The notes beneath the pieces are model-generated. The model worked only from the letters and a program-made list of their open reading frames with translations, made no database searches and was not told the origin of the DNA. From Podarcis pityusensis (taxonomy: Eukaryota): a stretch of 64,000 bases of DNA. The translations under genes were made by a program, and so were the position numbers. Every line of letters starts with the position of its first letter. Position 1 is the stretch's first letter. The DNA is taken from the NCBI GenBank assembly GCA_964106645.2, contig OZ067044.1; one strand, 5' to 3'. Below are positions 1 to 64,000 of this stretch, piece by piece.

Positions 1-2894
1 CAAACACCAAGCTTGTGGGCCACATACCACAACCTGCATTTCAATATGTGCAGACCATGACTGTCTCAAACTGGACAACAAATATCCTGATGCAAACCAC
101 CCTTGTGATAGAGCGTTACACAGGGACATTAAAAGCACAGCTTGTTCATTTGCTGTAGTTGCAGAGCGAGAAACCCAGGTAAGGAAAAAACAACTAAAGA
201 GGCCACTTGACTCAGTTTCCAGGGAAGAGTCAGCAGTAGTGGGCTCTGTTCTGGCTCTGATGATAGCCCAAGCACCTCCCTTGTTAAGTTTTAGGTGCTC
301 AGGTAAGGCCTTTGTGTTTGCCTCAGCTCTAGCCCCACTTCCCACCAGCATGTAGCCCCTGACAGATTGTCCCCAAGGGAATGCAGCCCTCAGCACACAA
401 CAGTTTATCTATTCCTATTCTGTGCTAAGATCCTCTGCTGATTGTTGTTTTACAAAAATAAAATAAGATCTATTTTACTGAACTGCCAAGTGGCTCTTGC
501 ATAAGATACCTGAGCAACTGGAGATCTCTTCCTGTACCCTCCGGACTAACACTGACATCGCTGAGAGAATCAGCAGCAGTGGGACAAGAATCATGGCAAT
601 ATTCTGATAATTCAAGGGAATTGTTGAAAAGGACGTCCATTATTAAGGGGTAAACTCATTGCCATCACCAAAATGGCCATTTTCACATTATACTGATGGA
701 TCAGAAGAATGGCATTGTGAGTTTCATCCAATTGTTATATGATTATCTTCATTAAAACACTTCAATCCAATTACAACAATTGATATCCCCCATCCAATTC
801 ATATTGTCAACCCTTGTGCTGCCTAATGATGAGTTGATGAGCTTTCATCAGGATAGTCCTGCACCCTCTCTCTCTCTCCCTCCTTCCCCCCCAAATTGAA
901 GATGTCACTGAAGATTAAAATTAGACCTCACATTTGCAAATGGATTGTTTTCATTACAAAGCTAGTATTAGTGCTTAATTATATCACATGCACTCAGGTA
1001 CATACCATTGCCTAGCAATACATATCATTAAATCCAAAAATAATTAGCTGACCTTTTCAGAAAGTGGTTTCCATGTCAGGTCTTTGACCTTCTTAGATTT
1101 TGCCTCAAACTTTTGGCACACCATCAAGTGCAAAATTAGGACTGATAATAAAGGCGAGACTCGTAGTGGCTTGAACTGATTCACCAGGCAGTGATGACAG
1201 CATTTGAAATGTGTTAAAGGCTCTAATGTAAATTATTTAGATTCTCTGCATGACTCATGATGGAAACTCCTTCTGCTTGAAGAGCCCAATCAATCCTCTT
1301 GCTTGATGGCAATTATAATTGAAGACAACAGCAGTCATAGGGGCAAATATTGTTCAGCCATCTCATTCTCTTACCAGCGTGCAGATATAATTGGGGCAGC
1401 TCTCTCTTTCATTGTTACCGCAGAATCACATTACAATGATTTAACCATGTAGTCCGCAAATAGGAATCCTTCTAAATCTTCAGGAGAATGTGTGGAAAAT
1501 TCAGCAGATATATTATGGGGATAATTATCCAGCCTCAGAACAATATGATGCCTTAGCTATTCTCATACATCATGTGTGCTAGAATATCCCTTTCAGTGAT
1601 GTGAGCAGTAAACCAAGTACTTCAAATCTGCAAAGAACATCTGCTCTATATTTGCTTCATTGCCTTGTCAATGGGGGTCTTACAATTAATTTCTTAATGC
1701 AATATATTTTGCGCATCATAAATGTGATGATTTTGAAAGCCTTACCTATCTGAAGTTTTGCGCATATATATATATATATCCAACAACCCCAAACTATCTA
1801 AAATCTCTCTCAATAGAAGTATTCAGCCAGCAGCGTTCAACATCAAGGAGGAAAAAAATGTTCTACAGAGCCATTATCTTAATAATCAGTTTTGCAAACC
1901 CAGTTAGAAAGACACTTTTAAGATAAATTAGGAAAGTGGAGGGGTTGTCACTAAAACATGCATGTAGTGAAGGGAATGAATTCAAAGGAGTGAAATGCCA
2001 ATGAAACAGTTCAGAAAGTATAAGAAGCTGCCACAAGATCAAACACACACTTTCCTGAGTATTATTATTTTTTTAGTCTATGTCATAAAACTCTCATGTT
2101 TCTTGGCAGTTTTAGAAAGTGGGAGTGGTGATTATTTTAACTATTATCTCCAGAAATAATGTTTTTGCAGAAGCTGATTTAATGAGGTAAGGTCTGGTGA
2201 TCTGCTAATTAAAATTCTAAAATTAGAACAAATGACAAATGTGGTGTCAGAATTTCCTGGCTGAAGAAGAACCTGCAAGTTAACAGTGATCAATGAATAG
2301 CTTTGGCTTCATGACACTGCATATTCATTTCCTGTACCTCCTCTTTTATCTGTTAATTACTACCACTTTTTGGATTAGGAGTAACGGAATCTAGATATTT
2401 TCCAACTGAAAATTCCCCATGAATATGTATCACTTGGCTAATGTGTGGCGGATTGCGAGAGGACACAATACCCTATATCCTGGATTAAAAATGTCTTTGA
2501 GAGACATTTTGACAGGAAAAGTGTCATGATTCAAAGTACATATTTTTGAAAAAAAAGATTTCAAAGCTCAGTGTGTGTTTCTTGTTCATGAAAAGGAAAA
2601 ATACACAGATCCAAAAAGAAAAATGTAGACGGAACTCATCAGAAAGATGAAGAATGGTGTAATAGAACATCTAACACGAGTTGACACAGATTTGATCTGG
2701 ACATGAAACAACCAGTTTGACATAACCTGTGAACCTCTGCCCCTGGAAGATGGCAAGACGAATATAGTTGCCAAGATTCTGTTTCAAATAGTTATGAGCT
2801 ACCAGGACCAGAGTTCAAGCTACAGATAGAACGAAACTGAGGGATAGGGAACGTGCCTGAGAGCCAATTGCAACTGATATTTTGTTATGTGCAA

Positions 2895-2960
2895 TATGCA
2901 GAAGTAATCCCCCATTGAATTCAATGGGACTGACTCCCAGGCAAATGTGTTTAGGAGTGC
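2895..2960. repeat. Short palindromic interspersed repeat family centred on CCCATTGAA.TCAATGGG (other copies ~3740-3850, 4725-4770, 16650-16770, 20585-20660, 25650-25780, 52110-52200)
   Basis: Recurrent AAGTAA.(T/C)CC(C/T)A(T/C)TGAA...AATGGG.CTTACT motif seen at many positions. Confidence 0.6.
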
Positions 2961-3039
2961 TGCCTTGGGGAGCAATTCAGCATAGCACTATGGCAATTGT
3001 TCTGTCCACAAAGGTTATTCTGCTTGCCAGACAGAACAA

Positions 3040-3052
3040 TATTATTATTATT

Positions 3053-3085
<33 letters not shown>

Positions 3086-3180
3086 TAAATTGGTATACCA
3101 CCCTATACCCACAGATCTCAGGGCAGTTCACAACATAAAATCAAAATATAAAAAACACAAAACACATAATGAAAATAAAA
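3040..3180 (-). mobile_element. L2-type LINE 3' tail with (ATT)n(CAT)n microsatellite
   Basis: The - strand reads TTTTATGTTGTGAACTGCCCTGAGATC..GGGTGGTATACCAATTT followed by a trinucleotide tract (3040-3085). Confidence 0.6.
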
Positions 3181-3969
3181 ACGAAGGCAACACAATAACC
3201 CACTCACTGTTCTGTGGTCCTCCCAACTCCCCCCCAGCTAATGCGGGGGTTCAGAGGGAGAAAAGGGGAGGGGAGCTCAAATGTGCTTATGGAAACCCTT
3301 GCATTGGCATTAGCTGAATCCTGCCTTTAATTATTGACATGGACATCTCAAGGGGCTAAGGTATAATCTTAACAATCTGTCTGAACAGAACAAGGATTTG
3401 AGCCAAGTAGCAGGAAGGATCAGGGATGGATACATCCAGGCAGGTAGCAGAGATTCCTGAAGCAGACATAGTGAAGTTGGTTTCAGAAGCATTTAGTGAG
3501 TGAACTTGCTTCAAGAGAAATATCAAAAAATGCAGCTAATCACTGGTTTAGACAGTAGATCATGATTTAAGAAGACCAAGTTGTGGGAAACTGACCATGC
3601 CACCTGCAGTCAACTGACCCTGGTCTCCTACACATAGCTCTCAGTGGTGTGGAAGCCACTATCCCATGGTGCCTTTGTACACCCTGGGGATTGCTTAAAA
3701 TTTTAAATATCACATCTTCTGTTAGAGATATGGGTTTGCGTCCAATGTTAGTTCTGTGCAGAATAGACCCATTAAAATTCATGGACATGACTAATTTAGC
3801 TTCATTAATTCCATTAATTCATTGATTTGAGTAGAACTTAATGAGCTAGGGAAGGGGAATTTGACTCTGTTTTCATTTAAGTTGCACTTTGTCAAACAAT
3901 ATACAACCAAAATTTGCAAGTTTCTGAATTTTGCAATGTAGATCTCCAGCCAAATGCCCATACTAGCGC

Positions 3970-4110
3970 AGTGGTTTCCGAAATGGCGGCCGTGGACCCC
4001 AGGGGGTCCGAGGCACCAGTCACATAACAAAATTGTCAAAGGAAGGGAGTCCATGGCTTGGCTTTTGAAAAACAGAGGGTCTGCAGTACTTAGCTAATTG
4101 AGAACACCTT
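3970..4110. mobile_element. Short hAT-like MITE
   Basis: CAGTGGTTTCCGAAA start, GTGGACCCC..GGGGTCCG internal palindrome and degenerate inverted end TTGAGAACACC. Confidence 0.5.
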
Positions 4111-5519
4111 AAATTCCTCCCAAAGGAGCTCAGGTGAGAGCAATGAAGAGGCAGAGAAGCAGCAACAGATGCCAACAGCACCAGTGAGAAGGGAGGATCA
4201 CTGAGAAAAGGGGACATGTTAAGGATGTCTTGCCTAAGAGTGCCCCGAAACCTGGCATTGGCATCGAGAAAGTTCACGTGGGAAGCACTGTGATGCTGAA
4301 ATGATTGTATGGAACATAAACTGTCAGGAGGATCATAGTGACACTTTCCCCAAATTAATCTGAAATTTGATTGTGCAGTTGGCACTATCTGTGGATGTAG
4401 TTATCGTTACCAAACCTTGTGAGTAAAATTATGTCATAATTGATCTGATGTTCAAAATTCACAATTGTTTAGGGCTGCTAATAGGTTTAAAATTAGATTG
4501 TCAGTGATTAATAAACACATTAAAATAAATATCACCAAATCTCAGTACAGGTGATACTTTGAGGATATTTTATGGCAATTTAGTTGCTTAGCTGTACCAT
4601 TTAATCAAATTACTGCTTCCATTCCAAGCCTAATTTAGAGTGATAACTTGATTATCAGCATGAGTCAGGAAAGAACATCTCTGTGTGAATGAATTACACA
4701 AACAAGCGCAAATATATCTAAGAGGACAATCCTGAGCATGCTTATCGGGAAGTAATCCTATTGAACACGAAGTGACAAATAAAAAAGCATTGCCTCGTAT
4801 GATTCAGAATGCAATTCTTTCAAAGCGGATCATGGCAAAATGTTGAAGAAAAAGACGGAGGCATGGATATGCACAAAACGCTTCAGGGATGCCACAAAAC
4901 ATTTTGTGCAGAATAATTTTAATAACAAATCTGCAATTATTTAATTCATGCTTATTGTTAATGCCTGTCAGGGAACTGTTAGCAGGCATTTAACTTTCCA
5001 CTCTCTGAATTATCCTGGCTGCCACATGCTTGTCTTTCTAATTGTATCTTTTCTCTGACTTGATCCTAGAGCAAAATGATTTCCCACATGTGCTCTCACC
5101 TTTTGACTGTGCCAACTGCAAAGCTAATCAGCTGAAGATTGGATCAGCCGCCCAAAATAGCAATATCTCATTTTCCACCTCTCTCTTTTAGGTATAACAT
5201 AACATAACAACATTGATGACTATTTGTATGGTCACCTGCACTACAACCCCCTCTTCCCCCAGTCTAGATGTCAAGGGGCTGTCTATGAGCTTTAACATGC
5301 ACATTTGATTTGGGTTTGTATTTCTAGTATTTGTGTCCATTTGAGTGTGACTATGGATTTTCATGGCTTTTGAATGGTGCCTTGTGGTTTTGCAAGGTTG
5401 ATGGTTCTGTGTAAGCAAGGACCGAGACAGCCTTGCCATGAGCACAATAGGAAGCAACTGCCTAGACTGGCAGAAAGCAGAGAAGCAACACTTAATACCA
5501 CTGACACAAATAGCTATTG

Positions 5520-6753
5520 TGTCAGAGACCTACTGGATGAGGAAGAGTGGTGGAAGCCACCCAATGCCAGGTGGCAGAGGAACCAACCCCCAAGGCCGGT
5601 AGCCAGGAATGGATAAGACAAGGAAAAGTCCTCAGCACCTGCATTTTATTCAATATTTACAGAGAGAGGCTTGGGAATGCAGCCTCTTGGAACAATGGTG
5701 TTCTCCTGAGTAAATCTCCACTCACCTTCTCTCTCACTTTCTCCTTCGTCAACAGCACCACCACCCCTACAGTTGCCGCTTAGGGCCATCTGTATTTGAG
5801 CTCTTTGCTCTCTTACTTTTAAGGCTCACTGGGTCCTGGGAGATGGTGGGTCTAGAATGCTTTCTAGTGATAACGTGTCAGCCAGCTGCTCCAGCTCTGT
5901 CCCCTCCTCCTCTCCCATTATTTCCCAACTTCTCCCCTCATCTTCCTCTGAGCTGTGATCTCCCTCAAACCCCTGTTGTAATTCTGAACTGTCTTCTTCT
6001 CCTTCTCTGGAAGGAGGCGGTCTCCACCATTCCTCCGCTGCCCAGTCCCTGTCATCCACCCAAGAGCCCTCCAGGGAAGGTACAGAAGAAGATGGCTTAG
6101 ATCCCAGATCCTGGTGGTGGGACACCAGCCATACCTCCGAGGAGGGGACAAGCTGGGAGGTACTGGAAGCAGGAAGCCTGAAGGATCACAAAGAGACTGA
6201 AGCAGGCAAGTGGCTTAGCACAGGGCAGGGTGATGCAGCGGCAGAGCTTATGACCATGCATACCCATATGCCCTCCTGTGTGCCACAGTTCAGGGTAGGA
6301 GAGGGGCGGAGAAGCTGCTGCCCACTCTCCTTCTCTCTGTGTCAAGCCTGACCCGACAGTGGAACTGCTACTCCACTGAAGGTTTCCAGTTTGGATGCAA
6401 GCTCTGACAGAGATGATAGAGGGAAGCCAGACCTGAAGCTCCTCTGCAGATCCATCCTGATAGATCTCTGGCCCCACTTACTCTTAGAACGTGAAGAATG
6501 TTACACGTTGCTGAGCAATGAGCCAGTGTTGCCGTAGCAGAAGATTACAGGGGAGGAGCCCCAGCTCAGAAGGCTAGAGACTGAAGGAGGAGCTTCACAC
6601 TAGTTCAAGGAACTTCTTCACTAGGGGAGTTTGCCTTTATGAGCTTCCTTGTATTTTTTCCTTCCCTTGATAAAGAAACTGACTGCAAATTAGCCTCACG
6701 TCTCTCTCTCTCTGACCTGTAAATGACCTGCTCCTCCTGTCAGCCCCGTGACA
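5520..6753 (+). mobile_element. Related LTR-like element (outer copy) interrupted by the 5565-6054 element
   Basis: Starts TGTCAG and ends GTGACA; sequence before 5565 (EEEWWKPP) continues after 6054 (QEPSREG). TSD not clean. Confidence 0.5.
5565..6054 (-). mobile_element. Solo LTR-like element (Gypsy-type, inner copy); related partial copy at 33725-34050
   Basis: TG...CA ends; poly(A) signal on the - strand (TTTATT ~5645); clear similarity to 33725-34050 (ATTTTATTCAATATT.ACAGAGAGAGGCTT, GAATGCTTTCTA). TSD not clean. Confidence 0.6.
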
Positions 6754-7207
6754 TATGCATACTTCAGCCTTCTTCAGTCTTTGGACTACAGTCCCCATCA
6801 GCCCAAGCCAGCAGGACAAATGACCATCCCAGGAATGTTGGACGTTGTGGACCAAAACATCTGTTGGGCAGCAGGATGGGGAGATCTGGTGTACACTATA
6901 AAGAGATTTACAAGCAAAGGCTCTATGGCCATAGCAGTGGACATCCTGCATCGACAGAGGGCTAGTATGCCTGTGCAGTGCCAATCTCTCTCTCCCCCCC
7001 GCCAATCCTGCCTTGCTCCATCCTATTAAGCAGTAGCAAAGCCACTCTTGGGAAGGCAGTAGAGTGACACTGCCTAGGGTGGTGATACTACTGCATTCAC
7101 TTTGAAAAAGGTTTTACACACACAGAGAGAGAAATCTAAAGAATTATGGCTCCCTATATGCTTTTCTTGATAATGCTATATTATCTACAGATATGTAGGT
7201 CTTAGAG

Positions 7208-7325
7208 CAACCTTCCCCAACCTGGTGCCCTCCAGTTTTTGGACTACAACTGCCACCAGCCAAGCCAAGGATGATGGGAGTTGCAGTCCAAAACATCTGG
7301 AGGGCACAAGGTTGGAAAAGGCTGT
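7208..7325. mobile_element. Palindromic hAT-type MITE (related copies ~6765-6870, 11529-11634, ~20705-20832, ~24385-24545)
   Basis: Foldback structure CCTTCCCCAACC..GTGCCCTCCAG.TTTTGGACTACAACT / AGTTGCAGTCCAAAACATCTGGAGGGCAC.AGGTTGG..AAGG. Confidence 0.75.
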
Positions 7326-7559
7326 ATTAAGGGAAAGGGAAGTAAGAAAATTCTTCAGTTTTCTGCTTCAGTGAGAAAATAATGTGGCTGGTCTTGGGCA
7401 ATGTCCACCTTGACTGAGAGTGAGTGGGAGAGTAGTTATTTGATGATGTGCTTCAAGCAGCAAAATGTCTGGAGTCATCCTTGACTGTGCTCCAGTTCTT
7501 AAGTCCCCAAACTGGAGCAGGATCTCAAGGAGCGAGGACACTCCCAAAGAGGCTACTAA

Positions 7560-7950
7560 AGTGGCGAAATACTGGAAGATGTGGCTTGGGAGAAGGTCAA
7601 AGATCTTAGGAACTGGGTTGGACTGTGAGGGGAGTGTGTGTCCACCCCCTTCCAAGGAATTAGAGAACCCCGTTTAAGGAGTCCAGGGTAGATGCTTTTG
7701 TCTGGATGCCCAGACGGGGGTCAATGGGCCATAGCACTCTCCAGAACTTGCTGGGTTGCCCTGATTTGCTGTACAAAATAAGCCAATCCTTAACCCAAGA
7801 TCATGCCTGTCAAACAAGCAACCAGCAGATGAGCTGGATGATTCAGGATACACACCAAATGCCTATGTCAAAGCCTACTGACATATGCAATCCATAAAGT
7901 TGTGGCCTGTTTAATCCCAAGACATTGTCCTGTGTTTATTGTTTCTCTCA
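7560..7950 (+). mobile_element. Degenerate copy of the AATAAAGTTGTGGCC repeat family
   Basis: CCCCGTTTAAGGA at ~7668 and CATAAAGTTGTGGCC at ~7893. Boundaries approximate. Confidence 0.45.
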
Positions 7951-9208
7951 TTGCCCCTGCTGGCCCCCAGCAGTGGAAGGCTCACTGCGCTTGGGCCTGC
8001 AATCTTAATTGCTTTATTATGAGAAATGATATGCTTTATACTTTTCCCCAGTAAATCCTACTGAGAAAAATATGTAGAAGGTGTACATAATCCTCTCCTC
8101 TTGGATTATTTATTCACATTAAAGTTGAGCACGGTTAGAATTACCTGTTTGTGGATATGAGGGAGACCAGCCATAACAAGCAACCAGGGAACTAATTATA
8201 AATCCTTTATTGAAACTCTGTCAATCAAAATAAGAAATTCTGTATACCTATGAGGATCCCTGGCCTCTTTTTCTTTCCCAGCAAGGCTTCTCATGCAATG
8301 AACAGCAGATAAACAAATACTTTGCACTGACCTGTGAAAAGGTTAAATATGAAGAGCGGAAGAAGAAAAGAGTCTAATTAGAACTGCACTGAATATTTGC
8401 AGCAGAGTTCACGCTTGTTGAGTTTTGCTATTTCATATTGCCCGGCTGGCAGATTTGGTGAACTTTATAAAAAGACTTTGAACAGGCCTCTTACTAAGAG
8501 AGCGCGAGAGAGACCGCCAAGCGATCAGATTACATGATTGAACTACCAAATTGAATCTAGATGAATTGAATTGTCAGTTAATGCTACCACGGAGACTGAT
8601 GTTGGGCCAGGGAATATGTTAAGCGATGCCAAGAAATCAAGGTCAGTATTCTGAAATGGCTCTCTAGGTCAAGGGTGGTTTTTGCACTTTGCCAAACAGG
8701 GCCACTGTTTGTACAAATGGAGCAAGATGAAATTGAGTGACCCTAGGTTCTGCCTTTGCCTCCAGCCACAAATGGTTACAGTAGTGTTCCTTGCACACAT
8801 TAAAACATGCCTGTTCAATGCTTGGCCCACAAGGCATCACCATTGAGGCAGCAAATGTGAAGCAGCCTGCTGGGTTTTTGCTCTCTAAGACAGGCGGCAA
8901 AACTGGAAAGTTTACTGAGTGTCTGCTGTTGGTATGATGTGTTTCATTTGATGGTTTACAACCTGGGCTAACCTGTAATGGCATCTTCAACAAGATATAC
9001 CTTCAACTCTCTATTTTTTTCAGCTGATCCTGTAGCTAAGAGTTGACAGGCAACAAGGGAGATGGGGAATGAATCTATTAAACAAAGGAAACACTGGTCA
9101 TGTATCTGACCTCTGGTGGACTACAGCTCCCCCTCTGATATCACTTTAAAGGTGTCCATCCTCAGTCACTTTGAGATTGCTAAGATTCTGCTAGGGCTTT
9201 AAAATGCA

Positions 9209-9560
9209 GACCCTCCAAGTGTCCCTGTTTTCCAGGGACGTCCCTGATTTAGAAAGGCTGTCCTGGTTTATGATTTGATCCTGGAATGTCCTGTTTTCCT
9301 TAGGATGTCCCTATTTTCATTGGAGAAATGTTGGAGGGTATGGAGTTATCCAGCCCCTGAGCCACATGAAGGCAATCCTGTATAGGGAAGTTTTTTTTAA
9401 TGTTTAATGTTTTATTATGTTTTTATATATGTTGGAAGCTGCCCAGGGTACTGGGGCAACCCAGTCAGATGAGTGGGGTATAAATAGTAAAATTATCATT
9501 ATGTAATGGGATGTCCCTATTTTCATCGCAGAAATGTTGGAGGATATGAAAATGGGACAT
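9209..9560 (+). mobile_element. Non-autonomous interspersed repeat (GTCCC-rich), with an L2-type tail inserted
   Basis: Reverse-complement match to 29975-30147; internal ~35-bp direct repeat at 9303-9337 and 9509-9543. Confidence 0.7.
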
Positions 9561-9591
9561 TTCAATCTAAGCAGAATTTGTTTCAAATCTA

Positions 9592-9760
9592 CCGTATTTT
9601 TCGCTCTATAACACGCACCCGACCATAACACGCACGTAGTTTTTAGAGGAGGAAAATCCGTAGGCATGCCACCCGTAGGCATTCCCTCCATAACACGCAC
9701 AGATGTTTCCCCTTACTTTCTAGGAGGAAAAAAGTGAGTGTTATGGTGCAAAAAATACGG
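9592..9760. mobile_element. Tc1/mariner-superfamily (Tc2/pogo-type) MITE
   Basis: TIRs CCGTATTTTT...AAAAATACGG, TA duplication on both sides (9590-9591, 9761-9762), three internal ATAACACGCAC repeats. Confidence 0.88.
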
Positions 9761-10379
9761 TAAGTCAAATCAACATTTTATAAATGATGAGACAAACAAA
9801 GAACAACTAAATATTGTATCATATTGAATCTTTAAGTCATTATGAGTACAGTAAGTATAGGTATAGGTTTTTCTTTTCTTCAAAAATAATAGAAACACGG
9901 TTGAAATTGTATGTTGTTTATGCCCTGTCTGCCAAGAACTGTCTGTGCATCTTTAGGCCAAACAACGGCAAGATGGATTGCAGACCATGCCAATTAGATT
10001 ACAAACAGGCCAAGCTCAGGAGTCTTGGGTTAAAGAGTCAGGTTAAAGTGGCCTTCTAGAGACAAACTAGAGAATAAAAAATATGAGTGAAGCTAACAAC
10101 AACAGCACAAACTTTTCTTATCTCTATTTGGTTCTTGTATAATCTTTGGAATTCACATAATGTTTAAGGCAAAATACGATAGCTAACACAAGCTGCGATC
10201 CAATCCACAGAAGTCCTGTGGGTGTTCACCCAAGTATGCATAAGATTGGGTAAGACATGAATGTACAAATGGCTCAAATTTTCACATGCTGATATGAATG
10301 GCAACGTTATTCAGTTCAGTGAGGGAGGGAGGGAGGAAGGGAGAGAGATAATATGTTTGCTCATATTTTGTTTCCTATA

Positions 10380-11110
10380 ATACTCCCCTCAGCGCCAGGG
10401 CGAGACAGCATCCCGTGCCATGCTGAGGGAGACACCAGCCACGTCAGGTTGCCAGGCAACCAATCAAGTCGTTTGGGGGGCATGTCCAGGGACGATTTAA
10501 ACCATGGCGCGACTCTGAGGCTTCCTCTTTCAGCCTTGCGTTGCGGATCTCCTTCCCTCCCACCCTTTTTTCAGGTTGCGTCATTGGCCTTGCTATGGAC
10601 TTCGGTTGGTCTCCATCGAGGGGCCTGGTAGGACTTTTTCCACTTGGCAAATTGGCACCAGCCACTTCGTTTTTCCTGCCTCATAGCAATTGTCACAACT
10701 TTGTAAGGTTAGGCAGTTAGGCATTGGAATAGCGATGTGTGGGGGAGGGGAGGTGCGGCCCTCACCTGCCCCTCTATGCTTAACGGTATTCCGTTAAAGG
10801 AATCTGGGGGTGTGGATCTTGTCTGAAGCCCAGGGAGGGGCTAGGGCCATGCCACGACCCCATTGGGAACCCAGGGGATGCTTGAGTCGAACTACATCTG
10901 CAGGGGCCCCCTACTGGGAGTTTACCCTTACCAGACTTCCTGCAAGGCGGGTAGGAGTCCAATATAGTCTGTTGGTGCCAATGCCTAAGCCAATACTGCT
11001 CACATTCTGTAACCAATAAAGTTGTGGCCTAAATTTTGCCCATTAACATTTAACCTAAAATTCTGTGTCCTTGTGTCTCTATTCTCCTGGGGGTGGCTTG
11101 GGGGCCTTGA
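10380..11110 (+). mobile_element. Interspersed repeat ending in AATAAAGTTGTGGCC (putative DIRS/Ngaro-type tyrosine-recombinase retroelement terminal repeat)
   Basis: CpG-rich. Shares TGTAA.CAATAAAGTTGTGGCC and upstream CCGTTAAAGGAAT/TTGGCA motifs with three other loci in the window. The superfamily assignment is an inference. Confidence 0.55.
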
Positions 11111-11528
11111 CACACAATAAGGGCCTGTTCTAAAACAGAGGCCTGATCTGCTTGTAACGCTAAGCGTGAACGAAAAAGCATGCTGGTGCACAGAGGAAAG
11201 ATTGCAGTGGCTTTGCTCCTCTCTTGCTCCTGCTGTGCATCTGAACCAGGGCTAGCAGTTTCCTTCATCCCAAACAAACCATGAACTGAAGCCATGGTTT
11301 GTTTTTGCGAATGTAGCCAGAAGCTTTCCCCCTTTCACGGCACATTTATAGCATTTTAAGGATCACTTTAGTTATTGCTGCAAAGAATTAAATGTCTTTC
11401 CTCTCAAGCATTATAAACAATAATTGAATGTTCCTGTTTCTAGATTCTGCTCACACCGAAACTGAGGGCTCAGCTAGATGTGGCAGAATCATGCATAAGA
11501 ATTTGGATTCCTGCCAAATTGTTATAGA

Positions 11529-11634
11529 GCAAGCTTCCTCAACCTCGGCCCTCCAGATTTTTGAGACTACAATTCCCAGCATCCCTGACCACTAGTCCTG
11601 CTAGCTAGGGATCATGGAAGTTGTAGGCCAAAAA
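11529..11634. mobile_element. Palindromic hAT-type MITE, truncated on the right
   Basis: CTTCCTCAACCTCGGCCCTCCAGA..GACTACAATTCCCAGCATCCCT...AGGGATCATGGAAGTTGTAGG; interrupted by the repeat at 11640. Confidence 0.7.
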
Positions 11635-11639
11635 ACCTC

Positions 11640-12110
11640 CCTCACCCATGACCGTCTCCCAAGCAATACGTAGGACAACTTGGTTATTGGGTCACCTCAG
11701 GCCACAACTTTATTGATTACAGATGTAATGGTCTTTGGCAAGGCATTGGGTATAGTCACATGTCCTCCAACCCACTTGCTGGGGTATACTGTTAGGAGTC
11801 AACCTAAGGCAAATGGCTCTATGGCACACATCAAGTAGGAACTCCTATTGGGGTTGCTGCCTAGAGGAGTGCTATAGCCCTAACCCCTGCCTGGACTTTT
11901 GGACAGAAGCAGCTCCTTCCAGATCTCTTTAATGGGATACCCTTGAAGACTGGAAGGTCAGGCAGAGGCTACAACCTCCCCTCCACCAAATCCTAAGGCT
12001 TACCCAATGCCAAAACCACCTAACTGTGACACTTGCAATGAGGTGAGCAAAACCAAAGGACAGAGCCAGTTGGTCTGGTGGACAAATTCCTACCCGGCCC
12101 TGAATACAGT
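11640..12110 (-). mobile_element. Same AATAAAGTTGTGGCC repeat family, - strand
   Basis: GGCCACAACTTTATTGATTACAGA at ~11700-11723. Confidence 0.55.
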
Positions 12111-12399
12111 GACCACTTAATTCATAGCAAAGTCAAGCAAAACCAGTAGCACCTTTCTTTGCTGGTTGGGTTCCCTCTGGAAGGAGAAGTCAGGTTGAGA
12201 CAGCCCTGGATCGCTACAGGTTGGGTTGAGCAGAGCAGCTGTCAAAAGTTGGTGTGTCAGGCAGGAAGGAGAGGCAGCTTTGAGCAAGAATACGGAGAAA
12301 CCAGGAAACAGAGGGACCACCTTTGTCGGAGAAGGTAGGGAGAGCCTTTCCCACCATACCAGGCCTTTCCTTCCTGCCCCCAAAGCAGCACTGCCCAGG

Positions 12400-12615
12400 T
12401 TTGCACCCTCCTGCTTAACAGCTGTTAAGGGGGACAGTCTGATTCTGCACATTGCTGCTCCTTTGAAAGCGCCTTCATTGTGAGCATTCACAATGCAGCT
12501 TTGCTTGTATGCAGGGAAGCTGCTCTCAAAAGAGCAGTACAATGCAGGATTGGATCTTCCCACTTAGCAGCTGCTAAACAAGGGAATCTGATCCCGTGTG
12601 GTGCTGGTGCACCCC
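12400..12615. mobile_element. Degenerate foldback element (probable MITE)
   Basis: 12426-12476 matches the reverse complement of 12515-12566; each arm carries a CAGCTG-centred perfect palindrome. Confidence 0.55.
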
Positions 12616-13278
12616 TTCCCAATTGTATTTTCAAACAGTATGTTAAAATAGGGTTTTAACGGATCTGGGATGGGACAGGTGGCCCTGGATGTATGGGATA
12701 GTGTCTGTGTGCAGCTCTAGTAGCCAGTCATTTTAATGATGGTTCTCTATTGTTGTATACCACTCTGATGTTTTTTGAGATGGTGGTATAATGAATGAAA
12801 CCCACAAATAAATGAATAAAATGATGTGTTTTATTGATTCCATTGCATGATATACCTGCTCTAGTGAATATACCAGGGATGGAAGGCATCTGTTTTTAGT
12901 GGGAGCAAACAGGCCTGGGCTCAGGGCTTTGCCTGGAAGGCCAATGAGTAATTGGCTTTGGTGCAGAGAAGAAAACAAGCAGCTTCTCTTGCAGATCAGA
13001 ATGTTCCTTTGAAGTGAAGGGAGACTCGGGGAATAAATTGTCACTTGCTTGCTTTGTTTCCAGAATTGCATCACTATGTATTATCTTCCACTTTGGGCAG
13101 GCTGTACTTGCACATCAGAGTCCTTATGTATAATTTCAGGATGATATCCATACACCCTGTGAAGAGGATGCTCTAGTTTTGCAGTGATGCGCCAGAAAGA
13201 AGTATAATCCCCTCTAAATAAGTAGACACTTGTTAAGTCTTGCTGCTGTTAACAGAGCTGTATACAAGTTCAGTGTTT

Positions 13279-13344
13279 GTTGTGTTGTTTAGTCGTTTAG
13301 TTGTGTCCGGCCCCTTGTGACCCCATGGACCAGAGCACGCCAGG
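13279..13344 (-). mobile_element. Very short BovB 3'-terminal insertion
   Basis: Reverse complement of the 3' end of the copy at 17030-17096; flanked by CAAG(T/A)TCAGTGTTT at 13265-13278 and 13345-13358. Confidence 0.85.
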
Positions 13345-14371
13345 CAAGATCAGTGTTTAGATTATACCAAAAGATGTCTTTTAGATTTCTTACGTACTCA
13401 TGTGCCGTTCAAACTGGGAAAAAACAAACCTGCATTCTGAACGTTTAACTACAGGCATTTCAACTCCTCCACTTGTCACTATGTGATGCATGTCCATAAG
13501 TAACTTTAGGCTACAGCATCATTCCCAGCGTTTCATTATCTTCCCTTCCCCACCCCCACCTGAAACCAGCTTCTCCATTACTTCTTTGACAGACAGATGA
13601 GGCTGTTATCAGAAGTAGCAGATGGCTGAATGAGTCTGTTTTTGAGTTTTCAGTTATATACTTGGAGACCATTTCTTAAAAATATTGTAGAAATGTTATA
13701 TTACAGTACAATTGTGTTGGAGGCAAGGAAAAGATAGATATGTAGAAAGGAGAATTCTTGCATGCCAAGTTGCAAGTTTGGGGCAAGCACTCTTTGGCAA
13801 GAGAATCCCAGCAAATATTCAAAATAACAAAATATGTGGTAATGTAAAGTGTGGAAATATAGGCTATTAGGGCCTGTAAAATATGCCATTATGAGTTCCA
13901 AAATATTCCCCACTTTCCCAAGCATTGAAAAAGACCACGTTTGGTAAGCTAAAAAGACATTGGTACATTGATCAAGGATGGAAGCAAGGAGGGAGGGGCA
14001 TGTGTGCTTGATGTTCATTCCTGACTTGCTGAATGATGGTTACTATCTGTGGTCAAACTGGGTCAATTTCTATAATACCATATGCTATAGGGAGTAAAAG
14101 GGACAAACAGTAGGCCTCTCATAGCCAATGCAATGAATAGTCTCCCTTTTTTTAAAAAAAAATCAGATTGCAGAAGCAAGCAAGACAAGGTACATGTTGC
14201 TGGGAAACACAACATACATTTTATAAAACGCACATTAAGCAAAACGAGAGTACCGTCATGCAGCCACACCTGAATCATTTTAAGGTAGGAAAGAACAAGA
14301 AACAAATCCCCACACAACACTTGGAAATATGAAGCGTGTGGATTTTCGAATAGGCCTAAAATAAACTGATT

Positions 14372-14703
14372 GCTTGTTGTCTTTGTCCACGGAGTTTTCT
14401 TGGCAGGGATACTGGAGTGCCTTGCCGGTTCCTGCTCCAGGTGGATCACATTTGGTCAAAACTCTCCACTATGATCTGTCCATCTTGGGTGGCCCTGCAC
14501 AGCATAGCTCATAGCTTCTCTGAGTTATTCAAGCCCCTTCACCACGGCAAGGCAGTGATCCAAGAAGAATTGATGCTTTTGAATTATGGTGCTGGAGGAG
14601 ACTCTTGAGAGTCCCGTGGACTGCAAGAAGATCAAACCTTTCCATTCTTAAGGAAATCAGCCCTGAGTGCTCACTGGAAGGACAGATCCTGAAGCTGAGG
14701 CTC
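14372..14703. mobile_element. Rearranged BovB piece: 5'-region segment on - strand fused to 3'-region segment on + strand
   Basis: 14372-14561 is the reverse complement of BovB 5'-region sequence (GGGCCACCCAAGA.GGAC...GTGGAGAGTT.TGAC). 14564-14703 is BovB 3'-region sequence (GAATTGATGCTTTTGAA.TATGGTGCTGGAG.AGACTCTTGAGAGTCCC). Confidence 0.75.
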
Positions 14704-16820
14704 TAATTTGGTATTTGCCTCCAATTTGGTAGACCTAATACACTTCAGAGAGGCTTCTGTGTCTGTAAATGTCATCCTCTTTGGACGAAAGGCGAGAAAG
14801 TTACAACCAATTTAGAATTCCCATGATAGTGAAAGGGGAACCCAGAGTTTTAAGTGACTCAAAATCCAAAATACACACACAGAGAGCATACATAATTATT
14901 CAAAAACAGATTGGTTGTTTTTTTTAATGCACAGATCCAAATATAAGGGAATTTTTCAGGCTGGTGAACCCTCCTAATATTCAGATTTAGATCACTGTGC
15001 CTCAGGGTTCAATGGATTTTTGCAGGATATTGGTAATGTTTACTCTCAGTATCATTTTTTGTGTGGGCATTGTATAAAAAAGTCCCAACAATGTTCAGCC
15101 CACTGCCTATACTGCTATCTTTTAAAATTGATATGTTGAAGATCTGTCCCAAGTGATGAGAATTTCTCATGCTAGATATCCTATGAGCAATTCATGGATC
15201 CTGGACCCACAAACATTGCTGAAAACTTGGTACTGTCTTATGGAAACAATTATTTGTTTTAAAATACCGATATAAAAATAGGCATTACAATATATTTTTA
15301 ACATGTGTGGTATTATAGTGACATATAAATCTACAAAAAAAAACTTGTGATAGATTTTTATACATTTGTGTAGGTTTATGTAAATGTGTATGGTATATTT
15401 GTGTCTTGCTAATATATTGTGGTTTTGCAAAAAGCTGTATCTGAATAAAAAAAGTTACATTGCTGTTTTCTTGCTCCTGTTATTTGCTAGACATATTATT
15501 CTAGGGCTTAGATTCCCAGTCCAAGGAATTTCATTTGGTGCAGTGTTGTATCTCCCACTGCAAAAAATAATTCATATCTACAAAACAAAAAAGAAACTGG
15601 AAAATGGTTTATAAATGTTCTATGGTGTTTGGCAGCTGGTCTCTTGTGATTAGTAAAATGTATTTCCCCATGATCATGCAGTGAACATGGCAAGATGTTT
15701 TTACACCTTCATTAATGCAATACAATTCTCGATCAACTGGATATGAAAATGGGTATGTTATACTCACCCCATGTCTCTGAGTAATGAGAAGTTCCGGAGG
15801 TGCAGTTCTTACCCAGGTTTGGCTCTCTTTTGAAGTGGGAGGCGGTGCTGCATCAGAACAGCAGAGCCATTAAATGTTTAAAGATTCCCTACCCCCTTCC
15901 AAGGATCCCAGTATGGATCTGAGCCTCCACACCTGTGATTTGTTTAGAAAGCCATTTGCTCAATTGCTGAATTGTGTGCTGGCATTAAGTGTAGCTTGGC
16001 CCTATGATTTTTAACTAAACTAATATAGAACCATGCATTATTTGTTGCTACAAATACCACTTACAGAAACATGGGATTTTTTTTATTTTTAAGTTGTAAT
16101 TGAAAACGACTTCAGAAAAAAGTATAGCAATTTCAACTTCTTCAATTACTGTGAAATATTATCTTCATAGATCTTGCCCTGAAGCCTCTGGTGAGTTTTG
16201 TTTTGTTTTGTTTTGTTATAAAAAGCAATAGCTAGAAAGAGCATTTCTTCCATTTTTGCTGTCATCACAGTTATTGCATCTTTTTGCTTATCAGACAAGA
16301 AACACAGCTTGGAATTGAGGTAGCTTCTTCCCATCAGGTATGTCTGTATTGTTCCAGTGAAAGGTGAGCAATTACATTGTGGAGATCAGAATACTAAAGT
16401 CAGGCAAAGAAAACAGATGTTATTTAATAGGCAAGATTAAGCGATCAAAACAAGTCATGTGAAAGATCCAGGATGAATTCACATTACTGGCTGATAATTC
16501 AGTAAATCTGTGTTTTGTTTTGTTTTGTTTTTGAGGTTGGCTGTAATCTGGATATATGCTGCTTATCTCATTGAGCTCCACCCAAATTTCATGAGGGGGC
16601 AATTGAAACTCATCTTGTGACTGGAGAAAAAAGAGTGGTGTGAATTCACTCTAAAGCTATGCATGCTTACCTGCGAGAAAGCCCCACTGAACACAAATGA
16701 GTTTACTTCCTAGTAAACATGCAAGGGGCTGCACTCTAAAGCAGAAATCCTTTGCATGCTTATTTTGAAGTACCGTAATTCTCATTGAAAACAATGGTAT
16801 TTGTTTCTAAGTAAACATAC

Positions 16821-17096
16821 GTGCTCACTGGAAGGACAGATCGTGAAGCTGAGGCTCCAGTACTTTGGCCACCTCATGAGAAGAGAAGACTCCCTGGAAA
16901 AGACCCTGATGTTGGGAAAGATTGAGGGCACAAGGAGAAGGGGACGACAGAGGACGAGATGGTTGGACAGTGTTCTCGAAGCTACAAACATGAGTTTGAC
17001 CAAACTGCGGGAGGAGGTAGAAGACAGGAGTGCCTGGCATGCTCTGGTCCATGGGGTCACGAAGAGTCGGACACGACTAAACGACTAAACAACAAC
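16821..17096 (+). mobile_element. BovB (RTE) LINE 3' fragment
   Basis: LQYFGHLMRREDSLEKTLMLGKIEG..RRGRQR.RWLD and the typical end CATGGGGTCACGAAGAGTCGGACACGACT + (CAA)n; TSD AAACATAC at 16813-16820 and 17097-17104. Confidence 0.93.
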
Positions 17097-18436
17097 AAAC
17101 ATACATACTTAGGATTGCTCTATAATTCTATTGCTCATATGACCTGCTTCTTGTATCAGTCAGTTCAGACTAGTATATCTGGTCTAATTGAAGTACTGTA
17201 CAACCATTGGTTTCATTTTTGCATATGTGAATCTGAAATTTTGTGCAAGGCAAACTCTGAGTTCAGGTGAAGGGCAAGCTGAAAAGGGAGGTAGGATTTG
17301 GGTCATGGGCATAATAGGATCTTAGGTAACAGCCTACCAAAAATGTCACTAAGAGCCAGCCATTTAATAAAAGCAGGACAGTAAAAGTTCTAAAAAAGAC
17401 TCAAAGTGTCAATCAAATGGAGAAAGTAACAATTTCCTAAAAATACAAAGAGGCACTTCTGAAATGTCATTACAGATAAGGACAGGGGTTATTGCTTTCA
17501 GTGGTACAATTTTTGGACTCGAGCAATTTTGAGTGAATTCATCAATTCCATTGAATTCCCCACTTACTTATTTGGCAAGTCCAGTTTGTTAAAGCAGGAA
17601 TGCCAGAGCAGCCTTCGGGGTGGTCCCATCCATTGCATGAACCTTTTGCTTCCATCAGGAACATATTCTATTGACAGCGTGTTTTATTGCAGCAGTAGAG
17701 AATGGGTGAGGTGAGGACAGGTATCAGAAAGGAAGTTTCATCTAAACATTTTCTCAATTCATGTGGACTGCTTAATTAGCATTCTCTACTGCTAATAGGC
17801 ATCATGGCCCCTCCAAATGGGTCTGCATTTGAGGCCATGGCAAGGTTGTGTAGAGCTCCTGAAAAGGGGGAACTTATTTTTAGCTGAACACTCAGACTCT
17901 TCAGAAGTCAGTGCTTCCTTTAGACATCTGAATCCTTTCTCTCTGCAGGTGAAGATGGTGACACACAGATGGAACTCATTACCTACAGTGCCACACGCTG
18001 CTCAGGAGGAATTTAATGAGAGCTGAGGAAAGTGGCTCAGACATTTACCACTGTCTTCCATCAGTGATCATCAAGACAACTGTGGGCGGTATGACAGGCA
18101 GCCCCTGTATCAGCAAGGGGATTTGCATACCGGGGATGGCAGTGTCTCCTTCCTAAAAAGGGCTAAGCAATCAAAGGAAGCTCGCCTGTCACTGAGACTA
18201 GAAAGCCAAGTATGGCAATAGCATTAGCAGGCTCCAAGGGAAATGGGCACCTACATGTAATCTTCCTTAAAATAATCTGTTACGAATGGAAGGTGTTATT
18301 TTGATGATATGGCTACCTGAATGCCTCTATAAAATAATTCTAATTCAATTTTTGTTTCAGGGAAGCAGGGGCTGGATTGTCCTCAAAGGGAACAATAATG
18401 TTTTTCTTTTAGCAAAACCACCTCTATACTGCTTAA

Positions 18437-18818
18437 AGGTAAAGGTAAAGGTACCCCTGACCGTTAGGTCCAGTCGCGGACGACTCTGGGGTTGCGCGCT
18501 CATCTCGCTCTATAGGCCGAGGGAGCTGGCGTTTGTCCGCAGACAGCTTCCGGGTCATGTGGCCAGCATGACTAAGCCGCTTCTGGCGAACCAGAGCAGC
18601 ATGCAGAAACGCCGTTTACCTTCCCGCCAGAGTGGTACCTATTTATCTACTTGCACTTGACGTGCTTTTGAACTAGGAGCTTGCACTTGACGTGCTTTCG
18701 AACTAGGAGCTGGGACCGAACAACAGGAGCTCACCCCGTCACAGGGATTCAAGCCATTGACCTTCTGATTGGCAAGCCCTAGGCTCTGTGGTTTAGACCA
18801 CAATGCCACCTGTGTCCC
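18437..18818 (-). mobile_element. Sauria SINE, full length
   Basis: (TAAAGG)n tail on the + strand, characteristic body (CAGCTTCCGGGTCATGTGGCCAGCATGACT...GGTACCTATTTATCTAC), tRNA-like head at the right end; 13-bp TSD CTATACTGCTTAA at 18424-18436 and 18819-18831. Confidence 0.93.
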
Positions 18819-19789
18819 CTATACTGCTTAATATAGTATAAATATCTCTAAGCAATGTGCAGAACACTGAAGCAACAACAGACAACTTGAACAAAATATT
18901 ACTAAAATACAGGTACCTAGATCCCCCCCCCATTAATACAAAGTTACTGATAAATATAAATCAATATCAATTCATTTTCCTTCTGACACACCCTCCCTCT
19001 CAGCCACTGGGTTCTCATCCATGGTTCAACAAACTCACCCACAAAAGTCTCCCAACAAGAATACTTTTCTAGAAACAGCGGACATCACCTTAGTCTTTCA
19101 CTCTAGACTGGCTTTTTATGGGCAGTCCCAAGGTGGATGGTACTTCCTCAGGGTGCACCCAGCTGTGCCCCATTCAGCTGCACACTCCACACCCAGTTCC
19201 AGGTACAGCAGATTTGTTCATTTTCCTAGGGGGTCCAAAGGATGGGAAGAGGATTAAAACAACCAGTACTGAGATGGGTTTTAGAAAGGGGTGGGATGGG
19301 GGGCAAAGAGAGATATACATTTTAATGTACTTTGATCACATCCCAAAACACACATTATTTTCTGCTCTTTGGCCTCCCTTGATGCACCGGAGCACAATTT
19401 TTCTCTTAATTCACATGAATCAGAACTAGAGACACAGAAAAGTATCAGAGCAACACAAATCCTGCATGTTTTGGACTCTGCATGCTGCGCCACAAAATTC
19501 ACTTTGATCAGTAAAATCTGGTTGGAACAAAACAATAGCTATGCCCCAGGTGTGGTAATGTCACCAGAACACTGAGAGGACACAGTGTCATGTAGGCATA
19601 GCAGCCAATTTGTCCAGTCTCAGTGCTTACTTAGCTGTGCAGCGACTCATTAGATGAGGCATATATACGACTCTAGTGTGATGTGGCTTTCCTAGTGTGA
19701 CAGGCAGAAAGCAAAACCACTGCAGTAGCGTATGCTGCTACATTACTACCAACATCAGAAACTTTGAGTAGGAAAAGAATGTGCTGTAG

Positions 19790-19791
<2 letters not shown>

Positions 19792-19837
<46 letters not shown>
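19792..19837. repeat. (TA)n(CA)n compound microsatellite
   Basis: Directly visible. Confidence 0.97.
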
Positions 19838-20989
19838 TGAGCAATGGGAGGTTGGTTTTAATGAAGACTCATTTATCTAACTGCAGCTTCAAATTGGATT
19901 TGCCTTATCACCTGCCATCTCCCCGTTCCTTGCCCCCACTGTTTGACATTAAAACTGCATTCATCACCTCACTTACCTGGAAGTAAGCACCATTAAAATC
20001 AATCAGATTTGTTTTATTTTGGGTAAAGGGAGATAGCAGCTGGATTACAGGAATGCAGGAGTTTAACTTTTATTTTAGATCTGATTTTATTGAATACTTT
20101 AATAAATGGTCACATGCCCCAAACTTTTAGTATGGGAACAAAAGGCAAGAGAGAAGAAATGAACAGAATCACTTCCTGAAATACCTCCTTTCTTTTTAAT
20201 CTTTCCTTCCTCTCTTCCCAAAGGAACTCATCAGGCCTTCGTGACAACATTCATCCCTCTAGTGTCTCCATTATACCAGTCTGATTCACCCATGACTATT
20301 ACAGGCTCTTGCCTATATGGATTCCCTATTCATCTTGTCTCCTCTTAAGACTGGATAGAACCTTTAAAAGATTTATGTGCCACCCAGACCTTGTGCCCTC
20401 TGTTCCCTAATAATCTTTACACCATCCATGGAGCGTTTCAATGTTAAAGAATGAAAGCCACTCTATGATTATTCTACTAGGTGCTGAGATGTTTACTGAG
20501 TCTTGCATAGAAAATCTGGCTTATTAAAGCGATTGGAAGCTGTGTGCCACCAGCAGTGCAGCTTGAGGACTTGTGCAGCTGTGGAAGCGATCCTATGTCC
20601 ATTTATCTAGGTTTAATACCATGGAACTCAATGGGTTTAACCCCTGAGTACACACTGTAAGTTTCACTGATTTCAATAAAACTTGTCTGCATCACTTTCC
20701 TTTAAACTGGGGGTGGGGATTCCAAGACCCTATAAATGTTGTTGCCCCATCAGCATGAGGCAGGGTAGATGGTCAGGGATGATGGAAGTTGGAGTCCAGC
20801 AGCATCTGGAAAGCTGCAGTTTAACCATCCTGCCTTAAAATCTTTAATGTGTATCTAGAAGATGAATCCTTGAATCCTTGAAGGTTGCTTAGAATTTACA
20901 TTGTCTTTTGCATATGGAAAGAATGTATTTTGTTGCAAATCCTGATGAATTCTAGTGCTCTCTAAGAATAAAGTCTGAACAAAAGACAC

Positions 20990-21126
20990 TGGATAGCTCA
21001 GCGGGTAAAAGTGTGGTGCTGATAGCTGCAGGTTTGATTCCTGTACGGGACGGCTGCATATTCCTTCATTGCAGGGGGTTGAACTAGATGATCCTCAAGG
21101 TCCCTTCCAACTCTGTGATTTTATGA
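20990..21126 (+). mobile_element. tRNA-derived SINE with CR1-type 3' tail
   Basis: A box TAGCTCAGCGG, B box GGTTTGATTCC, then GGGTTGAACTAGATGATCCTCAAGGTCCCTTCCAACTC..TGATT.TATGA (CR1 3' terminus). Confidence 0.8.
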
Positions 21127-21467
21127 GAAAACACCCTAGTGCTGGTCTGGCATTAGCACATAGTACTGTTGGGCATCTTCTGATGCCGCAGAGCTCCTGA
21201 AGGTCCCAAAATGATGCCTGCCTTCTGTGCTCCTTGATATGGGAGACTCCATATTAAATCCCCACATTGCCCCAGTGTAGTACCACAGGCATTTCCCAAA
21301 CCCAAATGCTTTTCAAAGGACAGGCATCATCTAGATGAAATTAAAATGGTGGTACCTAGACCTAATTGTTGGGCAATACCACCAGGTGAGCAAGAGGAAG
21401 AGGGACAGTCTGTTAGAAGCCGGTTTGCTACGAGCCCAGTCTCCTCTGTCTTTGGGAAGAATGGCCA

Positions 21468-21503
<36 letters not shown>

Positions 21504-21560
21504 TTTTTATTTATACCCCACCCTCCCCAGCCAAGGCCGGGCTCAGAGCGGCTTACAAGC
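21468..21560 (-). mobile_element. L2-type 3' tail with (AAT)12 microsatellite
   Basis: (AAT)12 at 21468-21503, then TTTATACCCCACCC..GGGCTCAGAGCGGCTTACA. Confidence 0.6.
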
Positions 21561-21575
21561 AATATGGTTTATATT

Positions 21576-21900
21576 AGGGATGGGCAACCTTTTTTCAATC
21601 TGAAGGCTGCATTCCCTTCTGGGCAACCTTCTGAAGGCTACATATGTCAATGCTTGGCAGGGCCAGATGCTAAAGTTCATGGAGAAGCAAATGGAGACTA
21701 GTTTCTGTACACTTACGCACTCCCCTCTATCAGGCAAACAAAGGGCATTATCTGAGTTCAATGACACCTTTGACCCAGGCAAAAGTGCTTGGGGTGTGAA
21801 GCAGGGTCAGTGAGGAGTGTGGCCTGAGGAGATTTCTGCTGCTAAAGAGAGAGACCTGGTGGGATGCATTCAGCCCCCAGACCTGAGGTTCCTCATCTGC
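21576..21900. mobile_element. hAT-like non-autonomous DNA transposon
   Basis: Degenerate TIRs AGGGATGGGCAACCT ... AGGTTCCTCATCTG, with subterminal GGCTGCATTC / GGATGCATTC. Confidence 0.5.
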
Positions 21901-23372
21901 TTTATATATTTGCATCTGGAGAGGCCCTTGGCATGTCCTTGGAAATTCAACCAGCTTCTATTCCAAAACCAAATAAAAAGCACCAGGTAACTTTGCTCCA
22001 ATTCAGTTAATGAGAAAATGCTTATGATGCCCCCCTCTCATTTTACAAGAGTCATTAAACTTAAGAGTGTCATATAAACGGAATGACCAGTTACAGGGGA
22101 TGCAGTCTACATAGAGGAGAGTTTCTTTCCATTCTCACAGAACTCAAGGCTCTCCTCTATGTGCTCTTGTCTCTGCCTGCTACTTTTGGGACTCTTCTCC
22201 TGCATCTGCAGTCCTTTTCTAAATAAAATTTTATTTTGATCAATATGTCTTTATAGAGTGCTTTGCAAAGACATGCTGAATTATTAAGCTGTGAATGTAA
22301 TGTTCTTTCATCCACTTTAGTACCTTTGTCACAGCCCCAGACTTCAAAGCTCCTCTGTGATAATGAGCTTTTTTTCTCTTCCTTGCGTCTACATTTAATA
22401 TATTTTCTGTTGTTAAAACTGCATCCCCACATGAAATTATTTTCCAAATCCCTGTACTTATGTTTGATGTCAGCATCTACAGAGCAGTTTCCCCCTTTTT
22501 TCCTACTGTTCCCCCTTCACCCCCCACCCCTTTGGAGATATGCATTTCCTCTTCTTTAATTCACTTTATGCTTCTATTCCCCCCCCCCCCTTTCCTATTT
22601 TTAATTGAGAGATGCATTTTCATTCATTACATTGTTTCAATCTGATTTTTAAATGACTGACTTTCTGCCTTTGAAACTCTTCTTTCAAGGTTTCTGGCTC
22701 ATTTTGAAAGCTTACTTCCAAGACAGTTCTGCGGAAGAATTAGGCTTTTTGAGTTTCTCTTTTGTTAACAGCAGATCAAGCGTTCCTTGGAACTTGGCGT
22801 GACCTTTTCCAACTTTTGATGTTTTTTATATTTCTGAGGTTAGCTGCCTTCATATCTCTGCTTCAACAGGGAGCTTAGATCAGTAAGAATTAGCAGGGGA
22901 TTGAAGTGGTATTTTCCCCACCCCTTCTGATCAACAGCCTAGATACTATAGCTTTATTTTTCACCTGTAATGCTTCCATGCTATATGGCAGATTTTGTAG
23001 CTTATATTCTCAGTTAAAAATAAAATAAAATTCCACATTCTATGTTGTTTTAAAACTCACAAGGTCAGGCACTGTCATCGTTCATATTCATCTGACTGAA
23101 GAGTACAGCATGTTGCTCTTTGGGGAATGTTTCCTTTTAAATGCAATGCCGAGATTGTTCCATGCATCCCTCCCCCCTCATGCAAAACAAAACCTCCCCA
23201 TATTCCTGGGGCAATATTTCAAGAGAAAGTATACACTGGGAATGGGCCTGCTATAGTCTGCTTTACACTTGGCCCCTGGACCAATGATAAGACAGTTAGC
23301 TCAATTTCCTGGCTCTCCCTTGAACAATAGAACTTGCAGGTTTGTCTGTTCCTGCAACGAAAAATGTGATGG

Positions 23373-23697
23373 TGTTATGTACTGAGTTGAATAGGATCCA
23401 AAATGCAGCAGTCTGATTGGTCCTAGAACAATAGGATTCAGAATACAGCAGTCTGATTGGTCCTAGAACAATGCAGCAGTATGATTGGTCTGCAGGAGCC
23501 ACCAATCCAGCTCCAGATGGAAGTGAATCCACAACCTGATTGGCCTACAGGAGAATTCCGGAATTAGCCAATCACGTGCAGCCCATTGTGTAAATAATAT
23601 ATATAAAGCAGATACTTTGAGGGGACTTTCATTCCTCCTCACCACTATGAGCTGAATAAAGAGCATGAAATCCGCTCTCAACTCTGAGTATATTTCA
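23373..23697 (+). mobile_element. Solo LTR (325 bp) of an LTR retrotransposon
   Basis: TG...CA termini; exact 5-bp TSD GATGG (23368-23372 and 23698-23702); repeated CCAAT boxes, TATATATAAA at ~23618 and AATAAA at 23655-23660. Confidence 0.88.
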
Positions 23698-26392
23698 GAT
23701 GGGGATATTCAGTGCTACACTTGTGCAGATTTACTCTCTCCACCAAATGCAGTGCTGGGAGGGGGGTGCTTGGGGACAAACACCTCTCGTAAAAAAAGAG
23801 GAGCCCACTCTCACTTGCCACCCATTTCTGAACATATGCTTTTTTAATATAAATAATTTTTATTAATTTTCTTTTCTCAAAACAAATATCCAATATTATT
23901 GCTAAACATACATTTTCCAATTTTCCCCCTTCCTGTTGACTTCCCTCAACTACCATTTCTGGTTTATTACGTCAGATGATACATTCTGCTGTTTATACAC
24001 AATACTATATACTTTGCCCTTTCTGTCCCTCCTGCCATTTTGTTGTGGTGTCTCTACTCATCTCTGCTACACCTTGTATTCTGGGATGAGCAGTGTCATT
24101 GTGGACTCTGAAATTATCCATCAGGAATTTGCACTTTTTGCTTTGTAGCAGTCTAAATAACCTTTGGAAACGAGCTTCTAGTTGAGACTCCCCGCCCAGC
24201 TCTAATTTCTATGGTTACTGTCAATGGCACATCCTTCAGTTTTTTTATTGCTTTAAAACAAAAAAACAAAAACCCAGAAGTGGCTAGGGAGGGGAGCTTC
24301 ATGCTGCTTACAGTGACGTGAGGCTTTTTAATGCAACTTTCCACCATCTGCACTTCTTGATATGACCTGGAACAACACCACATCATGTTGCATTGTGTCA
24401 CCCCTTCTCCCTCAAGGTATTCTGGGAACTGCAGCCAGCGGAAAGTGGCATGAGAGTCTCTCCACAGCTTCCTATGAGCCGCACTCCCTTAAATGCTTTC
24501 AGAACAAGACTATGTTACATCACAACAGTCCCAATACATTCCCAAGAAATATGAGTGGACTTTTAGAGAAAGTTATAAAAGCAAAGAGGAGGGGAGTGGA
24601 AAACCCTTGACTACTTAATGAAATTAAGTAAGGTAAGCAGCATGCTCCCCTGAAAAAACTCCCTCCATTATCTTTTTTTTTTTTGGGGGGGGGGAGCCCT
24701 GTTTTGCCCTCACCTATCTATTGTATGATTGAAAAACAATTGGCTAAAACGTTCGTCTATACTGAATTTTAGAGACATTGTGGGTTATCTTTACCTGTCC
24801 TTGAGTTGGTACGGAGGAAACACACACAAACCATGTTTTAAATTTTGCAGCATCCAAAGCCCCAAAATAAAACAACGAAGTTGAATAAGTCTAAACTCAT
24901 TACAAAAGAACTTCATTTTTGATCATTTGAGATGCATTTTAACTGATCCTCAAGGAATCGAAAGACAGCATTATTTACCTGCATGAGACTAATATACTGT
25001 GATAAATCATACTGTGCACATTCCCCCCCTTGCACAGCTGTAAACCTATCTGCATGTTCATTAACTTCTCAATGTCTCTCTTTATTTATTAGTTTTGATT
25101 GCTGGCTTTCCATGAACAATTAATTCCCAGCTCCCGGATCATAAATTTCAATTGTGTTTAGGCATCCTTGGATGTTTAAAAATATATATAATGTAAGTTT
25201 CTAATGGATTATATTTAAATAACCTTGCAATGTTATTTACATAAAATAATGATAATGGGTCTTATAGGGGGAGCATAGGCTGCTGGTGGGGGCTCCAGTG
25301 GGAGGCCAGAGGTATGAACGATGCTCATGTCACTGGTATTTGAACAAGCCACTTAGCCATCTATGAGCTTCATTTATTCTTCCCATATTAACATGGATAA
25401 TCAACATTCCTTGTCTCACTAAGGCATTGTTCCAGTGCTTGTTATGTCATGCATTGGGAACTCTTAAAAGTAGCAATATCCTACATTCCAACTATTTTGG
25501 ATTGGGGATAGTTGTGGATAGTCCCTATATTCTTGTGGTTCTTGTCCCTGGTAAATTCCCTCCCCCCATCTAAAATGTCTCTCCTCTGATAATTGCATGA
25601 GTAACATCTTATCTAATTTGGCTCTTTGTCTACAGCAGTCTGCACATAAATATACTAACCATACAAGAGTTTTACTGAGCCTATTTAATTCAATGGGACT
25701 CTTACTCTTTGAGTTGGCTACAATCCTAGGCCCAAGGGGAAAAAGTCCCATTGAATTCAGTGTAACTTACTTTTGAGCTTTGATTGATTGATTGATTGTG
25801 CTTTGGCTTGGCACACCAGTCAAACATTGTCAGTTGATTGTAGCTATTTGATCATGGTCAAATATTGTGGGAGTGTCCTTGAGTCGACACTCTTGTATCC
25901 TTGTGTCTTCTAAATTTTGTTATAGTGTCATTTGTTGGCAAGGGCAGTGAGGTGGGAAGTTCATCCCCAAGCCTGTAGGAGGCAGGAACAAACCTAGGAA
26001 CACAGAAAAGCTTCTTGAACTGACTACCTGAATGCAGTTCTTGGTATCAAAGATCACTGCTTAGCAAGAGAGGTGGGGGGATGGAACTGCCTGGAGGGGG
26101 ATCCCTTGCTCTCCTGGCTTCTGAACACCATTTATCACTGCCAGTTATTGACAGGAAGACGAGAAAGGCAGCCAGGAGCTCAGCACTGTGTGGCACAGGA
26201 GAAGAGTGAATCTAATATGTCCGACACTGTTCCTATTTCACACCAACCTTCCCACTCCCTTGCCCCTTCCCATTTTAGTAAATGGCACTGGTGTGCACTG
26301 TTTTGAAACTGGGAGATCAAGGCAGCCTATTGTGTAGCAGAGTGATATACATTTGGGTTATCAACTGGAACATGCATGGTCACTTGTTGAAT

Positions 26393-26665
26393 AGGGCTGC
26401 ATTCACACAACACATTATTTGACTTTCCTAACATTTCCCTGTCAATTTCCACATTGTATTTGGGTTTTCACATGGCATAAACACCACTTCCAGAAAAATA
26501 GGGGAATACAGCACAAGTTTACCACTGGTTTCCAAGTTCTTTGCAAACAGATTTTATTTCTGGAAGCAAATAACCTGGGAATGAGCACTCAACTTGTGCT
26601 ACATCCTGCAAAAGTGGTGTTTACATTGTGTGAAAGCTGAAATATAATATGGAAATTAACAGGGG
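26393..26665. mobile_element. Degenerate palindromic MITE (PIF/Harbinger-like start GGCTGCATTCACAC)
   Basis: TTTCCACATTGTATTT..TTTTCACA..TAAACACCACTT is mirrored by AAGTGGTGTTTA..TGTGAAA..AAATATAATATGGAAA. Confidence 0.5.
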
Positions 26666-27254
26666 GGGGGGGAGAGAGAAAGAAAGAAAGAAAGAAAAAT
26701 GAAATGAAATAAACTGCTCTGTAAATACAAAATTAATATGCCAGATTTGGTTTTTAATGTTGCTATGGTTTTGCTGTTTTATCTGTCCTGTGATTTGATG
26801 CCAATGGCATTGTTGTTATGTTTTTATCTTGCTTTAATCTGCCCTTCATCGCTTGTTGATAAAGGGCAACTTAAAATATTCTTAAATAAATAAATGCTGG
26901 AGTAGGAATAGGGCCAGAGAGACTCAGTTTCAAATGCTCACCCAGTCACAAAGCTCATTAGGTCACATACTCAGCTTGTCTGTCAGGATGAAATGGTGGG
27001 GTGAACTATGTACATCACCCCAAGCTCCCTGGGGGGGGGGAAAGAAAAATAACAATGTAACAAAACAGAGATCTCATTACAATTTTTAATACTAATGTCA
27101 TTTCCCTCCACAATTGCAAGTATCGTTTTTTGAAAAAGCATGAGTATCAACACTATAAAACATAGTCTATTTTGAGATGTTCATAATGTTAGAACCATAG
27201 GGACAGATGGAACTGTCACATCTGGGCCATCTAGCTCTCAGTATTTTGCGTGGT

Positions 27255-28030
27255 CAGACCCAGAGACCTTCCCACTAAATAAAGAAACATTTGACTCAAA
27301 TTTTAGTTTTGGTTTTTGGCAGAAATTAGGCCACAACTTTATTGATTACAGAAAGTGAGTGGTTGCATAGGCTCTGGTTTGACTAGCTCCCTGCACCCTT
27401 GCAGGTAGCGCTGATCCAGAGCTCTATCATAGGTCAGCCAAGAGTGAATACCTGAAGTAGGCGGAAAGCCCGGGAATGGACTATGTCCACTCCCTGGATG
27501 CTCCCCTGGACTCGGGCATGGGCACAACCCCCACTCAGGGGTTGATCAAACCAAGTTGAGTCCCTGGATTCCTTTAACGGAACACCCTTCACATAGGGAT
27601 GGCGACACCGTTCCCCCATCCCTATCACCTGAACCAGTGCCTATCTGCAACCTTACAAGTTGTGATGATTTGCTACGCAGCAGGCAAAACCCAAATGGCA
27701 ACTGCCAATCAGCCAAGTGGGGGAAATTCCTGCTGTGCCCCTATCCCAACGACAGACGATACACGATGGCATAGCAAGGTCAATCGCAAAATACCCTAAA
27801 TATAGGGAGAGGTGGACGGGTGTTCCAATGCACGAGCCAAAAGAGGAAGCTCTGGGTCATGTGCATAGGCATATATAGGTCCCTTGATCCGTTTAGACTG
27901 CACCCCATTGGCCAGATTAAATCCAGCAACGAGGGACCTACCAATCGGGTGTTGTGGCTTGTCCAATATTCCCACCCACAACACAGGAGGTCAGTCTCCA
28001 GGTCTCACTGCAAAACGTGCCCTCTTTGAG
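27255..28030 (-). mobile_element. Same AATAAAGTTGTGGCC repeat family, - strand, longer copy
   Basis: GGCAGAAATTAGGCCACAACTTTATTGATTACAGAA at ~27318-27353 and GATTCCTTTAACGGAA at ~27567, both reverse-complement matches to the 10380-11110 copy. Confidence 0.6.
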
Positions 28031-28044
28031 GGAGGACACGCTTT

Positions 28045-28178
28045 CTACACTGTACGGCATCAGCTCCCAGAGTTGTAAAGAGGAAAGTTGCATTACCCAG
28101 GCCTACCTGATTACATCAGATATAGAACCTGGGACCTTCCGCATGTAAACATGTGCTCTGCTCCTGAGGTATGGCTGC
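28045..28178 (-). mobile_element. Degenerate tRNA-derived squamate SINE (Squam3-like) head
   Basis: Reverse complement reads GCCATACCTCAGGAGCAGAGCACATGTTTACATGCGGAAGGTCCCAGGTTC, an A/B-box tRNA-like head. Confidence 0.6.
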
Positions 28179-29974
28179 TTCTCATGACAGTTTGCTTTAA
28201 TGATATTCAACAATTAATTCAGAGCATTTGATCATAATTCAACCAAATATTTTTGGCTGGGTAGGGGTCTAGGCCTAATTGCACCACACAACCATCCTCA
28301 GTAACCACACCTACAGTTCCTGGAATTCCTTGCTCAAGTAATTGCAAAAAGGTGGGGAAGGGGCTTTAATAAGATTCACAAATTCTACCCTCGACTCCTC
28401 CAAGTCCAGTCACATATTCTTTCTAAAAATGATAGTTAAAGGGGGCTTCCTGTAAATTGAGCAGTATTTGGATTTCTGGATGCTTTGGTGGGGATGTTCA
28501 AGTCAAAAGGATGTGTTAGCTGCACCCCAGCAGATGATACAACCTATGTCCCCACCCTCCTGCACCCCCCCACCTTTTGTTGTTGTTGCTGTCGGCACGA
28601 TTCTGCATGAAGGCCTTCTACAAGTGCATATCAATATGCGGCAGATGCCAGTCAAGAGAAAAATGTTTCTGCCACATGTGACTGTGATGGGGCCATTGGG
28701 ATCAGGAGTAGTCCACTTGGTGCCATCAAGAGTTGTGCATTTTTTCAGTGTTGAGGCAGAGTGTTCGTATGTTGAAATGCACCACGTCCTTTTCCATCAC
28801 GTCCTTTTCCATCACAGGATTTATGCAACTAAAGACAATCTTGATAATATCGGGAAAAGGGAAACGGATTCTGCATTGCATTCTACTGCAGCCTGAGTGT
28901 ACTGAAAGGGAATTGCATTAAGGTATCTTTATTTAATTCTTTTATTTATTCTCCACAGTGTCCTGGGTTATGATGAACTATTTTGTATCCATTTAAAGTG
29001 GATACAACACATTAAATTTAGAAAAGATGCCCATTGCAAGCTCCTGCCTTAATATGAGACCTTTGTTATCAGCTTAACCCATTTGGTAAATGTAACTGAT
29101 GTTAAACCTATGAAAGATAGCAACAATGGAAAGTAAGACATTGTATATCAGTTTATTATATCACAGAATTCAGTCTGTAACAAATTCTCTAAACCACACA
29201 ATCTTTCAGCTTTGCAATCCTTCATATTCATCTCTGTTGCTATTTTATGACTTACTGAGCACTTCAAATTCCTCTATGTCCTGCAATACTTTTTTTATAT
29301 AGAAGAAAAGATTACTGAAGGGCTTTATCACTAACCAAATCAAATTCAAAAGCTGAGTTATCATTCCCATAAGTTAGCAAGTTGCTCTTCCGTAGTTTAG
29401 AGACATTTATTTCATTTTTCGAGGATTGCACTCTCCCCAGTCACTTTTCAATTATATCAAGTTCTGAAGGACTGAAAATGTCCACTTATGAATGAAATGG
29501 AAATTTTAATCAGACATCTTTTTCTTCCCTTAAAGAGCTTGAATTAAGTGGCATGTTGCTTTTGAAAATATTGATGGTGCTCTTACTTTTTTTTTAATAA
29601 TAATAATAATAATAATAATACTACTACATGGTCATTTTGGTATAATGTCACTTTGACATGAAAAGATAATAGACGTTCTGAAATTTTAAAAGGATGATTT
29701 GAGCACTTTCTTATACTTTTGACAACCAGTGATCTGATCTTACTCATTCTCATAATTTTCTTATGTCATGTTTACTTATGTCATGTCTGATTCAGGAAGT
29801 TTGTTTGCTTCTGTTTTTTTTTTTTTTAACAACAGTTGCCATCCAAGAAACTTACCAGGTGGGTCAGTAGTATTGCTTCCATTTTACAGATTAATGTTGA
29901 GGCTGAAAAGTAATGAACACAGGAAGCGCCTTATACTGACTAATACCTTTGGTCCTTCTATCTGAGCACTGTCT

Positions 29975-30147
29975 GACATTTGTCTGATGAAAATAGGAAT
30001 GTCCTATTCCATACCCTTCAACATTTCTCCCATGAAAATAGGGACGTCCTAAGGAAAAGTGGGACATTCCAGGATCAAATCAGAAACTGAGACTGCTTCT
30101 GTAAATTCAGGACTGTCCCTGGAAAAAATAGGGGCACTTGGAGGGTC
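29975..30147 (-). mobile_element. Second copy of the 9209-9560 repeat, without the insertion
   Basis: GGGCACTTGGAGGGTC, CCAGGATCAAATCA and GAAAATAGGGAC.TCC match the reverse complement of 9209-9340. Confidence 0.7.
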
Positions 30148-30974
30148 CTTACCATGAGACTTCTTTCTGCTATGCATATTAAGATCCCTGTAGCACAGTA
30201 CTTTCGCCCTGCTTGTTATGAACTTTGCTCTAAAATGAAGACTTTTCTTCTTTTCTTTTCTAGAAGCAGGTTGCAAAACAATTCTCATTAGGCTCATGTG
30301 GAAAATAAAGAATTAAAAAAGATTGGCACCTTGCAGTTTGTGTGCAAAGGCAGTTATAATGAGAGGTAATTTTGTCTAGCTAACTGATGTCTGCATTCTA
30401 GCTGGAAACGAAGCCACTTAGTTCGTAAAAGTAGCAGCCATCAATTACTGATGTATAAATAGTCCAAAGACTTTAGGGGATGGATATATATATATATATA
30501 TATGATTATTTCCCATTCATTAGCATTAGCCAGAAGTCATTAATTTTAATATGTATTTGGGTGATCATATTTAAATTGTAAATAATTCTACAGGCTCCCA
30601 TTTTTTCCAGCTGTATTTTTAGCATATTTATGAGACTATTTCGTAACAAGATGCAGCAGGAGACACATTGCTGAGGGTATCTTCACATTCTATAAACTTT
30701 GCTCTCATATTGCTCTGGTTGCACTTTAGCACCAAGTAGCATGGCATGAGAAGAAGCCCCTGTGAAAAATTAAACAACTGCATATTGAAGCTGTTTTATC
30801 TCAATATGCTCTCCTGCAGATACCTTTAGGACAATTTATTTGCAGACCAACGTGGACAAGTATTAAAGCAACAGTAGTAACATAAACAATAACAGTCATA
30901 ATTAATTTTCAGCAGTAGATTATGCCATAATATTTCCTGTAGAGTATTTATGATCACACTGTGTGATTTCAGGA

Positions 30975-31470
30975 CAGCGTGGTACAGGGTGTCCAGCTTC
31001 CCCTCCCCACCATCACTGAGCAGGAATTTGTGCCTTTAGCAGCTGTAAGAGATTCGGCAGGCAGCTGCTCCGGCACCCGGAGCGGCAGGGACGGGGTGAG
31101 CCGCCCGGGGTGGGGGCCACCATGGCAATCTGTGCGTGGGTGCTGCAGCGGCGATCTGTCCACAGGGGCGCCACAGCGATCCGCACATGGGGGCACCACA
31201 TGGGGTGCCATGGCGATCCACCTAGGGGGGGCGGTGTGGCGAGCTGCCCACAGAGTCTGCCTGGCAGACGCAAGCCACACGCTGCCGTGTCGGGCAGAGC
31301 GGGGCCCCGAGCCACCGTGTCACTCCCAGGAGAGACATGTGGCTCTGGCGCGCTGCAGGCCAGGCCCCACAGTAAGTGCCGACCCCTGCAGTGTGCAATT
31401 TTGTCATCCCCCTCAAGGATAACACCTGGGGCAGACCGCACCCTCCGCACCCCCTTCCTACGCTCCTGTT
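30975..31470. mobile_element. GC/CpG-rich non-autonomous element with internal degenerate tandem units
   Basis: Abrupt GC-rich island with repeated GCGATC(C/T)...GGGG units (31125-31235). Its end CCGCACCCCCTTCCTACGC resembles the reverse complement of 40714-40740. Confidence 0.5.
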
Positions 31471-31574
31471 TGCAGGTCGGGACAATTCACACAGAGACAA
31501 ACCTAATCAAGTATTAGAGTAACAGCAGTGACATAAACACTATTTTTGTATAGTATCTGTGATCTCTGTAGGGT

Positions 31575-31915
31575 TGCCAGTTTGATGGCCATCCAACCTC
31601 TGTTTAAATACCTCAATTGAAGGAGAATTCACCACATCCCAAGGAAGTCCATTCCATTGTCAAACAGCTCTTACTGTCAGAAAGTTATTCCTGGTGTTTA
31701 GCTGGAATCTCCTTTCTTGTAACTTGAAGCCATTAGTTTGGGTCCTGCCCCCCAGAGAAGGAGAAAACAAGATTACTCCATCTTCAGTGTGACAGCCCTT
31801 GAAATACCTAAAGATTACTATCATAGCTCTTCTCAGTCTCCTCTTTTCCAGGCTAAACATACCCAGCTCCCTCAACTGTTCTTCATAGGGCTTGGTTTCC
31901 AGACCTTAGATCATC
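31575..31915 (-). mobile_element. CR1 LINE 3' fragment
   Basis: ORF 31660-31875 (LRELGMFSLEKRRLR...RT..NGFKLQE.RF.L..R.NFLTVRAV) is the CR1 ORF2 C-terminus. Confidence 0.9.
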
Positions 31916-33035
31916 TTTATCATCTAAAGAGATTTGTTTCATTTGAGTAGGTCACCTATACATTAGACCCCCACATACAATTTTGTGCCCCTGGGGAATC
32001 TTTCTTATGGCTTGATATTGAGCCAGTCTTCATTTGTGCATTCTCCTTTCCTATCTTCTGGTACAGGTGGACAAATAAGGGAAGTCAGGATGTAACAATC
32101 CTTGTCCTGTTTTTTTTGACATTTTCTTCACTGACATTTTCCCACCCATCTGCAAAGAGGAATATTCTGACCCTCACAAGAAGTCTCTGAGGTAAGTTAG
32201 CACAATCTAAGACTTGAACATGTCTTTTGGCAGAACATCTGTAATGGCGAGGAAATGCATGAACAGCTGCCAACAAAGGTGGGACCAGCAGTTGTCATGA
32301 ACGGCACCTCCATATAACTCATCCCTACTTATGAGGCTAACTTCAAAACTTCAAAACCCCACAGTCTCTGACCTTTCCATCCGAAATATCCCCTGATAAC
32401 CTTGGCTTCTATTCATTCTAGTATGGCATGGATTTCTCTACATAGCTGAAAGAGGAGAAGGAATATTTATATATTAATTTGAGGATGCTTTGCTTTTATG
32501 TGCTGTTGAAGTTTCCATTCAAAATATTTACAGAGATGCAGTGGCATAAACAGAAATGCCCCCCATACCTTGAGGCTTTACAGATAATCAAATGCTCCTT
32601 CAATACAAAGTTCTGCTCCTAGGAAAAAAAGCATTAATATTACATGTAGAGCTTACAGATACAATTTACATCAAAGTACCTCACATCCTGCAAGAAGTCT
32701 TAGATGCAGGAAGGTCTGAAGTAAATATATGTTGGAAACTTATCTCCAATAATAATCATTTCAAAGAAATAACCTGCTTATGAATGCAGCTTTGTGTGGC
32801 AGTATTTGGTATTCAGCAAGCAGGCTCACTGTCACCCTTGCCAATGCTGACTGATAAACATTCAAAGAAGCCTAGAAGAATATTGACAAACCCTCAACTT
32901 GTGTATGTATTAAAGATAAGGATGCCAAAATTATATTTGCTTATACTCTTGCAGCTTGAGCTACGACACAGTTAAGTATCTGGATTTTAGCCAATACTCT
33001 GCCATTGGTTTCACTTTCAACAGAACAAGAGTAGC

Positions 33036-33647
33036 GTAATGGCCAAGAGACAGGGGGTCAAAATTTGCCATGGCCATGGCCTACCATTGGTGGCTGTGGT
33101 GATCACACAGGGTCCCTGGACATTTAACGGTCTATTGATCCCTGTGCCACCACTGTGCTCGCTTTCCCGCTGCCACCAACCTGCTACTCTCGGGTACATA
33201 CTGAGTCTAGACAGTTGTTAAAATTGAACCAAATAAACAAGTTTATTTTATAAGTATTAACAAGTTCATGGTTTCTCAGATAATATTCTTGTCAGTTTCT
33301 TAACTTTAGTTTCTTTACCAGCCTATACCTTCCTAATACTTTCTGACTGATTATCTCAACTGTTTGACTGACTCCTCTTAACAGATTCTCTCACTCTCTC
33401 ACATCAGACTAGCCCAGCCCACAGACTTATCCTCTCTGTCTCTTTTCTAACTCCAGANNNNNNNNNNNNNNNNNNNNNNNNNNNNNNNNNNNNNNNNNNN
33501 NNNNNNNNNNNNNNNNNNNNNNNNNNNNNNNNNNNNNNNNNNNNNNNNNNNNNNNNNNNNNNNNNNNNNNNNNNNNNNNNNNNNNCCATTGGTTAGTCAT
33601 TTTACAATTAGTTAACCCTTTCCTTATGAACCCAGTATGATGTCACA
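33036..33647 (-). mobile_element. Probable solo LTR spanning the assembly gap
   Basis: Ends ...TGTCACA (TG start on the - strand), TTTATT poly(A) signal and a CCAAT box near 33586. Interior missing; boundaries uncertain. Confidence 0.35.
33458..33585. other. Assembly gap (128 N)
   Basis: Run of N. Confidence 1.
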
Positions 33648-33724
33648 CACCTAGGAGGGCAAACACCACGGTGGCCTTGGACAAACCAGCATCTAGTAGC
33701 CTCCTTACATTTGCAACAAGGGAA

Positions 33725-34050
33725 TGTCAGGCGCCAGGGAATCTGATCCCCCCATGGTAGGCTGCCAGCGATAGATAACAAGGAAAGTTCTTGCCAAGTA
33801 TTTTATTCAATATTCACAGAGAGAGGCTTAGAAAAGATGCCTCTTGTAGTAATGGCATTGCTCCGAGTGAAGCCCCACCCCCTCCACCTCTCCTATTATA
33901 CGTCATCCCTATGTTGGCTGATCTGTGCTTTCTGCTCTTCTACTTTCAATGCCCGCTGGGTTCTGGGTGTGTGCGTGTGTGTCTGGAATGCTTTCTAAAG
34001 AGACTGAGTCTGTCACCTGTCTCTCCCCTGGTGCTTCTTCTTGTTCCTGC
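33725..34050 (-). mobile_element. Partial LTR-like copy of the 5565-6054 family
   Basis: Colinear similarity with ~5565-5910, starting TGTCAGG. Confidence 0.6.
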
Positions 34051-34067
34051 TTTTCAGGCCAAGGCAG

Positions 34068-34135
34068 TTGATGTTTGTCCACAAACAGCTTTCTGGGTCA
34101 TGTGGCCTCCATGACTAAACCGCTTTTGGTGCAGA
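34068..34135 (-). mobile_element. Sauria SINE internal fragment
   Basis: GTTTGTCCACAAACAGCTTTCTGGGTCATGTGGCC..CATGACTAAACCGCTT matches 18531-18590. Confidence 0.75.
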
Positions 34136-35027
34136 ACTAACTGAATTCAATCAGCTTAAAATGTTTTCAATCATCTCATCTTACAAGGGTTTATTATTGT
34201 TGTTATTTTAGGTTTCAGCTAGGGATGCATGCTTTTTTAATTTTTTTATTGAATTTCAGAGGTTTTAACAAATTAACTTGAACTTCAGCACATACTTCCC
34301 TTAACGTTTTGACTTCCCATCCTTACCTCCATGATGGTTTTATTCCCACCTTTCTTCTACTGTATTATATACCATGCTTTTATGTATTACATATTACATC
34401 TATTACGATGCAATTATTTTTACATTTCCCTTCCACTGCTCATATTTCAAATCCTGCCTATGATTGCATTTGATTACAATACTTTCCCAGGTGATCCAAA
34501 AAGGGATGCCTGTTTTCAACCTCAAACTTAGTATTCATTCAAGCTTCAGTAGGAGCAGAGACAGATAGACTGATTGGAAGCTTTAAGGAACAAAGCTGAA
34601 ATGCCCAGGAGTTATTCAGTGAAGGGAGGTGAACAACTGGCAAAGCTAAACAGTTAGTATGATTGGCTGCTGAATTTGCTTATTAAACTGATTCATGTGA
34701 AATTTGTGTTTGTTAAGAAAAAGAACTCAGAACCCAGTAGGTTACAGAGCAATGGTTTGCAGAGCAAAAGAATTCTACTTAGCTGAGTAAGAAAAAAGAA
34801 AAAAAGGATATGTTTCAGTAAAAGTTTAGCATATTTCAGCCCCTCTGGTTTTAATAAGAGATATAAGTTTATTATGAACCAAGGTGACTTAAAATCCTGA
34901 ACTTTGTTTTGATCATTCACAATAATATGTGCATATCCTTTATGTTTTCAGGAGTCATTTTGCTCAGCACAAAACATAATGTGGTTCATTCACTAATATG
35001 AACTTTGGATGATTGCTCTGATTCAGC

Positions 35028-35288
35028 TAGGGTTGTATAGATTCAGTCAATTATGGTTTCTCTCTGTTTTTCATTTTTCTAATCTTATGTTCAGTTTGCC
35101 TGATTTTTCAGCAGTATATGTATGCATTTTTGAACACATTTTTATGGTTGGAGAACTGCTTCACTAAATTAGTGTGAAGCAGTGAGAATTTCGAAGCATA
35201 TCATTTAGTTTGTGTATTGTTCCAGGACATGCAGATTAGGTAGCTTGTCAATAAAAGCAAACCAAACTGAATGTCTCCTCCATCCCTC
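35028..35288 (-). repeat. Interspersed repeat family (other copies ~51003-51270 and ~3847-3955, + strand)
   Basis: The reverse complement AGGGATGGAGGAG..ATTCAGTTTG..TT matches 51003-51035; GAATTTTGCAAT...CAGCCAA is shared by ~3926 and ~51119. Confidence 0.5.
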
Positions 35289-38200
35289 GACTCAGTCAGT
35301 GTCAGATTTCTGTGTACATATATCTAGCCTGAGGAGGATGCAAGGGTCTGTCTTTAATTTATATTTTTGTACAGTGCCTAGGCTCCAAGGTACTTCCTAA
35401 ATCATCAGTAATAGTTATTATTCTTCGCTTCATTCTGCTGTGTGCATATGCTCTGTCAGATCATAATCAAATATAAAATATTTATCAACTTAATCATAGG
35501 TCATAAAAGAACCAAGAATACAAATCGACTGAACAGATATGAAAAGCACAAGTAATCACAGACCTGTGTACAGGGCAAATTATAGCATAATTAAAACAGT
35601 CAGATCTCCATAAACCCAACAATGACACGAGGACTCATGTAGTGTTGTCTTATTCATGAAGCTAGCTTTTTTCCTGTAAGAAGTCTGTGACAGGAAACAT
35701 TCAGGTTTTTTCCTGCTCGCCCAAGAGTCAAAACAAAGTTCGAGATAAATAAAGAACTTATTTCTGGTCTCATTAGAGACATATGGCCTCATTATGACAA
35801 ACAAATGAAGGATCTTCTAACCTGGACAAGCTCCACAAACGGAACAAATGAGATCATAGGAAATATTTTTGTATTTAAAGGACAATGATGACTGAGGACA
35901 TTTGTTACTTGCTGGCCACATTTTCAGTTCTCTCACCAAATGAGACTTCTAGTCACATAATCCGTGATACCTATTCAGGAGGCAGTGGGGGAATCAGGAC
36001 ACTGAACTATTCCCTCTCACTGCCAGATGATTTGCACTAAATGGCCAGGGTCATGCAGTAGTAGCAGCCACCACATGCATACACTTTGATTTGGATCAGT
36101 GGCTTCTTACAGAAACAAATAGGGTTGGCTTTAGTTAGCAAGCAGTAGCCTGTTTGCAGAGCCAGCCCAAGGTTTTATCCTGTCTGTGTTCCCTCCTGAT
36201 GCCACCACCCCATGTTCAGAAGCCAGCCAAACTGACAGTTGGATTGTACTTCAGCTGGTGCTCTGCTAAAAATGTCTACTGCATTTTCTTCAACCATTCT
36301 CTATCAATTAATGAGAAAGAAAATACATTCAAAAATTATCCAAAAAGAAGCAAAATTTCAATTAAATCCGCATGGGTTGGGTGCTGGGTTTTTCTTGTTA
36401 TGGTTACCTAATTTTCTAGGTGGTCAAGGGGTGTTTGTGAGTGTCCTTTCTTTCATTTCACTCTGCTTTGTGCCTGGCTGCTGTGTTTCCCGAAAACCCC
36501 ACAACATCATCATCTAGGCTTTCCTGAAAATTCAGGAAAGTCGAGAGACTGTTGTCTTTATTTTATTTTTTGGGAAAAAAACCCAAAATATTCCATCTGC
36601 ATATAATAATTCATAATATCATGCATCCATATCCAAAAAGTCAATTAAAATTATATAACTTATGTGTCCTTGGTTATTATTTTCAGCAGAATGTCAAATT
36701 ATATGAATGAAAATAATATATAAGGTTGAAGATCATTTGAACAGACAAGTTCATTTTTCAGCAAATAAATAAATAAATAAATGAGATCCTTTTTTTGTTA
36801 CCTTTAAAGAGTGAAGTTTTTACTTTTAAAGAAATCAGTAGAGAAAGATTTCTTTTCGAGGAAAGATAAATGGAATGACTGTAATTAACAGCTGTACTGA
36901 CCTCACATGTTCAGCACATCAAGAAGTGTCCTTGGAGCTTTTGCAGATCAGGAAGCAGCCAGGGAGGCTGTAAAGCTCTGGAGAAACATTTGATGGAAAG
37001 AAGAAAAACGTGTGCAACCCCCTGTCATCTCACAATGATAAAGTAAGCTCAACCCCACACCCACAACAATTCTAGAGCAATTATAAGGAGCTCCATGAAT
37101 GAGACAGAAAAATCGAACTTTTGAGAAATTGAAGGACAACACTAGCTTCAACGCTGGTGATGGGACAGCATGCTCCATCATGCCTTAGGGTAGCAGACAT
37201 GCCATGTGGTACACCCAACTATGTCCTCCAGTATCCCATCACTACTCCCCATCTCTCACTATCTGCTGCTTGATGCAGCAGCCTCACTTTGCTGAATGAT
37301 AGGGGCAGCTCAGCTTGTTTGCTAGGATCTCACTTACGCTGAGTTTCATTTCCTAGCAGTAGTCTCCACTTGCAAAAACTAGCATCACTCATATCACCCT
37401 CTATTTTATCAGCCTAAATCACAGTCATTTGTTAGCAGTCCTGCTACAGGATGAAGTTTATGATGGCATGATAGTTTTCATCTGTGTTGAAAAACACAGT
37501 GAGACTTGTGAACTGTATACACTGCTTATGAAAAGAGAGTATTTTAAGAAGCTCCCTTGTTAAACAGGTTGCACACAAGACGTTTTGTGTCCAGATCCAG
37601 ATTAAAATCATTTTGCCAAAGTAAATTATTTTAAGAGCTTATTTTCCACCACTGTTTTGTTTTAAATCATAGACTATTATAGACTACCATGCACTGTATG
37701 TTTTGTTGTTCACTGAATGATTAAGCAGCGGATGTCCTTTTAGGAAAAAAAAAAAGGACGAAAAGCAAAGTCCCACCCCATCAAGTCATCTCTGAAGAAA
37801 ATAATAATAAAGGATGGGAAATAGGAGGGGGTTTTTTGCCTGGCATTTCACTATTGGAAACTGAACAAGGATAAATTGACCAATTATATATGCCAACACT
37901 CTTACTATTTATCTCGAACATCAGTATAGATTACAGTGGCATCTTCTCCTTCTAGTATATGTGGAAAATAATCAAGCTAATGATTCCCTTTTAATAAATT
38001 AGAGTAGCTTTTGCCTTTAATGTTAAACAGCACATCCAGCATTGTAATGAATTACCCAGCAATTTGTTGTACTTGGAGTCCCAAATTTGCAAATTAGAGT
38101 CTTTATTCTTGCTAGATATATGTTGCATAGAAGTCTGGGTTTCCTGTATATTTGAATGAAAATTACATGGGCACACTGAAGAGAGCTCTCTCATCTAATA

Positions 38201-39555
38201 TATTTCAAAGTCAATATTCTGCCCCCTGGATGCAAAGAAAGGCAAGATCCCATTGCAGATGTTATACAAATTTATGCATGGAGTGGAAATGTTCTAATTC
38301 ACACTAATGACTGGTAGAACTGTTGCAAATTAGGCCTTGATCTGGGGCTGGCTTAAGTCTTTCCCTATGCACTTTCGGTCTGCTTTTTCCTGTGCAACAA
38401 AAGGGGGAATTAAAGGCTACTGAGTCACTAATGGTGTGCTAGTTACTTGACAAATGTGAGTTTTAATAACTAGTTATAATTTCATACTTAATAGAATAAA
38501 GGAAATCTTAGTAGTTTAAAGTATCAGGTATTCTTCTTCTTTTTTCTTTTTAAAAACCCACACATTGCACTCTGTTAAGAAGAGTATATGAAAAGGAGGA
38601 TCCAATAGCAAGCCTTGGAGGGCATCATCCATCTAGGGCCTGAGGGGCCTTCCCTAAGAAGCTGCCACCTGCTTTTCAGTGTTTTAACTCATGGGAAAGC
38701 TTCATGAAGATCCTGATAAGGCAGCTCTGAGCTCCTGCCATGGAAACAGAAGTATTTGGAATTGCTTCTTCTGGGAAAGGAGGCAAGCTTGGAGGAAGAT
38801 GTGGAATGCCTTGCCAACAGTTCAGTAAAACCCACTATATATGCATACTGGTGAAAGCCAGCCTTGTAGTTAATGCCACATTTTTTATATACATGGAAGG
38901 GAATAATTCAAAGAAATCATCAACAACACGCAATAAAAGCAAGAGGCTGCGCCACAAGCAATTGGGGGTTATATTTGCAGTTAAGTTCCCCCCCCCCACA
39001 CTTAATTTTAATTAGAGATAGCTTCCCCTTCAGCCACACAGCATGGAATAATAATTATTTCTTTAGCAAAATGTCACTAAGGCCATCCATAATTACTCAT
39101 GATGCACTAAATGGAAAATGGCAAAAATGCTTTGAATAGTAACAAGAACCTGGAGTTTATACATGGATATGATGGGAATCAAATTGTACTGTTCTAATAT
39201 GTACCTACGTCTTTCCTTCCTTTAGCATAGGTAAATAGCATTGAGAGCATGCAGCCCAGAACCATGAAGAATATCTTTCTAGATAGCTTCTCTGCTTTAT
39301 ACATGCTTGTATTATCCACCCTACTTTTGTGCCAAACTATTCTCAGATATTATTTAGTATAACTTGAAATAACACTGAAGTGCATGAAAACACATTTAGC
39401 ACCTTCAAGCTGAAGTGTCTGAGATAAACTACAGGCTTTTTTTGGCTGGCTATTTGTGCTTTAATTCTGATGCAGGTGGTAGAACTGATTGTGATAACAT
39501 ATTTGTTGACAAATGTGCATAAGAGCAGGGCTGAGTGAATTCAGAAGTGTAGAAG

Positions 39556-39557
<2 letters not shown>

Positions 39558-39590
<33 letters not shown>
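39558..39590. repeat. (TC)n microsatellite
   Basis: Directly visible. Confidence 0.97.
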
Positions 39591-39592
<2 letters not shown>

Positions 39593-40544
39593 AAAGCACA
39601 TTGGAGAAAAGCAAGCAACAGGTTTCTTTATTTCCACTGCAGCTATTAAACAGAAAGTTTGCTTTGCGGCAGAAGAGCAGAATGATTAAGGGTCAAATTG
39701 CTTTTTATTGTTCCCCAAACATGCCACTTGTGTGTACAGTTTCGTTTTTAGCTTTTTTAAAACTTTGCAGTCTTTGGGTTTAAAAAGCTATGACAGGCAG
39801 TGCTAGCCGGAATGATAAAAAGCTCAGAGTTACTAGCTCCATCTGTTACCCAGGAAGATGTAATGCTAAAGACGGAATGAACATGCCAGCTTGACAGACA
39901 TAATTCAGAATGGTAAATCCTGCAGTTCTTCTCAAGCAGTTAGGAGGCTCATGGCACTGTTCTTTATGAGCCACACAGAATCAGGATCATCTGGATTACA
40001 CCTGAAGCCACGCTGAAATGTAACTGTTTCCTTTGGTGGTAAGGATGCATGGGAGAGCTGATCATTAAATGAATCTGTCCAGAACGCAGTGTTCACTGGT
40101 CACGTAGGTTATAAAGATTGATCTGTCAGATATTGCAGAGTTGGGAGGTTGATTTGGTTCAAAAAAGAATGTGTCACATTGGTCCTTGTGAGTGAAATTT
40201 ATCACATATTCTTCCGCTCCATAATAAATCCAAGGGCAGAGTTTCAACTTAAAATGCATTATATTAAAGTTGTGATTTGAAGGCAAGCTGGAAATATAAA
40301 TAATCAGACCCTTGTGCAAATAGATCAGAGTTCAAGTGCCTTGCAATTTCTTGAGTTTATGAAGGGGAGGATTGAAAGAGTGGGAGCTGATAAGGAGTCC
40401 TCCCACTGCTTTCTGTGGAAAGTGGCCAAAGGCTATTCTATCCACCCAAGAAAATCTTACTCTTAAAAAAAGATCGTTCAGATGATTAGGAAGATGTCTG
40501 TTCATTCCAGGAAGTTTGGGATTGGATCTCTCTCTCTGTCTCCC

Positions 40545-40546
40545 GT

Positions 40547-40592
<46 letters not shown>
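40545..40592. repeat. (GT)n(GA)n compound microsatellite
   Basis: Directly visible. Confidence 0.97.
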
Positions 40593-40593
<1 letters not shown>

Positions 40594-43500
40594 GATTAGA
40601 AGTTCTAGTTAATTGAGCTGAAGGGATTATTTGTGCATCTAACATACCTTAATTTTCTGACAAAATAATTAGGAAATATAATGTTGAGTTCTGCCTAAAA
40701 ATGGATCTTCTAACTGGCGGAGGAAGGGGGTTGCAGTGAGTGTGGTCCACCACGTATGTCATCCCGGAGGGTGACATCGCCGTGCCCCCCCAGTAGCTCC
40801 GCCTCTGCTTCTAATGATTCTAGCTTCTTAGCAAGCTTTTCTTTTATCATCACATTCTTATCTCCAGCTTCAGCTCTTGTTGTGGCAGAAGCTTTTTCTT
40901 TAGCTGTGTGACTACTATAGTGGCATATGAGGCCAGGAGGTCAAAGCACTCCACCCCCACAGCATCTCGGTTTGCTTGTTTTTGATGTCCTGCTTCAGCT
41001 ATTGTTTGCTTGGTGGACAGAGCGAGAGCCAATTCCTAGTGATCAGGAAAGAGGTTGAAGGCTTCTCTTGCCCCACCACAGAGAGGTGACTCATGGAAAG
41101 TGTATGCGTAGAGGATACCTCTGACAAGCAAGAGGAGTAACTTTCCCCTTAGTTGCATGATCTTAATTACTTACTTATTTATTTTCTAGCATCTTTCAGA
41201 AATAATGGCCTAGTTCTCACTGAAGTCGCAAATCTGTACCACTGGGGATTCATGGTTTTAAACTTGAATGCTTATCCTTGACTTCTAGGTTTCTATGTAC
41301 AGTACAGGGTTTTCTTTTGGGGAGGTGGAGGTGGGGGTAATGGAGGAGCAGTCATGTGCAGCAGAGACACAATTTTATCACATTGGTGAAAACTAATGCC
41401 AATCTCATTCCTCATTTATTGTTTTCAGTGTCCTGGAAAGCAACTCCCTTCACATTCTGAACTGGAAGTATTGCTCATAGCTCCATCTTCATAGTTCTAT
41501 AACCTCCGCCTTGGAAACATCCATCGTTTCATTTTTATCAGTGCAGCTGATTAAGGTGGAAGCAAAAGTGTTTCACCATTATTATTTTTAAAAGAAACCT
41601 CCTTTTGTTAATCGTGTGTTTGTGTGTGTGCGTAAACAAGGCTTACTACAGAGAATTAATATGAAATGATATAATTTGAAAGGCACTCGGTTGAAAATAA
41701 ATAACTTTTAAGATATTCCAAGGACTTTTAGATTCACCAATGAATTCCCCTAACAGGACTTAAACACTGTGAAATGGCATTTTCTATTAATTTAAAAGCT
41801 CTACTTGTCAGAAGATAATATACAGAGTTCTAAAACAGGAGGAAATCATGTAGCTCATTTTCCAGCAGGGGCATAAACTGCTTTGATTCCCTTATGCTGA
41901 ATGCCGTGATGTGAGATTTGGAGAGAGAAACACTCTTAGCTCAGTCTTATGAGTCATTGTCAATTGTGCAACATGGTAGCACAGCAGCATCAGCATATCA
42001 CAGCAGGGCAGTAATGAAGTGCAGTGTTACCATGTTCCCAACCAACACCCTTTATAAATGGTTCTATTGTGCACAACCAAAATGGTTGGCAGCTGACTGG
42101 TGTGGGTTTAGAGCTGGGGACAATTCATCAGAGGGGTTGGCCATTGAGAGAAAAGGCAAATTGTATCATTTTCTTAGGGATGCATCACTTTAGAAAGCAT
42201 ATAGAGGGACAAATCAAAAACTCTCTACTCCTGGAAAGAAAGCATGTCAAGGACAGACTAAACTGAAGGTGAATTAAGTGAATGGCATTATGTGCTTGGT
42301 TTTTCTTCAGTACATAGCAGCAGCAGAGGGCCCAAAACTGGACTGGGATCACAACATGGGTTGGAGTGAGCTTTAACTCTTGCACCATTTTCACAACCTC
42401 ACCTCTCTGCACTTACCTGTATGAATTTTGTCAGGTTCCAATCCCTCAGAATAGGACCGCATCTAACCTATAGGTTGGAGTTTGCCCAGTCTTGATGCTC
42501 TTGTGAGAACCTTACACACTGTTCTAGCCTAATGTGACTCTGTCTTACCTAACGATACATTGCTGGTAAGTGCCTCTGCCACAGACTACTTCCTCCCCTT
42601 CCTTCCCCTTGAGCCTCAAATTAGTTATACATATGAACCCGCCTCTTCATTGAAATGGCACTTCAGCTTCAGCCACTAGCTCTGTAGCTGCAAACACTGT
42701 TAACTCCTCATGCAAGGAAACGTTGTTCAGCCTATGAAGACATGTGTTGTGCCTGGTATAAGAATTCAATGGAGCACTTCAGTCTCTAGGGCTGTTGAGC
42801 TGGCATCATTCATGATTGTAAAACCCACTCAAACAAATACAAGGATTATTTGATGGTGTGGATATATGGGACACAGCCATCCTGGGCCTCTAAATGATTG
42901 CCATAAATGCCAGAGAATTGTCAATACACTAAAGAGAAAACTAATGAGGTTTTGTGAAGAGAACTAGGCACTCAACAGGGATTCACTGTCTTCACATGCA
43001 TCAAAATGAAACGCAATGTGGTAGAAGGTAAAAATGGTATTATCGTGATTTTCTCTCCTTCATCTTCATCACAAAAGGAAGTGAGTTGCCTGAAGGAAAA
43101 ATAAAGATAACAGAATTACAGTGGAGGCTCTATGGAAAGGTAATTTTTAGCTGTGAAAATTGCTTTTCATTTCCTCAACAAAATAAAAATAAGACTCTTT
43201 GAAGAAACAAGACTATATATCATCTGCTTTTAATAAACACTCTGACCTCTTTGCATGTGGTGCTTGTATTGCCCCTTATGCTGTCTCTGCCAGCTCCCTG
43301 TGAACTTGCTAATGCACCCGACCCAGTTTGCAAAGCTGTCAATGACAGAGCATGTGACAAGTTTGCACTGCACATACAAGGCAGCTCAAGTCTCCTGGAT
43401 GGAGCTGTAATTTTGTGGCTGTGCTGGGGATGGATAACAAGTTTTCAGATCCTGCACAAAACCACATCTCGCAGGTGTCCTTCGAGGAGAAAAACAGAGG

Positions 43501-46195
43501 TAGTTGAAAGATTTACTTTTACTGTAGAGATACCCATGGCATCCAACCAAACTTTCTAATAAAAAAAATTGTATTTTTGTATTGAACAAGATGAGAATTT
43601 TTCTAAGGCTCCGTATTTATTTTGGACTAAAATTTCAGACATAGGCATGTGGCAGAAGTAATGTAAGAGGGAGTTACTATCTGCATGAGTGTGAGACCTT
43701 TGGTGTAACTCATGAGAGTCTGGTAGCAGGTGAAAAAGGAGCCACTACAGCCACAGGAATTGCAAGTGGGAAGCATCATGGTAACACTGGCTCATATGTT
43801 TTGTTCTACATGAGGCTGCAGTTTCAGGCTGACTTCAAGTGATAAGAATTGGACTTGGGAGAACTGCTCTTCTAGGATAAGATGTCATTAGATTTTCAGA
43901 TTTAATTTGATTAAAAATAGGAACCTGGGAGCTCAGAATATTAATGTGTAGCTGCTATGTTAAGTTATATGAAATTTATGTTAAGCGTAAATTTCACAAC
44001 TGCTTTTCTTGCGTGACCAACGTGTGAATAAACACACAGGTTTCTCTTAGATCCCTTGCCTTTGTGTACTGACTAGTCCTTTTGCCTTTGTGTATTGACT
44101 TGAGAGAATGACCTTTGCAAACACTGGCTTGGAATATAAATGGATGCTGACTTTGAAAGCATTTCACAAAGTTAACTTGCTCTGAGAGAATAGGCAGCTA
44201 GGAAATTAACAGTTCTGCCAGATGGTTTGTACCTGCAAGCTCTGCAATAATTACAAGAACATCATCATATTCCTGATCTTTCATCACCTTGAATATTTTT
44301 ATTACACTTGTGAAGACATCTTTAAACATTTCAAATCAAAGTGGGGTACTTTCATTTGGGTGAGAAATGTCAATCAGGAAGTTGCAAATGAAAGAATAGT
44401 TTTGTATTAATTAGAAGTTCTCGTTTTCTAGCTAGCTAAGTCCATGGTGGTTACACTGGAACACTGCTGATCCAAGTCAAATAGAGCGTGGATATACCAA
44501 ATAGCTCTTTTTATATCTAGACCAGTGGGACCTTCAACAAAATGTTGCAGTTTGGAGTGCTGCTGTGCTAGTTCAAAGCCACCTTGTTCTGCCCCCCCTC
44601 CCATTAGGGTTCCTCATATGAAATGTATTTCTTTGGGGTTCTCCCAAGCCTGCTGATAACTCCCTCTTGTCAGTAGTTACTGGCGTGGCGGAGCAGAGCC
44701 ACACAGTTGCCTTCCCAACACCATCTTTGTTGCAGCTCACAGGGATTATGCTGGAGTGGGCCAGAGCAGGAGCAGCAGATGCACCAACAGGAGATACTAC
44801 TGCCTCTTGTGCATGGATGGTGCCATTTCAGCTACATAAGCCCTGCTCTCAGTCCAAACTCTGGAAATAGACTGATGTGAATGCCTGTGTTAGATTCTAG
44901 AGCTAGACCACAGTCCTATAGGTTCAAAGACACTCCTGTCCAATCCTGCAAGATTCAGAACATCACGCTCATTCTATTTCCCTATACAGAGATAAATCAC
45001 ACTGTGCTGTATATATTTACTATGGGTTTCCTGTCACTTCAGAGGTCGCTATAGAATTAGGACCAATGACCAAATTCCAGTAACTTATACATTCCTTTTA
45101 CTCTGATTGAATCAAGCTAACAGAATACATTCATGAATCAAGGAAAAGCCCACCTCATGGCCATTTGCTTTGCAGATATTCCTACTATGCATAGGCTGTA
45201 GAAAAGTGTTTGGTGGGGCATCAGAGAGGTGAACAGCACTGAACTGCAGCAGTCAGTGTCAACCCTGGGTTTTGAAGCTCTCCAGAGGGATCACACTTTC
45301 TCACAAAACTTTCCGTCTTTGTATACTCTGCATCTCACAAGTAGTGGCTGTATCGTCTATACCCTGCTGCAGATGAGGGTGGTTTGTTTTTCTCAGCGTA
45401 TATCCCCCACCCCTCAAAAATAAAATGAAAATAAGGACTCTGGACGTTTAGCCTTTAAATACACACTGCAGAGTTCCCTCATCACAATGGGCATATTCTG
45501 TAATGTGTGAATAGCAATGTGAGTGTTTTTATCACTGCCAGCACACACATCAAGGTGATGAACAACAGCTGGCCCACCATGTGTCAATGTCAAAATAAAC
45601 CCTTTTGCTGTCATTCATATATTGCACTGTTTATTTACATTCATAAACACAGATTTTCTTGGTGTTAATAGGTGTGCCATCACAATTTCAGCAGACAGAT
45701 AACATTCCTATCAGATCAATATAAAAAGCTTTGATATTTTGCAAGTAGAACGAATTTTTATCAATGCTGTGCTAAAAGTCTGTCCTCCAGTTTCTCAAAA
45801 GTTTCCTTTCCCTGCAAAAGAGTCTTCCATTTTTCTGTCCATTCCTAGAGCACTTCTAAATTTCTTTAAACTGGGACAGCACTTCATATAAACTTAGGGG
45901 ACGCACTGCAGGAAGCAAGATGTCTAGGAGAACCATGCTACGCCACAGCATAATGCAGAGATGCTTCTGCACAAGTCTGTACAGCACTCAGAAATTTTTA
46001 TGCTTTAAAGGCTAACTTTATCAAATTTCAAAATCTTTACCTTTAACTGGATGAACTAAAACCTGCCTCACATTTCAACAATCTCTTTGTGTCTATATTT
46101 TTAGGTATGAACAGTGGTTCTAATCACTATCCTTCTGAACTTTGCTTCTTGGGATTTTTGTTAGAGTTGTTCAGTGGAATCCCTGGTCTGGACCT

Positions 46196-46626
46196 TGTAC
46201 AGAAGTGAATTATCTCCGCCACAAGAATGAGTTCCAAAGCTTCCCTGCAGAAGTCTTAAATACTAGTTACAATAAGACAGATGTTACAAAATAACCAAGT
46301 AGTACATTGCAAAGAAGAAAGGGTGCAGTCCTTTATGCAGTTCAGTAAACTTTCCAATCTCTGGTCTCAGAGGGTGATCCTAAGCTTGTTCATCATTGCA
46401 GAACCTCCCTGCAACTGCTGCTGCTGCTGCTGCTACTACTACTACTACTAACCATTGCTGACAAGCACACATTGCCTTCTCAGCTTCTTGCAGTGAGAAC
46501 TTTGCAGCTGGTGTTTCCAGCAATGAGTCATCAGGTAGTTTAGCTCATTGTAATGGAAAAATACCATCCGTCTCTGATACTTCTGCCAGAGTGGAACCTA
46601 TTGCTTAAGGTAAACTTCCCTTTACA
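46196..46626. mobile_element. Possible solo LTR
   Basis: TGTA...TACA termini with near-matching 4-bp flanks ACCT/ACAT; contains a (CTG)n(CTA)n tract. Confidence 0.35.
46415..46450. repeat. (CTG)n(CTA)n compound trinucleotide repeat
   Basis: Directly visible. Confidence 0.95.
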
Positions 46627-46734
46627 ACATTTTAATTACAATGCATTCAAACAAAGCATTTTATGCACATTAAACTTATAACTTTAATAATCATTGCCAC
46701 TTATCGTTACTAACTACTATGTTTATTAAAACTG

Positions 46735-47842
46735 GTTGGTTTCCAGGTGGAAAAATCAAAATTGGAAACAGAATTGTTAGATCCAAAAACTAAGAATTTG
46801 TCAAGAATGTATAACTTGCTGTTGAAATGGAACACTCAGGATGAAATGGTGAAATCAGCTATGATTAAATGGGCACAAGATGTTGGACATAACATAATGA
46901 TGGCTGACTGGGAACAGTTATGGACCACAGGTATGAAATTCACGGCATGTAATGCCCTAAGAGAAAATTTAATGAAAATGATTTATAGGTGGTACATGAC
47001 ACCAGTCAAGCTTGCAAAAATTTACCATTTGCCCGACAATAAATGTTGGAAATGTAATGAGACTGAAGGTACATTCTTTCACCTTTGGTGGACATGCCCA
47101 AGGATTAAGACATTCTGGGAGATGATTTATAACGAAATGAAAAAGGTATTTAAATATACCTTCCTGAAGAAACCAGAGGCCTTTCTCCTGGGCATGGTCG
47201 GCCAATTGGTGCCAAAGAAGGATAGAACTTTTTTTATATATGCAACAACAGCAGCAAGAATACTCATCGCGAAGTATTGGGAGACACAAGATTTACCCAC
47301 CCGGGAAGAATGGCAGATGAAGTTGATGGACTATATGGAATTGGCGGAAATGACTGGCAGAATCCGAGACCAGGGAGAAGAGTCGGTGGAAGAAGATTGG
47401 AAAAAGTTTAAAGACTATTTACAGAAATATTGTAAAATTAATGAATGTTAGAAAAATGTTGGAATGAAGTTATATGGCTTTAGCAGAAATGTTATAAGGA
47501 ATTAAGTATAAATAGATTAATAGAGAATTAAAGGGAAAAATAATGTTAGAATGTGTTAAGATAATTATAGGATAGAAAACAGAGGAAGATGGAAAGGAAT
47601 TGCTGAAACAATGATCAGAAGTGGAATACAAAAAGGGAGGTGTGAGGAGGTTGTGGAAATAAGTGAATGAAAGATAAGATATTGAAATTGTTTGATGTGT
47701 TTAACTGTTTTTGTTTTGTTTTGTTAGTTTAATGTGTTAGTGTTATGTAGTGTTTTTGTATTGTATTGTATTGTTTTTGTAGTGTTTAAATTGTTGGAAA
47801 AGTAATAAATATTATTTTTTAAAAAATAAAAAATAAAAAAAT
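46735..47842 (+). mobile_element. 5'-truncated L1 (second lineage) with intact ORF2 C-terminus, 3' UTR and A-rich tail
   Basis: ORF 46747-47451 aligns by eye to the ORF2 C-terminus (FTAC..L.ENLMKM.YRWY.TP.KLAK, KCWKC...H.WW.C, KKPEAFLLG). A-rich tail 47821-47846; TSD (T)AAAACTG at 46727-46734 and 47842-47849. Confidence 0.93.
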
Positions 47843-47849
47843 AAAACTG

Positions 47850-49800
47850 CATTTTTGAGAAGGGCAACAAACCAGATAAGGTTAAGGAATTGAAAAAAAT
47901 GTGATTAAGATTTACATAATTCCAAAATACGTCTTTAATAATTTTAGAGAATGTTACGAGGAACTTTATTTCTCAGAATGCCATTATGAACAGGGAGTTC
48001 AGGGTTGTTCTTGTTTTCTTTTAGAAATATTAAACTGCCATGTCTAACAGAAAAGGATATTGAAAATCTACAAAGCTGCTTACAATTACTGAGCTCTGTA
48101 CAGTGCATTGCAGAACTTTTAAAAAATGTGGTAGAAACAGATGGCTTCATGGCAGAATACTATAAAATGTTCTTAATGAATTAGCATATCCCCTTCTGGC
48201 TGCAATAAATGAAGTTATGGAAAAACATACTTAAAAAAAGAAGTGGAGAGAAAGCCAAATTGATTGATACTGAAGTAAAACAAAAAACATTTCCAAAGTA
48301 GAGTCCTATTGAGCTTTGCTCTTTTATATCAGGGTTTTAAACGTGGACCGCTATTATGGCAAAAAGGCAACATAATTGTTTGGAGATTCATTGCAGATGA
48401 CCAGAAAGTCTTTATTTAAAATTGTAAAGTAACACTGGACATAAAAACATAATACATATGATAACTAAGCCTAGAGACACTTCTGTTCTTAGATGCTGAG
48501 AATGCTTTTGATAATTTAGAATGGAGATATTTAAACCACATTTCATTGGTCTAGCAGGATAATTTTCTATGTGGGTTCAGTTAATGTATCTATTTATGTC
48601 TTAGTAAATGGTGCAAGGATTTCCCCTATCCCAACTATTATTTACTTTATCTATGAACTTCTTACTGAATCAGTAAGAATCAGAAAGGCAATAAGTGGTC
48701 TTAAGATAGGGTTGAAAAGTTCAAAATTAAGGCAGATGACACATTATTTGTACACAATCTGGTAAATGGTTTTGAGCAAATTCTAAAAAACAAAAAACAG
48801 AGAAACGGGAAAAACTTCATCACAACTGATAAAAACATGGAGTTATAGTTTCTCCGTGTATAATAAAATACTTTGATGCAGTTATGAATATATTTAGTAG
48901 CATGGTTTCATCTACCTGAAAGCCTGATCCTGGAGTAATATCAAGAGAACTTAAAAAGACACTTCAACAGTAAATTCAATAGGGAACTGATCAAAACAAA
49001 CTTATCCCTTATTGGAAAACAAAGAAAGGAAAATTAAGACTAGGGTTCTCACTGTAAACAACTTCACATTGCAATGAGGAATTATAGTGTGATACCTTGT
49101 TAGGTATTTTGCAATTATGGAACGATAATGGGTAGACAGGACTTGAGAAATCTATTTAAGAATGGAATGTTTAAATCTTATGGAGAAATAAATAATGAAA
49201 TAGGACCCCATTACCCATGTTTGTTTTAGTATTTACAAATAGTACATCTAGTAATTATTTACCAAGGAAACAAAGTCCTCTTAAAGAGATTAGAGTTTGA
49301 AATTTTATTTTAACAAGCCAAAAACAAATTAAGCAAAATATACAATATAATTATGAATACTGAAACATTCAGAAATTCATATCAACACAGATGGAAAATG
49401 GATTTAGGATTAGCTATTTCATTAGCTATCAGTGATTGTATGGTAATATGTTCAGCAACAAACTATAAGTACAAATTGTAAGGAGCTTTTATGAATGTAT
49501 GTTCTATTTCTATTTGACACCTGCAAGGCTTCAAGACAATCCAGTAACTTATTTATTTAAAAATAAGTCTATTGTAATATATTGGTGTAACAGGATACAA
49601 GAAAATACCCAGCATTATATCAACAAGGGTGCATATGAATTGTTTATGAATACATTGTGGATATTTTACAGATATTGATTGATAATGTATAACCTACTAT
49701 GATTTACTATATTGTTATTGCCACTCTATGCTGTTAAAGTCAGAAAATAAAGACTGCAGTAACTTTTCCATAGAACCAATAGAAACTGTTTTCATGGGAG
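47850..49800 (+). pseudogene. Highly degraded ancient L1 ORF2 fossil
   Basis: ORF2 motif relics in the expected order: FEKGNKPDK (47854), DGFMAEYYK (48140), DAENAFDNLEW (48492), QGFPLS (48614), ADD (48732), LTPARL (49514), with many stops and frameshifts. Right boundary approximate. Confidence 0.85.
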
Positions 49801-52704
49801 GAAAATTTGTTGCCTATTTTGTATAGTGTTCTTCATGTCAGCATAATTCCTTCTGAAATATTTATTATCACAGGTCTATCCAAAATTGCAAATGCAAATG
49901 GAGTTAAACTTAATAACTCCTGACCACTTAGAGTTGCTAAGAATCACAAGGAGGATAGTGTACAGTTGCACTCATAATGCTGTGAGCTTCCTGTAGGCAT
50001 CTGGTTGGTCACTGTGAGAACAGGATGCTGGACTAGAGGAGCCTTTCAACTTGGTCTGATCATGTTTTTCTGGATCCATGAGTGTCATGTTCTTATGGCA
50101 ACATGGTGTGAAGGCACATGGTGAAATAACAGTATTGGTTCTGGGCAGGGCCTGGGACCCCTTTGTACACTAATTTGAGTTCCAATATGGAATACTGTTT
50201 ATATAGAATATGGCAGGCTTTGGCACCAACTTGTTACAAGTAGAATTGATGTAATAGATTTTGTTTTGTAGTAACTGCACCCACTCACTCTACACCAGGT
50301 CACTGTATCCCGGTTGCCAACTACTGAAATAATTATAGGGTTTTGTTTTTTTAGATATTAATAAATTAAACCAGAAAGATTTGTGTGTGTTAAGGAAATT
50401 TCAGTTAATTTAAGTGAAATGATCATAAAACTATCATGCTGCTGATCTTAAAATATATAACGCTGTAAGACTAATTTATTGCATGAGCAGGGGCATATTG
50501 AAAGCAATGTGAAGAAATGGAAATCAGAATAACAGAAACAAGATTTAATATATCCACATGAGAGCTAAATGGGGTATTGAATTCTGTAGGATGCCTGTAC
50601 ATCATGAGATCCACCAAGCCAAGCACAAGCCAACAACATTACAGTTCTATGCTTCTAAAGTGTGTTCTCATTTTCAGCTGAAAATGCAACAGAGAGGATC
50701 TAGAGATGGTATTTCTGTCTACAGGCTTTCCACAAATAATACCTGTAAACACAACTTACAAGTGCCTTCTTTAGATTAGTAATGAAACTAGTAATGAAGC
50801 CCCTAAAATCTTCCAGGCGCAAGCTGTGACAGTGAGCAGAATGGTACTTTTTGCCACTCATGGCCATAGTACAAAAGTGCTGAGAAGGAAAAGAATAGAC
50901 TGGTTGGGCTTGCTTTACAAATTATTGGCATAAGTAGACACTAGAAACATTATCTGCATCTTTAGAGCATTGAAGATTTTCAATAAAATGGTTCTGCTGA
51001 TTAAGGATGGGGGGTTAATTCAATTCAGTTTGCATTTCAATAGGAACCTACATAATTCACACTTTCTGATACAAATGAAAACCAAAACACAGCCATCCTT
51101 CACAATGTGCACTTCTGTGAATTTTGCAATTGAGTTCTTCAGCCAAGTACTGTGCACAAAATTGCATATACCAGGGTGAAGTGTGAATATAAAAGCACGC
51201 ATAAGTGAAAATAACATACAAAATGCATTATATTATGGAAAATGGCTTTGCAAAAATTGCTTTGCAAAATATTTCTGTGGAAGTGTCTCATCTTGGTAAA
51301 TCTCCATGGATGTGACCTTCCTCTTGCAAGCACTTAAAGCTGCTTACAATAATCAGACAGATTCCTTGAATATTTTAATCAATAATGCCATTTCTCTAGC
51401 AATAGGGTATATAATATTTCCCATGCCTGTTGAGCATACTGCTACTATATGTGTGATGCTTTTTTTTTTTTAATCCACCAAACTGGTAATTAAGATCTCT
51501 AACAATCTCTTTGAAAAGGTCACTCTGAAGTGCCACAAGTGGACCACTGTGCACAATCTTGCACCATTTTAACAGATGTAAAATGTTTGACGCAACCTTC
51601 TTCTACATGAAGTTATTTATGCATCCAGTGGTAATCATCTTGAGACATTAGCTCAAAGAAACTACTCTTTGGGCGGTGGTGGAGAGACACCATGATTTGC
51701 CTATCTTTCCTGCAGACTGCTTTGAACAGAGAACAATGAAATGCAAAACAGAAGCAAATGCTTTATAGAGCTCAACACGGTGCCTCTGATACAGATAGCA
51801 AAGGTGGAATGACATACTATGTAAGAAAAGTGGAGGGAAGGAAATTAGGGGAGAGATTTTAAAGCACTGAAGTTCAAGGTAATTCATCTATAGCATAAAG
51901 CAGGAAGTTGAGAGTAGTTATATGAACTAGCACTGTTTAGAGAAGGTAACAAACCATTCCTCTCTGTGCGAAGGAAGAAAGAATGTAAGTGATGTAAAAT
52001 CTGTTCATTGTCACTGAAATATGTAGGATAAGCAAGACTTATATATTTGCGTGTTTTCTCAACCCTTCTCAGAGCACCTGGATTCATAATCTGTTAACTT
52101 TTTTGACAGCCCAATGCTTCTACAAGTTTATTCAAAAGTAAGTCCTAATACATTCTGTGGTGCTTGCTCCCAGGTATGGGTGCACAGAATTGGAGCCTCA
52201 GTTACTCTATAACAGCGGATACTGCAAAAAAACTAATTGTAATCATTGTGTGGCCTGTAGCTGAACTTAATACAAGCATTTCTGTTCATCACATCATTTT
52301 TTGAAGCTTGGAAAATTATAGTTTCATTAAAGTTAAGCTATTCCTTTAAAATATGCACACTTCCATGCTCTGTTGCATATTCAAGGTTTTTACATCTTTT
52401 CAGAGTAGGACTTGTTAGAAACAGGTTTTCTTTTCTCCTTTTGAAAGAATTGTTGCAATTGAACAAATTAAGCTTTAGCCAGCTCCTCAAAAGGATGCCC
52501 TAATTTAGAAGGCTCAGGCTTTGATTTAAATTTATATCTGCCACTTCAAGGGTGTTTTGCTGTGACTCTAAGAGGCTTACATTTCAACACCACTGCACTG
52601 AAATCAAGTCACCTAGTCACCTAAAACTAGTGTCCAGTTTTGCTAAGATAAAAGACGTCATGCTTGTCCTTATATCTGTTCTCTTGATATTCCCATCTTA
52701 AGCA

Positions 52705-53426
52705 CTGCCTGAGCTCTGCGAGTGCGGCTTTCTCCCGAATGAAGTGCAGGACCAGGACATTCGCAGGGAAACAAAAATGCTTGTTTACAAAGCTATTGTA
52801 CTACCAACTTTACTATATGCTTGTGAAACATGGACTGCTTATAAACGCCATCTCCAACGGCTCGAAAGATTCCATCAATGGTCTCTCCGAAATTTTTTAC
52901 ACATCACTTGGGAAGACAGTGTACTGGAAGAAGCAAAGACCACCAGTGTTGAAGGAATGATTCTTCAACAGCAACTTCATTGGACTGGTTATGTTGTGTG
53001 GATGCCTGATGATCGTCTTCCAAAGTAACTACTCTATTCTGAACTTAAAAATGGAAAGCATAATGCTGGTGGTCAACAAAAGAGGTTTAAAGACTGTCTC
53101 AAGGCAAATCTAAATTTTTTTGTATAAACACTGACAACTGGGAAACACTGGCCTGCAAGCGCTCCAGTTGGAGAACAGCCTTTACTAAAGGTGTCATGGG
53201 CTTTGAAGACACTCGAACTCAGGACGCAAGGGAGAAAGGTGCTAAGAGGAAAGCACACTTGGCAAATCCACACCGTGATCAACTCCCGCCCGGAAACCAA
53301 TGTCCCCACTGTGGAAGGATGTGTGGATCCAGAATTGGCCTTCACAGTCACTTACAGACTCATTGTTAAAACCGTGTTTATGGAATACAATCTTACTTGG
53401 CTACGACTGATCGCCAAAGAAGAAGA
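52705..53426 (+). mobile_element. 5'-truncated RTE-clade LINE
   Basis: TKMLVYKAIVLPTLLYACETW..., MPDDRLPK, GGQQKRFKD.LK and a terminal C2H2 motif CPHCGRMCGSRIGLHSHLQTH (53301-53363); (GAA)n tail. Contains a stop and frameshifts. Confidence 0.9.
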
Positions 53427-54843
53427 TTCCCCCCTCCATTTCTTTTGTTTTCTCCTTTGGTTAACATTTAGCTTGATAAGTTCTGGAATACTTGAATGTT
53501 GGCTCAGAAAGTTATGACACGTTGGTTGGTCGTGATAAAATTATCACCCAACTGTGGATTTTGCAACAAATTATATCAGAGGTAGTATGTAGTGCAAGCA
53601 GAAAGTATCCACAGCCTGATTATCTTCAGTGATCTTTCCACAGTACCAAAGTTAATATCATAAAGGTATGGAAGCCCAACCTTATGAAAAACAGTGGGAT
53701 GGGGTGGGGCACTGGGTATGTTTAGGCTGGGCAAGAGAAGACTGAGAGCCACTTGGGAAGGAACACCCTGCAGATCTGAACTCCCCTTCCTCTGCCCCAC
53801 TTTCAGCTGTATATTTAATTAGGCTTTTTTTTTATTTACCCTAATTAAACATTAGCCACATTTCCTACCATTTTGGGTCTGGATAAGTGTGTGGTCCCTG
53901 GGTTGGCTGAGGTGGGTTAGCTTGATTGTACCCCCCCTCCCAGATTAGAGTCATGCAAGGTTAAAAAAATCTCCCATCTTCTCCCAGCATGCACAATAAC
54001 CCTCTCAAACTTTGCTCTGAAGGTTTGGGAGAAACCCAGTACAGATTTAGGGAATGCATAGGGGAAAAAGATAAGAGCAGTTAATCCTTGCAATGATGGA
54101 ATATGTTCTTTGAATACCACCACTAGTTTCCAATCAGCAACACAAATACTTTTCAGAAACCTAAAGAAATTGCATCTGTTGTTGCTGTGGCATCTCCTTT
54201 TGTCTCTCCTTTGGGCTGACAAGAGTGTGATAAGATCTCAAATTAAAAATTATGCTTTAAAATGTTTTTTATCACATTTTAACTATGAATGGCATCCTTC
54301 ACCTTCTGTTGCTTCAGCACATGGTAATAGTTTCAGACAGCCAGGGTTCTGACTTTCTGTACAATTCAGAAGCTTGCTTCCTTGACCGACACAGCTCAAC
54401 AAAATGTGTCATCCACTCTCTTCCTTTTGGAGTGACACAAGCAAGCACTGTCTTCCCTGACCTCTCATGTTGCAATGTGACTTTGTTGCTCCCTGCACTA
54501 ACACCATAAAGTACCAGAAGAAACGGTGTGCAGTGCATTACTGTAAGAGGGAGAAATTCCCCAGGAAGCAGGGAAGGAATAATAAGAACAAAGACTGTTC
54601 CTGGTGTCAAAACAATTATGTAGAGTGGATTCTAACTTATGTTGCTTTCATAAAAATAATTTTAAAACCCCCGGAAAGGTCAAAGTAGTCTCTCTCTCTC
54701 TTTTTTTTAAAAAAAGTTTAGGAAATAAAAGTTGTTTTGGATTACCGCCTCCTTCATTAGTAAATGAGCTGGTATTACACTTCCCAGCCACGACGGCACA
54801 GGAATTGACATTCTCTAAGTTATAATGAGTGCCACAAATAGAA

Positions 54844-55035
54844 GTATAAGTTTCTACTGTTAGAAGCAGTATGCTTATCAATACCAGCTGATGGAAACTG
54901 CAGGAGGGAACAATGCTGTTGCACTCTGGTCCTCCTTGCAGGCTTCCGATGGGCATCTGATTGACCTCTGTGAGAACAGGATGTTGGAGTAGATGGGCCA
55001 CTGGCCTGATCCAGCAGAGCTATTCTTATGTTCTC
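54844..55035 (+). mobile_element. CR1-like LINE 3' UTR/tail fragment (second copy ~49960-50100)
   Basis: GGCATCTG.TTG..C.CTGTGAGAACAGGATG.TGGA.TAGA and the tail TTCTTATG occur at both 54950-55035 and 49995-50097. Confidence 0.65.
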
Positions 55036-56199
55036 TAGTCTGACCCTCAGCTTTGGCCTCCAAATTGTTGCAAGAGACTCTGGTAATGGTTGGAGAGAGA
55101 GGTTTGGAAGAGAGATTCCTACTGTCCAGTAGCAAAGTTGGCAATTGCTTCAAGCACATTAAAACTTGGTTAGATTTAATCTTCCCTCATCCATCTTTAA
55201 ACAAATGTTCCCCATGAAAATATGTAGGCTAGAATAAATCACAGACACTTAGCTTTGCAAATAAGTGAAGTTCTTTACAGAAACAGAGTTTCAGGAGTTA
55301 CAGCAAACAAGTCTCCATCTGTTGATAGTAAAATAAAGATTTTTTTTTTAAAGGTTCCAAATGACTTGAAAAAAACTTGGTTTCCTTACAAAAAGTATAA
55401 TCGGCTGTGGTAGGGGAAGTTTGGGACTCACCTGTGATTCAAATAAATCAATCTTGGGCAAGATAATGGGGCAGACCTGAGTGAAGCCAGCCTGCCTTCA
55501 CTCAGGTCTGCCAACAACTTATTTTAAGTGGCTGCACTCGGTCTCAGCAGCACAGTTGCCAATGGATGTTGGGGAGCGAGGACATTCCTGAAGAACTGAA
55601 GGTTTGTTAGGCTGTGGTGGTGGGCCTGTGAAGAGACCCAAAGACTTTGGCAGTGCCTGAAGCGGCTGAAGACCTTCCAGCATTGGTGGTGGGGCCTGGG
55701 AAGCAGCCCAAACACCCCAATTTTGGCACCAATGAAGTGTGCCTGGGGGAGAATTGGGCTAGGAGGTGAGTGATGATATACCAAAACAAAGGCATTTTTA
55801 AGTGCCACAAGCTTTAAATCTTAAAGGCACTTAAAAGCGTCAACAAAGCAGCTTTGCAGCTAGGGAGTGCTACTGCTACCCTACTGCATCAAGGACCACA
55901 GGAGCACCCCAGAATCTCCCCCATAAAGACTATTAAAATCCCTTTAAAATGTCTTCAGACAGTATCCTTTAAAAAAAAAGTTACCACTGCATATATCCTC
56001 ATATATTTTTTGGCAGGGATTTGATACAGTTTTGATGGAATTTGAAGTAACAGGAAGTTTCGATTTCACTGTCTCTCTCTCTTAATTTACAATTTGAAAA
56101 AGGAAGCAATTGAGCCTGTCAAGGTGTTACGTATATAGAGTCAAGGCCAAACTGCTGCAATCAGATGAGGGGGAAGGTCATTTTTAAAGTATTACAAAA

Positions 56200-56202
<3 letters not shown>

Positions 56203-56274
<72 letters not shown>
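56203..56274. repeat. (TC)n(AC)n compound microsatellite
   Basis: Directly visible. Confidence 0.97.
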
Positions 56275-56277
<3 letters not shown>

Positions 56278-56882
56278 TGCAGTCATTGCTTTTAGCCCCG
56301 ACTTGCCTTGAGCTTTTTTATCTTATTTCACAAACACAACTAAATGGAGATAGTTTAAACACTCTGCTGTTCCATCAATGCAATATGAGTGAAAGCTTAA
56401 CAGGAGTGTTCTTTTAAAAGCACTGCAACAGGTCTTCACTAGAAATGTGATTGAGAAAGAAAAGGAAAGGAATAGCAATTTGATTATTGATTTAACTGTG
56501 AATGAAGAAGGGAGAAAGATGAGGCTATTTTTTTCATGACTTGAAGTGAATTGTTCTACACAGCCAAATAAAAGTAAAATGTGGAATGGACATAGCTTGG
56601 GGGGGGGAGGGGCTGCTTCATCAAACTCTCTAGCTGTTGCCACCTGGACTAGGACCATGTAAAAATGTATTTTAGTTCTTCAATAACTGCACTTAGTCCT
56701 AGTTAATTTTCAACCCCAAGTGCTAGTGCTTATCTCTACCTGTGTAGGACTACTTTCTTCTACATAAAATTAATCAGGCATTGAAGTAATCTTTGAAGGC
56801 CCTTCTCCAGGGGCCACTGCCTTCTGAGAGTACATGACAGAAAATTAGGAAGAGGGCCTTCATAACCAACACTTCATCTGTG

Positions 56883-58349
56883 GACTTCCGGCGAGCGTGA
56901 ACTCGCAGCGGGTGGGGATTTTGCCGCTCGGAAAATCCCAAGCTACTTAGGGGGAGAAGGGGGGTGCAGAAGGGCGTGAAAGCCCCCCAATTACCTCTTG
57001 AAAGGTGTCAAGAGGGCTAGGATCCCAGCAAGACCACAAGCAGCTCGCTTGGCCGTCAGGTAACTTCAAACAAGTGAAGCGAAGAGAACGGCGGAGCGGA
57101 GCGGCAGGTCTAGGGGAAGCCATTACCTACCCCCAAGCAGCGAAGCCCCGGTCTCGCGGAGAGAAGCGCTGCGCTCTCAAACCAGATGAAACCTGGGATT
57201 AATTTGACTCGGCAAATGGACAGAACTAAAAGAATTCCGGGGGCTTAAGAAAACAGTGGAGTTCGGCGTTATTCGAAATCTACAAGGCGCAAGGTAATCT
57301 TCAGAGCGGAGAAAGGCAGTGAAATCTATTAGCGGGTCACATCCGTTTCCCTGAAAAGCTGCAACATTAAAGTAGCCGGCGGGGGGAAGTTACAAAGTAT
57401 CAAGCGCTGGCCGTATTTAAACAGGGAACAGAAAGTACTATTTGATGAACTGTAGATCCCTAAGGAGCTGAGGGGGGGAAAAACGAAGGAAGAAAGACCC
57501 GTCTCTCCTCATAGCAGCGGAGAAAGCGGAAGTGTAGGACCTGATGTGATTATAGGAACTAAAAGACGTAATAACTGGAAAATACAACTAAATGAGAGTG
57601 TATTGAGGGAAACCACCTCTGTTTGGCAGTGTCATTTGGAACTGGGGTGCTGTTGAACCCAACGGATATTTAAGGAGTTCTTTAAAACCACTCTTTCAGT
57701 TCCGGGAGTTGGCTTTAACAAAGAAGGTGTTGGCTTCGATAAAGACAAAGAAGGACATCTAGTGGACAAAATAGGATAAAACAACTGGTTCTCTCTGTGT
57801 TTGTTTTCATTACTATCTATTCAACGTTTGACTTTACAGACTTGGGGATTTTCCTCTGTGTGCTTTCTCAATCTTGACAAATCTTAGCTAATAGGAATAG
57901 AACCTACTGGATCAGACAGACTTCAACGGATAGAACACCACTTTTGTCATCTTCATTTAAGCTGGAAAAATCCTCATATAATATTGGTGCATAGGACTGT
58001 AGAGGCGATGGTAAATTTGAGTATAAACTGGGACTGTCAATATTAACCACAAGAAAAAAGCCACAAAGCAAATATCTGGACTAGCCTGAGTGGAGGCAAG
58101 AAGAAGAGTGGAAGAACGGATGGAATGTGGATAACTCCTCTTTGGACTTGCCATTACTGCTAATACTATAGGGGGGGGGCATGATATTGAGGGCTGTGTT
58201 AAACTAGATGGAAATATTTGGGACTGGGCAAAACCCGTTGTTCTTATTTAACCTCTTGGATTAGGGAGAGAGGAAGGGGCTTAGTTGACAACACGTAATT
58301 GATAAGTATAAATTTGAAGAGTGGGGACTTTTTGAGTTTTATAGACACA
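56883..58349 (+). promoter_or_regulatory. L1 5' UTR / putative internal promoter
   Basis: Region between the TSD and the ORF1 ATG. The first ~650 bp are CpG-rich relative to the flanks, with an ETS-type ACTTCCGG at 56884-56891. Promoter function is inferred from L1 biology. Confidence 0.7.
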
Positions 58350-59306
58350 ATGTCGAACACAGCAAAGAGAGCTGAGGGAGGGACACCAATAGAAAGAAAG
58401 GCATCCAAACAGGAAACAGACTTCAAAGCAGATATTTTAAGAATGTTTGCGGAAATTAAACAAAGTGAGAAAAACCTAGAAGTAAAATTAGAACAAGTAG
58501 ACAATAAGATAGGGAAAATGGACAAAAAAATGGACGAAACAGTTAATGAACTAAAAGGGCAAATAAAGGAAGTATTTAGGAGGACACAAGCTGTAGAAGA
58601 AGGTTTGAAAAAAACAAGATTAGAAATGAGAGAGGTGAGACGTGAAGAGGACAAACTAAGAGCAGAGGTGTTAGAATTGAATAAAGTGCAAGAAGATATG
58701 AAAGATTCAATAGCTATGCATGAACTAAGACAGAGGGAGAATAATTTGAGACTTAGGGCGGTACCAGAAACACAAGGAGAAAACATTAAAGAGAAATTAA
58801 TAGCTGAGTTAGCACAATGGATGGAACTACCAACAGATGAGATAGAAAGGACGATACAATCTGCCTTTAGACTAAAAGTGAAAACAACTAGGGCTAAAAA
58901 ATTTGTGGGTGATTGTCTGATTACATTTAGAGATAAGGAAATGAGAAACATGATCCTGCAAAGAAATAGAGAAAAAAGGTTGTGCATCAATGGGAATTAT
59001 ATAATAATTTTTAAAGACATACCAATCAGAATTCTGAAACGTAGAGAGTCGTACAAGGCACTTGTGCAAACATTAAAGAAAAATAACATTGAGTTTAAAT
59101 GGGAATTCCCGGAAGGGATCTCATTTACTTACAGGAGTAAGAGGCACAGGTTGATCAGTCCAGAGGAAACTGGGAAGTTTTTGAGAAAATATAAAGAGTT
59201 GAGGTTAGAAAAAGAAGAAGAAAAAGGGGAAGAGGCAGCAGGGGGCCCAGACTCCGAGGAAGAAACAGAAAGTAGAGGAGGAGAAGAAGAGGAACAAGAG
59301 GTTTAA
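58350..59306 (+). CDS. L1 ORF1p (coiled-coil + RRM/CTD-type RNA-binding protein), 318 aa from first ATG
   Basis: Heptad-rich N-terminal half, then RENNLRLRAVPE (L1 ORF1 RxNNLRIxGxPE-like motif), IIIFKDIP and FKWEFPEG. Lies directly upstream of ORF2. The ORF track opens at a TTG at 58299; the first ATG is 58350. Confidence 0.92.
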   Translation: MSNTAKRAEGGTPIERKASKQETDFKADILRMFAEIKQSEKNLEVKLEQVDNKIGKMDKKMDETVNELKGQIKEVFRRTQAVEEGLKKTRLEMREVRREEDKLRAEVLELNKVQEDMKDSIAMHELRQRENNLRLRAVPETQGENIKEKLIAELAQWMELPTDEIERTIQSAFRLKVKTTRAKKFVGDCLITFRDKEMRNMILQRNREKRLCINGNYIIIFKDIPIRILKRRESYKALVQTLKKNNIEFKWEFPEGISFTYRSKRHRLISPEETGKFLRKYKELRLEKEEEKGEEAAGGPDSEEETESRGGEEEEQEV

Positions 59307-59357
59307 AAATCAGTCAAAATATAAAAGGGAAAATAAGTAAGACTAAATTCATTTATT

Positions 59358-62300
59358 ATGGTATTAAAAATTTGTAGTTGGAATATTAATGGGATAAATG
59401 ATAAGAAAAAACGAAATAAAACTGTACAAATACTAAAAAAAGAAAACCTAGACATCATCTGTTTACAAGAGACACACATAGCAAGAAGACATAAAAGAGT
59501 ACTGATAAACAAAAGATTGGGAAATGAGTTTATCTCCTCAGATAAAGATAAAAAAAGAGGAGTGGTCATATATATTAAAAAGCAAATCGAAGCGCAACAA
59601 ATTTTTAAAGACGAGGAGGGAAGGATAATGGCGGTCCAAATTAAGTGGCAGGGAGAAAACCTAATCATAATCGGGTTATATGCTCCAAATGATAACAAGT
59701 CGGATTTTTTTAAAAATTTAGAAGAAAAACTAGCAGAGTACGCAGATCAGAAAATGATGATATTGGGTGATATGAACGGGGTGGTGTCCTTAGAAATGGA
59801 CAGACTTAGGGAGGGAAGTGGTAAGGATGGGAAGCTACCCAGAACTTTCTTTTCATTGGTTAAGAACTGTAACCTGATAGATAGCTGGAGACTCAGACAC
59901 CCACTGGTAAAACAGTTTACGTACTACTCTGAACCTAATCAGTCACAGTCCCGAATCGACCAGATTTGGACCTCAAATGAGCTGACTCCAAGAATTTTAA
60001 GGGTGGAGATCCAAGCTAAAACTATATCGGATCATAATCCAATAAAATTGGAGTTGAAAGGCTGGGAGGAGAGAACTTTTAGGTGGAGACTAAAAGACTA
60101 TCTTCTGGACGATCAAGAAGTGGTTGATAAAGCCCAGAGAAGGTTGATAGATTATTTTAAGGAAAACATGAATAAGGGTACCAAAACAAAGGTGGTATGG
60201 GATGCAAGCAAGGCAGTAATGAGGGGCTTCTTTATCCAGCAAAACACGATTAAAAATAAAGGAAGAGAAAAATGGAAAAAAGAGATATTAAAGCAGATAA
60301 TGGATAATGAACAAAAGTTAGTCCAAAAACCAAATAGCAAGAGGATAAAGGAGAATATTAAAGCATTGCAAGCGCAGTTTGCAATGTTGATAAATAGAGA
60401 AGTGGAATGGAACATCAAAAAATTGAGACTAAGAAGTTTTGAATACTCAAATAAATCAGGGAAGCTGCTAGCATGGCAGATAAAAAAAAGGAAGGAACAG
60501 AGTACTATAAATAAAATAATAGTGGATGGTGAAGAAAAAACTAACCCCAAGGAAGTTAGGAAAGCATTTGTGGACTACTATAGTGGACTATATAATAATA
60601 GAGAGAGACATAATTTGAGGAGGATTGAAAGATTCTTAAAGGATAAAAAGGTTCAGAAGATACCAGCAGAGAAAAAAGAACAGCTGAACGCTCCAGTAGA
60701 GATAGAAGAAATAGAAAAAGTAATAAAAGAACTAAAAAGAGGGAAAGCCCCAGGCCCGGATGGGTTTACGGCTAGTTATTACAAAGAAATGAAGGCTGTA
60801 TTGCTGCCCCCATTGAAGGAAGTGATAAATAACATCTTAAAAGAAAGAGAAATACCAGAAACATGGAAAGAGGCATTCATTACATTAATCCCAAAACAAG
60901 ATGCGGATTTATTGCAAGTTAAAAATTACAGGCCGATTTCATTGTTGAACATAGATTACAAAATTTTTACAGGAATTTTAGCTAGCAGAATGAAAAATAT
61001 ATTGTTAGATTATGTTCATGGAGACCAAACGGGCTTCCTGCCGGGGAGGCAGATGAAGGATAATATAAGAAACATAATAAATATCATAGAATATTTGTCG
61101 GCCAAGAGTGACAAACAAGCTATACTGATGTTTGTGGATGCAGAGAAAGCATTCGATAACACAAATTGGGATTTTTTGTTAAAAAATCTAGAATACATGG
61201 AGGTGGGTGCAGAGTTTTTTAATGGAATAAAAGCAATCTATACGGAGCAGAAAGCGAAATTGATCATAAACAACGTAGTGTCAGAAGAAATAAGGATAGG
61301 GAAGGGTACAAGGCAGGGATGTCCGCTCTCCCCATTGCTGTTCATAACTGTATTGGAAGTGTTACTTAACTCAATAAGACAAAACAAGAAGATAAAAGGA
61401 ATAACAATTGGACAAAATGAATACAAGGTAAAGGCATTTGCAGACGATTTGCTAATAACAATAGAAGATCCGACGAATTCAATAAAAGAGATATTGGAAG
61501 AACTAGAGCAATTCGGCAAAGTGGCTGGTTTTAAGTTAAATAAAAGTAAGACTAAATTAATGACAAAGAATATAGATCTAAGTACAATTGAAGAAATACA
61601 ACAACAAACAGAGATAGAGGTGGCCAGAAAGGTGAAATATTTAGGAATATGGATAACTCCAAAAAATATAGAACTATTTAAAAATAATTATGAAGTAGTA
61701 TGGAAAGAGATTAAAAAGGATTTGGTGACGTGGGGGAAGCTAAAACTGTCTTTCTGGGGCAGGATAGCCATAATTAAGATGAATGCACTTCCGAGAATGT
61801 TGTTCCTATTCCAGAATATTCCGATAATCAAAGGTACTAAGATATTCAAAGAATGGCAAAGAGAGTTCTCAAAGTACGTATGGCAGGGCAAAAGACCGAG
61901 GATACAGTTTAAATTACTGACAGAGGCAAAAGAAAGGGGGGGATTCGCACTTCCAGATCTGAAACTATATTATGAGGCATCGTGCCTATGCTGGATAAAA
62001 CCGTGGATAAAATTAGATAATAAAGAACTTTTAGATCTGGAAGGCCACGACAATAGATTTGGGTGGCACGCGTATCTATGTTATGAAAAGAAGAAGGTAC
62101 ACAAGGGATTTGAAAGCCACATCTTTAAAGGCCCTTTGATAGAAGTATGGGAGAGGTACAGATTTTTATTGGAACCCAGAGTCCCACACTGGATGTCCCC
62201 ATTAGAAGCCATGAGTGTTAAAAAGACCAACATGAGGGATAAATGGGTTACCTATGAACAGCTGCTAATTAAAGATGGGGGGAAGTGGAAGCTAAAACCA

Positions 62301-63119
62301 TACAACCAGGTTAAGGAAAAGGTGTTTGATTGGTTCCATTACTTTCAAATAAACGAAATGGCTAAGAAGGATATTAAAGATAGAGGATATGCGGAAAAAG
62401 ATTCTAAATTCCAGATTGAGATAATAAATAATGATTATAAAATCCTATCAAAAATGTACAACCAGCTGCTAGAGTGGAATTTAATAGACGAAGAAGTGAA
62501 GTCGGTAATGATACACTGGGCAAAAGACTTCGGTTATAATATCTATTTTGAAGAGTGGGAGAAATTATGGAAAAAAAATCTTAAATTCACGGCATGTGTA
62601 ACGTTGAAGGAAAACTTAATGAAGATGTTATACCGTTGGTACATTACCCCTGCGAAACTAGCAAAAATGTATAAGACATGCAGTAAATGTTGGAAATGCA
62701 GGGAAAATGAAGGGACCTTCTACCACATGTGGTGGGATTGCAAAAAGGTTAAAGGTTTCTGGGAAAAGGTATATACAGAAATGGGAAAAATTTTTAAATA
62801 TACTTTTGAAAAAAAGCCAGAGGCCTTTCTGTTAGGTTTATCAGGAAAAGAGATTAAGAATAAAGATGGCAAATTTTTCCAATATGCAACAACGGCAGCA
62901 AGAGTCCTATTAGCCCAAAACTGGAAACAACAGAAAATACCGACAATAGAGGAGTGGAGAGAGAAACTGTTAGATTATGCGGAACTAGATAGACTGACGG
63001 GAAAAATTAGATATTGGAGAGATCAAAGATTTATGGAGGAATGGGGAAAATTCGTGGAATATCTGGATAATTTAAGTGAGGGACAAATAACGCTAGTAGG
63101 GTTTAAAAGAGCTCTGTGA
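59358..63119 (+). CDS. L1 ORF2p: APE endonuclease + reverse transcriptase + C-terminal Cys/His knuckle, 1253 aa
   Basis: APE motifs SWNINGI, LQETH, GDMN, SRIDQIW, SDHNP; Z-domain KAPGPDGF; RT motifs YRPISLLN, DAEKAFD, GTRQGCPLSPLLF, FADD, KYLGI; CWKC-x8-H-x4-C. No stops or frameshifts. Confidence 0.98.
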   Translation: MVLKICSWNINGINDKKKRNKTVQILKKENLDIICLQETHIARRHKRVLINKRLGNEFISSDKDKKRGVVIYIKKQIEAQQIFKDEEGRIMAVQIKWQGENLIIIGLYAPNDNKSDFFKNLEEKLAEYADQKMMILGDMNGVVSLEMDRLREGSGKDGKLPRTFFSLVKNCNLIDSWRLRHPLVKQFTYYSEPNQSQSRIDQIWTSNELTPRILRVEIQAKTISDHNPIKLELKGWEERTFRWRLKDYLLDDQEVVDKAQRRLIDYFKENMNKGTKTKVVWDASKAVMRGFFIQQNTIKNKGREKWKKEILKQIMDNEQKLVQKPNSKRIKENIKALQAQFAMLINREVEWNIKKLRLRSFEYSNKSGKLLAWQIKKRKEQSTINKIIVDGEEKTNPKEVRKAFVDYYSGLYNNRERHNLRRIERFLKDKKVQKIPAEKKEQLNAPVEIEEIEKVIKELKRGKAPGPDGFTASYYKEMKAVLLPPLKEVINNILKEREIPETWKEAFITLIPKQDADLLQVKNYRPISLLNIDYKIFTGILASRMKNILLDYVHGDQTGFLPGRQMKDNIRNIINIIEYLSAKSDKQAILMFVDAEKAFDNTNWDFLLKNLEYMEVGAEFFNGIKAIYTEQKAKLIINNVVSEEIRIGKGTRQGCPLSPLLFITVLEVLLNSIRQNKKIKGITIGQNEYKVKAFADDLLITIEDPTNSIKEILEELEQFGKVAGFKLNKSKTKLMTKNIDLSTIEEIQQQTEIEVARKVKYLGIWITPKNIELFKNNYEVVWKEIKKDLVTWGKLKLSFWGRIAIIKMNALPRMLFLFQNIPIIKGTKIFKEWQREFSKYVWQGKRPRIQFKLLTEAKERGGFALPDLKLYYEASCLCWIKPWIKLDNKELLDLEGHDNRFGWHAYLCYEKKKVHKGFESHIFKGPLIEVWERYRFLLEPRVPHWMSPLEAMSVKKTNMRDKWVTYEQLLIKDGGKWKLKPYNQVKEKVFDWFHYFQINEMAKKDIKDRGYAEKDSKFQIEIINNDYKILSKMYNQLLEWNLIDEEVKSVMIHWAKDFGYNIYFEEWEKLWKKNLKFTACVTLKENLMKMLYRWYITPAKLAKMYKTCSKCWKCRENEGTFYHMWWDCKKVKGFWEKVYTEMGKIFKYTFEKKPEAFLLGLSGKEIKNKDGKFFQYATTAARVLLAQNWKQQKIPTIEEWREKLLDYAELDRLTGKIRYWRDQRFMEEWGKFVEYLDNLSEGQITLVGFKRAL

Positions 63120-64000
63120 TATTTGTAAGAATATTGTCTAAAGAAAAGGGTGGAAAAGACTTGAATAATGTCAATAGATAGTAGGAGATGCGAAAGTATA
63201 TGTTGATAGACAACGGAGATTTGCGGAGACGCCGAAGGAAGTCTTAAAGAATGAATCGGTTGAATACAAGATGTGGTTTATCTGATTTTTATTTGTTTTG
63301 CTGTAAATTAATAAAAATTATGTTGAAAAAAAAAAAAAAACATAACCAACACTTCATCTGTGAAATGCCTCCCTCCCCATGAAAGATGCAGGTGGAGAAA
63401 CAATGAATCCTGAGTAGGAAGGTAATCTAAAAGTTGTATACTTTTATCCATAGCAATGTTTTATATGCTGTAAGATTATCTGGTCTGTGAATTGTTAGCT
63501 GTATGAGTTTTAAAGATTAGCAGTTCACCAGTAATTGAGTATAAAAAATAAATTGCATAGGTGGCCTCTAGTTGACAGCCTGCCATTAAACAGCAGAGCT
63601 GTTACAGTTCCTAAGGAAGTGACTATTTGCCTTGAGAGGTTTACTGTTATGCCAAGTTGACATTAGTGACCATTTCTTTTCTGATGGGACAGTAGAATCC
63701 TCAAACAGTGGAGCAAAAGTCTATGGGGGAATATTCTATCTTTGCTCATTGGCCACACTTAGAAAACAATGAGCTGTCAACCATCGGAGTGTAAATTTTG
63801 AGTGGTTGGGAGGTGCAGCATTGTTGTCAGTTAAACAAAGAAGCTAGAGGGAAGCGATAAAGAAGTCAAGTTGAGGCTGAGAGGTCAGAAATGATAACAT
63901 ATTGGCAACAAACAGTGGCTGTTCAGGTGAACGAAAAGGGTGCCATAGCTGAAATCACAGAAGGCTGAGAAGGTCTTCAAGACTCAACTAGTGCTCTGAA

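Follow-up and report, generated by a model that had tools for sequence, protein, structure and literature searches.

The window analysed here is a stretch of 64,000 nucleotides of Podarcis pityusensis contig OZ067044.1, and it contains an L1 insertion that spans positions 56861..63362 including its TSDs. The element between the TSDs is 6,458 bp long (6,443 bp without the tail) and consists of the following parts:

56861..56882, plus strand: left TSD, 22 bp, an exact match to the right copy and single-copy in the empty allele; the pre-insertion site is TT|CATA
56883..58349, plus strand: 5'UTR, 1,467 bp, 45% GC (45.3%), starting with GACTTCCGG
58350..59306, plus strand: ORF1, 318 aa, with predicted coiled coil, RRM, CTD and acidic tail
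59307..59357, plus strand: inter-ORF spacer, 51 bp
59358..63119, plus strand: ORF2, 1,253 aa, with APE-type endonuclease, reverse transcriptase and C-terminal cysteine motif
59358..60059, plus strand: endonuclease domain (ORF2 aa 1-234), placed by alignment to human ORF2p and by motif positions
60888..61655, plus strand: reverse transcriptase core (ORF2 aa 511-766), with D594, D696 and D697
62688..62741, plus strand: CX2CX8HX4C motif (ORF2 aa 1111-1128), the non-mammalian L1 form according to PMC5381506
63120..63325, plus strand: 3'UTR, 206 bp, with AATAAA at 63310-63315 and without 3' transduced sequence
63326..63340, plus strand: poly(A) tail, 15 pure A
63341..63362, plus strand: right TSD, 22 bp, an exact copy of the left TSD

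The TSD (CATAACCAACACTTCATCTGTG, at 56861-56882 and 63341-63362) is identical on both sides, cannot be extended, and occurs twice in the whole window. It is not a chance repeat, since the empty site, in which position 56860 is joined to 63341 in two public samples (X2 and X3), carries exactly one 22-mer. An earlier note, made from the letters alone, had described both ORFs as open, the TSD as unmutated and the A15 tail as pure, and each of these observations was confirmed. The element has the poly(A) tail and long TSD of the L1 clade and carries no LTRs. In positions 1-56800 of the window, none of the 77 stop-free frames of at least 85 aa matched a Pfam family, a search that short exons escape.

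ORF2 matches the Pfam families RVT_1 (E-value, 7e-42) and Exo_endo_phos (E-value, 2e-18). It aligns with human L1 ORF2p over residues 5-1209 with an E-value of 1e-177, as against 1e-25 for R2. The alignment to human ORF2p locates N9, E38, Y108, D138, N140, D201 and H226, which we take, from work on human L1, to be the catalytic residues of the endonuclease, and the reverse transcriptase residues D594, D696 and D697 are retained together with CX2CX8HX4C. Thus, the alignment and the motif positions bear out the catalytic motifs that the note had reported, and ORF2 combines an N-terminal APE endonuclease, a reverse transcriptase, a C-terminal cysteine motif and homology to L1 ORF2p, as found in the L1 clade. 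ORF1 has no match to a Pfam family above the cut-off. Its assignment to the L1-type architecture (coiled coil, RRM, CTD) is based on a weak match to the RRM/CTD of human ORF1p (E-value, 0.002-0.004) and on strong matches (58-72% identity) to wall-lizard proteins named 'L1 transposable element RRM domain'. The Podarcis L1 ORF1 proteins found in UniRef/nr are 58-75% identical, come from sister families and in several cases are named L1 RRM-domain proteins; the best match among the Podarcis database proteins is 79% identical, and no protein of the exact window family was returned. A 247-aa antisense frame within ORF1 was also considered and presumably results from the A-richness of the sense strand.

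The first 600 nt of the 5'UTR have a CpG observed/expected ratio of 0.84 vs 0.21 in the remaining window, in agreement with the earlier statement that the 5' leader keeps its CpGs, and this CpG-rich part (~600 nt) is the predicted internal promoter. The first ~320 nt are common to the sister families at ~74% identity. No tandem monomers were found in the 5'UTR of the window copy. An ORF0-like antisense ORF (58 aa, ATG at 57123) was rejected as a conserved ORF: although its ATG is present in 8 of 9 aligned copies, the length of the frame ranges from 17 to 78 aa.

The anatomy of the element resembles that of the clade-1 L1 families of Anolis carolinensis (L1_AC1-15). According to their description (PMC5381506), the latter are about 6.4 kb long, with a long 5'UTR at 45% GC, a short spacer, an ORF2 of 3,762 bp, the CX2CX8HX4C motif, a 3'UTR of 206 bp and a 5' start GACTTCCGG, and comprise several families of low copy number that are active at the same time. 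The total length, ORF1, spacer, ORF2 and 3'UTR of the window copy lie within the Anolis clade-1 ranges given in table 2 of that source, and its 5'UTR exceeds the range by 2 bp; the overall plan is that described for lizard clade-1 elements (5'UTR of 0.8-1.5 kb, about 45% GC, short spacer, about 6.4 kb). The published Anolis 5' terminal consensus, GACTTCCGGTGN8ATGGCG, matches the window copy over its first 9 bases and differs in the rest, with TG where the window copy has CG; the downstream ATGGCG is missing from the latter. In addition, Anolis elements are described with two clear CpG islands, whereas the window copy has one continuous CpG block of ~600 nt. Based on its dimensions and the published description of the Anolis families, the window copy is placed among lizard clade-1 L1s. 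The label 'lizard' in the earlier note therefore holds: the closest named relatives come from Podarcis, and the anatomy agrees with that of clade-1 elements in Anolis. Human L1 (L1HS ORF2p, PDB 8uw3) shares the two-ORF plan, the endonuclease and reverse transcriptase catalytic residues and the poly(A) tail. It differs at the PIP-box position, which is Gln in human ORF2p and Arg in all 27 intact lizard ORF2s.

For analysis of the insertion site, contigs from 6 of 21 listed public runs, including two samples of the same organism (X1 and X2), were compared with the locus. X2 carries the exact empty allele, with 56860 joined to 63341 over 22 shared letters, and the same joint with 22 shared letters is present in X3, another organism. 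Contigs of a third organism (X4) join across the insertion site with small changes, and those of X6 and X10, also other organisms, pass from left-flank into right-flank sequence. The site is thus empty in X2 plus four other organisms; those stretches of the 5'UTR and ORF1 that X3 leaves uncovered were not counted as absence. In X1, the left-flank contig stops at the TSD, from where it is continued both into the element (59 bp, depth 15.6) and into the right flank. X1 thus reads as a heterozygote with filled and empty forms, although its filled-allele contig holds 30 and 29 letters on either side of the junction, under the bar of 31 letters. X1 may be the source sample of the assembly. The insertion, earlier called possibly polymorphic, is polymorphic, being empty in X2 and present in both forms in X1, and its suggested recency is supported by the empty site in the conspecific sample and four other organisms, which makes a recent insertion likely.

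The search of the own genome with the 3' end of the element (1.515 Gb assembly; 40 of 975 candidates scored) revealed a family of at least 12 copies at 98-100% identity including the window copy, with the next matches only at 76%. As two of the 12 have identical flanks and form a duplicated pair, 11 independent insertions are left. Four family copies are full-length (the window copy, L031, L032 and L033). The window copy, L031, L033 and the 5'-truncated L081 have two intact ORFs. The window copy diverges by 0.59% from L081, its nearest sister, by 0.8-0.9% from L088, and by 0.9-1.1% from the youngest cluster (L031, L032, L033, L082-L086), within which copies differ by about 0.1-0.7%. Divergence from the own family, which the note had named as a check, is thus about 1% from the youngest cluster. 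The window copy occupies a separate branch of the tree and has 17 private sites (e.g., 56927, 56929 and 61786; unpolarised) that are absent from the long copies covering them, and because of these sites it is not a collapsed duplicate. K794 of the window copy matches the sister-family state.

These relations bear on whether the window copy is a current source element, as the note had proposed, in which case its daughters would lie on the other haplotype or in different individuals. Intact ORFs, a CpG-rich promoter region and a signal of purifying selection would be in keeping with such a role. Besides, both X1 and X2 contain a 5' junction with a flank unlike those of L031-L033 (compared by eye), and therefore more full-length copies exist than are found in the assembly. 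The evidence on descent points the other way. None of the 11 other fetched family copies in this one assembly derives from the window copy, the nearest sister is 0.59% away, the private sites are not found in the long copies covering them, and at site 63163 all 10 other covering copies differ from it. No 3' flank transduction was detected, the three other matches to the flank being at 66-75% only, and the collapsed family contigs in X1 and X2 bear sister-cluster alleles. The claim of a source element was thus not borne out, and a current source is improbable.

Selection on the coding sequence is visible in the comparison of copies. ORF2 has a pN/pS of 0.09 vs L031 and 0.08 vs L033, and the private coding changes of the window copy comprise 5 synonymous and 2 non-synonymous ones, where 81% non-synonymous would be expected under neutrality (P = 0.004). 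We infer that most of the private differences come from a parent lineage that was under purifying selection and is absent from the assembly, and not from post-insertion decay. Low pN/pS between copies could also be read as the mark of an old insertion kept by host selection (domesticated), but it is common to other copies of the family and reflects selection on transposing lineages, and the empty site in the conspecific sample and four other organisms speaks against both domestication and an assembly artefact. As X1 also holds a junction contig, which argues against an artefact, either of these two explanations is very remote.

An intact-looking copy may nevertheless be inactive, through V810A, a 14-bp deletion in the 5'UTR or silencing of the locus. 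Residue 810 of ORF2 is Ala in the window copy, Val in 25 and Ile in 1 of the 26 other intact lizard ORF2s, and the aligned residue of human ORF2p is Ile, so that Ala810 is unique among the 27 intact ORF2s and could reduce activity. The 14 bp missing at 57519 are present in all four sister copies that cover the place, and this private deletion could likewise lower activity; the lack of daughters among the 11 sister copies would agree with an inactive element. On the other hand, all catalytic residues are retained, V810A is conservative, the deletion falls immediately outside the 600 nt richest in CpG, and few daughters are expected of a very young, low-frequency insertion. Inactivity seems unlikely, yet considerably less so than either a current source or a domesticated copy, and the window copy would probably, by a modest margin of confidence, prove retrotransposition-competent in an assay.

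Taken together, the locus is very probably a full-length clade-1 L1 with open ORFs, absent in a conspecific sample and four other organisms, that is likely a recent TPRT insertion and predicted to be mobile, with no daughter among 11 sisters. By the mammalian L1 model, as given in PMC2912911 and PMC12016303, the insertion would have begun with an RNA that was transcribed from the CpG-rich 5'UTR and ended at the AATAAA/poly(A), after which ORF1p and ORF2p would have bound their own RNA. The endonuclease would then have made a bottom-strand nick at TT|CATA, reverse transcription with priming on the poly(A) would have reached the first base of the element, and a second nick 22 nt away would have produced the TSD.

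Intact copies of this kind are not exceptional in the genome. Among 103 distinct copies examined, a sample partly chosen for full length, 19 have both ORFs intact. For a sister family of about 77% identity, at least 40 copies were found at 99-100% over 361 bp, and 15 of those retrieved have both ORFs intact; based on this copy number and the 15 intact copies, the window family is not the most active L1 family of the genome. Judging from these copies, a small family to which the window copy belongs coexists with a larger, younger sister family. According to the literature on Anolis, 1,089 of 2,508 polymorphic L1 insertions, about 40%, are full-length (PMC5389967), and full-length L1s are mostly polymorphic and rarely fixed (PMC3787681, PMC5389967). 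The rarity of intact L1 implied by the earlier note does not apply to lizards, given this proportion in Anolis and the 19 of 103 intact copies here, and an intact polymorphic L1 is to be expected in a lizard genome. For one internally deleted copy (L126), splicing was rejected as the cause of the deletion: the junction has an overlap (microhomology) and no GT-AG.

Like human L1 (PMC12016303 and PMC2912911), the lizard elements show 5' truncations and 5' inversions. Among 88 copies selected through the 3' end, 6 proved to carry an inverted 5' segment. Four of these inversions (L088, L103, L114 and L158) lie inside a clear TSD and have small deletions or overlaps at the break, while no TSD was detected for L154 and L107; L088 is a member of the window copy's own family. 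By these features, the inversions of lizard L1s are classed as of the twin-priming type. In human, 165 of 897 L1s (18%) are 5'-inverted according to PMC12016303, and the rate in the lizard is lower, with P = 0.005 for six copies and P = 0.0003 for the four. No description of 5' inversions in lizard L1 was found in the literature searched, and their novelty is uncertain.

For determination of the target-site preference, 105 copies were called, and after removal of 2 duplicates and 32 copies lacking a clean TSD (at least 11 bp, following an A-rich tail) 71 clade-1 insertions were retained; another seven loci lacked either a 3' end or a match at 88%. The consensus nick site of these 71 insertions is Y|RARA. 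A pyrimidine (T or C) occupies position -1 in 65 of the 71 sites, a count to be read with the TSD convention used here, which extends leftwards over A and so depletes A at this position. At +1, A occurs in 34, G in 23 and C in 7 of the 71; A is found at +2 in 54/71 and at +4 in 56/71, and +3 is A in 33/71 or G in 28/71. There is no T bias at position -2 (T in 16/71), and exact TT|AAAA was found once among the 71 sites. The human-defined sites T|AAAA, C|AAAA and T|GAAA fit 10 of the 71 lizard insertions (13/71 with a 5-base shift, 13/86 unfiltered), whereas they account for 569 of 897 (63%) human germline L1s in PMC12016303, a comparison in which the pipelines differ and the genomic copies have already passed selection. 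The TSDs are long, as in human L1, with a median of 17 in the lizard vs a peak of 14-16 in human (PMC2912911), and reach 22 or more in 3 of the 71. With its TT|CATA site and 22-bp TSD, the window copy is marginal to the family pattern. As with the inversions, the literature searched yielded no description of target preference, nor of assays, for lizard L1, and it is uncertain whether the preference is new.

As one of many intact polymorphic lizard L1s, the window copy alone matters little; it is useful as a presence/absence marker and a possible reagent. In the literature consulted, human L1 and fish L2 elements served in cell assays even for tests of lizard APOBEC1 (PMC3880073), and a functional L1 from a reptile would therefore close a gap; other intact copies in the genome would serve equally. 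The family-level results on target sites and inversions are less ordinary than the window copy itself. It is a tentative proposition, which we hold at slightly below even confidence, that lacertid clade-1 L1s have an endonuclease nick preference unlike that of human L1 (Y|RARA, without T bias at -2) and twin-primed 5' inversions, both undescribed for reptile L1. If Y|RARA reflects the enzyme, TT|AAAA would be a mammalian specialisation and not a general trait of L1, and the lizard endonuclease would be a natural variant for studies of specificity. In that case, an intact natural copy would permit the first direct test of the evolution of L1 target choice outside mammals.

Over 71 target sites of lizard L1 insertions (loci L031-L172 fetched from the source genome, plus the window), the nick consensus is Y|RARA, the bar marking the nick, which is unlike the TT|AAAA of human L1. 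By sequence comparison, the loop region of the ORF2 endonuclease domain differs as well between the lizard and human elements.

Several copies carry 5' inversions. In a 6.3 kb copy of the element's own family (L088:229-6555; contig C13 of the assembly, about 42.316-42.322 Mb), inverted nt 121-3940 precedes nt 3950-end, and both segments lie inside an 18-20 bp TSD; judged from its sequence, this arrangement is a twin-priming structure. Similar inversions were found in L103, L114 and L158, each with a detected TSD, as well as in L154 and L107, for which no TSD was found.

The 5'UTR begins with a ~320-nt part that is ~74% identical across families (window 56883-57200 against the matching ends of sister-family copies L036-L048 and L089), while the remainder is mostly unrelated between families. 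Within this conserved part, a putative splice donor-like motif, CAG|GTAAC/GTAGC, is present near window 57060 in 8 of 9 aligned copies. The 5'UTR of the larger sister family contains a 434-bp unit in one, two or three tandem copies (L042, L036 and L043, respectively), giving lengths of about 1,310, 1,742 and 2,179 bp. In the three-unit copy, the region lies as follows:

L043 nt 770-2071, 5'UTR: tandem-unit region

According to PMC5381506, Anolis L1 5'UTRs show no tandem duplication.

Another sister-family copy (L126:4085-8202) retains both ends and has lost about 2.2 kb from its interior compared with the one-unit form, the deletion breakpoint lying at a short microhomology. Two copies of the element's family (L081:2777-7897 and L087:7460-7718) are nested in older L1 copies. 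The window itself holds a fragment of an old L1 ORF2 (46801-47259), 67% identical to the element. Two pairs of insertions, L085/L086 and L089/L090, are duplicated along with their flanks, reflecting either local segmental duplication or assembly duplication. Contig C19 (38 Mb, 2.5% of the genome) harbors 12 of the 40 best 5'UTR matches. The lacertid W chromosome is repeat-rich, and C19 may be this chromosome.

At window 56882-56914, two public sequencing runs of the same organism, X1 and X2, each yielded one 5' junction of the element's family, whose flanks, compared by eye, matched none of the full-length family copies in the assembly. On this flank comparison, the two junctions are regarded as additional polymorphic full-length insertions.
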